From Candidatus Cloacimonadota bacterium (GTDB lineage: Bacteria > Cloacimonadota > Cloacimonadia > JGIOTU-2), in the NCBI GenBank assembly GCA_049903315.1, contig JBNGBT010000001.1, positions 288,001 to 352,000 of the forward strand: a stretch of 64,000 bases of DNA. The letters run 5' to 3'. Shown piece after piece: positions 1 to 64,000 of this stretch; position 1 is the first letter of the stretch; each line of letters begins with the position of its first letter. Below the pieces are notes generated by a model. That model had not been told where the DNA came from, ran no database searches, and saw only the letters and a program-made list of their open reading frames with translations. The position numbers were made by a program, and so were the translations under genes.

Positions 1-3000
1 TGTATGGTCCAATGTCTTCGCTGAGATAGTCATTATGCCGCTGAAGAACTGGCAGATCGGGATTTTCAATGATCCGCCGCTCACATGTAAGGTAATACTG
101 GCGTAGTGTTTGCGGAAATGAGGTAGAAATACGCTGTTCTTTTTTGATGTCCATACCTTCTAGAAGGATCGATGGATTAAGCGTATCACCAGTTATATTA
201 TGACACGGATACGAAAAATAAATCTGTTGGTTTTTACGAATCCAACCATTTAAGAGGAGGGCACTTTTATGCCATTCGTAATGAGGGATTGATTTTGTGA
301 GGGGATTTTTCTTCGGAGGAACTGGGAAATAATTTTCTGCAAGCCCTGCAACGAAAAGTACTTTTGCTGTTGAGTTATACGATTCAAGATAGCTGATCAC
401 CTCGACACCTACACCATTTATTGTTCTGGGTAGATTTGAATCTTTGAACTGTTTTTTCAATTCACGCAGGACTTCATCATTCTTGGATGGAAATCCGATT
501 ACTGAGTATGTATCAAGCGTACGATTGATAATCCTTTGAATACATGAAAAAACAGATGCCAATTTCTCGTCTATCTCGATCAACTGAACGATGCTATGTG
601 CTTGGAAGAAACTCTCAACCTTATTCCACAGATTAGATAGATCTTCTGATCCGGGTAATAATCTCATCATTGCAATTGCTTCGATGACAGAGTGGATGGT
701 CTCTCTATATGCTCCAATACCTTGAATTTCAACAACGTCACTAAAGTAGGTGACAGGATTACTTCGTATAAATGCATCAAGTTTGCACAAGTCGTCATTC
801 GATTGTATAAGCGGATGCAACAGCACGGATGAAAGAGTCTGCCATGTAAGATGTTCGGACGAGAGAATGATAGTTAACAGTCCGATTATAAAGTTCGTCA
901 GAGGTTGATCAATGAGAGGAATTGGTGCAAAAATCCTATAGGGAATTCCATAAGCAGAAAAAACCTTTTCGATCACCGGTATATACACGTCTATGCTGGA
1001 AATTGCAAGCTGTATTTCAGAGAATTCAATATCCTTGTTCTTCAAATCAAGTATATGTCGGGCAATGCCGGCGATCTCGGTTTTGACAGAGTGGAATGCT
1101 GTACAATAGGTATCAGGGATTTTCTCAGGGATTATTTTCTGCCACACACCTTGAGAATATGGAAAATCTGAAATAAGCGTATTCTTTCCAAAGGAATCCA
1201 TGAAGAAGAAAGCTTTTACTGTTGTTGCGATTTTTCTGATAAGATCAAAATCACGCTCATAGTCCTTGAAGAAGCCATTTATGATAACGATACTATCGGA
1301 AAAATAATCATCTACAACATCAACCATGATTTGAGATTCATAAGCATAATGATATTGCTCTCGAAGACACTCAAAGCATTTGTATATCTCTTCAAACTCG
1401 ACTCGAGAAGATTTGAATGCTTTTTTCTGCTGAAAGTTCTCTTTAAATGCCTGTGCGAGAAGATCAATCGTTCCATCTGAAATTTCGTAATTCTCCGCAG
1501 CTTTTCTAACCAGCATCCTGCTTATCTCAGGAGTAATTTTTTTAAGAGCTGATCCATTCATACGATAAAGCCGCTTCAGTGTCGTGATCTCAATGTTTGG
1601 TGACAGCATCTTCATGGCTGCCAATGATCGAAGCATCTTTTTTGCATGATAGGTAGTCAGATTAATTACCGTCATCGGTTCATCATTGATCTTTTCTATG
1701 ATCTTCGATTCGATTGGAGTTGTCTGTAAATCTGATGGAGTAAAAGGATGTTTCTCTCCAGGAAATATCGCTGCCCAATAATCATCAGAAAAAGGTATTT
1801 CTCTTAATTCATTAAATGAGGAATAATAAATATATGCCTGTGCATCGATATCATATAATTGCTTTACCATCCAGAGGTAGGTCTGAAGCTGGAGAGTATA
1901 CTGCTCATGGAATTGCTTTGTCCGGTCTGTTTTAAAATCTACGACCTTCCACGCATCACCATCATGATAAAGCAGATCGATAATACCATTCACTTCAAGG
2001 AATAATTCTCTATTGTCCATCCATCCGGAGATCGGATGCTCATGAAAAAGATTTTTGGGATCAATTTGTTCCAGCTTTGAAAATAGTGCTGATGAAGTAA
2101 AATTTCCGAGATGTTTTTTGAGTCGGGATTTTATATCATCAAATGATAGTAGGGGGAATTTATTCTTAACAAATTCTTCTATCTGAGATATATTTTCATT
2201 CCATTTCCACCAGCGATTTTCAATTATTGCATGGAAAATCGAACCAAATGCCTGTCCGATCTCATTTTTTTCTCCATCAGCTTCGTGATCCTGAGGATTC
2301 ACTACATTAACACTGCTCATAATATCATGCGGTGTAACTTGTTGAAATGTATTTTTGGGCTGGACAATTTTGGGTGGATCCCAGGTTTTGGGTTTCTCCT
2401 TTTCATGTATCTCGCGAGTAAGACGTTCATTAAGCACATCAATACTCATCGTAGAAATGTTGAAATGCGGCGGAACGATATAATCACCATTCTCTATCTC
2501 TTCAACTGATTTCGGCAGGTTCATAGGTTGCATTACAAAGGTATTCCACCAGGAATTTTTGCCGAGATTTCCAATATATTCTGCCAGAAGTGCCACGCGA
2601 TATTTTGCACGGGTAACGGCCACGTAGAACATACGCTTGTCCTCGGCTTCCTGCTCGATTCTGTCTTGCTTCTTTATGATCTCAAGAAAATTAGACTTTT
2701 TGGATTCGATCTGTTCTTTGATAGAAATCCCAACTTCGATCATGCCATCCTGAGCAATGCGGCTGTGAAATATGTTCCCTTTCTCTGTTTGAGTTTTGGT
2801 GTCTTTGAGTTCCGGTATAATCACTGCAGGGAATTCCAGTCCCTTTGCTTTATGGATCGTCATTATATGGACTTTTGCAGGTTCCGGAATGTCTGCCTGG
2901 GCGATCTCACTCTTATAACGTATCTGGTATGCGAGGTAGTCATGCAATTCTTGTAAGCTCGAACCTTCGAGCTCAAGTCTGGAAACAAGATGCATGAGTT

Positions 3001-5167
3001 TGTCTATATTCGCAAGACGTTGCTTTCCACCTACTTCACTCATATACCCAAGTTCTCTGTGAGCTTCTGAGAGCACTGTATGCAGCAATTCATTAACCGG
3101 AAGGTTCCGCGAAAGTTGTCGCCATTGCCGTATGGTTTGAACAATCCAATTATAAGAATCCACTCGAGACATATAACCGAAGATCGATTCCTTCTCTTTT
3201 TTTAAGCTTCTATTCTTGAAATTATTGATCAGAGTGTCCCGTACTGAGAAGAAGGGGCTACGCAGAAGCCCGGTCAATGCAGTATCGTCGTGGGGATTGA
3301 TCAACACGCTGATGAAATGGAACAAGTCGTAGGCTTCCTGCTGGTTGAACAGATTTCTTTCACCGATGATCTGGAAGGGAATATCCTGCTCTTGAAAAGC
3401 ACGCAAGTACTCATGTATATGAATAAAGTTCCTGAGCAAAACACCTACATGAACCTCTTCATCGATGTGCTGTTCCTCAGCCCATTGAAGGTATTTCTGT
3501 GCCATTAACGCGGCATGTCGGGCTGGAGTATAATCCTTTGAATTCGGATTATTCTCCACGATACTGATTTCACACACAGTTTCTGAACAGACCCCCGCTT
3601 TAGTCCTATTTTCTGGGAAAGTGGTCTCTTCAAAGGATGCTTCGAAGGAATATTCCGGTTGTGTAAAAATCTTACTGAACAATGGGTTGATCACATGGTC
3701 GATATATTTTTTCGAAGATCGGTAGTTATCATTAAAGGCGATCAGGGCACCATCAGTGACTTCTTCGAGTTCATTCTGGGCGACATTCATGACCTCAACA
3801 TCTGCCTGCTGGAAACGGTAGATTGACTGTTTTTTGTCGCCTACAATGAATAATCCCTTTTCGCGAAGGGTACCGTCAGTTTTCTTGGCAACATGTTTTA
3901 TGATTTCCCAGCGAAGATTGTTCGTGTCCTGGAATTCATCAACAAGAATATGTTTAAATTGATAGGAATATTTTTTTCTTACCTGTTCATGCTGCGAAAG
4001 TAATTCTCTTGTTTTGATGATAACGTCATTGAAAGTGAGGTAATTCTTCTTATTTTGAGTCCGCCAGAGAGCGCTTTCGAACTCATCATAAAGTGTTATC
4101 AGATCTTTAAAAACCTTGATGGAGTTGATGTCTTCATTTGAAGGGAAAAATAAAACCTTATCCTCGGGGATAAACTTTGAGAGCTTTTCTATAAGGGCAT
4201 TACCTGAATCTTTAAAACCGCTGTAAATGTCATTGTTGATAAAACTTTTCTTCGTTTGTATGTAGCGTGCATCCGAATAATATTCATTCTTTCCAGAGAG
4301 AAAATAGGGGAGCACTTCAGCCATGAAATACCGCCTTTGTTCGAGCTGAGAGTCCCCTGGAAAGAGTTCTATTTTTTCCCTAAGCTCTGCAAATGTATTT
4401 TTCTCACCATCTTTTACATATTCATGGTAAGAAGTGATATTACGCACTTCGGAAATAAGTAAATTAACATCAAATTCAGGCATGTAATTTGATAACCAGT
4501 GTTGATAAATATCATCTGGAGAAAGTCTTTCTATGAATTCCAGCCAGCTTTCAAGAAAGACTTTCTTTTTATTAAAGTAGTTGAAAAATTGAATGATGCC
4601 GTTTTTGTCAGTAAATTGTAGAATGTGTTTCAATTCAGGACGCAGCGCCTTGCTTTGCTGATTAAGAAAATCGTTAAGGGTTTCCCTGTAGAGTTTTTGG
4701 GCAAGCAGTTCATCCGAGGTTTTAAATTGTGGATCGATATTCAGCAGGTAAGCATTTTCTCTGAGTACGATTCCACAGAACGCATCTATGGTCATGATAT
4801 AGTTCTGTGAGAAGGTTGAGCGGAGCCAGTTCTTGTATTCTTCCGGAGCAGTGTGAATATGTTCTCCAAGAAAAACGCCCTGCTCTTTTAGCTCAGTGAT
4901 TTCTTCACCCTGCAGGAGCACATGAAGGTCTTGATAGATCCTCTTGGACATCTCTGCTGCAGCTTTGTTTGTGAAAGTGATTACAAGAATATTCTTGAAC
5001 CCGAGCCATTCGCTTTTAGGTTTTTTCAGATTGTGTTTGGTGAATTCGTCGATGATAGCGCAGTAGCGTTTGGAGAGCGCATAGGTCTTTCCTGCGCCTG
5101 CACATGCAGACACGATTTTATTTGTTGAGAGATCCAGTGCTCTTTGTAAAGGTGTTGTTTCTGCCAT
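1..5167 (-). CDS. addA: AddA-type UvrD/SF1 helicase-RecB nuclease fused in frame to an AddB-like region (3' end beyond window, at least 1722 aa)
   Basis: Manual translation from ATG at 5167: Walker A ACAGAGKT, LVDEFQDTN, FIVGDKKQSIYRF, MTIHKAKGLEF, FYVAVTRA, nuclease GIIDLL..VVDFKTD..QLQTY (about 2000-1870). No stop from 1860 to 1, with AddB-like motifs (IARHIL..VFSAYGIPY, VLFVAGLAENYFP, IYFSYP). Absent from the ORF track, consistent with no stop in the window. Confidence 0.9.
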   Translation of the reverse strand, partial: MAETTPLQRALDLSTNKIVSACAGAGKTYALSKRYCAIIDEFTKHNLKKPKSEWLGFKNILVITFTNKAAAEMSKRIYQDLHVLLQGEEITELKEQGVFLGEHIHTAPEEYKNWLRSTFSQNYIMTIDAFCGIVLRENAYLLNIDPQFKTSDELLAQKLYRETLNDFLNQQSKALRPELKHILQFTDKNGIIQFFNYFNKKKVFLESWLEFIERLSPDDIYQHWLSNYMPEFDVNLLISEVRNITSYHEYVKDGEKNTFAELREKIELFPGDSQLEQRRYFMAEVLPYFLSGKNEYYSDARYIQTKKSFINNDIYSGFKDSGNALIEKLSKFIPEDKVLFFPSNEDINSIKVFKDLITLYDEFESALWRTQNKKNYLTFNDVIIKTRELLSQHEQVRKKYSYQFKHILVDEFQDTNNLRWEIIKHVAKKTDGTLREKGLFIVGDKKQSIYRFQQADVEVMNVAQNELEEVTDGALIAFNDNYRSSKKYIDHVINPLFSKIFTQPEYSFEASFEETTFPENRTKAGVCSETVCEISIVENNPNSKDYTPARHAALMAQKYLQWAEEQHIDEEVHVGVLLRNFIHIHEYLRAFQEQDIPFQIIGERNLFNQQEAYDLFHFISVLINPHDDTALTGLLRSPFFSVRDTLINNFKNRSLKKEKESIFGYMSRVDSYNWIVQTIRQWRQLSRNLPVNELLHTVLSEAHRELGYMSEVGGKQRLANIDKLMHLVSRLELEGSSLQELHDYLAYQIRYKSEIAQADIPEPAKVHIMTIHKAKGLEFPAVIIPELKDTKTQTEKGNIFHSRIAQDGMIEVGISIKEQIESKKSNFLEIIKKQDRIEQEAEDKRMFYVAVTRAKYRVALLAEYIGNLGKNSWWNTFVMQPMNLPKSVEEIENGDYIVPPHFNISTMSIDVLNERLTREIHEKEKPKTWDPPKIVQPKNTFQQVTPHDIMSSVNVVNPQDHEADGEKNEIGQAFGSIFHAIIENRWWKWNENISQIEEFVKNKFPLLSFDDIKSRLKKHLGNFTSSALFSKLEQIDPKNLFHEHPISGWMDNRELFLEVNGIIDLLYHDGDAWKVVDFKTDRTKQFHEQYTLQLQTYLWMVKQLYDIDAQAYIYYSSFNELREIPFSDDYWAAIFPGEKHPFTPSDLQTTPIESKIIEKINDEPMTVINLTTYHAKKMLRSLAAMKMLSPNIEITTLKRLYRMNGSALKKITPEISRMLVRKAAENYEISDGTIDLLAQAFKENFQQKKAFKSSRVEFEEIYKCFECLREQYHYAYESQIMVDVVDDYFSDSIVIINGFFKDYERDFDLIRKIATTVKAFFFMDSFGKNTLISDFPYSQGVWQKIIPEKIPDTYCTAFHSVKTEIAGIARHILDLKNKDIEFSEIQLAISSIDVYIPVIEKVFSAYGIPYRIFAPIPLIDQPLTNFIIGLLTIILSSEHLTWQTLSSVLLHPLIQSNDDLCKLDAFIRSNPVTYFSDVVEIQGIGAYRETIHSVIEAIAMMRLLPGSEDLSNLWNKVESFFQAHSIVQLIEIDEKLASVFSCIQRIINRTLDTYSVIGFPSKNDEVLRELKKQFKDSNLPRTINGVGVEVISYLESYNSTAKVLFVAGLAENYFPVPPKKNPLTKSIPHYEWHKSALLLNGWIRKNQQIYFSYPCHNITGDTLNPSILLEGMDIKKEQRISTSFPQTLRQYYLTCERRIIENPDLPVLQRHNDYLSEDIGPY

Positions 5168-5241
5168 GTATCTGCTCGCCTGCCTATTGATATATGAAGC
5201 TAAAAAGAGAGAAAAATCTTGGCAATGTTTTTGTGAAAAAG

Positions 5242-5269
5242 TTGACAACATTGTTGTATTTTTTGTCAA
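5242..5269. promoter_or_regulatory. TTGACA-N16-TGTCAA inverted pair between divergent genes (overlapping -35 elements or operator)
   Basis: gTTGACAacattgttgtatttttTGTCAAt in the addA/CDF spacer. Confidence 0.4.
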
Positions 5270-5479
5270 TAATATGCCGATGTATGTAATGTAGAATGAA
5301 TATGGATCTTATAACGTTTTTTACGTGTGAATACCTAGTAATGCAATTTTCATTCTTAATTGATTCACAGATTCAGAAAACGCAAGGACTATAATTTGCT
5401 TTAAGTCTTTTATGCGAAAAGTAATTTTTCAATAGGAACGGTTTTACAAAATGAACCCAACGATGGAAAACATACTCAC

Positions 5480-6412
5480 ATGAGTTTACCAATCCCAGAT
5501 CAAGATATTTTACGCAAGCAAGAGCGGGTAGTCCTGCTTACTTTGTTGCTGTCAATGTCTTCCTTCATTCCGATCCTGGTGGTAGCACTGCTCTCGGGTT
5601 CCATGCTGTTACTGAGCGATATGCTCGACTACGGGCGTGTTATCATTAGTAGTCTTCTTGGCTGGCGTATTCTACGGGCAGTTCGCACAGGTCGAATGAA
5701 CGGCTTCGATTATGGAACCGGTAAACTTCAAACTTTGGGTGGTATGTTAGGAGCGACGCTTTATGTGGCAGTTTTGATGATCATGGCAGGCATATCCATC
5801 CGCCACCTGTTTCGCCCGATCCCACTGGTTCAATCATTCACTATTCTGGGAGCCTTGTTTCAACTCGGGGGATTTGCTGTAAGTACCTGGTTATGGGTAC
5901 GCAAACGCAAACTCGCACGAGCGGTATTTTCCCCGGTCATGGAAATGCAATGGCGGGCATCTCGTGCTGGTGCCCTGATGTGTCTGGCGGTTTTTCTGGG
6001 CCTGACCACCACACTGTTGTTACAAAAATATACATGGTCAGTCTATCTTGATCCGTTGTTCGCTCTGGTTTTTATTATATATACAGGAGTATCCTTTCTG
6101 CCAATACTATCAGATGGGATCAATGACTTGCTCGACAAAACCTTGCAGGAGGATCTGCAATTAAAAATTGATCTTCATCTGGCGAAGAATTTTGACGATT
6201 ACTCCGGATTCCATGGTGTTCGCTCCCGTCGTTCGGGTGGAAGGATTTTTATTGAAATCGCATTGAGTTTTCAGCACGATCAACCGGTTGGCAAAGCAGT
6301 AGAAACAATAGATCGTCTATGTCGCGGCATCGAGTCCGATATCCCCGGCAGCCAGGTACACGTAGCATTGTTCCCGATGGAGGAATCTTCCCAAAATGAA
6401 AGAAGCGAATAA
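5480..6412 (+). CDS. Cation diffusion facilitator (CDF) family transporter, atypical metal-site motifs
   Basis: About 6 TM segments, GFDYGTGKLQ, YLDP, NDLLD, C-terminal VRSRRSGGRIFIEIAL dimerisation domain. Confidence 0.8.
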   Translation: MSLPIPDQDILRKQERVVLLTLLLSMSSFIPILVVALLSGSMLLLSDMLDYGRVIISSLLGWRILRAVRTGRMNGFDYGTGKLQTLGGMLGATLYVAVLMIMAGISIRHLFRPIPLVQSFTILGALFQLGGFAVSTWLWVRKRKLARAVFSPVMEMQWRASRAGALMCLAVFLGLTTTLLLQKYTWSVYLDPLFALVFIIYTGVSFLPILSDGINDLLDKTLQEDLQLKIDLHLAKNFDDYSGFHGVRSRRSGGRIFIEIALSFQHDQPVGKAVETIDRLCRGIESDIPGSQVHVALFPMEESSQNERSE

Positions 6413-6445
6413 AAAAACTGAGATCTCAAACCAAATTACGAAAAA

Positions 6446-7063
6446 ATGATGAGCCTTTTTGTCTTTGAAGCTATCTCAGAAAAGCATCTTGATATTGCTG
6501 CAAGATGTCATCATGATTGGTATGTCCAAGCAGGATATATTACCCAATATCCCAACGGAAAATATCAAGATGAATGGTCTATGCATTCGAAATATTTCCT
6601 GGTTACGGAATCAGGCAATGGAAATAATCTGATGAAAAAGGATGTGATTGGACTTGTTCGATTGATACTTTCGGCACCATTTCCGATCAATGTACACTTT
6701 GAACTGTGGGAACAAGTATGTTCTGAAATCCAAAATATACCGCTGGAAAATCAATGTGAAGTTACTGCATTTTGTTGGGCGCCCAAATGTAGGACAAAAG
6801 CTTTCCCTTATCTCTTACGCGCTATAAGACAATGCACGAAAACGTTGAATAAGTCCTTTGTTTGGGCTTGCCTGGACAAGAGATTAATCCCGATTTTAAA
6901 ATATTATATGATTCCAGTTCACATCTGTGGTGAAACCAGGTTTTATATGGGTTCTGATACTATCCCGCTTCTCACGAAACCATCTGAAATAGTAATATCG
7001 CTTTCAGAAAAAAATCAAGAGCTTTATAAGATAATTGAAAAAGAATTGGACACACTAAAATGA
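6446..7063 (+). CDS. GNAT-fold N-acyl amino acid synthase (FeeM/LuxI-like) family protein
   Basis: WYVQAGYI, DEW..HSKYFLV, IGLVRLI..PFPI, CEVTAFC, GETRFYMGSDTIP. Confidence 0.55.
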   Translation: MMSLFVFEAISEKHLDIAARCHHDWYVQAGYITQYPNGKYQDEWSMHSKYFLVTESGNGNNLMKKDVIGLVRLILSAPFPINVHFELWEQVCSEIQNIPLENQCEVTAFCWAPKCRTKAFPYLLRAIRQCTKTLNKSFVWACLDKRLIPILKYYMIPVHICGETRFYMGSDTIPLLTKPSEIVISLSEKNQELYKIIEKELDTLK

Positions 7064-7159
7064 ATCAGGATGCATGCAAATTTTAGGCAATGATTTGTGA
7101 AATTATTGACAGCAATAAATTATGAATAATAGAAATTTCAGTTTCAAAAAAATATTAAT

Positions 7160-7630
7160 ATGAAAAAAATCACATTCAAACAAATCGGCATAATCTATTC
7201 ACCCTTTGAAACAAAGGATGATTGCCCGATCCAGAGTGTCTATAGTTCTGATACCAGGGGAACGGTTGAGGTGTACGAACAATTTGCAGAAGGATTGAAA
7301 GATATCGAATCTTTTAGCCATATCATTCTTTTATATGAATTCGACAGGGCTGGTGAAGTTGTGCTTGTACGGCAACCTTTCCTCGATGATGAATCATATG
7401 GAATTTTTGCTTCCAGACATCCCTGCCGTCCAAATGGAATTGCACTATCCGTTGTGAAACTCGTACAACGGGATGGGAATGTGCTCCATGTTCAAGGAAT
7501 TGACGTACTCGATGAAACCCCGCTTATCGATATCAAACCATACTCTCCGAAATTTGATTGTTTCCCGGAAGCGTCTAATGGGTGGCTTGAATCAACATCA
7601 TGGCGGGAAAAACCCGAAGGTCGAGAGTGA
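7160..7630 (+). CDS. tsaA: tRNA m6t6A37 methyltransferase TrmO (TsaA) family
   Basis: IGIIYSPF, GIFASRHPCRPNGIALSVV, GIDVLDETPLIDIKPY. Confidence 0.92.
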   Translation: MKKITFKQIGIIYSPFETKDDCPIQSVYSSDTRGTVEVYEQFAEGLKDIESFSHIILLYEFDRAGEVVLVRQPFLDDESYGIFASRHPCRPNGIALSVVKLVQRDGNVLHVQGIDVLDETPLIDIKPYSPKFDCFPEASNGWLESTSWREKPEGRE

Positions 7631-7647
7631 TAAGAAAAGGGAGTAAA

Positions 7648-8214
7648 ATGTATTTAAAAAGAAAATATTGTAATGTTGTTTTTTCATTTATCAGTCTTTG
7701 CTTTTTCCTGTTAATAATATTTGGATGCACAGCAAAGACGGAAGGAGGTAAAGATATGGCTATGATACTTACAAGTACTGCTTTTACAGAAGGGAGTATG
7801 ATACCCGGAGATTATGGTTGTAAAGGGAGAAATATTTCACCTCCTCTGGCATGGACAGGCACTCCGGAAGGAACGAAGAGCTTCGCACTAATCTGTAACG
7901 ATCCCGATGCTTCTGCGGGTGATTGGGTACATTGGGTAATATACAATATCCCAGCAACTATTCATGAACTCAAAGAAAATATTCCCACTGATAAAATTCT
8001 GGAGAATGGTGCAGTACAGGGCATCAATGATTTTCGAAAATATGGCTATGGAGGACCTTGCCCTCCCAGTAGTGTTCATCGCTATTTTTTTAGGATTTAT
8101 GCATTGGACACAGAACTTACCTCAGGGCCTGGGCTTACAAAAAAAGAACTACTTAAGGCAATGAAAGGTCATGTGCTCGGACAAGGACAACTTATGGGAA
8201 AGTATAGTCGTTAA
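7648..8214 (+). CDS. YbhB/YbcL (PEBP/Raf kinase inhibitor-like) protein with lipoprotein signal
   Basis: NISPPLAW, NDPDA..GDWVHWV, YGGPCPP..HRYFFRIYALD; RBS GGGAG before ATG 7648; IFGC lipobox-like. Confidence 0.9.
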   Translation: MYLKRKYCNVVFSFISLCFFLLIIFGCTAKTEGGKDMAMILTSTAFTEGSMIPGDYGCKGRNISPPLAWTGTPEGTKSFALICNDPDASAGDWVHWVIYNIPATIHELKENIPTDKILENGAVQGINDFRKYGYGGPCPPSSVHRYFFRIYALDTELTSGPGLTKKELLKAMKGHVLGQGQLMGKYSR

Positions 8215-8328
8215 GCATTCGAGCTATATATAAATAATTTGACAGAGCAACAACGTACTGATAATGAATTTTATTCATATTATACATGCTATCAAATTTT
8301 AACTGGAGAATTACATGAAGGTAATTAA

Positions 8329-8838
8329 TTGCTCATGTTCAAGAGTTTTGTTTCAATTATCCTACTAGTGTACATGTCGATTTTAATGACTTCTTGTTCC
8401 AAAAAAACTGGAAATGATTCAACAGATTCGACCTTTTACACAGTTAATGTAGCCTATAATGCAACATCCCCGGACGTCTGTACTTATTATGGTGCAGGTG
8501 AAGCTACTTTTTACGATTACGGGGATCATGGAAAGATAGAAGGTTCTGTGACCGTTGGCGGGGCTACATTTGATGCTGAATTTGAAGGGACTATTACAGG
8601 AAATTCCTTCACTGTTACGACCACCACTTTTCAGGTCCAATACGAATTCAATGGAGTAATCTATACAGAAACTATCACAATAGACTTCAATGCTTTCAGT
8701 ATCCTAGGGGATGAGGTAACTGCCACTGGAGATTACGTCACAGTGACAACTCCAGGAAATACGACTGAATCGGGTACAGTTACATTCGTTGCAACAAAAA
8801 CAATAGATCTCGAAAGTAATTCTATAACGGATTTGTAG
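8329..8838 (+). CDS. Hypothetical lipoprotein, beta-rich
   Basis: Hydrophobic N-terminus ending MTSC; Thr/Gly-rich beta-strand pattern. Confidence 0.7.
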   Translation: MLMFKSFVSIILLVYMSILMTSCSKKTGNDSTDSTFYTVNVAYNATSPDVCTYYGAGEATFYDYGDHGKIEGSVTVGGATFDAEFEGTITGNSFTVTTTTFQVQYEFNGVIYTETITIDFNAFSILGDEVTATGDYVTVTTPGNTTESGTVTFVATKTIDLESNSITDL

Positions 8839-8939
8839 AAGCTTATAAACATCAGGTTTGGCGTGGCTATGTTGTAAGTATGGATCTTTGTTAATAATAG
8901 AAAAATTGACACATAAGCAAACCAAAATACGTTCATTTT

Positions 8940-9671
8940 ATGATAGCTTTGCGTAACAACTTGATAGTAATATTATGTTTATTATTTATGATTTCGATGC
9001 AAAGGAATCTTATGGCAGAACAAAAATGGTATAAACCAGTAAATCTTGGGTGTCACTATTTGAATTTTATAGCTGAGGAAAACATTTCTTCTGAAGATGT
9101 TGCACGGTATTTTCATTCTAAAGGGGATCATATTCTAACCCCGATGTTTGAACAGGAACTTAACAGTCTGGTTGAGGAGTGGAGAAAGCATGATGATGGC
9201 AGTATTTCCCCTGAGTTTCAAAATGATCCGTACTTTATCCCAAACAATGAATATTTGGTTGAGTATGCTATCGGAGGATTTTCCGAGGATTCTGTGAATG
9301 TCATGTTTTTCTTCAGGTACGGTGCTTCTCGCTGGCATCATTACAATGCACTTCTCAAAAATCTCATAATACCTCGGAGTAGTGTAGTAGATAGTATTTT
9401 TAATATGATCTATTATGATGACCTTTACACTACAAGCTATAAAGGGATCGGCTACGGTTCTTCTGAATCGAACATGGAAACAGCACTGGGAACGGGCTAC
9501 TATGAATATATCGGGCAGAGTATTCAACTGAAGAATGTCTTCTATAAACAGGAAAATATGGAGATTTGCCTTCAAGATGGAATAGTGAAATACGTCAAAG
9601 AAGGCAGACCTTCTTGGATGGAATCTGAAAATATTCAGAAGCACAAAGAGAATGACTCGTCAAAAAAATAA
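8940..9671 (+). CDS. Hypothetical secreted protein
   Basis: 243-aa ORF with signal-peptide-like N-terminus. Confidence 0.65.
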   Translation: MIALRNNLIVILCLLFMISMQRNLMAEQKWYKPVNLGCHYLNFIAEENISSEDVARYFHSKGDHILTPMFEQELNSLVEEWRKHDDGSISPEFQNDPYFIPNNEYLVEYAIGGFSEDSVNVMFFFRYGASRWHHYNALLKNLIIPRSSVVDSIFNMIYYDDLYTTSYKGIGYGSSESNMETALGTGYYEYIGQSIQLKNVFYKQENMEICLQDGIVKYVKEGRPSWMESENIQKHKENDSSKK

Positions 9672-10041
9672 CAATACACACTGTCATCTGTTGGCAGATG
9701 AAAAAATTTCAAAAACGGATCTCCTCGATTCTCTCGATGTTGTGGAAGTGATTGAGCAGGATTCACATTTCACACGGAAAATCCTCAGGTGCAAAGAGTG
9801 TGGTCAACTCTTCCTATATCAATTTTATGAACAGGTTGATTGGGAAGGGGGTAATGATCCACAATATTACCTCTGGATTCCGGTTAAGAATATTCCTCAG
9901 GCAAAAAAACTCAACAAGAAATCTGCGCTTGAATTACGAACGTTACCAGGTATACGAATAGATTTTTCAAAAGAGATGACAAGACCGACAGAACCTTATT
10001 TATTTCCAAAAGATAAAACCAAACAGGATAACAACAAATGA
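9652..10041 (+). CDS. Hypothetical protein with CxxC (possible Zn-binding)
   Basis: HCHL...SHF..ILRCKECGQLF..DWEGGNDPQY; overlaps both neighbours. Confidence 0.7.
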   Translation: MTRQKNNNTHCHLLADEKISKTDLLDSLDVVEVIEQDSHFTRKILRCKECGQLFLYQFYEQVDWEGGNDPQYYLWIPVKNIPQAKKLNKKSALELRTLPGIRIDFSKEMTRPTEPYLFPKDKTKQDNNK

Positions 10042-11342
10042 TACCTTATACTGCATGGATACAATTATTCGTACTTACGTTAAAATTATTTCCTTCATTC
10101 AATGAGACTGATGACATACAGGTAATGACCTCGTGGAAGAGCCTGGAAAGTTTTGGTATGTATGCAAAAGACCAGGCAATGCAGGTTGAGTTTATCTCAA
10201 GTGAACATAATACACCGCTTTTAGCTTATTTGCTTATTCCCTGGGAGAATATTTCGATATCCGGCAACAACGTCGATATTTCATCCATGCTTGGTTTGCC
10301 GGATCTGCTTTGTGTGACGCCATTTGCAATACTGCAAGAGCGTTGTACACCAGATTCTGGAGAAGGAGATGTTGTCCTCAAGGAAAAGATCACTACTTTT
10401 GTCGAGGAGTTATTCAATATCGATGCAAATTCAAAACTATTGGTGTATGAGGATGGCTTTTCTCTTGGGAATCAGTATCAGGCCATATCAATGAGGAGGT
10501 TTCCTTATTTAGTGGATCTAAGTATAGCAATACCCGGAAGTGCCCATCTTGATCCAGATTTTTTTAAAAATGAGTATAGCAATACAATGATATTTGTATC
10601 CATGGTTCCGGATAGAGGTAATGTTCTTGCATCATGGATTAAAGGAGGTGATGCCGGTGAATTAACAGCAGTTATTTCTTTTCAGGATGAGTTAATACAG
10701 AAGCTTGAAGGATTTATTACTTCCGCAAGTTCAATTAAGAAAGTTGAAGAGAGGATTGAATTCTATGTGAAGTATAAAGCTGGACTTCTCGATTATCTTA
10801 GTTTAGAAGGAATGGATACAGCGATCAAAAATTTTTACTGTGATTTTCTGAGAAGATTATTAGCAGTTCCAGACGAACCGGTTAGAGAAATACAAATAGA
10901 TCCTGTTTTCGGGAATTACCAACCAAAGAAAACTCCTGATGTGGTCACTGATTATATGCCTGAGATTAAGGAAGATATTGAGAAAATCCCCAAAGCAGAA
11001 CTTGAAAATCTATTTGACCTGCTAGAACTTTTTGAGGGTTATAAAACCAGAGCGGAACAGAATCCCGGAAAAACGTTTGAAGGCAATGTCCTTTTAGGTG
11101 GATTGCCCGAAGAATATCAACCTTCAAAGGAAGAACTCCTGCTTGCAGAAATCGGTGAACGAATCAGGAAGATAAACGATACGTATTCAGATGAAGATAT
11201 CGAAGAATATTGCGATGAACACGGACTAAATTATAGAGCATTGGAATATGTAAAGTTCACCTTTATTCACTACGATGTGATGGGTTCGGGACGGTTCTTT
11301 TATGTGAACAGCAGGGATTCTGTAAGGTTCACATTACCATAG
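10038..11342 (+). CDS. Hypothetical protein
   Basis: 434-aa ORF with ATGA overlap to the upstream gene. Confidence 0.7.
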   Translation: MIPYTAWIQLFVLTLKLFPSFNETDDIQVMTSWKSLESFGMYAKDQAMQVEFISSEHNTPLLAYLLIPWENISISGNNVDISSMLGLPDLLCVTPFAILQERCTPDSGEGDVVLKEKITTFVEELFNIDANSKLLVYEDGFSLGNQYQAISMRRFPYLVDLSIAIPGSAHLDPDFFKNEYSNTMIFVSMVPDRGNVLASWIKGGDAGELTAVISFQDELIQKLEGFITSASSIKKVEERIEFYVKYKAGLLDYLSLEGMDTAIKNFYCDFLRRLLAVPDEPVREIQIDPVFGNYQPKKTPDVVTDYMPEIKEDIEKIPKAELENLFDLLELFEGYKTRAEQNPGKTFEGNVLLGGLPEEYQPSKEELLLAEIGERIRKINDTYSDEDIEEYCDEHGLNYRALEYVKFTFIHYDVMGSGRFFYVNSRDSVRFTLP

Positions 11343-11349
11343 TATAATT

Positions 11350-11562
11350 ATGAAACACTTTTTATTTGCACTTAATCTGGGTGGCATTCTTATTTCGGGA
11401 GGATTCTTTATATATTGTATTATAAATATCATTCTCCATACTGAAAATTTTTCACAATGGTTGATAAAATGTGGCATTTTTCTAGTGATAACAGGTTTGC
11501 TCATTCTGCTTCATTTTGTGCGGAAAGCGCATTACCCGTGCCCGGGCATAGACTATAAATAA
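11350..11562 (+). CDS. Small membrane protein (2 TM)
   Basis: Two hydrophobic helices; tight operon packing. Confidence 0.55.
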   Translation: MKHFLFALNLGGILISGGFFIYCIINIILHTENFSQWLIKCGIFLVITGLLILLHFVRKAHYPCPGIDYK

Positions 11563-11568
11563 ATTATT

Positions 11569-11862
11569 ATGATAAAAAAAGAAGAGATCGAAGCCATCAT
11601 CAGAAGCCAGATTGAATCACTCGAAAGGCTTGGTGAGCAGGGGAGTTCAAGTGGTCATATGAGTAATGTTTCCTGTGAATTGAATGATTTCTCAACAAAT
11701 GAGACAGAAGATGGTTTGATTCACATTGCATATTCATACACAACATATGTTGAAACAGAATTTACTTACTATCCGGATAATCCACCTTATGAGTATACGC
11801 ACAAACGCATTATGGTCATCAATAAAGAACGATCGATAATCTCTGATGAAGATACTATATGA
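11569..11862 (+). CDS. Hypothetical acidic protein
   Basis: 97-aa ORF, GSSSGHMS..YVETEFTYYPDNPPYEY. Confidence 0.65.
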   Translation: MIKKEEIEAIIRSQIESLERLGEQGSSSGHMSNVSCELNDFSTNETEDGLIHIAYSYTTYVETEFTYYPDNPPYEYTHKRIMVINKERSIISDEDTI

Positions 11863-12051
11863 TTCAAATCAATATTATAGGGGGGTAAATTCCCATATTA
11901 ATTGACAGTAAATCCATTCTATTCCGAATTCTTTGTAGATGTTCTTCGATTTAATGAAAAATATCTATGGTCAATGGGCATTCCACCACAAAAAATGCTC
12001 AATTCCGGTTTCTCTTACACCGTGAATTAAAAACATGAAAAGGAACACTGT

Positions 12052-12876
12052 ATGAAAATCCATTTTCTCTATTACACCTCTACTGGGAACACCCTTTGGT
12101 TGGCAACAAAAGCGAAAGAATACTTTGAAGAAAAAGGGCATGAGGTTCAGTTATACGAAATTCTGAAGGACAGCGAAGCCTTTGATAAGGAGGAATGTGA
12201 TCTTAAGGGGATTTTTTACCCTGTCTGGGGTTCTGATCCGCCAGATCCCATGATGGAATACCGAAAGAAAATGCCGGATGGCAACGGACAGAAGATATTT
12301 CTCGTAGGTAACTGCTGTGCTTTTTCAGGTGATACGGGAATGCGATGGAAACGCGTTTTGAAAAAGAAAGGCTACGATGTGATCTTTGGGGATCATGTAA
12401 TCATGCCAACTAATTTCAATATGCCCTGGATGCCGTGGAATGTTTGGAAAAGAGTTCCCGAAGGTGAAAAGTTACAAAAAATACTCGATAAAGCTCTTAC
12501 CAAACTTCATGGTTTTTGCGAATCTATCATAAATGAAACTCGAAAAGTTGATGGCAAAGGTCCTTTTAACCTTCTTGAAGGAGTTTCTCAAAGAAGTATT
12601 GTGTGGACTGAAGCATGGTGGAAAAATCATTATTCCGTGAGTGAAGAACTCTGCATTAAATGTGGTTTGTGCACGAGGATTTGCCCCACAGGCAATATCA
12701 CGAAAACAGAAGAAGGTAAGATCATATTTGGTGATGACTGCATCATGTGTGTGAAATGCTATAATCATTGTCCAAAGAATGCAGTACTGATCTTCAAGAA
12801 AAGCATAAATACAAAAAAATATCCACGATATAAAGGACCAAGTAAAGAGATACGTCCGGTGCAGTATCGGAAGTAA
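12052..12876 (+). CDS. EFR1-type flavodoxin / 2x[4Fe-4S] ferredoxin protein
   Basis: YYTSTGNT flavodoxin motif; CIKCGLCTRICP and CIMCVKCYNHCP. Confidence 0.9.
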   Translation: MKIHFLYYTSTGNTLWLATKAKEYFEEKGHEVQLYEILKDSEAFDKEECDLKGIFYPVWGSDPPDPMMEYRKKMPDGNGQKIFLVGNCCAFSGDTGMRWKRVLKKKGYDVIFGDHVIMPTNFNMPWMPWNVWKRVPEGEKLQKILDKALTKLHGFCESIINETRKVDGKGPFNLLEGVSQRSIVWTEAWWKNHYSVSEELCIKCGLCTRICPTGNITKTEEGKIIFGDDCIMCVKCYNHCPKNAVLIFKKSINTKKYPRYKGPSKEIRPVQYRK

Positions 12877-12889
12877 AAAATAACGCTGA

Positions 12890-12917
12890 CTCATTCCTAA
12901 GCTTCAGCTTGGAAATG
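12890..12917. repeat. REP-like palindrome (CTCRTTCCYAAG-N5-CTTGGRAAYG family)
   Basis: ctcattcctaagcttcagcttggaaatg; related copy at 41895-41922. Confidence 0.6.
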
Positions 12918-12927
12918 TGCAAATAGC

Positions 12928-13641
12928 ATGAATCAAATAAAAGAAATAATTATTTACTCACTGTTTGCAGGGATCACCATTTTTCTCGGTGGATTGCTTG
13001 CAAGAACAGCTGAAAGATGTCTGCATAAAGAGATCAAAGCATATATTCTTCATTGGACTATTGCATTCGGAGGTGGAATACTTGCTGCAGCTGTTGCTTT
13101 TGTTCTCACTCCAAAAGCCATTGAAACGTTCTCAGTAATGGTAATGGCATTAATTTTTGCTGCTGGAGCCATCACCTTTTTCTTGCTGGATCGAAGTATT
13201 GCAAAGAGAAAGGGTGTCCTGGCACAAACCATGGCAATGATGATGGACTTCATCCCGGAAGCAATTGCATTAGGCGCAACGTTCATTCATAATCATAGAT
13301 TGGGGATGTTGCTGGCTTTCTTTATCGGTATACAGAATTTACCGGAATCCTTTAATGCATATTTTGATCTGAGGAAAAGCAATCAATCACCAAAACAAGT
13401 TTTGTCCATATTCTTTCTTCTCAGTTTTCTCGGAGTCTTTGCCGCTCTTGCAGGAAGATTCTTGCTGATAAATCATGAGAAACTGACACAGGGGATCATG
13501 CTCTTTGCTGCTGGCGGCATACTATATTTGATATTTCAGGACATTGCTCCACTCTCAAAAGCAGAAAAACGCTGGGAACCTGCACTGGGGGCAATGCTTG
13601 GCTTTCTTCTTGGTATGATAGGCACTAAATTATTGGGATGA
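12928..13641 (+). CDS. ZIP family divalent metal transporter
   Basis: AFGGGIL, DFIPEAIALG, IGIQNLPESF, FAAGGILYL. Confidence 0.88.
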   Translation: MNQIKEIIIYSLFAGITIFLGGLLARTAERCLHKEIKAYILHWTIAFGGGILAAAVAFVLTPKAIETFSVMVMALIFAAGAITFFLLDRSIAKRKGVLAQTMAMMMDFIPEAIALGATFIHNHRLGMLLAFFIGIQNLPESFNAYFDLRKSNQSPKQVLSIFFLLSFLGVFAALAGRFLLINHEKLTQGIMLFAAGGILYLIFQDIAPLSKAEKRWEPALGAMLGFLLGMIGTKLLG

Positions 13642-13645
13642 TTCC

Positions 13646-14083
13646 ATGCTTAATGAATCTATAATTGACGGAAAAATATTTCAATGTGAACTCATCGTAC
13701 CTGATGATGCAATCGATCAGAATGGACATGTGAATAACGTTGTGTACGTACAGTGGATGCAGGATGTGGCAGTCCGTCATTCGGAGTTGTGTGGAGGAAC
13801 CTCTGCTATGGAAAATGCTGGGGCGACCTGGGTCGTTCGCTCACACACGATCAACTATTTGAGTCCCGCATTTGAAGGTGATCGTATAGAAGCATTTACG
13901 TGGGTGGTGGATTTTCAAAGAATAAGATCCATACGGCGCTATAAATTTGTCAGGGTGTCTGATGGGAAGATTTGTGCAAAAGGTCAGACTGATTGGGTTT
14001 TTGTCAATGCTGAAAATGGACGACCCCGCACCATACCGGAAGAGGTGAAAGTTTGTTTTTCTCCCGCACCGGATTTTGAATAA
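13646..14083 (+). CDS. Acyl-CoA/acyl-ACP thioesterase (hotdog, 4HBT-like)
   Basis: IDQNGHVNNVVYVQWMQD motif. Confidence 0.9.
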   Translation: MLNESIIDGKIFQCELIVPDDAIDQNGHVNNVVYVQWMQDVAVRHSELCGGTSAMENAGATWVVRSHTINYLSPAFEGDRIEAFTWVVDFQRIRSIRRYKFVRVSDGKICAKGQTDWVFVNAENGRPRTIPEEVKVCFSPAPDFE

Positions 14084-14120
14084 AATAAGTTTTAACTGTA
14101 AAAATTTCTGGAGTAATCAA

Positions 14121-15407
14121 ATGCGCAATATATATTTAAAATTCCCGATATTAGTAATACTATATTTATTTATTTTACTCATTTTCTCACAAAGTCTCAT
14201 TGCCTTGAATATCGTGTTCGAGGATTATCAATATTCCTTTCAATTGCTCAGAACAATAGGATATAGCTGCACTGGAGGTGCTGATATTGGAGAATGTTTG
14301 AGTACGGCTTACAAGATAAAAGAAGCAGATAATGAAAGCTGGTACAAAGAGTGGATATACACTGCAAAACAGCTCGAGAAAACAGCGGATAAATTCAGAA
14401 AAAACGGGCACAATGTGAGTGCTCGGGAAACATATTTCCGCGCATCAAATTATTATAGGACAGCTCCATTCTTTCTCAATAAAATTCCTCTGGATGAACG
14501 GATAGTTACATCTCTACGAAAGAGCAGAGAATGCTTTCAAAAGGGTGCTGAACTTTTTCAACATCCCATAAGCTTCGTGAAGATCCCCTTTGAAGAAACC
14601 ACATTACCCGCATATCTCCTCTTAGTTGATGATTCGCCAACTAAAAGACCACTACTGATCGTACATAGCGGATTTGACGGAACAGCCGAGGAATTGTACT
14701 TTGAGATCGGTAAACTCGCAGTGGAGCGGGGATACAATTGTCTTCTCTTTGAAGGACCCGGGCAGGGAGCAGTGGTGTATGAACAACACATTCCTTTTCG
14801 TCCTGACTGGGAGAGTGTTGTTACTCCAGTAGTGGACTATGTACTTACATTACCTCAGGTTGATCCGGAACGCATTGGATTAATGGGAATTAGCTTTGGC
14901 GGGTACTTTGCACCTCGCGCTGCTGCGTATGAACACCGTCTTAAAATATGTGTGGCTAATGGAGGTATATACGATTTCTATGAGAATATGATAAAGAAGT
15001 TCCCGCCGAATACAGAAAAGGTTCTTGATGATCCTGAAGCATCAATGGAATTTGATAAGGAAGTTGCAGAGATAGTGAAACAGAATGTAGAAATAGATTT
15101 CTTTTTTTCCAACGGCATGTATACTTTTGGAGCTAAAATCCCAAGTGATATGCTCCGTATGCTCAAACCCTACAATATGAGAGCCATTGCTGATAAGATA
15201 CAGTGCACGATGCTTGTAGTTGACTCTGAAGCCGACCACGATTTACAGGGACAAGCGAAGGAATTGTACGATGCGCTCAAATGTCCTAAGGAATATATGC
15301 TATTTACTACTGAGGAAGCTGCCGAAGAACATTGCCAGATGGGAGCGGTAATGATCTCGGGTGAGCGAATACTCAACTGGCTTGATGAGCATTTGATGGA
15401 AAAATAA
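14121..15407 (+). CDS. Secreted alpha/beta hydrolase (S9/FrsA/2,6-dihydropseudooxynicotine hydrolase-like)
   Basis: GFDGTAEE, FEGPGQG, GISFGG nucleophile elbow, EEHCQ; RBS GGAG before ATG 14121. Confidence 0.85.
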   Translation: MRNIYLKFPILVILYLFILLIFSQSLIALNIVFEDYQYSFQLLRTIGYSCTGGADIGECLSTAYKIKEADNESWYKEWIYTAKQLEKTADKFRKNGHNVSARETYFRASNYYRTAPFFLNKIPLDERIVTSLRKSRECFQKGAELFQHPISFVKIPFEETTLPAYLLLVDDSPTKRPLLIVHSGFDGTAEELYFEIGKLAVERGYNCLLFEGPGQGAVVYEQHIPFRPDWESVVTPVVDYVLTLPQVDPERIGLMGISFGGYFAPRAAAYEHRLKICVANGGIYDFYENMIKKFPPNTEKVLDDPEASMEFDKEVAEIVKQNVEIDFFFSNGMYTFGAKIPSDMLRMLKPYNMRAIADKIQCTMLVVDSEADHDLQGQAKELYDALKCPKEYMLFTTEEAAEEHCQMGAVMISGERILNWLDEHLMEK

Positions 15408-15449
15408 TGTATCCGTGAAAGTCAGCGATATGAAAAAGGAGATATATTT

Positions 15450-16061
15450 ATGAATGAAAAAAATATGACACTCCTTATGATAATAGCATTGTCATATGAA
15501 ATAGCTCTGAAACTGGTCATTGTTTTTATGCCCACAATTGTTCATTCACAAATATTTGCCGTTGTCACAAAGCTGCTTTCTCTTTTTGTTGGAATTGTCA
15601 TCATCCTGTTCATGTTTTTCTTTTATAATAAGGAAAAATCAAATAAAAGGATTCAGACTGTACTGAAAATTCTCATTGCATGTATTATCTTAAGTTTTAT
15701 TTTACGATTACCCGTAACAAGAAATATATTTGGTTATTCAGATGCATTATTCGTAGGTGAAATAGTAGGATTGATTCAAGCGCTTCTCTTGTTAGTGTTA
15801 ATAATATTGTATAAGAAAACGATTCCTTCTCAAGAAAAAGCTCTTAAACAAACAGCAGTTTTTGTAGCAATCATGTTCAGCGTTGGTGTAATAAAGAGTG
15901 GATATGTTCTGATAAACTATTCTGTTTTTATTACCACAGGTGTGACGGCAGATGCATCTCCGATATGGTTTAAAATCTCATTTGTCCTATTTTTACTCAC
16001 CCATATTTCAATAATTTATTTTTTGTGTCGGTATTATCGGTATCAAAACAACAGAGTGTAA
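15450..16061 (+). CDS. Hypothetical membrane protein (about 6 TM)
   Basis: Hydrophobic helices; RBS AAGGAG. Confidence 0.7.
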   Translation: MNEKNMTLLMIIALSYEIALKLVIVFMPTIVHSQIFAVVTKLLSLFVGIVIILFMFFFYNKEKSNKRIQTVLKILIACIILSFILRLPVTRNIFGYSDALFVGEIVGLIQALLLLVLIILYKKTIPSQEKALKQTAVFVAIMFSVGVIKSGYVLINYSVFITTGVTADASPIWFKISFVLFLLTHISIIYFLCRYYRYQNNRV

Positions 16062-16095
16062 TTTTTTCAAGAGAGGCATCGTCATTTCTTCAAAT

Positions 16096-16112
16096 TGGGA
16101 ATTTAATTCCCA
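16096..16112. repeat. Short palindrome between convergent genes (REP-like or terminator)
   Basis: tgggaatt-t-aattccca. Confidence 0.4.
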
Positions 16113-16145
16113 GATTGTAAATCATGTAATATTCTTTTAGAGAAC

Positions 16146-16532
16146 TTACACAGAAAACTCAAATATATCAGGCAGCAATACAGAAATATTCTTTACGACA
16201 TATTCATCTTCACTTTTCGCAATTATAACTTGAATATCCCTTGTGAATTCTGAAATGACCTGTCTGCAGATACCGCAGGGGAAGGGAAAATTTTCACCTT
16301 CCGCATAGATCGCAAGTGCTTCGAATTCTTTTTCTCCATTTTTCACCGCATCGAATAGTGCGACTCTTTCCGCACATATGCCGGCAGGAAATGATGCATT
16401 CTCGATGTTTGTACCTGTATATATTTTCTCATTTTTCGTGAGCAGCGCAGCTCCTACTTTATATTTTGAATAGGGTGAGTAAGAATACTCAGAAGCTTTT
16501 TGTGCTGCTTTTATAAGTTTTTTTATTTCCAT
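16146..16532 (-). CDS. cdd: Cytidine deaminase (homotetrameric type)
   Basis: YSPYSKYKVGAAL, GTNIENAS, ICAER, PCGICRQ. Confidence 0.95.
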   Translation of the reverse strand: MEIKKLIKAAQKASEYSYSPYSKYKVGAALLTKNEKIYTGTNIENASFPAGICAERVALFDAVKNGEKEFEALAIYAEGENFPFPCGICRQVISEFTRDIQVIIAKSEDEYVVKNISVLLPDIFEFSV

Positions 16533-16610
16533 ATTAACTCATTTCAAATTTCATTCAAGAGTAATAAAAATCATCTTACCTTTTCCATGCAAGTTTTTTA
16601 ACCTTGCTCA

Positions 16611-17081
16611 TCAGTAATGGTACTTCTTGTTTTTGAGAATAGTGAATGCACGGTAGAGCTGTTCGAGGAGAATGATCCTCACCATCTGATGGGTGAAAGT
16701 AAGTTGTGAAAGAGAAAGAAGTTCATCAGCTCTGTCTTTGATTTCCGGAGAAAATCCGTAAGGTCCTCCAATCAAAAAATAAAGCGGTTTGTTCTGTGAA
16801 ACGAGAATTCTGTTGAGATGTTGTGCAAAATCTTTGGATGTATGTTGCTTCCCACCTTCATCAAGAGCAATGACATAGCACTGGTCGGGAAGTGTTGTCA
16901 GGATTGCTTTTCCTTCACATTCTTTGATTTTCTCAACGGATTGATTCCTCTTGTATTTTGGAGTGGAAACAGTCTCAATCTTAAGAGAACAAAATCTGGA
17001 GAGTCGCTTTACATATTCATTTTCTGCAAGAGTAATATACTCATCCTTGTTTTTACCAATAGCCAGGATCGTAATGCTCAT
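16611..17081 (-). CDS. rlmH: 23S rRNA (pseudouridine1915-N3)-methyltransferase
   Basis: FLIGGPYG, LSLSQLTFTHQMVRIILLEQLYRA, KKYHY. Confidence 0.95.
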   Translation of the reverse strand: MSITILAIGKNKDEYITLAENEYVKRLSRFCSLKIETVSTPKYKRNQSVEKIKECEGKAILTTLPDQCYVIALDEGGKQHTSKDFAQHLNRILVSQNKPLYFLIGGPYGFSPEIKDRADELLSLSQLTFTHQMVRIILLEQLYRAFTILKNKKYHY

Positions 17082-17084
17082 TAA

Positions 17085-18089
17085 TCACACGGTTTGAATA
17101 TCGTTGTAATGCTTTTGAATATAGGTTACTTTTTGATGGAATTCCTTGATATTCGTAGCACCTGCATAGGAGAAAGCAGAGCGGAGACCATCTTCGATAT
17201 TACGGATCACATACTTTGCAGGTCCCTTGTAATCAATAGTCGTACTGACACCTTCCACGTTACGTTTCTCATCATTTCGCAATTGTTTGGATTCGAGACT
17301 CGCAGAACCGCGGTAGCGTTTATACAAATGATAATTCGGAAAATTGCCTTCTTTGTGGATCGTGCCCGGTGTCTCCTTGCATCCTGCAAACAGAGCACCT
17401 ATCATCACGGAATCTGCACCAACTGCCAAGGCTTTGGCAACATCACCAGAATTACGGATTCCACCATCTGCAATAACAGGTGTGTCATATTGTATAGCCA
17501 CCTTGCATACATCCTGAAGAGCAGTTACTTGAGGAACTCCGAATCCTGTATTTATTCGTGTTGTACACATTGAGCCGGGTCCAATGCCAACTTTGATTGC
17601 ATCTGCTTCGTGTTCACAAAGGAATCTTGCAGCTTCTGCTGTCGCAATATTACCGGCAATAATATCCACATTAAATTTTTTGCACATATTGATCGTATCA
17701 GCCATAAGTTTGTGATGACCATGTGCGATATCTATACAGATTATCTGAGCTCCTGCATCGATCAATGCTTTCAAACGGTCTTTATTCTCTCCAGTCACGC
17801 CTATAGAGGCAGCCCTGATTGGATTTTCAGCAAGTCGAAGCCGCTCAATAATGCTGGCTTCTTCTTCAATCGAGCAGAATCTGTGCACAATACCGAGTGC
17901 ACCAAATCCACTCAGTATATTTGCCATATCATACTCGGTGATGGTGTCCATATTGGCAGAGAGAATGGGAAGCTTGATCCTATAATTTTTTGTCACTCTT
18001 GTAGAAAGATCAGGATCCTGTCTGGTCAGTACTTCCGAGTAATTAGGAATAAGCAGAATATCATTGTATGTTAATCCAATTCGTGTCAT
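17085..18089 (-). CDS. guaC: IMPDH/GMP reductase family, CBS-less; probably GMP reductase
   Basis: [38 protein letters not shown]; start at 18089 with RBS AAGGAG. Confidence 0.75.
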
Positions 18090-18099
18090 TATGACTCCT

Positions 18100-18993
18100 T
18101 TATGCGCATATAATTCCCAGTGCCACAGAATGCAGTTTTGTCCATGCATCATCGGCACGAGAGGTTATGAGGATTGGTACTTTTGCTCCGATGATCACAT
18201 GAGCAACACTTAGATGGGCGTAATAGGTCATTGCTTTTCCAAATATATTTCCGGCTTCGATGTTTGGCATAATAAGAATATCAGCATTACCAGCAACCGG
18301 GGAATCTATTTCCTTTATCTTTGCTGCATGTTCGGATACTGCAACATCAAGTGCAAGAGGACCTTCAACCTTACAACCGGTAATTTTTCCCTCTTTATAC
18401 AATTTTGTTATCTCCGCTGCGTCAATTGTAGGGGGCATTTTAGGATTGACAACCTCAAGAGCGCAGAGTAAAGCAACATTTGGACAAGGATTCTCCAGTC
18501 TGTTAGCGACAAATACCGCATTATTTATCAAAGAAATTTTTTCTTGTACATCCGGATAGCGCACTATACCACCGTCTGTCATGAGTGTCAGGCGGTCTTT
18601 TGTTTCGATCACTAGCACATCGCTGAGAATATTTCCCGTATGAAGCTCCTTCCCTTTATTGATCACCCCCTTTATTAACTGCCCGGTTGTAGTGGCACCC
18701 TTCAGAATTAGATCAGCTTCATTATTCAGTACGGCATCAACTGCGAGGGATATACATTTTTCAGGATCAGTTTCATCGATGATCTCAAAAGCATTGACGA
18801 GACTTTCTTCCGACATGGAAATATAATCTATGATCTGTGCTTTATCACCAATAAGAAGAAATTCTCCAATCTGCTCTTCTTTTGCGAGCGTGGCACAGTA
18901 AACAGCAGACATCGTGTGAGCAGCAGGAATGACAACTCTTTTCTGGGGAAGTTTCTTTACTTTATCAAGTAGTTCATCAAAATTTTTTATCAT
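18100..18993 (-). CDS. ptb: Phosphate butyryl/acetyltransferase (PTA/PTB family)
   Basis: ADLILKG, TDGG, EGPLALDVAV, ADILIMPNIEAGN, PILITSRAD. Confidence 0.9.
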   Translation of the reverse strand: MIKNFDELLDKVKKLPQKRVVIPAAHTMSAVYCATLAKEEQIGEFLLIGDKAQIIDYISMSEESLVNAFEIIDETDPEKCISLAVDAVLNNEADLILKGATTTGQLIKGVINKGKELHTGNILSDVLVIETKDRLTLMTDGGIVRYPDVQEKISLINNAVFVANRLENPCPNVALLCALEVVNPKMPPTIDAAEITKLYKEGKITGCKVEGPLALDVAVSEHAAKIKEIDSPVAGNADILIMPNIEAGNIFGKAMTYYAHLSVAHVIIGAKVPILITSRADDAWTKLHSVALGIICA

Positions 18994-19006
18994 GCAATCT
19001 CCGGGA

Positions 19007-20239
19007 CTATTTTAGCTGCCATGCAATAAATTTCATAGATTTTGTAAACCATTTATCAACTTCTTTTTCATCTTTTTCTGAGATGGGGAATGGGATTACA
19101 TGGTCATAGGGATAGGGAAAATCATAGGACTTAACCTTTATTGGAATTTTGTTATCATGCCCGTGCAACGAGAGTTCCACTTCAATTGAAGGGACAACTT
19201 CATCTTTTTGCAGTGCTAATGCTGAAATCCGTTTTGCGATTTTTTTCAGACGATTTTCCCTGAATGTGATCATCTTATTATAATCGAGCATACTCCTAAA
19301 ATATTTTCCAATATGGTGTTGATCGCTGAAATAATGCGCAAGCCGTTTATCTCGCTTGAGTTCGACCTCAAGATGTTCAATGAAGAAAGAGTAAATCGCT
19401 ACGTTTGCTTCGCTGTCCAGAATATATTTGGAAGCAGGTGACATCCTGTTGAGAAGCGGACCTCCGCAGAACATGCAAAGTTTTGAATCTTTAAAATAAT
19501 CTTTCTCATCCGTCAACAGCATGAGTTCTGCAAGGAATGAGCCGACGGAGTAAGAGAAAAAATCGATGTGCGCATCTTTATGGATATGGGGATGAGCACC
19601 AGCACGTATTTGATCTATAAGCTGCAAAATATCATAATATGTTTGCAAACCTGACCAGAAAAAACGTTTGGGAAGGAATTGTAAGCGTGTGCTTATCGCA
19701 GCATTCGCAAAGGAGGAGTTCGTTACTTTTGGATAAAATTTCTTCCGCTCTTTGCAAACTTTGTTCATGAATTTGGGATCAGCCCATATTTCGGGCGAGC
19801 GGTTCATATGAAATGCTGTGGGAAAGAGGATCACTGTTTTTCCTGTATATTCCACGAGTTTATGTGCCCAGGGCAGATATTTTTCCCAGCTCTTTTCGTT
19901 CAAACCGTGCAGGAGTATGATGACATCTTGAGATTTTTTCAAAGTAAAGGATTTGAAGACAGGATAGGTGAAAAAAATATTTTCTTCAATGCGCGAATCA
20001 TCGATTCTCAGAAGCTCGTCTAGATGAGGTGCAGAAATTTTGCTGTCCCATGAATAAGATTCTTCAAAACTCACATTATGAGTCTGGCAATGATAGTGCT
20101 CTTCACCCGGGAGAATGTCATAATTATAAGACTCAAATGGAGTGTTCAGGATATTCATACGGAATTTCTTGAGTGTAATAAATTCAGCTTTCGGATCGAA
20201 CTTCTCTCTTAAATAGAGATAATCATTTCGGTAACTCAT
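19007..20239 (-). CDS. DUF6051-like alpha/beta-hydrolase-fold protein
   Basis: ILLHGLNEKSWEKYLPWA, FPTAFHMNRSP, FSYSVG, YDHVIPFP. Confidence 0.7.
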   Translation of the reverse strand: MSYRNDYLYLREKFDPKAEFITLKKFRMNILNTPFESYNYDILPGEEHYHCQTHNVSFEESYSWDSKISAPHLDELLRIDDSRIEENIFFTYPVFKSFTLKKSQDVIILLHGLNEKSWEKYLPWAHKLVEYTGKTVILFPTAFHMNRSPEIWADPKFMNKVCKERKKFYPKVTNSSFANAAISTRLQFLPKRFFWSGLQTYYDILQLIDQIRAGAHPHIHKDAHIDFFSYSVGSFLAELMLLTDEKDYFKDSKLCMFCGGPLLNRMSPASKYILDSEANVAIYSFFIEHLEVELKRDKRLAHYFSDQHHIGKYFRSMLDYNKMITFRENRLKKIAKRISALALQKDEVVPSIEVELSLHGHDNKIPIKVKSYDFPYPYDHVIPFPISEKDEKEVDKWFTKSMKFIAWQLK

Positions 20240-20398
20240 GACAAAGAAACGCTCCTGTGTCCTTTATTCTGCAGCGCATACTGCTTTTAATGTGGTTAAT
20301 TAATGGTGTAGAACTGAATACACGTCAAGAGATTTGAAACGTTATTATCTTAGTTACTACAGGGAGGGCAAACACACTTATGAAAGTGAAGCAATTAT

Positions 20399-21085
20399 CT
20401 AAAAAGCATATCCGAATTTTAATAATTCAACGCAATAAATGATTTCGCTATCATTGTCATACAGAACTTCACTCAGGAATTTATTATTTTCTCCAATGAA
20501 ATATTTGCCGATGCTCAGACTCGTACCCCAATAAAATCCGGAATATGAAAAGATCCGGTACCCGATACTGATGCCCACTCCTACTTTATTTTCAGAAGTT
20601 TTCTTTTGGTCTTTTATCCAGCCCTCTCCTTCATAACCGTACAGATTTGCATAGCGCACGAAGGCACCGATATAGAACTTATTAAGAGAATTTCCAAGAA
20701 ATTTTCTGTAATGACAATCCAGTAATATTTGCCTTAGCGATTGATCTTCTTGGATATCCTCGTGCCAGTCGATCTTTGGGAGGGAGTAAAAGAAAGGGAA
20801 GGCGATCTCTACTTTTTTCTTGGGGTAGAAAAGGGAGAAGGTTCCGCTCAAAGAGTGATTAAGATAGTCAACATCGCTTCCGAAAAAGAGTAATCTGAGA
20901 AAATTGAACTCAACTCCGTATTTCTTATTTTCGAGTGGTTGATCCTTCACATCCTTGTACATCTTTTTCTGAGTCACATAGATGGAATCGATCTTTTCAT
21001 CGGTTGTCATTTGTGAAAGATTCTCAGCATATAAAGAAGTAAAAAATAATACGCTCAACACTATAATCAGTAGTTTTTTCATCAC
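20399..21085 (-). CDS. Outer-membrane beta-barrel-like exported protein
   Basis: Signal peptide, alternating strands, C-terminal KFGYAF. Confidence 0.65.
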   Translation of the reverse strand: MMKKLLIIVLSVLFFTSLYAENLSQMTTDEKIDSIYVTQKKMYKDVKDQPLENKKYGVEFNFLRLLFFGSDVDYLNHSLSGTFSLFYPKKKVEIAFPFFYSLPKIDWHEDIQEDQSLRQILLDCHYRKFLGNSLNKFYIGAFVRYANLYGYEGEGWIKDQKKTSENKVGVGISIGYRIFSYSGFYWGTSLSIGKYFIGENNKFLSEVLYDNDSEIIYCVELLKFGYAF

Positions 21086-21104
21086 ACACTCCTCGTATTT
21101 GTAT

Positions 21105-22370
21105 TTATTCCTTTAAGTAATCTGCATAATGCTCCTGTACGTTCTGCGCGATTTCATTCAGGCGCACATCGATAGTAATGCCGTTCTGTTGTAAGGTTTT
21201 CCACACCACATCCATTGCATCTTCCTTAGAAAGCCCGATCGATTCTGCGATACTCATAAGCACTTCTTTCTCGGTTTTTGTGAATTTTCCATCCGAGAGT
21301 GAGATGAGAGTCAGAAAATGGAGTGTGTAGTATCTGTCGAGGTCTGTAGCATGCTGCTTGATATATTTCTCAGAGGTTTCCAGCTGCTTGAGAGCTTTGT
21401 CTTTATCGTATATGATTTCTTGCTCAGGATCATCTGTAAAGACGTCAGCGAGTATTTTTACCAGGCTTTTTATCTCTTCTAGGTTGATCTCCTTATCGGC
21501 AGCGATCATGGAAATACCACCTGCAGCAACGAGCTTCATCATCATCTCTTTGACTTTTGTGCGCGGGTAGAACTTAGTTAATGAGAGCAGTTCATCAGTC
21601 TTTGCGTGAAGTTCTTCGTCGGTGAGTTTACCGGTCTTTTTGAAAAGCTTCGATTCTGAGAAGAGTTCGACTGCTTTCAGGCGGACAGGGAGGAGTGGAT
21701 GGCTCGAGGTGCTTAGCTCCGCCATATATTCTGATTTTGCAAGATCATCAAGCTGCTTCATGAGCTCCGGAAGATTGAAGTTGAGATTTTTCTCAGTCAG
21801 TCCATAGGTTATTTTAAGTAGACTTTGTACCGCAACTTCATATTTCTTACATGCTGCGAGTCCGACCCGATCACAGCTGATTTCAGCTTTTTTCTGCCAG
21901 GTGAGGAATTTCTTTTCTGCCAGTATCGGTAAAAAGGTAGTGCTTTGTTTGTCTGGATTATATAATAGAAGCAACTTATTGTGATCATAAATAATATGAC
22001 CGAGTTCATGACCCAGCACGAATTTTATCTCCGCATCATCAAAATTTTCAAGAAGAGCAGAAGTGAAAACCACACTGATAAGATTTTTCTGTTTGAAGGC
22101 AAAAGCATTATATGTGTTATCACGCAGAGCGAAGAATTCGATCTTTTGCTTGAGACCAAAATCAGTTTTAACTGATTCGATTATTTTGTAAATGCGCGGT
22201 GAGATTGTCGGGGTGAGACGAACAGAGTCAGCAAGAAGTTTATCACGAAAGGTGATATGTTCTTTGAGTATCTCCTCGTGAGATTTGATGATCTGCTGAA
22301 CTTTGTACACATCAAAAAGCTCTTTCGTGTCCTCAATATCGCCCTTATAACGGATCTTTTTAACGTTCAT
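21105..22370 (-). CDS. M48 family zinc metallopeptidase with C-terminal TerB-like domain
   Basis: YNAFA, VLGHELGH (HExxH), EISCDR, SSHP..PVR; AADKEINLEE and SDGKFTKTEKEVL..IAESIGL. Confidence 0.8.
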   Translation of the reverse strand: MNVKKIRYKGDIEDTKELFDVYKVQQIIKSHEEILKEHITFRDKLLADSVRLTPTISPRIYKIIESVKTDFGLKQKIEFFALRDNTYNAFAFKQKNLISVVFTSALLENFDDAEIKFVLGHELGHIIYDHNKLLLLYNPDKQSTTFLPILAEKKFLTWQKKAEISCDRVGLAACKKYEVAVQSLLKITYGLTEKNLNFNLPELMKQLDDLAKSEYMAELSTSSHPLLPVRLKAVELFSESKLFKKTGKLTDEELHAKTDELLSLTKFYPRTKVKEMMMKLVAAGGISMIAADKEINLEEIKSLVKILADVFTDDPEQEIIYDKDKALKQLETSEKYIKQHATDLDRYYTLHFLTLISLSDGKFTKTEKEVLMSIAESIGLSKEDAMDVVWKTLQQNGITIDVRLNEIAQNVQEHYADYLKE

Positions 22371-22415
22371 GAACCCTCCGAAGGGTTTGAGAGTTTGATA
22401 AAATATTTATATGAA

Positions 22416-24095
22416 CTATTTAGATGATATTTCTTTCTGTTTAGCGTTAAATTTCTTGATCACATCAGAATGAACAGCTTCAGGAGTCAGGACCCAGCGA
22501 TTATCAACCTTTCCGTTTACTACTTCCCGTCTGCGGAAATAGTTTGCAAGCGCATCCCTTAATACAATATATTCATAGGTGATTTGTTTTTCAGGAATTT
22601 CTGTTAGCAAAGTAAGCCCTGAGTTTCCCTGCATGAGAAAGTCAACTGTAGCAACATTATATATCTTGTCGGGATCCCATGGCTCTCCACCAATAGAAAG
22701 GTTTGTCACGCGCTGGAAATCAGGATATTCTTTGCTATATTCCACTTCGCCGCCTGCGACGCGCAGTCCGTGACGACCTCCGGCAATTCGCACTTCCAGT
22801 ATTTCCTTAAGTTTTGCACCATTGATAGACATTGTGACAACTTCACTATCAAAGGGTAGCACATCAAAAACATCCCTGTAGGAGACTGGTCCTTCTTTAA
22901 TGTCATCACGCACACCACCGAGATTTAAGAATGCGAAGTCAGCATCTGTCTCTTCGAGCATGGCATCCATGACAAGATTTCCTATAATACTCTGCGCTGA
23001 ACCATCTCTGGAAAGATGCATGCCGGCCATACCAACAATCTCATCCATACCTGCTTCTGCAACTGCCTGCATAGAGTCGATCTTCTCTTTATACCATGGA
23101 TCAGGGATGAATTCTTCTGAAAAAAGTGCAAGTAGATCCCCATCAATATATGCAGGTAGCTCATAACCGGTAAGAGTTTTTGTGTCCGTATCAATTGTAA
23201 GAATAAGATGTCCAATATTTGAGCCATAGCCATAATTCTGCGTGATAAGCGTATGATTTTCCGGTTCTTCCCAGGGAATATTGTATCCTTTATGAATGTG
23301 TCCGGCAACGAAAACATCAATGCCCGGCACTTTATACGCGACGTGCATTGCATTATCCGGCCATCGTCGATCCTCATCATTTATATGACCTTCAACAATA
23401 TCATATTGATAAGCAGGTTCTACATCGTAGGGTATGCCCATGTGTCCGAGCACGAAGATAAGATCAGCACCTTGTTCTTTTACTTCTTTTATATACTTCT
23501 CAACTGTTTCTGCAACATCAACGAATTGTAAGCCTTTGATGTTTTCAGGGAAGCTCATGTATGGAGTATCAAGTGTGCTGACACCGATAATCGCAATATC
23601 GATACCTTTGATATTTTTAATAATGTAGGGAAGACAACCCGGAACAAGTTCGCCGGTCTCTTCAACAATGATATTGGCACATACAATTGGGAATTTGGCG
23701 AGAGAAATCGTTTTCAGAAGTGTGTCAAAGCCAAGATCAAATTCATGGTTTCCAAGCGTCATTGCTTCATAACCGATCCAGTTCATATAGTTTATTACAG
23801 CCACACCTTCCGACATCGTACCGATAGGATGCCCCTGGAAAAAGTCACCAGCATCGAGCAGAAGCACTGCTTCGCCATTTTCTTCCGCACGTTCCCGAAC
23901 GGATTCAATATATGTGGCAGCAGATGCACCGCCACCAAGCGGAGGTGGGAAATCCGGATTCATAAAAGTCGCAAGAACTGCATCTATTCCGCCGTGTACG
24001 TCATTCGAAAAAAGAAGATTCAGCTTGATTTCTTCAGCATTGAGAACGCTCAAGCAAAACAAACCGATCAATAAGATAAAAAATATTTTCTTCAT
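22416..24095 (-). CDS. Exported 5'-nucleotidase / metallophosphoesterase (UshA-like)
   Basis: Signal peptide; SNDVHG, LLDAGDFFQG, LGNHEFD, GHMG, AGHIH; C-terminal NLGGVRD. Confidence 0.92.
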   Translation of the reverse strand: MKKIFFILLIGLFCLSVLNAEEIKLNLLFSNDVHGGIDAVLATFMNPDFPPPLGGGASAATYIESVRERAEENGEAVLLLDAGDFFQGHPIGTMSEGVAVINYMNWIGYEAMTLGNHEFDLGFDTLLKTISLAKFPIVCANIIVEETGELVPGCLPYIIKNIKGIDIAIIGVSTLDTPYMSFPENIKGLQFVDVAETVEKYIKEVKEQGADLIFVLGHMGIPYDVEPAYQYDIVEGHINDEDRRWPDNAMHVAYKVPGIDVFVAGHIHKGYNIPWEEPENHTLITQNYGYGSNIGHLILTIDTDTKTLTGYELPAYIDGDLLALFSEEFIPDPWYKEKIDSMQAVAEAGMDEIVGMAGMHLSRDGSAQSIIGNLVMDAMLEETDADFAFLNLGGVRDDIKEGPVSYRDVFDVLPFDSEVVTMSINGAKLKEILEVRIAGGRHGLRVAGGEVEYSKEYPDFQRVTNLSIGGEPWDPDKIYNVATVDFLMQGNSGLTLLTEIPEKQITYEYIVLRDALANYFRRREVVNGKVDNRWVLTPEAVHSDVIKKFNAKQKEISSK

Positions 24096-24114
24096 AAAAA
24101 ACCTTTAAATATAC

Positions 24115-25434
24115 TTAAAATCTCCATGTCAGGGTTGCCATGAAGTTGATCATTACATCATCAATTTTATCTAGATTAATCCTGTTAACAGGCAGGTCTG
24201 CGTGAGTGGTATCCCAGAGGTTGTCATTGGCATAATAACTGTCCGGGAACAGGTCTGCATGATTGTAATTGAGTTTGCCGATTTCAGCTCCAAGGTCTAA
24301 CATCAAATTATAAGGGAGAGAGATGCTCGTTCCTGCAGAGAAAGCAGTCATTATTATTTCTTTATCAATGCCATAGGGCTGGTAACGGAATCCCAGGCGG
24401 ATCGGTTGGTCGGTAAATATTTGGTGCTCAACACCCGCATAGTACTCTATTACATCATACCAAAGCGGATTGTAATCACTCCATTTCACATAAGATATCT
24501 CAAATGAGAAGTGGGTATCCCAGATATTTCTCGGGTGATATTCGAATCCAAATCCCATTCGCGAAGGATAGTAGATTGTTGTATCTGTCCATGCAGTATC
24601 AGCATTCGTTTTAAATGACTGATCTAATTCCGCTCTGCTTGTGTAGTTCATACCTATTTTAAAACGTTCACCCAGAGCAAGAAGCATACCTGTCTGGAAC
24701 CTGTAGCCCGAATAATCATTTTTTCTTTGAAAGATGACGTCTGGAATACTGTCCGGGTCATAGAGCATGCGGTCTTTTGCCCATGGCGTGAAAATGATGG
24801 TTGAATCTATCGTGTTATCACCTTTCATTAAGGAGAAGGAAGCACCGAGAGAAAGTGAGTTGAAGAAGCTGTTTTCGTTTTCAAAAGTTACTGCTATAGA
24901 AGGTGTATGAGCATAAATCATTCCGCTTCCGTCATAGGTATTTGTCGCAATCTTGTGGGGCTCGTTACCGTAATCGGTTCCCTCGTTGTTGCGTACTTCC
25001 TCAGTATATTTGAAATTGAAATCATAGAAAGGCGCATAGGAGTATGCAGCAGATACTTTGAACTGTTGAATTGGTACATTGTACATCAAACCCAGCATGT
25101 ATTTACTGAAGAAATGAGCATTTGATGCGTACACCGCATCATCGATATAGGAATCAAAGGAATCAAAAATGGGGAATGCCCGATTTTCATTATTTTTTTG
25201 CACATTTGGTGAAAGCTGCACCATAAATTTACAAGGCAGGTTGCCCAGAAGTGCAGGATTCTTGAGTGCTGCAAGTGGTCCGTACCCGGTTGCAAGACCT
25301 GTGGAACCCATTGCAAGAGAGTGAGCTGAATATGCAACGACCTCTTGTCCGAGATAACGGTCAAACACAAATGCGGCATGGGCAGGAATTGCCAGCAAGA
25401 GCAGCATTAAGATTCCAAACATTACTTTTTTCAT
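24115..25434 (-). CDS. Outer-membrane beta-barrel, FadL/PorV-like
   Basis: Signal peptide; SAHSLAMGS..KNPALLG motif; terminal Phe (TWRF). Confidence 0.7.
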   Translation of the reverse strand: MKKVMFGILMLLLLAIPAHAAFVFDRYLGQEVVAYSAHSLAMGSTGLATGYGPLAALKNPALLGNLPCKFMVQLSPNVQKNNENRAFPIFDSFDSYIDDAVYASNAHFFSKYMLGLMYNVPIQQFKVSAAYSYAPFYDFNFKYTEEVRNNEGTDYGNEPHKIATNTYDGSGMIYAHTPSIAVTFENENSFFNSLSLGASFSLMKGDNTIDSTIIFTPWAKDRMLYDPDSIPDVIFQRKNDYSGYRFQTGMLLALGERFKIGMNYTSRAELDQSFKTNADTAWTDTTIYYPSRMGFGFEYHPRNIWDTHFSFEISYVKWSDYNPLWYDVIEYYAGVEHQIFTDQPIRLGFRYQPYGIDKEIIMTAFSAGTSISLPYNLMLDLGAEIGKLNYNHADLFPDSYYANDNLWDTTHADLPVNRINLDKIDDVMINFMATLTWRF

Positions 25435-25500
25435 GTATCCTCCGAAAATTATAACTTTATATAGAAATTATTAACATATTTTTTTCATTATATTTTTTTT

Positions 25501-25575
25501 TGCCACAAAGACTCAAAGGCACCAAGAGACACCAAATTTATATTTATAACTTTGTGTTTTAGTGACTTAGTGGCA
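25501..25575. repeat. Inverted array of degenerate ~9-bp units (TGCCAC...GTGGCA)
   Basis: tgccacaaagactcaaaggcaccaagagacaccaaa ... tttgtgttttagtgacttagtggca. Confidence 0.55.
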
Positions 25576-25607
25576 TACATTCTTTTCATTTTCATTTTAT
25601 ATATTTT

Positions 25608-28211
25608 CTAAAACGTCCAATCGAGCTGCAGCCTGATGGAGCTGTCTTTGTGCTTTGTTTGAGCAACATAATCGTTTCCAAAAACAGGTTCATTATAGAG
25701 ACGAAGATAGAGTTCGTCATCCTGATAATGTTTGACCTTATATTTAAAAGAAATTGCCAAACTGTTTGAGATTCGATTGTACATTGTAAACCAGAATTTC
25801 ATTCCCTGGCTGCCCATAAAATCGATTTCCATATCTTCCCAATCCCAGTGGCTTACACCATGCCCGTTCCAGAAAAGGAAGGAACCTTCCACGCTGAAAT
25901 AATTAGTGAAATTGTGTAAGTAGTTCACGCAGATCATGTCTCCATGATTGAGTACATCGGCTGTTGGGAGAATATTGATTTGCCCTGGTTCGGCAGTATT
26001 AGTGAGACTTGTATAAGGCGCCATCCACACTTTAGTGTAGCGGTATTCGAGATCAAGTCTGTCACGGTTGGTAAGATATGTTCTGAACATACAGGTTGTT
26101 TCACTGGTTTTCGAGACTGCGCGTGTGAAGAAATCTTCTGAGCCGTTAGTTTGTAATTTTTGCTTCAGACGCATAGCAATCTGATAAATTGGTCTGTACT
26201 CAAGTTCACCCTGAAAACGCACACTCTTTCTTCCATCACATTTGCGTTCCCATATATCGACATATGCCTTAGTAATAGTAAGCTCGCGCTGGAATTTGTA
26301 TCGTGTCTCTATATACAAACCTCTTTCGGCTTGTGACCACGGAGAATTATAGGACATTTCTGCGACAAGAGGATTCTTCAAGTAATACTGTTTCTCAAGG
26401 ATCGTACCGTCAAAACGTTCATGCTCAGCAAAGGGGCGTGCATAAGGATTATCAAATTCAAGATCATAGTCGCGGTAGAGCATCATGAAATTGAGATTTG
26501 CATAGTTGAAAAATGCACTCATAACCAATGCGCCCGGATCATCACCAATGGAAAATGGCTTCCCATCGACTTCGAGTTCTGCATACTCTCCTTGGAAAGT
26601 TACATTATCAAGAGTAGTCTGCCAGTCAAAACCATATACCCTTCGATAATTTCTTTTGTATGTGTCTGTTTTAGTTGAGTATAAAGAAGAAATCTCCGAG
26701 TCATTTATATCCAATTTCTTGTAATAATAGCTGTCATATATGAGATATTCACCGAGGTCGGCATAGTCTGCAATGCTGAAGTAACGATCATATTTTGACT
26801 CATATGCTGTAACACCGAAATGAGTACCGATGAGCGGATCGAACTGCACATGTCCACCCACCATTGTTTCACGAAGGGCATCTCTTCTTGAAGCCATGTC
26901 GATCTTGGGAAGAGGATAAGGAGAAAGAAGCGGACGGTATTCGTTGAATACAGCTTCTGCGCTTTCAAGTTGCTCATTTGTGAAACGAGGAGTGGAAACA
27001 ACATAATAGAAAATATCATCATCGCTATCCAGCTTGTCATCATGATTGCTGTCCCAGATGACTACATCTTTCTTATCATCAGAAATAAAGAGCGATGCAT
27101 TCATAAAGCTGTTTCCATACTCTACTGCTGCGCCTTTGAGTGCGAATTCCTCAGTGGGAGAGAGATCCGGGAAAATTCCGTGAACGCGTTTTGAAAAGCC
27201 ATATCCTGTTCTGCGTGATTCGAACATGTCGGTATTTTCCATTACGAGACCCTCACCCCAGGTCGCCCTGTAATTTCCAAGTACAACTTTAAGATTTGCA
27301 GGTTTCAGATTGATACTTGCCGTATATTTTGAGTTCTCAGCGAGTGCTTCGGAAAGCTGGTTATTTTCCTGGAACATGTTCAGATCTCTTTCCTCACCCT
27401 TTTTGAAAAAGAGCAATGCACCGACTTCGAGATTGAACCAGTCTTCCATTTTTGCTCTGAATTTATGAGAAATCTCAGGAGCAGCATTATCCAGGTCGTA
27501 CATACCCCACATGGAAAATTTTTCATTAAGACTGTCTGGCACATAACTTTCACGTAGCACTTCTGTCATCTCTTCCGAAAAAGGATTATTATTGAATTTG
27601 AAGCGGTAGCTGAAATTCCATTTGCCTTCGAGTTCCGGTGGTTGATAGGATACATAGTGACGAAGATTGGTAGCTCCGTAGTGAGTAAGTCCCGGAGCGC
27701 TTCTCATTCCTCTGTAATCCTGAAAATCACCAAATTTTCTCTGACGAAGGAGAGCTCGTACATCTGAAGGACCAACGATCGGCATGTTCAGCAGATCTTG
27801 ATATGTTGCAGTATTGATATTGACGGGTGACATGAGCATGTCTTCCCACAAATCGGAAACTGCTTCGGAAGATCCTTCATCTAGCGCAAGCCGTCTGAGA
27901 AGATAATATATCTGATCTTTTCGCTGTGCCCGTTCATCATATACGCCATAGGGCACAATCTTTAAGAGAGGCTTGAGGTTCAAAAATGTGTCCTGATCAA
28001 TACTGTCTATATTAAGCAGGTCATATACAGATTGGAAAAAGTTTATGTAATTTCTGTAATAATAGATATCTTCCGCTTGCTGAGGAGTGATGGGGAGTGC
28101 TTGTATCTGCTGGTATGTTGCTTTGTTGAGGTCTAATTGATCGGAACTTGCAGAGAGTGTTCCTGCAACGAGAACAAACAATAAACTAAAAATCAATGTT
28201 ACTTTTTGCAT
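25608..28211 (-). CDS. ComEA-like helix-hairpin-helix domains fused to a large outer-membrane beta-barrel
   Basis: Signal peptide; LDLNKATYQQIQALP and VNINTATYQDLLNMPIVG (two HhH units); LGNYRATWGEGLV; terminal LQLDWTF. Confidence 0.8.
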   Translation of the reverse strand: MQKVTLIFSLLFVLVAGTLSASSDQLDLNKATYQQIQALPITPQQAEDIYYYRNYINFFQSVYDLLNIDSIDQDTFLNLKPLLKIVPYGVYDERAQRKDQIYYLLRRLALDEGSSEAVSDLWEDMLMSPVNINTATYQDLLNMPIVGPSDVRALLRQRKFGDFQDYRGMRSAPGLTHYGATNLRHYVSYQPPELEGKWNFSYRFKFNNNPFSEEMTEVLRESYVPDSLNEKFSMWGMYDLDNAAPEISHKFRAKMEDWFNLEVGALLFFKKGEERDLNMFQENNQLSEALAENSKYTASINLKPANLKVVLGNYRATWGEGLVMENTDMFESRRTGYGFSKRVHGIFPDLSPTEEFALKGAAVEYGNSFMNASLFISDDKKDVVIWDSNHDDKLDSDDDIFYYVVSTPRFTNEQLESAEAVFNEYRPLLSPYPLPKIDMASRRDALRETMVGGHVQFDPLIGTHFGVTAYESKYDRYFSIADYADLGEYLIYDSYYYKKLDINDSEISSLYSTKTDTYKRNYRRVYGFDWQTTLDNVTFQGEYAELEVDGKPFSIGDDPGALVMSAFFNYANLNFMMLYRDYDLEFDNPYARPFAEHERFDGTILEKQYYLKNPLVAEMSYNSPWSQAERGLYIETRYKFQRELTITKAYVDIWERKCDGRKSVRFQGELEYRPIYQIAMRLKQKLQTNGSEDFFTRAVSKTSETTCMFRTYLTNRDRLDLEYRYTKVWMAPYTSLTNTAEPGQINILPTADVLNHGDMICVNYLHNFTNYFSVEGSFLFWNGHGVSHWDWEDMEIDFMGSQGMKFWFTMYNRISNSLAISFKYKVKHYQDDELYLRLYNEPVFGNDYVAQTKHKDSSIRLQLDWTF

Positions 28212-28212
28212 A

Positions 28213-28515
28213 TTAACCCAATTTTATTAATAGAATAAGTTCGATGATCACACAGCAAAGGAGCACCACCGCAAAGAGATTGAGCCAGAAAATGCGTACT
28301 GTGAGCTTCTCGATCTTATTTTTTAAATCATGAATATCATTAAAAACTTTCTTCTCTATCACATCGTATTTCTGGGAGAGTTCTTTGTAACCCCTGTTAC
28401 TGAACTTGTTTTCCCAGTCTTTCACCACATGATTGAGGAAGTTGAAAATGAGCTTTATAAAACTTTTTATTATGAAAGAAGTGTTGCCCTTTTCGTCACG
28501 TTCATTTGCTTTCAT
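28213..28515 (-). CDS. Small protein with coiled coil and C-terminal TM
   Basis: 100-aa ORF, RBS GAGG, stop 1 nt before the next start. Confidence 0.6.
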   Translation of the reverse strand: MKANERDEKGNTSFIIKSFIKLIFNFLNHVVKDWENKFSNRGYKELSQKYDVIEKKVFNDIHDLKNKIEKLTVRIFWLNLFAVVLLCCVIIELILLIKLG

Positions 28516-28539
28516 AGATACCTCATTATAATGAAATTA

Positions 28540-29415
28540 TTAAAATTGATAGCCAAGAGAAAACTGATGAGTGAGCGGAAGAACGGGATGGGAGCTGAAA
28601 CCATAATCGATCTTAACACCTTTGAAAAGCATGCCGAATCCGCCGGAGATACTATTCGGGTAGGTGGATGCACCGGTTCGAAGCCAGAATTTATCCATCA
28701 CTTCAAATTCGATACCTGCTTGTATCTTCGTTTCTTCTCCAAGTTTTTGTGAGAGATCGATTTCTGTGATCACACCATCATATGGTTCGTAGGCAATACC
28801 GAGAGCAAGATGCTGAGGAAGGTCAAATGTTTGGTCTGAACCCATCGAAGGATTGTTCAGATTCTTCACTGCAAAAGCGATATGAGTGCGCTGATGGAGT
28901 ATTGCAAGTGCTCCAAGATTGACACCGTACGTTGTTGAATTACCCGGATCTATGCCGCCGACTGTTTCGCCGAACTTCAGGTAGTAGAGATTCAGTCCAT
29001 AACCTACATAAAGCTGCGAATGCACATCTCCCATAAGAAGAAAAGAGTGGGCGAGAGAATATGTTCCTTCCTGTTGAAGTTTTTGCCCTTCAAATTCGAC
29101 GTCCATTGCCTGCATTCCAAGAGATATCGTTCCAATCCTTGGTAATCTGTATGCAAGTGCGCCGGACATGAGAATCTCAAAGCTGTTATTGAACAGTTGA
29201 GCATAGCCCAGAGAAATTCCCTGTTCTGCATATGCGAGTGCTCCGGGATTGTAGAAAATGGCATTCGGGTCGTTACAACTTGCAACGAAAGCCCCACTCA
29301 TACCTCTGGCTCGTGCAGAGGGCTGGTAGTTGCCGAATACATTGGAATTTATCTCCGCATAGATTATTGGAGTGGTCAGAAGGATTATAATTACTATGAA
29401 ACCTAATTTTTTCAT
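28540..29415 (-). CDS. PorV/PorQ-family T9SS-associated outer-membrane protein
   Basis: SARARGMSGAFVASCNDPNAIFYNPGAL; IDYGFSSHPVLPLTHQFSLGYQF. Confidence 0.8.
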   Translation of the reverse strand: MKKLGFIVIIILLTTPIIYAEINSNVFGNYQPSARARGMSGAFVASCNDPNAIFYNPGALAYAEQGISLGYAQLFNNSFEILMSGALAYRLPRIGTISLGMQAMDVEFEGQKLQQEGTYSLAHSFLLMGDVHSQLYVGYGLNLYYLKFGETVGGIDPGNSTTYGVNLGALAILHQRTHIAFAVKNLNNPSMGSDQTFDLPQHLALGIAYEPYDGVITEIDLSQKLGEETKIQAGIEFEVMDKFWLRTGASTYPNSISGGFGMLFKGVKIDYGFSSHPVLPLTHQFSLGYQF

Positions 29416-29436
29416 TGGTATCCTTTCATCAAAAAT

Positions 29437-32412
29437 TTATTTCAAAGGTGCTGAAATGACGATAGGAACAGATTTACTCTTTATATCACCATTATCGGGA
29501 TTAACAACTTCCAGGTTACAAATATACAGTCCGGGAGGAAGGGTGTTCCAATTGTCATCTTTACCGTCCCATTCAAATGTGTGCATACCTGTAGACATTT
29601 CGTTCGTGAATGTGTTCACGAGCACACCCTCACTATTATATAATCGTAAGACAAGCTTATCTCCTGTACGAGAATGGAACTGGATCTGGAAGGTTTCTCC
29701 AAGTGTGGGGCAGAATGTATAATGGGGGACTTTCAGAATTGCAGAGAAATCAGTTATACCATAATCGTATTCATAGACCTCATCAGGTGCATCTTCAGGG
29801 AAGTAGAGCATATTCTGTTCTGCATCTTCCGCAGCAATATAGAAAAATACTACTGTTCCTGCGTCCTGTCCGGGTAGTTCGACTTCCCAGGAGTAATCCT
29901 TTGCCGGACTCATCGCCACCTGGCTGAAGGGATTTTGACGTACAGTGTTCCAATAAAGAATAGGATTTTGTAGAGAATCTGTAAATGTAAGCGTAATTGT
30001 GACTGCTTCACCTGGAGCAGGATCAAGGTTGGATATCACAACATTACCCCCAACACCTCCGCCGTGCGAACCAAGGTATTCAAAAGTATCAATTGGATAT
30101 ACGATCCATTCGGAGTTGCCTTCATCGGTACCAGCGGCTTCAGTCCAGTTTGTATTTCCATTTTCAACAGCAATTTTTCTTACAAGCGTATGATTTTGAG
30201 TTGCAGCTGTGACGCCGGCAACATTCCAGCCAGTGCCGGGATCATCAGTAGGAATTCCAATCACATCTGTAAGAGTCCATGTGGCACCGCCATCAGTCGT
30301 CATTTCTATTCCACGAGCATCATTTCCTGTAAAGTGTGCAACGCTGGGATAAGCAAGTGCTTCATCCGCAACACCAAGGATCGTCTGCGCTGCTTCATCT
30401 GCACAGATCACCCATACATCACCGGATGCAAGAGTTGCACCAGTCGGAAAACTATGCCAGTATTGCCAGCCATTTCCATTTACGGATTGGGCAATGCGGT
30501 AGTTATCAAGATAAAGAGTTTGGGATGATGCATTGTATAGCTCAAGAGCTTTATTATTACTCGAGCCTTCTATATATTCGGAAAATATGAGAATCCCTTC
30601 TGTAGGACCTTCTTCATAACCGGTAAAACCTATTGTACTGTTTGGTAATATTACATTGCCGGCAAGGTCTTCAACATTGTTTACAGTAACTGTGTAGGCA
30701 TAGCCGCCGGCCTGAGCTGTTGTAATAAGTTCTACGGTTTTGCCAAGCGATTGAAGTATTGCAGCAGTAACCGTCAGGTTTCCGATAGAATAGTTTGCAA
30801 TAGTATGTGCAGTAGTTTGATCAACCTGCTCATCAAATGTTACTTCGACCGCAGTTGCTGAAGTTGCATAGGCACTTGCCAAAGTGGGTGGAGTGGTATC
30901 ATTCTCACCATGTGCGCCAAGATATTCAAATGTATCGACTGGATAAACGATCCATTGTGAATTCTCAGCAGCTGTGCCAGCAGAAGTTGCCCAGTTCGCA
31001 GTACCTTCAGTAATTGAGGATTTACGAACAAGTGTATGATCATAAGTCGCAGCAGGAGTACCAGCAACATCCCAACCTGTACCGGGATCTTCATCTGGAT
31101 TTCCTATAATATCAATGAGGGTCCACGTCGTGCCGCCATCAGTGGTTTTTTCAAGACCACGAGCATCGTCACCGTTGTGGTGGACTACACTTGGATAGGA
31201 AAGTAATTCGTCTGCGACGGCTTGTAACTGAGCATCAGCTTCATCTGTGGTGATAACCCATACCTCACCGTCTACAAGGGTTGAGCCAGCAGGAAATTCA
31301 TGCCAGTAAGCCCAGCCGTTACCATTTACAGCCTGTGCTATCCTGTAATTAGTTAAATCTACAGTTGCACCAGAGCCGTTATAGATTTCAAGAGCTTTAT
31401 TCTGTGATGTTCCTTCAATGTATTCAGAGAAGAAAAGATCAGGTCCACTTCCGGGAGTATAGCCGGTAAAATTCACTGTGCTGTTCGGCACTATGACATT
31501 GCCATTCAGATCCTCTACATTATTGACCGTGATAGTATATGCAGTACCTGATTCCTGAGATCCTGTTGTTAGAATTACATGATTATTATTTTGTAGTGTT
31601 GCATCAGAAATTGTAAGAGCTGGTGAAATTACATAGTTGGACATAGTCTCTGCAGTGGTTTGGTCTAATCCTTCACTGAAGATTATACCCACAGTTGTTT
31701 CGTTTGATGCATTGGCAGAATTTATTGTAGGCGGAGTTGTATCTCCTCCGGATGTGGCAAAATCGTCCGCATCCCGCGGATTAATTCCATATTCATCATA
31801 ACTGTAATCAACTGCGCCTGTAATAGATGCAAAGGTGTCACCCACTGATGGACTGTCATACGTGTAAATCGCATCATCAATCTGACAGTTTCCAGATCCA
31901 TCATTGACATACCATTCTCCATAAGTGCTTGGACCCTGCGTTACTGTTACATCAGAAATTTTGACCAAACATCCTTCGTATGGTTCTCCGGTTGAGGGTG
32001 CCATAAGATCGCCTGTTGCTACGGATATGGCTGCAGGAATCGGGTTGCCAGTACTGAGTACGGACACATCTGTTAGATTCCCGATTTCTGTAAGTCCGAA
32101 GTATTCCTGCACTTCTCCTGTCACTTCGACCTCATCACCCTGGGATACAGAGTAGTCATAGCTAAAGACAAAAACACCATTCCATGCGCCGCCGGCTGGA
32201 TCAGATACGAAAAATCTATTACTGTTGCCTGATGAGTAATAGCCCGTAGCTGTGACAATGCCTGTGAAGGTTACAGTCTGTCCAACGAGGAGTGAAGGAT
32301 AGGTGCCGTCTCCAGCAATAGTTGTGTATTGTATGTCGTAGATCGTTGTTCCAATTAGCAGCGAGGTGGACATGCATACTACTAAAAATATAAGCGAAAA
32401 TTTACTTTTCAT
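29437..32412 (-). CDS. Surface protein: signal peptide, YhcR/ExeM-type OB folds, 2x(Ig-like + lamin-tail domain), FlgD-type CTD
   Basis: TIYDIQ..GQTVTFTGIVTA..GDEVEVTGEVQEYFGLTEI; duplicated DTTPPT Ig and FSEYIEG.S.NKALE.YN LTD units; FEWDGKDD..LPPGLYI; start 32412 (ATGA overlap with lspA). Confidence 0.85.
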   Translation of the reverse strand: MKSKFSLIFLVVCMSTSLLIGTTIYDIQYTTIAGDGTYPSLLVGQTVTFTGIVTATGYYSSGNSNRFFVSDPAGGAWNGVFVFSYDYSVSQGDEVEVTGEVQEYFGLTEIGNLTDVSVLSTGNPIPAAISVATGDLMAPSTGEPYEGCLVKISDVTVTQGPSTYGEWYVNDGSGNCQIDDAIYTYDSPSVGDTFASITGAVDYSYDEYGINPRDADDFATSGGDTTPPTINSANASNETTVGIIFSEGLDQTTAETMSNYVISPALTISDATLQNNNHVILTTGSQESGTAYTITVNNVEDLNGNVIVPNSTVNFTGYTPGSGPDLFFSEYIEGTSQNKALEIYNGSGATVDLTNYRIAQAVNGNGWAYWHEFPAGSTLVDGEVWVITTDEADAQLQAVADELLSYPSVVHHNGDDARGLEKTTDGGTTWTLIDIIGNPDEDPGTGWDVAGTPAATYDHTLVRKSSITEGTANWATSAGTAAENSQWIVYPVDTFEYLGAHGENDTTPPTLASAYATSATAVEVTFDEQVDQTTAHTIANYSIGNLTVTAAILQSLGKTVELITTAQAGGYAYTVTVNNVEDLAGNVILPNSTIGFTGYEEGPTEGILIFSEYIEGSSNNKALELYNASSQTLYLDNYRIAQSVNGNGWQYWHSFPTGATLASGDVWVICADEAAQTILGVADEALAYPSVAHFTGNDARGIEMTTDGGATWTLTDVIGIPTDDPGTGWNVAGVTAATQNHTLVRKIAVENGNTNWTEAAGTDEGNSEWIVYPIDTFEYLGSHGGGVGGNVVISNLDPAPGEAVTITLTFTDSLQNPILYWNTVRQNPFSQVAMSPAKDYSWEVELPGQDAGTVVFFYIAAEDAEQNMLYFPEDAPDEVYEYDYGITDFSAILKVPHYTFCPTLGETFQIQFHSRTGDKLVLRLYNSEGVLVNTFTNEMSTGMHTFEWDGKDDNWNTLPPGLYICNLEVVNPDNGDIKSKSVPIVISAPLK

Positions 32413-32972
32413 TCTTTCTCCAATATTTCTTCTTCTTTCGCAGAATTTTCTACAAAAAGATAATATATAATTAACAGGATAACACCGACAACTATGCATG
32501 AGTCTGCAATGTTGAAGACGTACCATCGGTCAATGTACCATTTGCCTATAGTGAGATTTAAAAAATCAACGTCAAGAAAGTCGGTAACTTTACCTAAAAA
32601 TATCCTATCTATAAGATTGCCGAATGCGCCACTCAGGATAAGCGTAAAGCTGAATCTTGGCAGTGAATGCTTATTCTTGATAAATAAATAAATGATTACT
32701 ATTATAGCAATAATATGTAATATTAATAATATTATATTTGTAAGATTTCCTAGTTTGGGATCGATGCCGAAGACAGCACCTTGATTCTCTACAAAAGTAA
32801 GCCGGAAGAAATTTCCCAGTACAGGAATCGAAGTAACATCTGTTTTTGTAAACAGATTTCGGATTGCCATTTTTGAGACCTGATCGAGTGCAAGAAAAAA
32901 CAAAAACAGCAATATATATTTTTTATAAGCGGAGTTATTATCTGTGATTATTATTGCTGATCCTTTCCTCAT
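32409..32972 (-). CDS. lspA: Lipoprotein signal peptidase II
   Basis: LDQVSK, ENQGAVFG, GAFGNLIDR, VTDFLD, VFNIADS. Confidence 0.95.
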   Translation of the reverse strand: MRKGSAIIITDNNSAYKKYILLFLFFLALDQVSKMAIRNLFTKTDVTSIPVLGNFFRLTFVENQGAVFGIDPKLGNLTNIILLILHIIAIIVIIYLFIKNKHSLPRFSFTLILSGAFGNLIDRIFLGKVTDFLDVDFLNLTIGKWYIDRWYVFNIADSCIVVGVILLIIYYLFVENSAKEEEILEKE

Positions 32973-33324
32973 TCCTCTTACATTCGATGCAAAGCTCTGT
33001 ATAAGGGATTGCTTTCAGACGCTCTGATGAGATATCTTCGCCGCAATAGTTGCAGATTCCATAGGATTTATCATGAATTCGTTTGAGTGCGCTATCAATA
33101 TTTTTCAAGTTTTTCAATTCACGATCCAGCATATATGTCTCTTTTTCTCTTTCATTGGAATCAGTTCCAAGGTCAGCTATGTGCGTGGCATATGAGGAAA
33201 CATTACCCACTGCTTCACGAATATTTTTGCTCCAGCTTTCATCAATTCCCTCAATGATTTTTACAACTTTCTTTCGTTCACCCATAAGCAGGTCTCTGAA
33301 AAAATCCAACTTTTCGCGTTCCAT
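32938..33324 (-). CDS. TraR/DksA C4 zinc-finger protein
   Basis: HIADLGTD, YGICNYCG..ERLKAIPY..CIEC. Confidence 0.92.
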   Translation of the reverse strand: MEREKLDFFRDLLMGERKKVVKIIEGIDESWSKNIREAVGNVSSYATHIADLGTDSNEREKETYMLDRELKNLKNIDSALKRIHDKSYGICNYCGEDISSERLKAIPYTELCIECKRNEERISNNNHR

Positions 33325-33333
33325 ACAACTCTC

Positions 33334-34161
33334 CTAACTTACTATTTCCTTAAGAAAATTCTGTAAGAGCACTTTTAATTTTGCCTGTGCTTTTTTGGCA
33401 ACCTCTTCGATACTGGTCTGGGCATGTGTGTCAGAATGGAAGAGGTTTGATAAATTTGTTATCGTTGAAATTCCCAATATTTTAAGCCCGAGGTATACGC
33501 CAACTATTACTTCGTGCACAGTTGACATGCCGACCATATCACCGCCGATAGTCTTGAGCATCTGGCATTCAGCAGTCGTTTCCAAACTCGGTCCCAGCAG
33601 CCCGACGTACACACCTTCCTTGAAGGGAATTTCATTATCCATGTATACTTTTTTTATGATTTGTAGATATTTTTTGTAATAAGCATCATGCATGCTGGGA
33701 AAACGAGGTCCGAAGCTCGGGTCATTTTCTCCAACAAGAGGGTTCATGCCCGTCAAATTTATATGATCATTCATCACAACCAGGTCTCCAACCTTCAGAT
33801 TCTCATTGAGCGAACCAACGGCATTTGTCACGATCAGTGTTTTAATGCCGAGTTCTTTTAAGACGAAAACCGGATATGTTGTTTCCTGCGCAGTGTATCC
33901 TTCGTAGCAATGAAGCCGACCCTGCATGATGACAATATTTTTGTTATTGAAAGAACCGAAAAGCAATTTCCCTTGATGCGAGGGAGCTGTAGAAGTTTTG
34001 AAATGAGGAATGTCGTGATAGGGTATTTCAAAATCAATATCTATAATATGTATGAGTTCATTAAGACCTGTTCCCAAAATAATAGCAATCTCGGGTCGCC
34101 TTTTATAGCGTAATCGAATAAAATCTACAGATTCGGATATAAGAGAACTAATCTTCTTCAT
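33334..34161 (-). CDS. punA: Purine-nucleoside phosphorylase (trimeric PNP family)
   Basis: IILGTGL, QGRLHCYEG, TNAVGSLN, GPSLETTAE, VGMSTVHE. Confidence 0.92.
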   Translation of the reverse strand: MKKISSLISESVDFIRLRYKRRPEIAIILGTGLNELIHIIDIDFEIPYHDIPHFKTSTAPSHQGKLLFGSFNNKNIVIMQGRLHCYEGYTAQETTYPVFVLKELGIKTLIVTNAVGSLNENLKVGDLVVMNDHINLTGMNPLVGENDPSFGPRFPSMHDAYYKKYLQIIKKVYMDNEIPFKEGVYVGLLGPSLETTAECQMLKTIGGDMVGMSTVHEVIVGVYLGLKILGISTITNLSNLFHSDTHAQTSIEEVAKKAQAKLKVLLQNFLKEIVS

Positions 34162-34834
34162 GTTTTCCTAAATTAAAACTGATTTTCGGTTTAGTTTTTG
34201 GTTCTTGTGTTTCAATGTCCTCTGCAGGTTTTTCGAGAATATCTTCTTCTTTTTCCTGTGGAGCAATTTCTTCTTTTTTCTCAATTATTGGAGGTAATTC
34301 TATTTCTTTTTTAAAATCATGAGTTCTGAAGTCCGGTGGAGTGATGATCGGATTATCTTTTTTCTTCGCATCATCTTTATCTTTTTCAAATTCCTTTTGA
34401 ATGAGTTCGAGCATAGTATTTATCTGAGATTTAAATGTAAGCAGGAAGGTTTTTTTCTTATCCTTCAAGTTCACATAATCATGCTCCAGAATGCTCAGAT
34501 AATCTTTTGCTTTTTTGACACGTTCCCGAGACGATAACTCGGCATCTTTTATAATATTCTTTGCTTCTTTATCAGCGCTTTTAAGTGTATCTTCTTTGAG
34601 TTTTTCTGCAAGAATAAGTGTACGTTTGAGCAGGTCTTTTTGCTCCTCAATATTTTCGAGTTTTTGATCTCTATCTTCGATCTCTTTTTGAAGAGCTTTT
34701 ATTTTTCTTTCCAATCCTTCGATCTGATCTGCGAGCATTTCCAGGAAAGCTTCTACTTCGGGTTTATTGAAACCGCTGAAGGATTTTGTGAATTCTTTAC
34801 CTCTGATCTCCGAAGGGGATATAGTATGTTGCAT
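34148..34834 (-). CDS. divIVA: DivIVA domain protein
   Basis: ISPSEIRGKEFTKSFSGFNKPEVEAFL followed by coiled coil. Confidence 0.88.
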   Translation of the reverse strand: MQHTISPSEIRGKEFTKSFSGFNKPEVEAFLEMLADQIEGLERKIKALQKEIEDRDQKLENIEEQKDLLKRTLILAEKLKEDTLKSADKEAKNIIKDAELSSRERVKKAKDYLSILEHDYVNLKDKKKTFLLTFKSQINTMLELIQKEFEKDKDDAKKKDNPIITPPDFRTHDFKKEIELPPIIEKKEEIAPQEKEEDILEKPAEDIETQEPKTKPKISFNLGKHEED

Positions 34835-34843
34835 TGTCCCTCG

Positions 34844-35107
34844 CTAATATATTGTTAATCTGATTAACAGACTTCGTACTAATTCCAAGAGAAGAATTAC
34901 TACGATTGGTGAGATGTCGAAATTTTGTGAAGGGATGATGTTCCGAACGATCTTGCGTGCCGGTCCGAGAACCGGTTCTGTCACCTGCACGAGAAATTGT
35001 ATAAATGGATTTGCATAATTTGGATTGAACCACGACATGACTGCCCGAATGATAATGAGCCAGATGTAGATCATTATAACAAAATCAATAATGCGGATGA
35101 GGGTCAT
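34844..35107 (-). CDS. yggT: YggT family membrane protein
   Basis: IIRAVMSWF, VTEPVLGPARK, DISPIV; start 35107 overlaps the tdk stop. Confidence 0.9.
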   Translation of the reverse strand: MTLIRIIDFVIMIYIWLIIIRAVMSWFNPNYANPFIQFLVQVTEPVLGPARKIVRNIIPSQNFDISPIVVILLLELVRSLLIRLTIY

Positions 35108-35673
35108 TTCGTTTCCTTTGGCGATTGAAAGCATCTTCTGCATCGCGCTTCATATATGTCTTTTTCTCCAACGAGAATCTCTTCATCGTTATCTACAAGA
35201 CGCTGGGTGCGGTTTGCCGGATTGCCGCACTGCATACATATCGCAAGTGTTTTTGTGATGTATTCTGCGGTTGCAAGAAGTTCGGGTATTGGATGGAATG
35301 GTTTGCCGCGATAGTCCTGATCGAGTCCGGCAACGACAACCCTTTTTCCTTCATTTGCAAGCTTCTGGCATACTTCGACAAGTCCTTCGTCAAAGAATTG
35401 AGCTTCATCGATGCCCACGACTTCAGTCTCTTTTTTGACCTGCTCATAAAGCTGCTGGGAATTATCGACCTGTTTGGAGTTAAGCTTTGATTTATTGTGT
35501 GAGACAATATATTGATGATGGTACCTGTTATCTATAGTTGGTTTAAATATTTGAAAGGGATGTTTAGCGATTTCGACACGTCGCATCCTGCGGATAAGCT
35601 CTTCGGTTTTGCCGCTGAACATGCTTCCGCAGATAACTTCTATCCAACCAGTTTGACCTTTAACAATATTCAT
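35104..35673 (-). CDS. tdk: Thymidine kinase
   Basis: GSMFSGKTEELIRR, IDEAQF, AGLDQDYRG, CMQC, YEARCRRC. Confidence 0.96.
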   Translation of the reverse strand: MNIVKGQTGWIEVICGSMFSGKTEELIRRMRRVEIAKHPFQIFKPTIDNRYHHQYIVSHNKSKLNSKQVDNSQQLYEQVKKETEVVGIDEAQFFDEGLVEVCQKLANEGKRVVVAGLDQDYRGKPFHPIPELLATAEYITKTLAICMQCGNPANRTQRLVDNDEEILVGEKDIYEARCRRCFQSPKETK

Positions 35674-36002
35674 ATGCTACTCCACGTTTGCGTAATTTGG
35701 AAGCGTGGTTTTTTATGTCAAATTTTATGATGATTGGAGAATTTCACATTGGCACGCAGATTTGGTTTATGAAAAATTTGAAGCATCGTTCGGAAGAATT
35801 ATTTAGAAAGTCTTTAATATAAAATGTATACATCTATTAAGCGTGATAACCAATCATTTATATTAACCAAATTAAATTTGACAAAAATATACTCTGAATC
35901 AAAAGAAAATGTGGAGTAACCATGAATCAAAAAAATTGTTTGTGCGGAGTGTGTTTTTATAGAAATGAAATTGCTATCGATTTTTATTAATAGGGAAGCG
36001 AT

Positions 36003-38471
36003 ATGAGAAGAATAGTATTTTTAGGATTGATAATTTTCTTTGCTTTAGCAAATTTGTTATCTGCGAATGACAAGTACCTCACCTATACCCAAACCTTTCC
36101 CTGGATAGGACCCGAAGGCGAAGACCCGGAGGTTGTCTTTGCAGATTTAATTGAGCAGGATAGACTCATATCTGTTCTTCATTATGAAAGTCGGTTTTGG
36201 TATGACTGTTACAAATGGCATAACGATATTGGAAAAATTAGAAATGATTGTTTATACAAAATAAAAGTGTCCTGTTGTGTTTCGAATAATTATAAAAAAC
36301 ATGTTGTCCACACCCCTCCAAATAGAGATCCAACTACGATAATCGTCGATATCAACGGCACAGGTAATTATACTTCAATTCAAGAAGGTATAAACAATTC
36401 AGTAAATGGTGATACAATATTAGTATATCCCGGAACATACTTCGAGAATATAAACTATAATGGTAAAAACATAACGGTTGCGAGTTTATACATTACGACA
36501 CAAACAGACTCTTTTATTCATAAAACAATAATTGACGGTAACCAAAATGGGAGTGTGGTTACGTTTGAAAGCGGCGAAGATACAGCTGCTGTTCTTTGTG
36601 GGTTTACTATTCAAAATGGAAGTGGAACTGAACAAGGTAATTTTATCGTAGGGGGGGGGATCTTTTGTATTAATTCGCAATCCACAATAAGTAATTGTAG
36701 GATTAGAAATAATCTGAGTCAATTCGGGGGAGGAATTTGTTTATATAACACCTTTATTAATATTAGTGATGTTGATATATTTGATAATCATGCAATATCA
36801 TGGGCAGGCGGGATAGGTTTTTATAACTCTTTCGCTCTTTTTGATCCTATTAACCGATGTGATATATATTTAAATTATTCAGGGAATGGTTCGGATTTAA
36901 GAGCTTTTGTTAATACAACTTCTGTGTCTGTATTTGTTGATACTTTTACGGTAAGTAAACCAACAGACTATTATGTGTCTCCCTTAGATCAATTCACAAT
37001 TGATATTAAGAATTGCAAGGTTAACATTGTAGATAGTGATTTATACGTGAGTCCATCAGGAGACGATGCAAATAGTGGTTTTTCACAAACTGATCCTTTG
37101 AAAACACTATCCTATGCGATGACAAAGATTAGTTCCGACAGCACGAGCTGTAATAGGATATATTTATCGAATGGAACGTATTCGCCCTTCACGAATGGAG
37201 ACATATTTCCGATTAATTGTAAAGATTATGTTTCTCTTCAAGGGGAGAACAAGGATCAAACGATTCTTGATGGGAATAGTGAATATTATTTATTGTATTC
37301 ATACGAAGACGGCGATTATTCAATAAGAGATATTACATTTCAAAATGGCTTTAATGATATAACAGGGGGAGGTATAAGTATCCACTATGGTCATAATATT
37401 TTGGTAGAGAATGTAAATTTGCTCTCTAATAGAGCTGACATAGGCGGAGGGGGATTAAATATATTTGAGTCACAAGGAATATTCAAGAACTTAACAATAC
37501 GCAATAATTCATCCAATGGAGGGGGGGGGATAAGAATTTCTAATAATTCGAATCCTGTATTAATTAATTGTATTATTGATAGTAATTATATTCTTACACC
37601 TGGTTGGGGAACTACTGGAGGAGTAAGTTGTGTTGTTGACTGTAGTCCGGTTTTTATTAATACACGTGTTACCAATAACATCTCCGATGAATGTAGTGGT
37701 ATGGGTTTTGGAAGTAGCAATCCAATATTGATTAATTGTACAATTTGTGATAATTCAGACAATCCAGATGGTACAATTAATATAGGTGATAATACTATGA
37801 TTTTGAAAAATAATGTTATTCTACGTAATTATTCAGAATTTGAGATAACATATTGGGACACTTATCCACCCAGTGTAGCTGAAGTATATTATACAAATAT
37901 TAAAGACAGCATCAACGGCATCAATACCAATAACAACGGAACTATCATATGGGGAGACGGCAATATAGACGAAGACCCATTATTTGTTGGTGGCGATCCG
38001 TTTAGTTACGAGTTAACGAAATATTCACCCTGCATCGATGCAGGCACACCGGACACAACAGGACTACATCTTCCTGCAACGGATTTAGCGGGTAATCCAA
38101 GAATTTATAATGGCAGGATAGATATTGGAGCATACGAGTATCAAGGATATGGTATAGACGAACCTGATACAAGTTTTATTCATAATTTGTATTTATTTAA
38201 AAATGCACCAAATCCTTTTAAGGAATCCACCACAATATCTTTTATCTCAGCAGATTATGAAAGGATAAAAGAATATACACTTTCTATATACAATACTAAA
38301 GGCCAGCTTGTAAGAAGATATAATGGGAACGAGGAGAATTTTTGGGTAAAGACGGAGATCGTGTGGAATGGCACGGACGAACAGGGCAAGCAGGTCGCAC
38401 CCGGAACGTATTTGTACAAATTGGAATACAATGGACATGCAGTAGTTAGAAAAATGGTATTGCTTCGCTGA
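36003..38471 (+). CDS. Secreted parallel beta-helix (pectin-lyase-like, DUF1565-like) protein with FlgD/T9SS CTD
   Basis: TSIQEGIN..GDTILVYPGTYFEN, GGGI repeats, LYVSPSGDDANSG, SPCIDAG, IDIGAYE, NAPNPF..IYNTKGQLV. Confidence 0.88.
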   Translation: MRRIVFLGLIIFFALANLLSANDKYLTYTQTFPWIGPEGEDPEVVFADLIEQDRLISVLHYESRFWYDCYKWHNDIGKIRNDCLYKIKVSCCVSNNYKKHVVHTPPNRDPTTIIVDINGTGNYTSIQEGINNSVNGDTILVYPGTYFENINYNGKNITVASLYITTQTDSFIHKTIIDGNQNGSVVTFESGEDTAAVLCGFTIQNGSGTEQGNFIVGGGIFCINSQSTISNCRIRNNLSQFGGGICLYNTFINISDVDIFDNHAISWAGGIGFYNSFALFDPINRCDIYLNYSGNGSDLRAFVNTTSVSVFVDTFTVSKPTDYYVSPLDQFTIDIKNCKVNIVDSDLYVSPSGDDANSGFSQTDPLKTLSYAMTKISSDSTSCNRIYLSNGTYSPFTNGDIFPINCKDYVSLQGENKDQTILDGNSEYYLLYSYEDGDYSIRDITFQNGFNDITGGGISIHYGHNILVENVNLLSNRADIGGGGLNIFESQGIFKNLTIRNNSSNGGGGIRISNNSNPVLINCIIDSNYILTPGWGTTGGVSCVVDCSPVFINTRVTNNISDECSGMGFGSSNPILINCTICDNSDNPDGTINIGDNTMILKNNVILRNYSEFEITYWDTYPPSVAEVYYTNIKDSINGINTNNNGTIIWGDGNIDEDPLFVGGDPFSYELTKYSPCIDAGTPDTTGLHLPATDLAGNPRIYNGRIDIGAYEYQGYGIDEPDTSFIHNLYLFKNAPNPFKESTTISFISADYERIKEYTLSIYNTKGQLVRRYNGNEENFWVKTEIVWNGTDEQGKQVAPGTYLYKLEYNGHAVVRKMVLLR

Positions 38472-38479
38472 CGCTGTGC

Positions 38480-38815
38480 AATGTAAAATTTAAAATGGAA
38501 AATGTGGAATCGACGACTCTGCCGTCTTGAACCTTGCGAACGGTTAAAAACCTTCGCAAAGATTTTCCCTGCAAATCGCAAATCTAAAATCGTTAATCTA
38601 CAATCTTCAATCGCTATTTCGTACTGAACTCTATTCTCTCTTCGGGATTATGAAGTCCACCCCGAAAAAGTAACTTTTGCGAAAGTTCTATATCTTTTTT
38701 CATAATTACAATTCTTTTCGTGCACTTTCGTGATTTTCGTGGTTAAAATTCTCTGTGTACTCTACGCTTCTTTGCTTGTTGCGGCGGAGTGCAACGAAGA
38801 CAAACGTTCTTTGCG
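38480..38815. repeat. Mosaic of short repeats: 7-mer arrays, AACCTTGCGAA/TTCGCAAAG REP and TTCGTG arrays
   Basis: AATGTAA-like x4 (38480-38510); aaccttgcgaacggttaaaaaccttcgcaaag (38530-38561); AAATCGC/AAATCTA 7-mers (38573-38612); tttcgtgcactttcgtgattttcgtggttaaa (38716-38747). Confidence 0.65.
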
Positions 38816-38817
38816 TG

Positions 38818-38853
38818 AAAAAAAAGCCGTCACGTAATGGTCCATGACGACTC
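38818..38853 (-). terminator. Intrinsic terminator after the C10 peptidase gene
   Basis: Minus strand GTCGTCATG-gaccatta-CGTGACGGC followed by a T9 run. Confidence 0.75.
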
Positions 38854-38869
38854 TTCAAACAGCTCTCAT

Positions 38870-40630
38870 TTATCTCAATAGTAATATTTTTTCAAATCTT
38901 ATATTCTCGTCATATATAGAATACAAGTACACCCCGGAAAGAACATCTTGTCCCAAGGTATCTTGTCCGTCCCAGCTTGCTTCGACTATGCCTGAAGAAA
39001 TATCATGAGCAGTTAATTTTCTTACAAACTCACCTTTAATATTATAAATTTCAATGTGTGCATCGTGTGTTGTTTCCTGAGAATAAAACCTGATCGATGT
39101 GCTGCCGTCAGCCTGCGGATTAAATGGATTTGGAAAAGTGAAACTCGTGTAACCATCTATTATATGTGGATCGTCAATTGCAAAATACCAATCAATTATT
39201 ATTGTATTTGATGGATTTGATTCACCGATGTCATAGATCGCAGTCACATAATACTCATATTCAATTCCATAGATCGCAGTATCATCATGATAGGTTTGTG
39301 TATATACAGGTTCAGTATTCAATAAGACATCATCTCGATACACATTATATGAGATCACACCAGCTTGGACCGGTGCCTGCCATGATAGATCGATATATGC
39401 AGGAGTCTGATTGCTCGTGTATGCCAGACTTGCAGGAGGATCATAGTAAGGAACGGGATCGGAATAGATATCCAGGGTGACGCCATGAATGGTTGTGAGT
39501 GAATAGGGAAATTCATCTGGGAGAATGTACCAGCCATCATACGAACCATTCCAACCGAAATTCACATGATACTCATTCAAGGTGTTGTAACCGTCGACAA
39601 CGACGTTATGCCCTCCGCTGCCCCCTGTAACTAGAACTGTTAATTCTGCCGGCTGCGCATCCATCATATTCTGGCTTAGGCGTGTCCAGAAATTAGGAGC
39701 GCTGTCATCTATCGTATCTGTGCCGAAATACCCGAATTTCTCAAGCGCATCGACGACCTGGCTCAGATAGAACGTGCCGGAAACCGTAGAAGTATAAACT
39801 TGTGTAGCTGCAACCCCGCATGCAAAACAGAGTGCTGCCTTATCCACATCAGTGATTTCCTGGTGCAGCTTCTGATGTGCATCATAAGTATTGAGAAATG
39901 AGTTCAGATCAGGAAAAGAAGCAAATCCCCGGGTGAAATAATCATTATCGATCCAAAAATCCCTTCCTGCATAGGAATGATAATAATCGTCAGCATCCCC
40001 GAATAGAGCGCCGTTTATGTTTGAAAAATAATCAATGATCTGTGCAGTGGCAATCGCCGGGCATCCAGCCAGACTTCTTGCACTGGTCACCAGATCCCAC
40101 GGGCAGTAATTATAATATGGGGCTGTTTGACGCCATTGCATCTGTACCCATCCACCGGTCAGTGTGGAGTCCTGATCGGGCCAGTACATTTCCTCTTTTG
40201 CTTCTTTTTCGTTGAGAAGATCCGACCACGCATCATTTCTTTGCTGAATAATATTTTGTGGAAGTTTATCAAGCGCTGCATTACGATAGGAAATATCCAG
40301 TTCGATTGCTTGGTACGGCATTGAAATTTCATCTTGCGCATCTATATTATTTCTGAAACTGTAGCCAATAACAGGCGGGAGATCGGTGTCTGTAGTTGTA
40401 ATGATAAACCCTTTGGGGTCGAGTTCAAAAATATAGAAAAGCACTTCTTCCTTATCATTGATATGAGAAGTGATATTTGAAATGCTTGCCGCATCTTTCA
40501 TGCTGTGCTGCATGATCTTTGCTTCTGCGATTTTTATGCACAGGTCTTTATCAGCAGTAATACTAAAGAGGGGATGTGCACATGCTACAATAAAAATTAT
40601 TAATAATAGAGTTGTTTTGATTTTTAACAT
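38870..40630 (-). CDS. C10 (SpeB/streptopain-like) cysteine peptidase with prodomain, FN3 and FlgD/T9SS CTD
   Basis: QWRQTAPYYNYCP, AGCPAIATAQI (catalytic Cys), GGHNVVVDGY, HVNFGWNG. Confidence 0.9.
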   Translation of the reverse strand: MLKIKTTLLLIIFIVACAHPLFSITADKDLCIKIAEAKIMQHSMKDAASISNITSHINDKEEVLFYIFELDPKGFIITTTDTDLPPVIGYSFRNNIDAQDEISMPYQAIELDISYRNAALDKLPQNIIQQRNDAWSDLLNEKEAKEEMYWPDQDSTLTGGWVQMQWRQTAPYYNYCPWDLVTSARSLAGCPAIATAQIIDYFSNINGALFGDADDYYHSYAGRDFWIDNDYFTRGFASFPDLNSFLNTYDAHQKLHQEITDVDKAALCFACGVAATQVYTSTVSGTFYLSQVVDALEKFGYFGTDTIDDSAPNFWTRLSQNMMDAQPAELTVLVTGGSGGHNVVVDGYNTLNEYHVNFGWNGSYDGWYILPDEFPYSLTTIHGVTLDIYSDPVPYYDPPASLAYTSNQTPAYIDLSWQAPVQAGVISYNVYRDDVLLNTEPVYTQTYHDDTAIYGIEYEYYVTAIYDIGESNPSNTIIIDWYFAIDDPHIIDGYTSFTFPNPFNPQADGSTSIRFYSQETTHDAHIEIYNIKGEFVRKLTAHDISSGIVEASWDGQDTLGQDVLSGVYLYSIYDENIRFEKILLLR

Positions 40631-40639
40631 CTAAGCTCC

Positions 40640-41485
40640 TTATTCGCAAAATATCGGGAATTCTTCCCATTCTTTTTTTGTATTTTTTAATAGTTCAAGA
40701 CTTTTTTCTTTATTCAATGCTGCTAAACTGTTCACGATAATATTTACCATAACCACAGGTGCTGCCTGGGATAAACTGTAGGTTGTACCTGTCACTGGAG
40801 TTACCAGCACATGATCGCACGCCAATGCAAGGGGACTGAATTCACTGTCTGTGATCGCAATCGTTGCCGCACCTTTTTCATGCGCAAACTGAGCAACATC
40901 TCGTACTTCTTTGAGAATTTTTTGAAAACTGATTGCAATAACCACATCATCAGGACCGATGTCCATAATTTCGATCTGTTTGGAAATACCGAATCCTTTG
41001 AGTTTGATGTAGTCCTTCCCCAAAGCTTCGAAGTAATAGTGAAAGATATCAACGCACACTTCACTCGAACCGATCGATGCAATAATGATTTTCTGCGCAT
41101 TATTTATCAGTTTAACTGCTTTTGTAAGGGTATCTTTATTCAGATAGGTGCGCACATTCATGATATTCTGAATGTCTTGCTCAATTGTTGCATCGAGCAC
41201 ATCTTTCTGCGTGGTATCAGAGATGAAATCTTGAAAAACCTCGTGTGGTGTTGTTGTTTTTCTGTAAAGTGTTTCGAGTTCTCTCTTTAATTGTGGAAAT
41301 CCTGAGTAGCCAAGTTTCTGAGCAAACCGCGTGATTGATGATGGAGCAACTTTGCAGGTTTCTGCGAGTTGTGGACCATTAAGAAAGGCATTTTTATGAA
41401 GATTGCGTGTAAGAGTATCTGCGATGAGTTTCTCTCGCTTTGTGAGTGATGTCTTCTTGAGTTTATCTTGTAGTTTATTTTTCAT
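40640..41485 (-). CDS. MurR/RpiR family transcriptional regulator
   Basis: LTKREKLIA, SSITRFAQKLGYSGF HTH, SIS domain IAITDSEFSPLA. Confidence 0.93.
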   Translation of the reverse strand: MKNKLQDKLKKTSLTKREKLIADTLTRNLHKNAFLNGPQLAETCKVAPSSITRFAQKLGYSGFPQLKRELETLYRKTTTPHEVFQDFISDTTQKDVLDATIEQDIQNIMNVRTYLNKDTLTKAVKLINNAQKIIIASIGSSEVCVDIFHYYFEALGKDYIKLKGFGISKQIEIMDIGPDDVVIAISFQKILKEVRDVAQFAHEKGAATIAITDSEFSPLALACDHVLVTPVTGTTYSLSQAAPVVMVNIIVNSLAALNKEKSLELLKNTKKEWEEFPIFCE

Positions 41486-41587
41486 TTTGCAAAAACCTTT
41501 GCGTAAAATAAGTTAGTTGCAAAAATAATTGTCAAATAATAATGTGTAATGCATCTAAAATAGTGTATTCAATAATAATTTTTTGGG

Positions 41588-42046
41588 GTAGGTTCAGGTT
41601 TATCCTGAACCATTTTATGTAAGGAACCACATCTTCATTTTCTCCTTGATGAGAAAACGAAGCAAAAGAATCACCCACGATTAAGAAAATACTAAAATTT
41701 TATTCGTGAAGCTAAAAGAATAACAACTCGCTCCGCTCAGACAGTCATTCATTTGACTCGTCAAGGCGTAGTTCATCTCATACATAAATTCTATTTCCTT
41801 CAGCGATTATTTATGAACGAAGCCGGAACGCTTTACTCACAAAATTTCGATGCGCATTTTCTTAATATGCGGGAAAAATAGATATGATTTTCATCTCGTT
41901 CCTAAGTTGTACTTGGGAACGAATCTTATTGCCGAATTATATTTCATTCGAATATGGGTTACAAAGTCCAACTTTGTAACCAAAGAATTTTTTAAGCTTT
42001 TCTCTTCATTGCTTTTTTGAATTCTCTGTGTCCTCTGTGGTTAAAT
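41588..42046. repeat. Cluster of REP-like hairpins and a long imperfect inverted-repeat element
   Basis: GTAG+ggttcagg-tttat-cctgaacc (41588-41611); cttcattttctc-cttgat-gagaaaacgaag; ctcgttcctaagttgtacttgggaacga (41895-41922); ggttacaaag-tccaa-ctttgtaacc (41957-41981); ctctgtgtcctctgtggttaaa. Confidence 0.7.
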
Positions 42047-42122
42047 TCTAATCCAAAAATATGTTTAATTCTAAATTTTTTGACAAAGAAATAACCCTCC
42101 AAAATTCTTTCACTCAATCTGT

Positions 42123-42199
<77 letters not shown>

Positions 42200-42220
42200 T
42201 TTTTATTGAAGGGGTTTGAT

Positions 42221-42730
42221 ATGCTTCACATATATACAGGCGACGGCAAAGGCAAGACAACTGCTTCTCTCGGGCTGGCAACGCGATTTCTCGGACACCA
42301 TAAAAAGGTTTGCCTTATTCAGTTCATGAAAAAGAATATTGAGTACGGTGAGATCACATTCTTTGAAAATATACCAAACATCGATATTTTCCAGTTCGGC
42401 ACACCCGATTTTGTTGATAAGAAAAATCCCAAACAGATAGACATCGAAGAAGCGGTGAAAGCTTTTAATAAAGCAAAAGAAGTTATCCTGAGCAAAGAAT
42501 ATGACTTGGTTATCCTGGACGAATTGAATGTTGCATTGGATTTTGATCTCGTGTCCTTCGAAAAAGTTCTTCCATTCATAAAAGATCACAAAGACGAGCT
42601 GGAAATAGTGATAACCGGCAGGTACGCTTCTGAAGAACTCATAGAAATTGCTGATCTGGTGACTGATATGGAAGAGATAAAGCACTATTATCATAAGGAT
42701 ATTTTTGCTCGCGAGGGGACGGAATATTAA
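42221..42730 (+). CDS. cobO: Cob(I)yrinic acid a,c-diamide adenosyltransferase (CobO/BtuR)
   Basis: IYTGDGKGKTTASLG, QFMK, LVILDE, VITGR, ADLVTDM..KHYY. Confidence 0.93.
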   Translation: MLHIYTGDGKGKTTASLGLATRFLGHHKKVCLIQFMKKNIEYGEITFFENIPNIDIFQFGTPDFVDKKNPKQIDIEEAVKAFNKAKEVILSKEYDLVILDELNVALDFDLVSFEKVLPFIKDHKDELEIVITGRYASEELIEIADLVTDMEEIKHYYHKDIFAREGTEY

Positions 42731-42834
42731 AAAAATATTCAAAGCATTTGACGTAAAAAAAATGAGCATCCCAAATTATACCATCCTGAAGATTAACTGC
42801 TAAAGGATGCTGAATCTAATCACGGAGGAATTCA

Positions 42835-45102
42835 ATGGAGCTTTCTGATAATGCTCGTGCAGTGCTGAAAAAAAGATATTTCAAAAAAGATCAGATGGGT
42901 GATATTATTGAGGACGAAAAAGCGATGCTCACACGAGTGAGTGAGAACATCGCAGGCGGAAATAAAGAGAAAGCAAAGCGTTATTTCAACATTATGAATA
43001 ACTGCTATTTCCTCCCAAATTCTCCCACTCTTATGAATGCAGGGAGCGATCTGCAGCAGCTTTCCGCGTGTTTTGTGCTTCCTATCAAAGACAGCATGCA
43101 CAGCATTTTTGATGCGGTCAAGAACGCAGCACTCATTCATAAAAGCGGTGGTGGGACAGGTTTTTCTTTTTCCAAACTCCGTGAACATAATGCACGAGTA
43201 GGATCTACCAGCGGTGTCTCCAGCGGCCCGATAACCTTCATGAAAGTTTTCAATTCAGCAACCGATGCAGTGAAGCAAGGGGGTACCCGCCGTGGTGCAA
43301 ATATGGCGATCCTCAATATTGACCATCCGGACATTATAGATTTTATCAAAGCAAAAGAAAAAAATACAGAACTGACCAATTTCAACATAAGTGTCGGGCT
43401 TACAGAAGCATTTATGGATGCAGTAAAGAATAATGAAGAATATGAGCTCATTGCACCTCATACCGGCAAGGTCAAAAGACGCCTGAAAGCTTTGGATGTG
43501 TTCGAACTAATTGTAGAAATGGCGCACAAGAACGGTGAGCCGGGCATCGTATTCCTTGATCGGCTTGATCGATATAATCCTACTCCAAAAGATGGAAAGA
43601 TTGAAGCTACAAATCCTTGCGGCGAGCAGCCCTTGCTTGCAAATGAAGCTTGCAATCTCGGATCGATCAATTTAGCGCTCATGGTGAAAGACGGAGGAAT
43701 TGACTGGGATCTTCTCAAGAAAACTGTTTATTCCGCAGTAGATTTTCTGGATGATGTCATCGACCGCTCTGCATTTCCACTTCCCGAGATCGAGAAGCAG
43801 GTTAAGAAAAATCGAAAGATAGGATTGGGTATCATGGGGTGGGCGGATCTGCTTCTTCAACTTGGCATTCCTTACTGTTCTGATGAAGCAACCGACACAG
43901 GCCGAGAGATCATGGAATTCATTGATTACTACTCGAAAGAGCGCTCAATGCAGCTCGCTGTCAAAAAAGGACCGTTTCCCAATTTTGATCAAAGCATCTA
44001 TAAAAAAGGCACTTTTTCACGGGAAGGTTATAAGCTGAACTGGGAGAGTTTAATTGAAGAGATCAAGGAGAAGGGGATCCGCAATGCTACGACCACGACG
44101 ATTGCTCCCACAGGGACGATCAGCATGATCGCAGATACATCAAGCGGTGTCGAACCGATCTTTTCATTAGTATATATAAAGAATGTGATGGACGGCGAGA
44201 AACTGCTTTATGTGAATAAATATTTTGAAGAAATAGCCCAAGAACAAAAATTTTATTCCAAAGAAATAATGGAGAAGATCTCCGAAAAGGGCTCGCTCCA
44301 GGAAATAGACGAAATTCCTGAAGATGTGAAAAGAGTATTTGTGACTGCTCATGACATCACTCCCGAATGGCATATCAGGATGCAGGCAGCATTTCAGGAG
44401 TTTGTTGATAATGCAGTTTCCAAAACAATCAATTTTCCGAATTATGCCACCAAAGAGGATATTTACACCTCCTACATGCTTGCTTATCAGCTTGGCTGCA
44501 AAGGCGTCACAGTCTATCGCGACGGCAGCCGGGACGAGCAGGTTCTCAATGTCGGTAAAAAGATGCGCGAGCATGACCGCACAAGAATTGAACCGCGGCA
44601 CCGTCCTGAAACAACAATCGGCGTGACGAAAAAAGTCAATACGGGATGTGGTCATCTTTATGTGACTATCAATATTGATGAGACCGGACCGTGCGAGGTC
44701 TTTACACAAATGGGCAAGGTCGGCGGCTGTGCTTCTGCTCAACTTGAAGCAATTGCACGTTTGATATCGCTTGCGCTTCGCTCGAATGTGAAAGTGGAAT
44801 CCATTGTAAAACAGCTTCGGCTTATCCGATGCCCTGCACCAATGTGGTCAAAGGGCAAAAAAATACATTCCTGTGCAGATGCCATAGCAAATGCAATTAT
44901 AGAATTTCTCGAACAGGACGGGAACGGGCTCAAACAGACAAAAGAAGGTAAGGGAAAAGATCAATTAAAAGTTATTGCAGAAAGCCCTTCCTTTGATGAA
45001 ACGACTCCAGTTGGCTCGATGTGTCCAGAATGCGGCGCAACTCTTGAATTCAAAGAAGGTTGTAAAACCTGTCCGATTTGTGGCTGGTCAAAATGCAGCT
45101 AA
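42835..45102 (+). CDS. nrdJ: Adenosylcobalamin-dependent (class II) ribonucleotide reductase with TSCPD and Zn-ribbon tail
   Basis: FLPNSPTLMNAG, SACFV, GGGTG, TNPCGEQ, APTGTIS, KGVTVYRDGSR, CPECG..CPICGWSKC. Confidence 0.95.
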   Translation: MELSDNARAVLKKRYFKKDQMGDIIEDEKAMLTRVSENIAGGNKEKAKRYFNIMNNCYFLPNSPTLMNAGSDLQQLSACFVLPIKDSMHSIFDAVKNAALIHKSGGGTGFSFSKLREHNARVGSTSGVSSGPITFMKVFNSATDAVKQGGTRRGANMAILNIDHPDIIDFIKAKEKNTELTNFNISVGLTEAFMDAVKNNEEYELIAPHTGKVKRRLKALDVFELIVEMAHKNGEPGIVFLDRLDRYNPTPKDGKIEATNPCGEQPLLANEACNLGSINLALMVKDGGIDWDLLKKTVYSAVDFLDDVIDRSAFPLPEIEKQVKKNRKIGLGIMGWADLLLQLGIPYCSDEATDTGREIMEFIDYYSKERSMQLAVKKGPFPNFDQSIYKKGTFSREGYKLNWESLIEEIKEKGIRNATTTTIAPTGTISMIADTSSGVEPIFSLVYIKNVMDGEKLLYVNKYFEEIAQEQKFYSKEIMEKISEKGSLQEIDEIPEDVKRVFVTAHDITPEWHIRMQAAFQEFVDNAVSKTINFPNYATKEDIYTSYMLAYQLGCKGVTVYRDGSRDEQVLNVGKKMREHDRTRIEPRHRPETTIGVTKKVNTGCGHLYVTINIDETGPCEVFTQMGKVGGCASAQLEAIARLISLALRSNVKVESIVKQLRLIRCPAPMWSKGKKIHSCADAIANAIIEFLEQDGNGLKQTKEGKGKDQLKVIAESPSFDETTPVGSMCPECGATLEFKEGCKTCPICGWSKCS

Positions 45103-45123
45103 AATATTATTAGGGGAGACTCC

Positions 45124-48100
45124 ATGAAAAAAATCATAGTACTGGTCACAATCATTTTAATGAGTACTTCGATCTGCGCACTTGAACCACATTTTATGCA
45201 ACAACCTGCGATTTCACCAGATGGGACGACGATTTGCTTTTCTTATATGTCGGATCTCTGGACTGTCCCATTCGACGGCGGAGAAGCAAAACGACTCACC
45301 GTCTCAAAAGGCAATGATAGGTATCCAGTTTTTTCTCCGGACGGAAAAACTATTGCATTTAACTCCAATCGTGAAGGTTTCTGGGGAACCTATCTCATTC
45401 CCGCAGAAGGCGGTGTCGCAAAGTGTATTTCCAAAGAAGGAGTCACCGTTATCGACTGGTTTTCCAACGGAAAGAAACTTCTCGCTACGGAGTATGAACT
45501 GCCCAATGGCTGGAATTTTATGGAAGTTCCTCTCGATGGCTCGCACCCGAAACTGATCACGGAAATAGGCAACAGTCTTGCAAAACTTACTCCGGATAAT
45601 AAGAAGATCATTTACAGCAGCAGAGGGGATGACACTCGTGAGAGATATAAAGGGAGTGTGAGTGGGCAAATATGGGAATATGATATACAAAATCAATCCT
45701 ATACTCAGCTTACTGACGCAGAATATACAGAAAAATATCCCGTGTGCTCTTATGTTAACAACCGCATATATTTTATCGGTGCGGATTTCGTGAATGAGAA
45801 TCAAGCAGTTTTCCAGATATATTACGCTGAAGGCATGGATTTCTCCCATCCTCAAAAACTCACGAAATTTGATTATTGGTCTGCCACACAACTCTCTATT
45901 GCTCGTGAAAATGATAATATGGTTTTCAAACGATTTGATGAGCTCTGGTCATATAATGCGAAGTCTGGGAAGATCAAAAAAATATCAATTGAGATCAAGC
46001 AGGATTTTCTTGAGAGCTTCGAGATCACGGAGAAGTATATTAATCAGGCAACAGATTTTTCGGTCTCATCAAATGGGAAAATGGTTGCTTTTACCTACAA
46101 ATTTGATCTTTTTGCAATGCCTGAAAAGGGGGGAGAGGTCAAGCAGTTGACAAAAGACCAAAAAGGGATCGAGAGCATTGCAATTGCCGATGACGATCAG
46201 ACGATCTATTTTACCACTTATGAAATGGGCAACATTCAGCTCTATAAAACCAATATTAAAGAGCCGAATACAATCCATAAACTGTCATGGTTCAAAGATA
46301 AATATGTGCAGGATATCCGTTTTGAAGAGGAGATGGGATTATTCGTGCAATACTCGGATGATAAAGCAAGAAATCAAATTGCTCTTGTAGATAAAGAAGA
46401 TGATAAAGTTCAGGAACTGATCACTGACCAGGTCGTGAATTCACAATTTTCAGTGAGTCCGGATAAGAAGTATGCGCTCTATTTCGTACTCACACCCGGC
46501 ACTTGGGATGAGATACTCTATCTTTATAATTTTGAAACAAAAGAAAAAACGACTCTTTATCCCTATCATGGAAATATGAATTCGCCGATCTGGGGTGAAC
46601 AGGGAGCGTATGTTTTCTTCAATAGAAATCAGGATATTTGCAGAATGGAACTTCATGCTAAAGAGGATTTTTGGGATTATAAGGATTACTGGGAAGATAT
46701 TCTAAATCCAAAAGATGAGAGCGAGGAAAAAAAGGATAAGGATAAAAAATCAAAGGACGAAGATAAGGACACTGATAAAGAGGATGACGAAAAGGATGAG
46801 GTTGAGGATGTCATTATTACGATCGATCTTGAAGATATCCATCGCAGAGTTTCTGTGATCACTTCCAAGCAGGGATACAACTCTCTTATTGCAACCGATA
46901 AAGATAGTACTCTTTATTATGTAAACAGCTCAGAAGATGATGTGTATACTTTGAGAAAAGTTGATTACGAAGGTAAAAAGGATGAGGAAATCACTACGTT
47001 TATATCCCGTCCGCGTCACATGACATATAATGATGAAAATGACTGTTTCTATTGCATCGAATCTGAATCTCTGAAAAAAATAACTACCAGCGGTGCAAAG
47101 GAAACTCTTGAAAATGAGTTTGAATATAAATTTAACACGCTTACTTTAAATAAGACTGTTTTTGAGCAGGCCTGGAAGGCTTTTCAACGGGGCTTTTATG
47201 ATCCTGATATGCATGATATTGATTGGGAAAAAGCATTCAAGAAGTACTATCCTTATATGGAATACGCCTACTCACCGGAAATCATGGATGAGATTTATTC
47301 TGAAATGATGGGTGAAGTAAATGCCTCACATACGGGATTTTATGCAAGAAATGATAATCCCGTAATCCAGCATAATATCGCATACGGCGGATTTATTCTC
47401 GATTATAAAGACATTCCTAAAAAAGGGATTAAATTCAAAAAGATCTTCCGTAAATCCAAGCTCAATAAACCTTATAATATCAAACCAGGAGATACTCTCT
47501 TGGAAGTTGATGGAGTGGAAATCACTGAAGATACACAGATCACACCGCTTTTCTTTAATAAGGTCGATGAAAAGATCACCATGAAAGTACAAACACCTGA
47601 CAGTATCGCAACGGTTGAATTCAAGGGACTTTCCTGGTGGCAAAATAGGATGATGAACTATGATACCTGGGTTGAAGAGCGAAAAGATATTGTTAATGAA
47701 CTGTCAGATGGTAAAATTGGCTATGCACACATCAGGCATATGGGATGGAGTTCTTATGAAGATTTTGTACAGGATGTTTTTGCTAATAACTGGCAAAAGA
47801 AAGCGCTCATAATAGATGTGCGGAATAATCCTGGCGGCTGGATCCATGACTGGCTTATCGAACTACTAACAAAAGAACCCTATGCCTATACTACGAACAG
47901 GATTTTCAATGTTGAAAAACAACCATTCCCGGGTGAAACCTGGACTAGACCAACCATTTTACTTATCAATCAAAACTCATTTTCCGATGCCGAGATATTC
48001 CCGAATATTTATAAGCATTTCGGGCTCGGGAAAGTTATAGGTATGCCCACAAGCGGATCTGTAATTGGGACCGGTCATGTTTATTTCATGGATGGATCGA

Positions 48101-48267
48101 GCATGCGGATGCCCGGCACAGGATGGTATATCTCAGAGGATATTAATATGGAAGGTACAGGTGCGAAACCTGATATATATCTGGATATAACAAATGAGCA
48201 AAAAATTGCCGATGATGATGTACAGTTGAAAAAAGCAATAGAAGAAATATTAAAGGAACTTCAATAA
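45124..48267 (+). CDS. Tricorn-like S41 peptidase (PD40 propellers, PDZ)
   Basis: PAISPDG, NASHTG, IIDVRNNPGG, SFSDAEIF, NMEGTGAKPD; signal peptide. Confidence 0.9.
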   Translation: MKKIIVLVTIILMSTSICALEPHFMQQPAISPDGTTICFSYMSDLWTVPFDGGEAKRLTVSKGNDRYPVFSPDGKTIAFNSNREGFWGTYLIPAEGGVAKCISKEGVTVIDWFSNGKKLLATEYELPNGWNFMEVPLDGSHPKLITEIGNSLAKLTPDNKKIIYSSRGDDTRERYKGSVSGQIWEYDIQNQSYTQLTDAEYTEKYPVCSYVNNRIYFIGADFVNENQAVFQIYYAEGMDFSHPQKLTKFDYWSATQLSIARENDNMVFKRFDELWSYNAKSGKIKKISIEIKQDFLESFEITEKYINQATDFSVSSNGKMVAFTYKFDLFAMPEKGGEVKQLTKDQKGIESIAIADDDQTIYFTTYEMGNIQLYKTNIKEPNTIHKLSWFKDKYVQDIRFEEEMGLFVQYSDDKARNQIALVDKEDDKVQELITDQVVNSQFSVSPDKKYALYFVLTPGTWDEILYLYNFETKEKTTLYPYHGNMNSPIWGEQGAYVFFNRNQDICRMELHAKEDFWDYKDYWEDILNPKDESEEKKDKDKKSKDEDKDTDKEDDEKDEVEDVIITIDLEDIHRRVSVITSKQGYNSLIATDKDSTLYYVNSSEDDVYTLRKVDYEGKKDEEITTFISRPRHMTYNDENDCFYCIESESLKKITTSGAKETLENEFEYKFNTLTLNKTVFEQAWKAFQRGFYDPDMHDIDWEKAFKKYYPYMEYAYSPEIMDEIYSEMMGEVNASHTGFYARNDNPVIQHNIAYGGFILDYKDIPKKGIKFKKIFRKSKLNKPYNIKPGDTLLEVDGVEITEDTQITPLFFNKVDEKITMKVQTPDSIATVEFKGLSWWQNRMMNYDTWVEERKDIVNELSDGKIGYAHIRHMGWSSYEDFVQDVFANNWQKKALIIDVRNNPGGWIHDWLIELLTKEPYAYTTNRIFNVEKQPFPGETWTRPTILLINQNSFSDAEIFPNIYKHFGLGKVIGMPTSGSVIGTGHVYFMDGSSMRMPGTGWYISEDINMEGTGAKPDIYLDITNEQKIADDDVQLKKAIEEILKELQ

Positions 48268-48279
48268 AACGGAGGATAC

Positions 48280-48861
48280 ATGAAAAATAAAGGATGTGTA
48301 ATCGCAATTATTATCGTTGCCGTTCTGGCAATTCTCGCAGTGTCCATATATGCCTATGTCAAAGGCAAATACAACTCTTTTGTACAGGAACAGCTCGATG
48401 TTGAAAATAATTGGGCTGAAGTGGAAAATCAGTTGAAAAGACGCTACGATCTTATTCCGAATTTGGTCGAAACTGTAAAGGGATATGCTTCGCACGAAAA
48501 AGAAGTATTTATTCAGGTGACAGAAGCTCGTGCCAGTGTCGGAAAAGCGGAGACCCGTCAGGAATCGATCGAAGCCAATAATCAGTTGACAGGTGCACTT
48601 TCCCGTTTGCTCGTGACTGTAGAAAGTTATCCGCAGCTTAAGGCAAATGAGAATTTTATCCGACTACAGGATGAGCTTGCAGGAACGGAAAATCGTATCG
48701 CTGTTGCCCGAAGGCGCTATAATGAAGCAGTCACTCTCTATAACAAAGACATTTCGATCTTCCCGAACAGTCTCTTTGCTGGCATGTTCAATTTTGAAAA
48801 AGAACCTCTCTACAAGATAGACGAAAGCGAAAAAGAAACTCCACAAGTAAAATTCGACTAA
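48280..48861 (+). CDS. lemA: LemA family protein
   Basis: LKRRYDLIPNLVETVKGYASHE, ESYPQLKANENF, ENRIAVARRRYN. Confidence 0.95.
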   Translation: MKNKGCVIAIIIVAVLAILAVSIYAYVKGKYNSFVQEQLDVENNWAEVENQLKRRYDLIPNLVETVKGYASHEKEVFIQVTEARASVGKAETRQESIEANNQLTGALSRLLVTVESYPQLKANENFIRLQDELAGTENRIAVARRRYNEAVTLYNKDISIFPNSLFAGMFNFEKEPLYKIDESEKETPQVKFD

Positions 48862-48863
48862 CC

Positions 48864-49937
48864 ATGTCTTTTCACTCATTTATTGAGAAGCATTGGGTAA
48901 AGAGAAGCATTCTCTCATATCTCTTTTTACCCTTTGCTTTTCTTTTTTCTCTGATCCTGGTCTGTAGAAGATTACTCTACAAATTGAAAATATTTCGGCA
49001 ATATTACCCGCGCGTGTTTGTAATATCTGTCGGGAATCTCACAGTCGGAGGAAACGGGAAAACCCCCTTCACAATACTACTTGCAAAAGCTCTTAAGGAA
49101 GAAGGATTGAGTGTGGCAGTTTCTCATCGCGGTTACAAAGGTGCGTATGAAAATACTGTCAAACAGATCTCAGATAAAGAACAAATATTTGAGGATACCC
49201 ATCTAGCTGGAGACGAGCCCTTACTTCTTGCACAGAATCTGGAAGGAATTCCAGTTATTGTAGGAAAAAATAGAAAAGCTACGATAAAACTTCTGGTCGA
49301 AAAAAATCATCCGGATGTGGTAATTCTGGATGATTCCTATCAGCATATCAAGGTACACCATGATTTTGATTTTCTCCTTTTCAATGGGAAGAATCCAGTT
49401 GGTAACGGATTTATCACACCTGCTGGCATGCTTCGTGAATCCTCACGTATGATGAAATTTGCTCATTGCTTTGTGTTGAATGATATACAGGGAGAATGCG
49501 GAATACCCCAAATATTTAAAAAATATTCCATACCTATTATATCAACAACTTATCACATCAGATATTTTATTGATTTTATAAGTTCTCAAACACATGAAGG
49601 TAATCGATTTAAAGGCAAAAATGTATTCCTACTTTCAGGAATTGGTAATCCCAATTCTTTTGAGACAAGCATGAAGGAATGCGGATTACAATTTGTGCAA
49701 CATTACCAATTTAGTGATCATCATGAATTCTCAAAATCAGAAATTGCTCATATAATTAGTGTTGCGAAGGATCAGAGAATCGATGCTATCATAACAACTG
49801 AGAAGGATTTCGGAAAATTACGCAAGCTGAATTTAGATATGAAACAATTTTATTTTGCAAAACTCGAAGTTACAATCAATGAAATGGATATTTTCAATGG
49901 TATTGTGAGAAAAATTAAGAAAGAAATTGGCGCATGA
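48864..49937 (+). CDS. lpxK: Tetraacyldisaccharide 4'-kinase
   Basis: SVGNLTVGGNGKTP, GDEPLLL, LDDSYQH, PAGMLRE, SGIGNP, TTEKD. Confidence 0.93.
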   Translation: MSFHSFIEKHWVKRSILSYLFLPFAFLFSLILVCRRLLYKLKIFRQYYPRVFVISVGNLTVGGNGKTPFTILLAKALKEEGLSVAVSHRGYKGAYENTVKQISDKEQIFEDTHLAGDEPLLLAQNLEGIPVIVGKNRKATIKLLVEKNHPDVVILDDSYQHIKVHHDFDFLLFNGKNPVGNGFITPAGMLRESSRMMKFAHCFVLNDIQGECGIPQIFKKYSIPIISTTYHIRYFIDFISSQTHEGNRFKGKNVFLLSGIGNPNSFETSMKECGLQFVQHYQFSDHHEFSKSEIAHIISVAKDQRIDAIITTEKDFGKLRKLNLDMKQFYFAKLEVTINEMDIFNGIVRKIKKEIGA

Positions 49938-50698
49938 AATTCATAGACACACACGCTCATCTGCAATTTGATTCCTATGATAGAGACCGGGACGAAGTTA
50001 TACGGCAGGCATTCGCAAAAGGTATAAAAGCAATTATTAATGTAGGAATTGATGAAGCAACCTCAAAACAAGCGATAGGTATTGCCCGGAAATATAGAAA
50101 TCTCTTTGCAACTGCCGGCTGGCATCCGCATGATGCTACATCTTATAATGAAAAAACATTACTGGTATTATTAGAGGATACATCAGTTGTCGCTCTCGGG
50201 GAGATCGGGCTTGATTACTTCAGAAATCTGAGTCCGAAAGATGTGCAAAAAAAAGTATTCGAGGCTCAGCTTAAGATCGCAGTTGAAAAAAAAATACCCA
50301 CGATAATTCATGACAGGAATGCTCACGAAGATGTGTTCAATATGTTAAAAAAATATAAACCGGAGCGTGTGGACTTTCATTGCTTCTCTGGTGATTATAA
50401 TTTCGCCCGGGACGTTCTTGAGCAGGGATGGTTTATATCTTTTACTGGTTCCGTAACCTTTGACAAAGGACATTACCATGGCATCATCCGGGATGTGCCT
50501 GATGACAGATATTTTGTGGAAACCGATGCGCCATTCCTTACTCCATATCCATATCGCGGGAAGAGAAATAGACCGGAATACGTTGAGTATATTATTCAGC
50601 ATATCGCAGAAATCAAGGGTAAGAGTCCAAATGATATAGCCCGTCAAACCACAGAGAACGCAGAGAACTTTTTCTTATTACATAAAAAACTTGATTAG
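49934..50698 (+). CDS. tatD: TatD family hydrolase
   Basis: IDTHAHL, GWHPH, LGEIGLDY, IHDR, HCFSG, ETDAPFL. Confidence 0.95.
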   Translation: MKFIDTHAHLQFDSYDRDRDEVIRQAFAKGIKAIINVGIDEATSKQAIGIARKYRNLFATAGWHPHDATSYNEKTLLVLLEDTSVVALGEIGLDYFRNLSPKDVQKKVFEAQLKIAVEKKIPTIIHDRNAHEDVFNMLKKYKPERVDFHCFSGDYNFARDVLEQGWFISFTGSVTFDKGHYHGIIRDVPDDRYFVETDAPFLTPYPYRGKRNRPEYVEYIIQHIAEIKGKSPNDIARQTTENAENFFLLHKKLD

Positions 50699-50767
50699 AA
50701 TAAAACGAGTAAAATATTTCGAACAAAATATAGATATGAAATTTGAATAAAATTCGTGGAGGAAACA

Positions 50768-50938
50768 ATGGCAGTAAAAATCGATAAAGAAAAGTGTGTT
50801 GCTTGTGGTGTGTGCGTTGATGTATGTCCTACAGAAGCTCTTTCTGTGATAGGCGATTTCGCAGAGTGCGATGCCGATCTATGTGTTGATTGCGGTGCCT
50901 GTATTCCGGAATGCCCAACCGAAGCAATTTCAGAATAA
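50768..50938 (+). CDS. 2x[4Fe-4S] ferredoxin
   Basis: CVACGVCVDVCP and CVDCGACIPECP; RBS GGAGG before ATG 50768. Confidence 0.95.
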   Translation: MAVKIDKEKCVACGVCVDVCPTEALSVIGDFAECDADLCVDCGACIPECPTEAISE

Positions 50939-50958
50939 GTTGCCGAAACATTTGATTT

Positions 50959-50992
50959 GAGCCATTCGTGAAAAGCGGATGGCTTCCTTTTT
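50959..50992 (+). terminator. Probable intrinsic terminator after the ferredoxin gene
   Basis: AGCCATTCG-tgaaaag-CGGATGGCT followed by tccttttt. Confidence 0.6.
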
Positions 50993-50995
50993 ATT

Positions 50996-52435
50996 ATGAA
51001 AAAATATTTTTTGATTTTTGCAATTATCATCACTGCATTGAGTTGTGCAACTACACCTGAGCCGCAGATCACACAAATTGTGCAGAGAGATAGCACTCAT
51101 TACGTGGATCAGATTGATAGCCTGAGGCAGAGGAATTATACTTATCAATTGAAAGTCGATTCTCTATATAAGGAAATTCTCATTCTTAAAGATTCACTCG
51201 CTTATCTGGGCAGCACCACCCGTATAAAAAAACAGATTGATTTTCCTGATACACTCTATTATGCAGGATATGCGTTTGATCTCACGAATGAGCGAATCTT
51301 CCAGAAATTTTATTACTGGTATAAGGCAGAGATCAAATTTGCTTATAAATACATACCTAGAACCACAAAATATTTTCCTGTTATTGAAGAGATTCTTGCC
51401 GAATACGGACTTGATGATGATATCAAATATCTTGCAGTAGCAGAGAGCTATCTGAGTCCGCTTGCTCAATCTTCAGCAGGGGCAACCGGATTCTGGCAGT
51501 TTATGAAGTCCACTGCGGAATATTATGATATTGAGATGAACCAGTTCGTTGACCAGCGCAGGGATATTTTTGCTTCCACAAAAGCAGCATGCGAGTATCT
51601 GAGCTGGAGCTTGAAAGCGCTTACAAAAAAAGGTGCGCCCGATATTCTCCTGGCGATCTGTGCATTTAACTCCGGCTTGAGTAACATCACAAAAGCCATT
51701 GATGAACAGGGTGGTAATGATTTTTTTAGCTTAATACAAAGAAAATCCGAAACTGATGACTATGTGTGGCGCACTCTTGCGATGAAATATATTATTGAAA
51801 ATGAGACTCAGATCTTCACCAAGCTATTTGATAAAGAGCCCAGTATCCATGAGACCTGCCGCATTGTTCCTTTAGTTTTAGAGGGACATTACAAACTCGA
51901 TGCCTGGGCACAAGCACAGGGAACAGTTATTCGAGAGGTATGGGAGCTGAATCCATGGCTAAAAATCTATAAGAGAAATAATTACACGCATTCACCAGTG
52001 AATGACGTGGTAGTAAGCCCGGGAGATTTTACAGTTCTTGTTCCGAAGAATTCAATTCCAAATAAAGATGAAGTCGCTCGTATTGAACGGCAGTTTTTGG
52101 AAGAGAATAATGGGTATTTTACTGAGCATGTGGTGAAAAGCGGTGAGAACCTTTGGGTAATTGCTTCCCGCTATAATACTTCTGTGTCGAATCTTATGAG
52201 TATAAATGGGTTAACATCTGCAACAATATATCCGGGGCAAAAATTAAATCTGATCTCTTTGAAGACCAACCCGGAAAAATATTATGTGGTGAAAAAAGGG
52301 GACACGCTTTCCTCGATCTCATCGAAGCTTGGTGTTGCATCGGAAAAATTGATCCAGATGAATGACCTCGAGTCAAAGATGAGTAATGGACAGAATATTG
52401 TGCTTATCTATCCGGGACAGAAATTGTATTATTAG
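50996..52435 (+). CDS. MltD-like lytic transglycosylase lipoprotein (SLT + 2 LysM)
   Basis: ALSC lipobox; YLAVAES, SSAGATGFWQFM; HVVKSGENLW and YVVKKGDTL LysM. Confidence 0.9.
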   Translation: MKKYFLIFAIIITALSCATTPEPQITQIVQRDSTHYVDQIDSLRQRNYTYQLKVDSLYKEILILKDSLAYLGSTTRIKKQIDFPDTLYYAGYAFDLTNERIFQKFYYWYKAEIKFAYKYIPRTTKYFPVIEEILAEYGLDDDIKYLAVAESYLSPLAQSSAGATGFWQFMKSTAEYYDIEMNQFVDQRRDIFASTKAACEYLSWSLKALTKKGAPDILLAICAFNSGLSNITKAIDEQGGNDFFSLIQRKSETDDYVWRTLAMKYIIENETQIFTKLFDKEPSIHETCRIVPLVLEGHYKLDAWAQAQGTVIREVWELNPWLKIYKRNNYTHSPVNDVVVSPGDFTVLVPKNSIPNKDEVARIERQFLEENNGYFTEHVVKSGENLWVIASRYNTSVSNLMSINGLTSATIYPGQKLNLISLKTNPEKYYVVKKGDTLSSISSKLGVASEKLIQMNDLESKMSNGQNIVLIYPGQKLYY

Positions 52436-52507
52436 TTTTTTTTCTCTATGACCACTGTCGCTAGTGCAAAGCGAAAAGAAAACTGGTGGCTAATATTTAT
52501 TATCAAA

Positions 52508-53623
52508 CTACGAAATAGGCATCTCGTAAATTCTATATTTCTTATATAGCTTACCACCTACTTTTTCATCAAACTGGTTAATGAGATCATTATCTTCGAG
52601 ATTCCATGACATTTCACACCATTCATATCCACGCTTCAAACCTGCTTGCTCTGTTTCGTGATAGAGAAGTGCTGGCAGTCCGAATCTGCGGTATTTCTGT
52701 TTAAATCCAAAAACAATCGCACGAGTGCCTGTGATTTTACGTTTGTAGCGCAAAAACTTAATGATCCCAATCAAATCCAACTTTCCTTTCAGCTTTTGGA
52801 AAATAGGATTGTAGTCCGGCAGTGTAATAGATACCCCAGCCGGATCGTCACCATAATATGCAAACCATACAAGGTGGTCATCAGCGATCTTTTTGAGTTC
52901 ATCAACCATGAGGTCGAACTCTTTGTCCGTCATAGGAGAAAAACCCCAGTTCTTTTGCCAACTTTCGTTGTAAAGCTCCTTGATAATATGGGCTTCTTCT
53001 TTGATGCGCTTTATATTCACATGCCTTGTAGATATCTTGGGATTATTCTTCAGCCGATCAACTGCTGTCTGGATTTGAGGGGATGGCGGGGTTTTATTAG
53101 ATTTATGAAAAGCATAGAGGTCTTTTCCCTTTTTAAGACCATATTTCTCTGAAAGAGTAAGATAATAGGGGGGATTGTAGGGCATCATCATAACAGGCGG
53201 GGAATCATATCCTTCCAGAAGAAAAGCACATTCATCATTTTGCGAAGGGCTGAGCGGACCGCGCATATACTCCGCACCGTGCTCCTTGAGCCAGGTATAG
53301 GCTGCATCAAAAAGAGCTTTGGCTACATCGAAGTCATTAATTGATTCAAAGAAGCCAAAGGCGCCCATGTGTTCGTCCCAGAGTTCATTATAATTATAAT
53401 CAATGACTGCGCCGATCCTTCCGACAACTTCTCCATCCTTTTTGGCCAGAAATACTTCCCTGATTGCATGTTCCCAGAAAGGATGCTTCTCTGTATTGAG
53501 TTTAAAAAACATGTCTTTTTTCAGCGGTGGAACCCAATTTTTGTCATTCTTATATAACCTGAAAGGAAGGTCTATGAAATCCTTCCAATCTTTTTTTGTT
53601 GCGACCTTTGTTACTGTGATCAT
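52508..53623 (-). CDS. YghO-like GNAT-fold protein
   Basis: WVPPL, HPFW, VGRI, FGFFES, MPYNPPYY, NWGFSPMT, EMSWNLEDN. Confidence 0.85.
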   Translation of the reverse strand: MITVTKVATKKDWKDFIDLPFRLYKNDKNWVPPLKKDMFFKLNTEKHPFWEHAIREVFLAKKDGEVVGRIGAVIDYNYNELWDEHMGAFGFFESINDFDVAKALFDAAYTWLKEHGAEYMRGPLSPSQNDECAFLLEGYDSPPVMMMPYNPPYYLTLSEKYGLKKGKDLYAFHKSNKTPPSPQIQTAVDRLKNNPKISTRHVNIKRIKEEAHIIKELYNESWQKNWGFSPMTDKEFDLMVDELKKIADDHLVWFAYYGDDPAGVSITLPDYNPIFQKLKGKLDLIGIIKFLRYKRKITGTRAIVFGFKQKYRRFGLPALLYHETEQAGLKRGYEWCEMSWNLEDNDLINQFDEKVGGKLYKKYRIYEMPIS

Positions 53624-53624
53624 A

Positions 53625-54836
53625 TTAGTTTCCTTGTGGTTCAATTGCTATCAGCACACCATACAGATCTTCGTGTACGAGTACTGGAATAAACATTATT
53701 CTTCCTTCACCTCCCTCAAATAAGGGAGCTTGAATGATATTCTCCTGCTTTGAGGTCATGACCTGTTCAAGCGCAGTGTCAAACGATTTATTCAGATTTT
53801 GAGAAGTGGAGTATCCGATTGAGGAATTGCATGGAGGCCAGCCGTTTATTATGGTTCCTGAAGTATCTGCTAGTTGGACGGAATATACATCAGGATTCTG
53901 CTCATAAATATGTTTCAGTAGTTTCTCGATCTCTTCGAATTGTTTATCGATGATAGGATCAATAAGCGTGTCCTGTATCGCATAACTGCGCAAAGTTGAA
54001 AGCAAGTACACATTTTCGGATCGCTTAATTGTGCTTTTAACGAGATTGCGGACGAGTGTGATATAAAATATTTCATTATATACCCGGATCGTATTCCATG
54101 CATAGATCTTCCTCAGAGAGCTCGATTCATCTTCAATGTTGGTTATAAAATAATCATTGGCATTTTCCGTCATTATATTATAAAGATTCTTCAATGCAAC
54201 ATCATATTCGTTCGAGTTCATTTTTGTGAGAAAATCCTTACCGATTCTCATCGGATCGGAATCATACACCACATCCTGTTGATCATTTATCACAATAAGC
54301 GAATAGGGGTAGGGTACGATATGTTCCTGTTCTATTTTTGAAAAGAGAATCGCAGTATTGACCAGAACGATCAATATATTTCGTTCATCTTGTACATCCG
54401 TGCTTGTCGGTAGAGTGATACAGATGTGGACATCAGTATTTTTATGAAGAGAGTGCCCGATAAAGGGTTCGGTAATTGCAGAGATATTTTTTCTGTTTTG
54501 ATTGGTAAGACAGTTCTCTGTAACATCATCAGTAGATACAGAAGCAGGATATTTTTTTATGAGCTCGAGGTCATTGTCATAAAGGAACAAAGCAGAAATT
54601 TCCGGATATTGTGCTGAGAGAAGCTGAAAATTTTGATTGGTTACTTCAGAAGATCTATGAACGGTCTCGAGCAGTGAGTTCATGAGAGATGTGATATATG
54701 ACGATATCTTTTCTGATACAGAAATGGTTACGGCTTCCTGTTTTTCTCTCTGTGCTTTTTCAAATTTCGAGGTACAACCCGAAAAGAGGATCAAGAAGCA
54801 GATCACAATAAAAAAATAACGAATAAATTTAACCAT
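53625..54836 (-). CDS. Lipoprotein with Cache/PDC-like sensor domains and no output domain
   Basis: LFSGC lipobox; IVINDQQDVVYDSDP..IGKD, QLADTSGTIINGWP, FIPVLVHEDLYGVL. Confidence 0.6.
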   Translation of the reverse strand: MVKFIRYFFIVICFLILFSGCTSKFEKAQREKQEAVTISVSEKISSYITSLMNSLLETVHRSSEVTNQNFQLLSAQYPEISALFLYDNDLELIKKYPASVSTDDVTENCLTNQNRKNISAITEPFIGHSLHKNTDVHICITLPTSTDVQDERNILIVLVNTAILFSKIEQEHIVPYPYSLIVINDQQDVVYDSDPMRIGKDFLTKMNSNEYDVALKNLYNIMTENANDYFITNIEDESSSLRKIYAWNTIRVYNEIFYITLVRNLVKSTIKRSENVYLLSTLRSYAIQDTLIDPIIDKQFEEIEKLLKHIYEQNPDVYSVQLADTSGTIINGWPPCNSSIGYSTSQNLNKSFDTALEQVMTSKQENIIQAPLFEGGEGRIMFIPVLVHEDLYGVLIAIEPQGN

Positions 54837-55704
54837 CTTCGTCACTCAAATTTTCATCATACGTGCTGTCAAACTTTCTGTTGCTGAATAGGCGCATGAT
54901 CTCGGTCGCTGCTTCTTCGATGGATTTTGACGTCACATCTACAATTTTCCACTTATGTTTGTTGTATATTTGCATACATTCTTTGAGTTCTTTTTTGATA
55001 AGTTCGAGATCAACATATTTTGAGAGCTGGATATGCTTATACCTGCTCGCCCGTACTTCTCTGATCGTTTTCAAACGGTTTGGAGATATTGTTAATCCGA
55101 CAACTTTATTATGATCTACCTGGAAGAGTTCATCAGGAAGATCAAGACCAAAGATCAAGGGAATATTTGCGATCTTGTAATCCCTGTATGCAAGATAGAT
55201 ACTGATCGGGGTTTTTGAAGTTCTGCTGGGACCGACAATTATAATATCTGCTTTGTACAGGTCAGTTAACTTCTTTCCGTCGTCGTGTTTTACTGCAAAA
55301 TCTATACACTCGATGCGTTGGTAATAGTTTTTATCCAGACTGCGGAACATGCCGGGAACAGCCATGGGGGATATCTCAAGATAATCTGTGAATCTGCTCA
55401 GAAGGGGACCCATCACATCGATCGCGGGAACAGCCCACTTTCTTCCTTCATCAAAAATAAGATCCCGTAGCTCGTTGGATACGAGTGTATACGCAATGAT
55501 GCCGTCAACTGCCATCACTTCCTGAACCACATCCCTGATTTCCTTTTCTGTTCTCACGTAGCGAACTCGATGAAGGTGTATGTCCGTTGTCCGGAATTGG
55601 CTGAGTGCTGCTTTGACCACCATTTCGCAGGTGGAGCCGGTCGCATCAGAGATAATAAAGATGTGCCGGATTTTTTTCGATTTACTGTTCTTGATTGAGA
55701 TCAT
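54829..55704 (-). CDS. ppsR: PEP synthase/PPDK regulatory kinase-pyrophosphorylase
   Basis: ISDATGST, IDFAVKHDDG, VGPSRTSKTP, ANIPL, SIEEAA. Confidence 0.93.
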   Translation of the reverse strand: MISIKNSKSKKIRHIFIISDATGSTCEMVVKAALSQFRTTDIHLHRVRYVRTEKEIRDVVQEVMAVDGIIAYTLVSNELRDLIFDEGRKWAVPAIDVMGPLLSRFTDYLEISPMAVPGMFRSLDKNYYQRIECIDFAVKHDDGKKLTDLYKADIIIVGPSRTSKTPISIYLAYRDYKIANIPLIFGLDLPDELFQVDHNKVVGLTISPNRLKTIREVRASRYKHIQLSKYVDLELIKKELKECMQIYNKHKWKIVDVTSKSIEEAATEIMRLFSNRKFDSTYDENLSDEDG

Positions 55705-56350
55705 AATTATAAAACTTACATTTTTTTAATAAGACACACTTTAAACAGTGGGGATTTTTCTGGCAACTTTCTTTTGCGTGTCGCACAAGAAGTGCATGAA
55801 ATTCGTTATATAATTCTACAGTCTTTTGAAGATTATCCATGAAGAAATTTTGTGCTTCATCATACGAAATGTTCTCAAGGAAAAAACCCAATCTTTGGAA
55901 TATTCTTTTTGTGTAGGCATCGATAACAAAGACGGGTTTTCCAAAAGCATAAAGGAGTATTGAGTCCGCAGTTTCCGGACCGATTCCTTTCAGTCCCAGT
56001 AATTCTGCACGCATTTCATCTATGGTGAGAACGCAAAAACTCTGCATTCCGTTCTTGAGGAGGTGTTGAGCAATTTCTTGCAGGCGAAGCGCTTTTTGGT
56101 TGTAGTATCCGGAAGGACGTATGTTTTGGGCGATTTTTGGGACATCTGCTTTTGCTAAATTTTCAAGGGTGATCAGATTATTAATTTTGAGATTTTCGAT
56201 TGCTTTTTCGACGTTTTTCCAGTTCGTATTTTGGGTAAGGATCGCTCCGATGATGATCTCGTCCCGGGTTTCTCCGGGCCACCAATGCTGAGGTCCGTAA
56301 CGATCATACAAAAGATCGTAGATCTCGATCAACTCCCGCATAATGTTCAT
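55682..56350 (-). CDS. Endonuclease III-related HhH-GPD DNA glycosylase
   Basis: GPQHWWP, GAILTQNTNW, RPSGYYNQKA, KGIGPETADSILLYA, C-terminal Cys cluster. Confidence 0.92.
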   Translation of the reverse strand: MNIMRELIEIYDLLYDRYGPQHWWPGETRDEIIIGAILTQNTNWKNVEKAIENLKINNLITLENLAKADVPKIAQNIRPSGYYNQKALRLQEIAQHLLKNGMQSFCVLTIDEMRAELLGLKGIGPETADSILLYAFGKPVFVIDAYTKRIFQRLGFFLENISYDEAQNFFMDNLQKTVELYNEFHALLVRHAKESCQKNPHCLKCVLLKKCKFYNYDLNQEQ

Positions 56351-56460
56351 TTAAGAATTTTCTTAAGATCCTCCATCGCTTCAATATACTCCTCTATCCC
56401 TGAACTGTGCTTGCCATTTGTGGTCTGTGATCCATTGATGATTAGTGCATTTTTATACAT
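56347..56460 (-). CDS. Possible 37-aa ORF coupled to the endonuclease III-like gene
   Basis: MYKNALIINGSQTTNGKHSSGIEEYIEAMEDLKKILK; stop overlaps the next ATG (ATGA). Confidence 0.35.
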   Translation of the reverse strand: MYKNALIINGSQTTNGKHSSGIEEYIEAMEDLKKILK

Positions 56461-56660
56461 ATGGATTGTCGTCAAATTGAATTCATTTTGTGTCAAGATT
56501 TAGCGCTTAGAGTATATTATGTCTCCATATTGTCCTCATTTGGAAGACAGGGAAGGACTTACTTTACAGCAATCATACTGAATCATGATGGACCACTCCA
56601 TGAAATGATTTCTTGATTTAAGGTTAGAGATTGCAGGTGTGAGATTTTTGAAGTGCAATC

Positions 56661-56717
56661 GTTGCGAAGGTTTAACTTGTACGCCTACTTGTGGAAAGAA
56701 ATCATTCGCAAGGTTTA
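56661..56717. repeat. TTGCGAAGGTTT...TTCGCAAGGTTT REP just after the T9SS cargo stop codon
   Basis: gttgcgaaggttta...attcgcaaggttta; same family as 38530-38561. Confidence 0.55.
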
Positions 56718-56723
56718 GGTATA

Positions 56724-59114
56724 TTATCGTAACTTCACGACCTTCCCGAAATGTTCATCGTTATTATTTATTTTATAGAAATATACACCCGTGCCCAATT
56801 CGTTGCCATTAGCATCCTTTCCATCCCATGTTGCTTCGAGAAAGCGGGGAAGCGAAGAAGCGCCAGAAGAAATTTCTAAATCCGATCCGCCAGCTGGCGG
56901 ACTAATGTCTAATTCTCTGACAAGTTGTCCTTTTATATTATAAATTTTGATTCGTGCTAATTCGTGTAAATTCGTGGTTAATGAAAACGATAACGTTGTC
57001 GATGTAGAGAAGGGATTAGGGTAGGAGGATAATGAAATTTCATTATTGTATATATTTTCATCATCGATCGATGTATTTATATTGTAAGAATAGATTGAAG
57101 CACACTCTTTTTGCGTGCTGATAAAATATGTATTGTTGTCTTGTGCATAAAAATTTAAAAGAGGACCCCAACTATTAAAATTGATATATTCAAAACTTTC
57201 AAGGTAACCTGAAGGATTACCGGATACATCAAATAAACCTAAAGAAAACTCATATACTTGAAACAGAATATCATCATTAATAAAGCTTGAATACAGAAAT
57301 GAGTTTTCTGTCGAAAATTGTTCTGTTAACTGAAAAGGGGTTTCAAATATATAGAATTTATCAAAGTTATCTGTGATATATGCATTGGTGTGTAAATAAT
57401 TACCAACCTTATTCATCAAAATGTGATAATTGGGACCAAAATTAGAAATTGTTTGCGCGAGGTCGGGCTCATTGTCTTCAAATCCTCCATAGATATACAA
57501 ATTTTGATAAGGTGAAGCGCTATCAAGTACATAGAAATACCCATCGTTAAATAGACCCTTGCCATTTGAAATATATGTTAACGCGTAGTCAAATAGTATT
57601 TCCGGGGTTGCCGGATCGGACATATCGTATTTTACTATTTTTTGATATGGACCAAACCACCACCAATAAAAGCAATATAACATATCCGGCTCATCTTCAT
57701 TAATAATAAGAACAGGGATCCCGAATCCACCCTCTGCTTCAAAATCAGATTGCAAAATTGGCTCATGAGGATTTGAAATATTATATAAACAGACTTTTAT
57801 TTCATTATTTCTATTAACATACGCGCTATACATTCTGTTCCCAATAAACTTGCTCCCGTAGGTTCTGCAACTGTCCAATAGTATTTTTTTAAGTTTCGGC
57901 ATATCAGTATTGGACAAATCATAGACATAAATGCCATCATTTACCATAGGAATAAAAAGATAATCATCATAGATACTAATATATTTATATCCTAATTGGT
58001 GGTTTGGATGTGTTTGTTCGTTATTTATAAATACCATTGTGCCATCATAAAAAGAGTATTTGAAAATTCCGGAATCGGGTGTGCCCCAGTATAACAAATT
58101 ATTATAGTATTTGATATTTGAATTTGTAATATATGAGGTGAGTCCTGAAAAGTTTTGCTGTTCTTCGGAGAGAGGACAAAAGGAACTAAAACATGGATTT
58201 GTAATATCGGTAATATCCACTACTTCTATTCCATCTGGTGGTTGTGGAATGATAATATAATTATCAAATCTGGTAAAATCTGCCCATTTACCGTACGATG
58301 TATAGGTATAATAATCTGTAATAAAATACCAATTATGAATATCGGATATATCCCAAAGTGCTAATGCTTCATCGCCTAATATTCCAACCGTAGTGCTGTC
58401 GATTTGCTGAATATAATTATATGTTGTAATAACAGAAGGAGTGTTGGTAAGATTGATCGTTGCTTCTATGAAAATGTTATTAATATCTGTTATGTTATAT
58501 ATTTCATAAAGAAGACTTCCATTACGAGAGGTCATGAAAAGAGAATCATTAATAGGGTAGGTTTGACAGCATATAGGCAGAGAATTAATTTCCTCAAAAT
58601 TTTCATGGTCAAGAACCAATAATGTGCCTGAAAATGAATTCTCATTATATTCACGACACATTAAATTGTCATTATAGAAGCCCAATTGATAAATTACTGA
58701 GTCATCAAAAAACAGCGAATCAACAATTATGGGATTATCAGGAGTTGTGACATCGATCTTGTATAAATAGGATCCTAAGAACAGAGACCAGGTTTGACTT
58801 GTTGTCGATGCTATATACACGAAGTTATCCTTTTTAGTAATCATATCTGTCATTCCAATAAAACCAATCGTCGCAATTCTTTCCAGGTTGCCTGTTGCAT
58901 TATCTATGCTTTGTATTTCAAGCCCATATCTGTTAACAATATACATATATGAGGAATCAATAATGATTCTATCATCTCCGCAATAATTTCCTCCAATTGC
59001 AAAATCGTTGATCTTTTCATAATTGAATTCAATAGCATATAAAAATTCTGGTAATATAAGTATAAAGAGGGTAAAAATAATTAATAAATTTATTTGTTTA
59101 TAGTGTTTAATCAT
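56724..59114 (-). CDS. Secreted LVIVD-repeat (beta-propeller) protein with FlgD/T9SS CTD
   Basis: Signal peptide; IDVTTPDNP, GIEVVDITDITNP, IYVYDLSNTDMP, YNISNPHEP; YPNPF..IYNIKGQLV..WDGKD..GVYFYK. Confidence 0.85.
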   Translation of the reverse strand: MIKHYKQINLLIIFTLFILILPEFLYAIEFNYEKINDFAIGGNYCGDDRIIIDSSYMYIVNRYGLEIQSIDNATGNLERIATIGFIGMTDMITKKDNFVYIASTTSQTWSLFLGSYLYKIDVTTPDNPIIVDSLFFDDSVIYQLGFYNDNLMCREYNENSFSGTLLVLDHENFEEINSLPICCQTYPINDSLFMTSRNGSLLYEIYNITDINNIFIEATINLTNTPSVITTYNYIQQIDSTTVGILGDEALALWDISDIHNWYFITDYYTYTSYGKWADFTRFDNYIIIPQPPDGIEVVDITDITNPCFSSFCPLSEEQQNFSGLTSYITNSNIKYYNNLLYWGTPDSGIFKYSFYDGTMVFINNEQTHPNHQLGYKYISIYDDYLFIPMVNDGIYVYDLSNTDMPKLKKILLDSCRTYGSKFIGNRMYSAYVNRNNEIKVCLYNISNPHEPILQSDFEAEGGFGIPVLIINEDEPDMLYCFYWWWFGPYQKIVKYDMSDPATPEILFDYALTYISNGKGLFNDGYFYVLDSASPYQNLYIYGGFEDNEPDLAQTISNFGPNYHILMNKVGNYLHTNAYITDNFDKFYIFETPFQLTEQFSTENSFLYSSFINDDILFQVYEFSLGLFDVSGNPSGYLESFEYINFNSWGPLLNFYAQDNNTYFISTQKECASIYSYNINTSIDDENIYNNEISLSSYPNPFSTSTTLSFSLTTNLHELARIKIYNIKGQLVRELDISPPAGGSDLEISSGASSLPRFLEATWDGKDANGNELGTGVYFYKINNNDEHFGKVVKLR

Positions 59115-59140
59115 ATTATACTCCTAAAATGTAATATTAT

Positions 59141-59166
59141 GGGGCAGAAGCAAAAACTTCTGCCCC
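59141..59166. terminator. Strong hairpin between the small secreted gene and the T9SS cargo gene
   Basis: GGGGCAGAAG-caaaaa-CTTCTGCCCC perfect 10-bp stem; poor U tract on the minus strand. Confidence 0.6.
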
Positions 59167-59175
59167 GAGGATATT

Positions 59176-59556
59176 TTATTGGTTAGGAGGTTCGGGCTCT
59201 CCCGGATCGGGCTCTTGACCAGTGGTTGGCAAATAGAGATGAACCGTGGTAAAAGGTGAAATGCCGCCAACTTCAGAATCTGAGCGATCACCTTGTTCTG
59301 CCGTTAATGACCATATTGGATACTCTTGAGAACAGTAAATATCTGGAAATGATTCTGTATAATAGCCAGTACCTGTTTCCGGAGTTTTTGAATCATATAG
59401 ATATGGTTGTTGTTCAGGGGTGTCTTGCCTGTATAGGTAAAGCGTTGGACCGCTCTTTAATACACCATGAACATATACATCTACTGATTGAGCCAATAAA
59501 TTTCCACCAATGAATAGTGTCGCTAATATCGCGAGTATCGCAATTTTTTTAAACAT
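59176..59556 (-). CDS. Small secreted protein with Pro-rich C-terminus
   Basis: Signal peptide ending LLA-Q; tail EPDPGEPEPPNQ; RBS GAGG. Confidence 0.8.
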   Translation of the reverse strand: MFKKIAILAILATLFIGGNLLAQSVDVYVHGVLKSGPTLYLYRQDTPEQQPYLYDSKTPETGTGYYTESFPDIYCSQEYPIWSLTAEQGDRSDSEVGGISPFTTVHLYLPTTGQEPDPGEPEPPNQ

Positions 59557-59959
59557 CGTTTTTACCTCTTAATTATTTTATTCCTTTATTCTACGTTTCC
59601 CCCTTTACTACAAAGGTAATTCGTAAAGGAGTATTCCCGGCAGTCTCAATAATCCATTTCATAATTTCCTTTCTACCATGTTCGAATTTCTTGTCAATAA
59701 GAAAACCTATCTGTTTTGGGAAGAACGATAGATAGGTCTGGTCAGGTGAATTTAGTTTTATGTATACATGTATTCAGGAAATGTAAACATTCCATTTTTA
59801 TTATTTTGCCCTTGCTTAATAATTTCATGCTACTATCCCCAAACCATGGTATTTCATGGCATACCTCAATTACTACGAACCAACTAAGTTGGATTCTGCT
59901 GCAGAACATCATTATCAAAATCTTCAACGTTTCATGGAGCCGGAGAAAACTCCCGCTAA

Positions 59960-60442
59960 TCATTCTTCTGGACGAAGAATGAATCGCGGGAGAGCCATGA
60001 TTGGGGTCTCTAAAATACCTCCGTACTCCTTGGTACTCATATTTTGCACCTCGTAACTTGCTGAAAATTGGACCTCTTTATCCAAGATTGAAGTCAGTGT
60101 TGTCTCAACTGCACGAGCATAAATAGGTTTTGTCAGATATCCTGCCGGATTCGTTTGCTTTGCTTCTTCCATGGTTTCTTCATCGTTGTAAGCAGACACG
60201 AATACTACAGGGACATCCTTACTGGTGCGAATCTGTCTCGCGGCTTCGATACCGTTGATCTGCCCGGCCAGGTTAATATCCATAAATATAAGATGCGGGT
60301 CAAAAGTTTTCGAAAGCTCGACAGCATGCTCGCCGCTTGCAGCAGTAACACATTCGTATGGTCCGAAACGTTGTATAAGATTTTTCAGATGCAGTGCGAT
60401 AATTGCTTCATCTTCAACGATCAATATTTTTTGTTTATTCAT
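59960..60442 (-). CDS. Single-domain response regulator (receiver)
   Basis: ILIVEDE, LIFMDINLAG..GIEAA, FVSAY, GYLTKP; likely start 60442. Confidence 0.88.
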   Translation of the reverse strand: MNKQKILIVEDEAIIALHLKNLIQRFGPYECVTAASGEHAVELSKTFDPHLIFMDINLAGQINGIEAARQIRTSKDVPVVFVSAYNDEETMEEAKQTNPAGYLTKPIYARAVETTLTSILDKEVQFSASYEVQNMSTKEYGGILETPIMALPRFILRPEE

Positions 60443-60464
60443 TATCTTATGATGTTTTTTATCC

Positions 60465-60575
60465 TTACGCTTTTCCCTCGACTGATTTCCTTTCATGTCC
60501 GAGGAAAACTTTTCCATCAGAGATTATTACTATATATTCTCCGCCATTGCCGTCATGTATTCTTTTAATAGTCAT
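60465..60575 (-). CDS. Micropeptide P3 (36 aa) MTIKRIHDGNGGEYIVIISDGKVFLGHERKSVEGKA
   Basis: RBS AAGGAG before ATG; paralogous to P1 and P2 with mostly synonymous differences; not in the ORF track. Confidence 0.75.
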   Translation of the reverse strand: MTIKRIHDGNGGEYIVIISDGKVFLGHERKSVEGKA

Positions 60576-60589
60576 GTTATTCTCCTTTA

Positions 60590-60874
60590 TTATGCTTTCA
60601 TTACGTGAACAGTACCATTCACTACGATCACAATGTACTTTTCACCATTTGGTCCAATTATAGTCGCATCGAATATAATTTCATCATTGCTATCAAATAC
60701 AAGCCCTATTACAACTGGATAGTCTGTGTTTTCATCTAAATATTGAGAGATGAATTCAGCATCATCCAGGTTGCATAAAGAACGCAATTCACTTGCTGTC
60801 ATTGCAAAAGCTACCGAATTAATTAATAACAAAAATACAAGTACACCTACTAACACTAATGTTTTCTTTTTCAT
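60590..60874 (-). CDS. Small secreted protein (94 aa) ending in GPNGEKYIVIVVNGTV
   Basis: Signal peptide MKKKTLVLV...AFA; RBS AAGGTGG; C-terminus resembles the micropeptides. Confidence 0.8.
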   Translation of the reverse strand: MKKKTLVLVGVLVFLLLINSVAFAMTASELRSLCNLDDAEFISQYLDENTDYPVVIGLVFDSNDEIIFDATIIGPNGEKYIVIVVNGTVHVMKA

Positions 60875-60898
60875 TTTACTTACCACCTTTCAGGTTAT

Positions 60899-61099
60899 TT
60901 ATTTATATATCATAAAAAGTGCCGATTTGTGACGACACCACTCAAAAAAGTTGAAAAAAAGTGAAAAAAATTCATTTGAGGTGACAGAATCCTTATGAAT
61001 TATCACATTTTTCTTCTCATGTCCGAGGAATACTTTTCCTTCAGAGATAATCACGATGTACTCTCCACCGTTTCCGTCATGAATTCTTTTAATAGTCAT
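60899..61099 (-). CDS. Micropeptide P2 (31-aa core, extended to 66 aa by an out-of-frame stop)
   Basis: MTIKRIHDGNGGEYIVIISEGKVFLGHEKKN; RBS AGGAG; extension reads through the repeated non-coding block. Confidence 0.7.
   Translation of the reverse strand: MTIKRIHDGNGGEYIVIISEGKVFLGHEKKNVIIHKDSVTSNEFFSLFFNFFEWCRHKSALFMIYK
60903..60960 (-). promoter_or_regulatory. Putative ECF-type promoter GTCACA-N16-GATATATA (copy 1)
   Basis: Minus strand ttgagtggtgtcGTCACAaatcggcactttttatGATATATA, just upstream of the 94-aa gene. Confidence 0.5.
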
Positions 61100-61201
61100 T
61101 TTATTCTCCTATTATTTTTTTAATTTGCTAAGTTCCAAATTATTGCCAGCCATTTTCATGTAATTTTTTATAATCACAAGAATCATTTCTCTAATTTTTA
61201 C

Positions 61202-61259
61202 TTATATATCATGAAAAGTGCCGATTTGTGACGACACCACTCAAAAAAGTTGAAAAAAA
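61202..61259 (-). promoter_or_regulatory. Putative ECF-type promoter (copy 2)
   Basis: Same block upstream of P2. Confidence 0.5.
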
Positions 61260-61294
61260 ATGAAAAAAGTTACATATGAGGTGACTAAACCTTA

Positions 61295-61399
61295 TTAATT
61301 TTTATTATTTTTCTTCTCATGTCCGAGAAATACTTTTCCTTCAGAGACAATAACAGTGTATTCTCCGCCATTGCCGTCAGGAAATCTTTTTATGGTCAT
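61295..61399 (-). CDS. Micropeptide P1 (34 aa) MTIKRFPDGNGGEYTVIVSEGKVFLGHEKKNNKN
   Basis: RBS AAGGAG; tandem TAA TAA stops; paralog of P2 and P3; not in the ORF track. Confidence 0.75.
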   Translation of the reverse strand: MTIKRFPDGNGGEYTVIVSEGKVFLGHEKKNNKN

Positions 61400-61654
61400 G
61401 GTGTTCTCCTTATCGTATTTTTGGGATTCATTTTGTATAATAGCCCTAAAATATTGACAGTTATTTTTAACTTTTCTTGGTACACATAAATTATAGATTT
61501 TATAATCTTATGATTTAAAAACATCGGTAACGCTCAAAAAAGTAAGAATGAGAATAGGCATTGAGGTCTTTTTTCTTGATCATCAAAAATTTCTTTCAAG
61601 TTAATTATTTCTTTAATGAATTGTGCAGATTGAGGTGAGATTGCTAAACATAAG

Positions 61655-62635
61655 ATGAAAAAAAAAGCTGATAATGATGCTGTTGTTCTGAAGAATTATC
61701 ATACTCTTGCCTACAATTATGCATTATACAAAGTTGGAAGTCTCGATGCAGCAGAGGATATAGCATCTCAGACGATTTATTCATATTTATTGAAAAGGGA
61801 AAAGATTGAAGAAAACAATGATGAGGGTTGGATTGTTAATACTAGTAAAAATTATTGTAATCAGTATTTTGATAGATTGAAGGCTGAAAAGAAATTGCAG
61901 AACGATATGGTTGGGAATATGGCAAGAGAACTGCAAACAAAAATATATGAGAGCCTTGATTTTGTTGATAATGAAAAAAACGAGCTCTTAGATGCCGTAA
62001 AAAATGCTAAAGAGACACTCACTTCCAAGGAACTTCAAACCTATATCTTATACCTTCAATGTGAAGCAAATGTACAGAGGATGGAAAAAATAATTGGTGA
62101 GTCCAATGAGGTTATCCGACAAAGGATCTCCAGGATCAATAGGAAAATAAAGGCAGAAACCTACAAAAAGCTTGGGGTAATAACCACCAAGAAAATATTA
62201 AGTCCTCAGATCAATGATATAATAAAAAAATTTCTTTTGCGATTTAAAAAGCATTTGGAAAATAATACACTGAATAAGATGTTTTATTATTTTTCGAAAA
62301 AAGATATTAGTAATTATAATCCCCAATTTAATATAAAAAAAGTATTGGATTATGAGGTAGTACTAGACGATGCAATATATACAATTCATGTAGTTTTTAC
62401 TAATACACAAGATGAGGATGAATCCTTCTATTTTTCGTTTACAGTGGAAAATAATTTTCTAAAAGTTCTTCAACCTCCCACACCTCACAGAGAACATTAT
62501 CAATTAAGCGGTGAAGATGCAGAAATACTTCTTACCTTATTAAAAAAATATCCCGAAGATAGTACAGGAGCACATCGTGTTCCCGATGAAGAACTTGTGC
62601 TTCTAAGAAGAATTCTTGGGGAAGAGGATGAATGA
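61655..62635 (+). CDS. ECF-like sigma-70 factor with a C-terminal extension of about 140 aa
   Basis: Region 2-like LAYNYALYKVGSLDAAEDIASQT..GWIVNTSKNYC; region 4-like LTSKELQTY..IIGESNEVIRQRISRINRKIK. Confidence 0.75.
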   Translation: MKKKADNDAVVLKNYHTLAYNYALYKVGSLDAAEDIASQTIYSYLLKREKIEENNDEGWIVNTSKNYCNQYFDRLKAEKKLQNDMVGNMARELQTKIYESLDFVDNEKNELLDAVKNAKETLTSKELQTYILYLQCEANVQRMEKIIGESNEVIRQRISRINRKIKAETYKKLGVITTKKILSPQINDIIKKFLLRFKKHLENNTLNKMFYYFSKKDISNYNPQFNIKKVLDYEVVLDDAIYTIHVVFTNTQDEDESFYFSFTVENNFLKVLQPPTPHREHYQLSGEDAEILLTLLKKYPEDSTGAHRVPDEELVLLRRILGEEDE

Positions 62636-62647
62636 GTTGTAATTACT

Positions 62648-64000
62648 TTAAAGCTTTTCTTTTAATCTTGAGAGGAAAGTAAGGGCTTCGATAGGGGTAA
62701 GTGCATTCACATCCAGATCTTTTAATTCTTCAATAAGAGCTCTTTCTTTACTTGTTTTCTGAGAGAGCACTTCGATAAAAGACGTTTGTTTGATCTCGGC
62801 TTTTTTTCTTTTTGTCTTCTCAAGAATGCTGGATTCGTTGAATTCACTTTTTTCGAGTTCTTCAAGGATTTCCTGCGCACGCTCAATGACCTTTTGAGGT
62901 ATACCTGCGAGTTTAGCGACCTGGATACCGTAACTCTGGTCCGCACTGCCGGGCACAACTTTTCTCAAAAAGATGATCCTGTCCTGATATTCTTTTGCAG
63001 TAATATTATAATTCTTCACACCTTTATACACATTGGAAAGCTCTGTAAGTTCATGATAATGCGTTGCAAAGAGCGTTTTTGCTGAGATCTTATTATTCTC
63101 ATGGAGGTATTCTACTACAGCCCAAGCAATGCTCAGTCCGTCAAAAGTGCTCGTACCTCGCCCGATTTCATCGAGGAGGACAACGCTGCGGGGAGTTGCA
63201 TTATGAAGTATATTAGCAGTTTCGATCATCTCTACCAGAAATGTACTCTGTCCAAGAGCCAGGTTGTCAGAAGCGCCCACACGGGTAAATATTTTATCAA
63301 CAATACCTATCTTTGCAGAAGCAGCAGGAATGAACGAGCCCATCTGTGCCATGATTATGATCAGACCGATCTGCCTTAAGTAAGTAGATTTTCCTGCCAT
63401 ATTCGGACCCGTGATAAGCAGTATGCGATCTGAAGAATTATTCAGAAATGTGTCATTAGGAATGAACTCGTTTCCTACAGAAAGTTTTTCTATGACCGGA
63501 TGCCGTCCTTCTTCGACATTTATCTCATGACCGTCATGAATTTCTGGTCGGATATAATGATTATAATATGCGATCTGAGAAAGGTTTGTGAGTACATCGA
63601 GAGTAGAGATAACCTCCGAAAATTGCTGAAATCGGGGAATGAAATTTTTCAGATTTTCCCGGATTTCAATGAAAAGTGCATATTCCAATTGTGTGCTGCG
63701 TTCTTCAGCACCGAGAACCTGATTCTCAAATTCCTTGAGCTCAGGAGTGATATATCGTTCCGCATTTACCAGTGTCTGCTTGCGAATATAATCTTCAGGG
63801 ACCTTATCGAGATATGATTTAGTAATCTCGATGTAATATCCGAATACACTATTATAACGCACTTTCAGCTTAGGAATATTCGTCTTTTCGATTTCTTTCT
63901 GTTCAAGTTCCGCAATCCATTTTTTGCCGGTTTTGCTCTTGCTCCTCAACTCATCCAGTTCTTGATTATAGCCTTCTTTGATTATTCCGCCGTCCTGCAA
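62648..64000 (-). CDS. mutS: DNA mismatch repair protein MutS (5' part outside window)
   Basis: GRHPVIE, ITGPNMAGKSTYLRQ, STFLVEM, LDEIGRGTST, FATHYHEL, SYGIQVAKLAG. Confidence 0.97.
   Translation of the reverse strand: MQDGGIIKEGYNQELDELRSKSKTGKKWIAELEQKEIEKTNIPKLKVRYNSVFGYYIEITKSYLDKVPEDYIRKQTLVNAERYITPELKEFENQVLGAEERSTQLEYALFIEIRENLKNFIPRFQQFSEVISTLDVLTNLSQIAYYNHYIRPEIHDGHEINVEEGRHPVIEKLSVGNEFIPNDTFLNNSSDRILLITGPNMAGKSTYLRQIGLIIIMAQMGSFIPAASAKIGIVDKIFTRVGASDNLALGQSTFLVEMIETANILHNATPRSVVLLDEIGRGTSTFDGLSIAWAVVEYLHENNKISAKTLFATHYHELTELSNVYKGVKNYNITAKEYQDRIIFLRKVVPGSADQSYGIQVAKLAGIPQKVIERAQEILEELEKSEFNESSILEKTKRKKAEIKQTSFIEVLSQKTSKERALIEELKDLDVNALTPIEALTFLSRLKEKL

Follow-up and report, generated by a model that had tools for sequence, protein, structure and literature searches.

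What do three very short, mutually similar genes do beside the gene of an ECF-type sigma factor? The question arises from a 64,000 nt stretch of a Candidatus Cloacimonadota contig (hereafter the window), in which a sequence-only reading had described three paralogous small ORFs divergent from the sigma gene. It had proposed that the encoded peptides modulate the sigma factor, perhaps through its C-terminal extension.

Gene arrangement and selection on the peptide genes

All three ORFs (P1, P2 and P3) were found on the minus strand as described, each with AGGAG located 6–7 nt ahead of its ATG (Table 1). The proposed size of about 35 amino acids holds for P1 (34) and P3 (36). P2, however, is encoded as a 66 amino acid protein because the stop codon of the other copies is absent, and its read-through extends across the promoter of the secreted protein gene.

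Table 1 Features of the sigma-peptide locus (positions in the window).
Feature	Position	Strand	Basis
Sigma factor of ECF type (326 aa): sigma2/sigma4 and an extension at the C-terminus	61655..62635	+	NCBIfam ECF models, predicted fold
NTF2/SnoaL-like domain, residues 184–279	62204..62491	+	Fold match to NTF2-like chains
Sigma tail, residues 276–321; predicted clamp strands 280–283 and 305–308	62480..62617	+	Predicted interface
Decayed promoter-block copy at sigma start, upstream of P1	61605..61650 (approximate limits)	minus	Repeat family D3, sequence
P1, 34 aa, upstream-type copy	61295..61399	minus	ORF list, frame/selection analysis, sequence
Predicted sigma-dependent promoter for P2, GTCACA-16 nt-GATAT	61206..61242	minus	Motif matrix, sequence
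P2, core of 31 aa, extended by read-through to 66 aa	60899..61099	minus	ORF list, frame/selection analysis
Predicted sigma-dependent promoter of the secreted protein-P3-receiver operon	60907..60943	minus	Motif matrix, sequence
Small protein with signal peptide (94 aa), mature region acidic	60590..60874	minus	70-member family alignment, linkage to sigma
Its C-terminal three-strand meander, predicted sigma-binding segment	60593..60676	minus	Predicted interface, profile match to P1–P3, model strands
P3, 36 aa, conserved operon-internal copy	60465..60575	minus	ORF list, locus comparison
Stand-alone receiver (REC) protein, 160 aa	59960..60442	minus	PF00072, E 8e-23
Hairpin over receiver stop plus short T run, terminator-like, weak	59950..59992	minus	Inverted repeat I9
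Cargo cassette, possible target: secreted protein (126 aa) and a protein (796 aa) ending in a T9SS-type C-terminal domain	56724..59556	minus	ORF list, domain searches

The ORFs bear the marks of purifying selection. Within the first 30 codons, 12 of the 13 sites that differ between P2 and P3 are third positions, in line with the earlier observation, and pairwise pN/pS among P1–P3 was 0.12, 0.19 and 0.05. Frame +1 is open in all 20 genus copies (ratio 0.14), and the other five frames contain stops in 6 to 20 of these 20; for P3 alone, pN/pS was 0.105 across ten orthologs. A conserved RNA as the source of conservation was rejected, given a single sub-threshold Rfam match and the frame-specific selection. 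Neither Pfam nor NCBIfam yielded a family for P1–P3.

P1, P2 and P3 are the only strong copies in their own genome. The peptide profile matched in 7 of 232 genomes, every one belonging to genus g1, and a linkage check placed 12 strong matches at the sigma/secreted protein gene loci. P3 occurs together with the secreted protein gene and the receiver gene in all ten listed genus loci, its slot being constant, and the arrangement of three copies is an expansion particular to this lineage. Peptides of 24 amino acids occupy the same slot in family f8, nearly always accompanied by a receiver gene. Three weak matches in genome G002, which contain stops and lie at the ends of other genes, and a gammaproteobacterial match covering 16 residues (L116) were taken as chance. 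The comparisons support P1–P3 as genes under selection that are tied to this ECF-type sigma family.

A secreted partner of the sigma factor

The assignment as an ECF-like sigma factor was borne out by NCBIfam ECF models with E-values of 3e-8 to 1e-6 (TIGR02937, 1e-6), all below the cut-off, and by a structural model that matches the solved ECF sigma factors SigW, SigK, SigL and RpoE. The protein is predicted to fold as sigma2/sigma4 followed by an NTF2-like domain: residues from about 180 to 283 align with NTF2-like chains (VIA-align) with Z-scores of 9.3–9.9 and an rmsd of 2.5–3.7 over 93–105 residues. This domain had no match in Pfam and is assigned by fold alone; an atlas search with the extension gave no usable match. 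The sigma family is present in 77 of the 232 phylum genomes, and G305 in its tail is nearly invariant (95% of 89 rows).

A gene for a small secreted protein accompanies this sigma factor across the Cloacimonadota, at 62 of 74 sigma loci; the other 12 lack it within 1.7 kb. A reverse test on loci out of sample recovered the linkage in 18 of 20 cases. Partner similarity is followed most closely by similarity in the sigma tail (partial r 0.35), with the mirror-tree correlation confounded by shared ancestry. The secreted protein is the conserved partner of the sigma factor across the phylum, inherited with it as a pair. According to a simple script, all 70 family members have the basic N-terminus and the hydrophobic core that characterize Sec signals. 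Neither Pfam nor NCBIfam gave a family for the protein of the window, fold searches with its model reached at best a Z-score of 3.7, with no Foldseek match at E 0.001, and a PepSY lead from the atlas (score 0.79) was not supported.

By sequence comparison, P1–P3 derive from the C-terminus of this protein. They match its C-terminal beta-meander as signal-less copies (profile match with 63% probability, E 7e-5), and the peptide-to-tail alignment score is 40 versus 20 for shuffled peptides. In family f8, peptides scored 41.1 with their own partner's tail and 39.1 with other tails, a marginal difference (permutation p 0.053). The statement that no anti-sigma gene is recognizable is probably wrong in function, since the locus encodes a conserved sigma partner from whose C-terminus the peptides come.

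Complex prediction for the sigma factor and the secreted protein gave a score of 0.80 (0.80, 0.82 and 0.80 in the runs), against 0.00 for the best control. The pass mark was reached by 116 of 157 solved complexes and by 2 of 215 mismatched pairs, counts that are rough with the alignments used here. At least 57% of the contacts were common to the runs, and the partner pLDDT was at least 54 (54–55, low). Contacts of the partner are confined to mature residues 43–70, the segment copied by the peptides, and the meander is predicted to dock at the face of the NTF2-like domain, between two sigma-tail strands. Conservation is no higher at the sigma interface positions (0.35) than in the remainder of the extension (0.42). 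Since the secreted protein is predicted to bind the extension with the tail that is homologous to P1–P3, there is indirect support for binding of the peptides at this place.

Promoters, cargo genes and the receiver

The duplicated promoter-like block is real, 75 nt long and 95% identical between copies. The motif within it, with a −35 element GTCACA and a −10 element GA(T/C)AT, recurs ahead of the secreted protein gene in 36 of 40 rows of the own sigma clade, and its spacer measures 16 nt in 25 of 35 scored sites. In the own genome P1 has no high-scoring promoter site and the decayed block upstream of it is not a matrix match; at the equivalent place in genome G003 the block is intact. A pattern search across 21 family genomes found the promoter in seven, all with the sigma factor, and in none of the 12 genomes without it; a stricter pattern matched 9 of 232 genomes and missed the own genome. 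The genes behind the promoter encode the small secreted protein, the peptides or signal-peptide cargo, and the GTCACA-16-GATAT block also precedes T9SS-type cargo genes. A housekeeping sigma70 origin of the block is disfavored: a generic scan gave 16 sites where 15.5 were expected, and, in a quick tree, different sigma clades go with different motif classes.

Control of the adjacent secreted-protein genes, as earlier proposed, is uncertain. The cassette in the window has no sigma-type site directly before it, but related cassettes follow such a promoter elsewhere in the own genome (C4) and in L198. SprA is present.

The orphan receiver is indeed a stand-alone REC protein and retains the acidic pair and the Asp, Ser and Lys motifs. 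The hairpin over its stop codon was not among the matches of a terminator scan. Peptide and receiver occur together in 26 cases and are both missing in 52, with 4 and 2 cases of one alone, a distribution that largely reflects one clade; the receiver could be the peptide's partner. In L044–L046, L049 and L061 a gene for a PAS-HATPase kinase comes next after the receiver; none is adjacent in the window. For the one of these kinases that was scanned, the matches listed included neither HWE nor HisKA_2, the kinase types of the PhyR-NepR-EcfG switch.

A proposed export-coupled switch, its alternatives and known systems

The explanation that we favor, at roughly even confidence, is an export-coupled ligand switch on the ECF sigma factor, with the peptides as non-exportable decoys. 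The sigma factor would transcribe its own ligand, which, as unexported precursor, would bind it in the cytoplasm and most likely damp it. Sec export would remove the ligand, and cargo transcription would follow export capacity. P1–P3, which correspond to the binding segment and lack both the signal peptide and the acidic region, would be retained in the cell and bind at the ligand's site, providing an input independent of export that the co-transcribed receiver would tune; additional copies with promoters of their own would raise the peptide dose. Slightly the better guess is that they are competitors relieving the brake, with the role of a standing brake nearly as probable.

A layout in which the receptor gene neighbors an autoregulated precursor and the targets are secreted cargo would also suit peptide-pheromone quorum sensing, in which the meander is cut off the exported protein, re-imported and activates the sigma factor, so that secreted enzymes are made at high density and P1–P3 act as intracellular agonists or antagonists. 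Predicted sigma-partner binding fits this as well, as does the occurrence of several sigma-partner pairs per genome (eight partner matches in genome G138). We nevertheless regard it as unlikely. No Opp/Dpp-type binding protein (SBP_bac_5) was found in any of six genomes, 95–100% complete, which favors binding before export, and SbmA, PTR2 and OPT were not found in the own genome; an importer of another kind may exist. By-eye reading revealed no conserved peptidase or transporter beside the loci, and the predicted ligand has 28 residues, compared with 9–11 for mature SHP/ComS in the available part of PMC7564271.

We see similarly little probability that the peptides never touch the sigma factor and instead, as part of the regulon, bind the receiver or associate with the secreted family, the module being an ECF41-like sigma factor with a small-molecule-sensing domain. 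That peptide presence tracks the receiver would agree with this, and peptide binding to sigma is itself deduced from homology; the accessible portion of PMC5766207 also proposes that ECF41 SnoaL domains bind small ligands. Against it, the complex prediction passed, its controls scored 0.00 and its interface uses the peptide-homologous segment; the partner gene is also linked to sigma in lineages without a receiver. Finally, P3 might be the only copy that matters, with P1 and P2 as decaying by-products of tandem duplication of promoter and peptide. The lost stop of P2, the decayed promoter of P1 and broken upstream copies in three related loci (G008, G009 and L035) point this way, but ten copies outside the P3 slot keep a pN/pS of 0.20 at a pS of 0.61, and the P1 group spans five loci. 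We consider this improbable; as to P3 itself, it is compatible with the export-coupled switch.

The export-coupled switch would work as FlgM does on sigma28, where a ligand from the sigma factor's own regulon is removed by export and the state of secretion is tied to transcription of the genes for secreted proteins. FlgM leaves through the flagellar type III system; here, in contrast, there are a Sec-type signal peptide, predicted binding to a fused extension rather than to sigma2/sigma4, and signal-less decoy copies. RRNPP systems (Rgg/SHP, ComR/ComS) resemble the locus in a small exported precursor gene beside a cytoplasmic regulator, the C-terminal part being the predicted ligand. Their receptors are of the TPR type, whereas the receptor here is a sigma factor with an NTF2-like alpha/beta domain in a diderm host, with an Opp/Ami-type importer not found and a far longer ligand. 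PhyR-NepR-EcfG likewise joins an ECF sigma factor, a small soluble protein and a receiver at one locus, and the best NCBIfam match of our receiver is the PhyR model (positions 137–250 of 258, 93 bits against a cut-off of 240). This match covers only the receiver part, however, and the protein has no sigma-mimic domain; NepR is helical and unrelated to the beta-meander peptides. In Porphyromonas gingivalis, PorXY-SigP is reported to tie an ECF sigma factor and a response regulator to type IX secretion, and the signal is a secreted protein. This protein, PorA, acts through the two-component system, and the targets are T9SS components, whereas here the predicted ligand binds sigma itself and cargo genes are the predicted targets.

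Closest in architecture are ECF41 (M. tuberculosis SigJ, Ecf41Bli) and ECF56, 205, 294 and 295, in which sigma2/sigma4 is likewise fused to an NTF2/SnoaL-like extension and a classical anti-sigma factor is lacking. The ECF41 promoter, TGTCACA-16-CGTC in the accessible part of PMC3426412, is similar in its −35 element and 16-nt spacer and differs in the −10 element. The WLPEP motif of the ECF41 sigma2-sigma4 linker, described there, occurs in none of our 89 rows, and SigJ-type models match far below their cut-off. Unlike in ECF41, the gene behind the promoter encodes a small secreted protein, and a protein meander is predicted to bind to the additional tail, away from the NTF2 pocket.

Our literature search found no paper on this module, and the searched portion of the PMC7826278 supplement contained no match to "Cloacimon". 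In the parts available, the SigJ study states that the ligand of the extension could not be identified (PMC5766207), and a review lists regulation of ECF56, 205, 294 and 295 as unresolved (PMC8999054). The related architecture described here is accompanied by a predicted protein ligand that is linked to it genetically, and by natural minimal peptides of 24–36 amino acids.

More tentatively, we propose a new mode of sigma control, in which the C-terminal tail is a lock for a beta-meander key carried on a Sec-exported protein. The sigma factor would read the export state directly, receiver-controlled signal-less copies of the key would override it, and paralogous sigma-key pairs would be phylum-wide switches of T9SS cargo. 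If true, this would be a counterpart of FlgM that is coupled to Sec and has its decoys built in, it would name a main regulator of secreted proteins for an uncultured anaerobic phylum, and many peptide-gated sigma pairs would exist. The locus suggests a new way for bacteria to couple gene expression with protein export.

Peptide genes at the sigma locus

The sequence-only reading had placed three peptide ORFs with AGGAG sites, a duplicated promoter block, a small secreted protein gene, a receiver gene and a divergent sigma gene in this region, and all of these lie where it put them. It described three peptides of about 35 aa; the ORFs are real, but P2 encodes 66 aa because the stop of the other copies is absent. 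The third-position bias between P2 and P3 was also seen here, with 12 of the 13 differing positions in 30 codons being third positions. Purifying selection, for which dN/dS across copies had been proposed as a check, is evident in the three window pairs (pN/pS 0.05–0.19) and in 20 copies from the genus (pooled pN/pS 0.14); no reading frame other than that of the peptide is free of stops in all 20. The peptide module is real.

Features of the sigma locus and of related loci
Feature	Location	Strand	Remarks
Peptide P1	window 61295-61399	-	
Peptide P2	window 60899-61099	-	
Peptide P3	window 60465-60575	-	
Partner gene	window 60590-60874	-	94 aa, signal peptide
Receiver gene	window 59960-60442	-	160 aa, stand-alone REC
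Sigma gene	window 61655-62635	+	326 aa, ECF type, NTF2/SnoaL-like C-terminal extension and tail
mutS-like gene	window 62648-64000		assigned from motifs; convergent with sigma; same neighbour in most genus loci
195-nt cargo leader	window 59556-59753	-	
195-nt cargo leader	own genome, G000:C4:35650-35840		
Second, decayed cassette	locus L026, 6121-6585		3′ of sigma
Second, decayed cassette	locus L028, 2510-2913		3′ of sigma

Profile matches of the P type were found in seven of 232 Cloacimonadota genomes, every one in the window's own genus. When 185,579 species genomes were scanned for the peptides, four Cloacimonadota loci and one short, chance-level match emerged. From family f8 and from metagenomes, the profile of the secreted partner protein recovered unannotated ORFs of 23–27 aa that lie immediately 3′ of the partner gene, can be aligned with P1–P3 and are also under purifying selection (pN/pS 0.22, n = 17). 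P3 is the constant copy across loci. P1 and P2 fall into a second group, located 5′ of the partner gene, which several loci retain and which is broken in three. Of the 84 partner loci for which 450 nt of downstream sequence was available, peptide and receiver are both present at 26 and both absent at 52; four have the receiver only and two the peptide only. These counts come mostly from one clade, so that the loci are not independent.

In a profile comparison, P1–P3 align to the last 21 columns of the partner family (probability 63%, E 7e-5). The peptides score 40 against their own partner's tail, compared with 20 for shuffled peptides. Genus peptides score higher with genus tails (38.6 versus 31.5); within family f8 the preference for the own tail is marginal (p 0.053). 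Peptide charge is mostly about +1, that of the partner tails mostly −2 to −12. In the second cassette, found at L026, L027 and L028, the partner gene lacks a signal peptide, and at the first two loci a deletion has joined the peptide to the tail of the receiver.

The secreted partner, its sigma factor and their promoter block

The partner gene adjoins sigma and encodes 60–95 aa that begin like a signal peptide and end in a beta-meander; the mature protein is acidic (median charge −9). The earlier reading had seen this small secreted protein and under-rated its role as sigma partner. Flanking sequence was sufficient for 90 of 125 distinct near-full sigma sequences, and in 78 of these the partner gene lies within 1.7 kb; for loci selected through sigma the figure is 62 of 74, a count that takes in the training set. 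Conversely, for 20 partner matches chosen from about 150 listed, none overlapping sigma-family matches, a family sigma lay within about 0.35 kb in 18 cases, two of these sigmas being broken; at L166 and L169 none was found in the stretch examined around the partner. The partner family has no match in Pfam and no clear one in fold searches; 139 representatives were found among 1.84 billion, and matches occur in 111 of the 232 phylum genomes. The near-complete genome G138 (L156–L161) has eight, at least six adjoining a family sigma, mostly upstream of large secreted proteins. Two family members (P0105, P0150) carry the meander twice per chain, and in family f5 (L010, L016, L125) genes resembling radical SAM/SPASM proteins by eye lie 3′ of the partner gene.

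The sigma family was found in 77 of the 232 genomes (E 1e-10), and named relatives belong to Cloacimonadota. ECF models cover residues 6–170 with scores below their cut-offs. The AlphaFold2 model (mean pLDDT 72, pTM 0.35) resembles solved ECF sigmas, and residues about 180–283 resemble NTF2-like domains (Z 9.3–9.9). Tandem sigma pairs sharing a single partner gene occur at L041, L048, L122, L124, L127 and L145; family f6 sigmas (L011, L012, L151–L154, L167–L176) have an additional N-terminal stretch of ~70 aa, partly matching the sigma2 region again.

The promoter block, GAGTGG..GTCACA followed usually after 16 nt by GA(T/C)AT, was detected in 40 of 92 partner upstream regions and in 36 of 40 rows of the own sigma clade, other clades of a quick tree having other motifs. 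A matrix scan of the own genome gave four strong sites (scores 37–43, next best 19; one shuffle gave two matches above 16), two at the sigma locus and two upstream of T9SS-type cargo genes. This genome encodes the T9SS translocon SprA, and 14 of its long ORFs carry a YPNPF-type motif at the C-terminus. The exact pattern occurs in seven of 21 family genomes, all with sigma; it is missing from two sigma-bearing genomes and present in none of the 12 without sigma. By eye, 12 of 13 sites outside the sigma locus in this family have a signal-peptide-like gene within about 0.6 kb downstream. At L021 (G009:C2), sigma is separated from the partner operon by two cargo genes and a gene for a small secreted protein, and the block is duplicated upstream of both this insert and the operon. 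A conserved 195-nt leader upstream of cargo cassettes, also seen at L194, L198 and L112, holds a hairpin and T run, then a TTGACA-type site, possibly a terminator with internal promoter or an attenuator.

Predicted complex and possible mode of control

With alignments of 89 rows for each, sigma and mature partner were predicted to form a complex with a score of 0.80 (runs 0.80, 0.82 and 0.80; best control 0.00). Of 157 solved pairs, 116 attained the score mark, as did two of 215 mismatched ones, a rough guide with the alignments used here. At least 57% of contacts were common to the runs, and partner pLDDT was at least 54. No solved relative of the partner was found, so recall of a similar complex is less likely. 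Confident partner-side contacts fall only within mature residues 43–70, the segment copied by the peptides; those of sigma involve residues 177–179, the NTF2 sheet (231–259) and the tail (276–321), where strands 280–283 and 305–308 flank the partner meander and G305 is nearly invariant. Against this interface, mean conservation at its positions does not exceed that of the remaining extension. The model supports binding of mature partner by sigma.

Contact between a cytoplasmic sigma and a signal-peptide protein could take place either ahead of export or once the protein has been re-imported. Re-import would suit peptide-pheromone quorum sensing, under which the window system would work like an RRNPP system without being a member. 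None of six sigma-bearing genomes (95–100% complete) gave a match to the family-5 binding protein of Opp/Dpp, and SbmA, PTR2 and OPT were likewise not found in the own genome. The predicted ligand also exceeds mature SHP/ComS peptides in length by a factor of about three (PMC7564271). On both counts, contact before export is favoured. Because the regulon appears to be secreted cargo, a brake exerted by unexported partner precursor would be more sensible than activation. Such an export-coupled switch would work like FlgM, of which the system is not a member either. The peptides retain the binding segment and lack the signal and acidic region, so that, judging from sequence, P1–P3 would most likely compete with the partner for the same sigma site. 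The receiver probably gates this competition; a PAS kinase lies 3′ of it in some family f8 loci, not at the window locus.

With ECF41 the sigma shares its ECF type and NTF2-like extension, and the −35 part of the block resembles the ECF41 consensus; however, two defining ECF41 features are missing from the window system, one of them the WLPEP linker motif, which is absent from all 89 aligned rows of the sigma family (both motifs as given in PMC3426412). Our literature search found no description of a sigma-partner-peptide-receiver module. Cloacimonadota go unmentioned in the text and the examined part of the supplement of the 2021 ECF classification, whose remaining supplement could bear on novelty. 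We consider it possible, if somewhat doubtful, that the module represents a new mode of sigma control.
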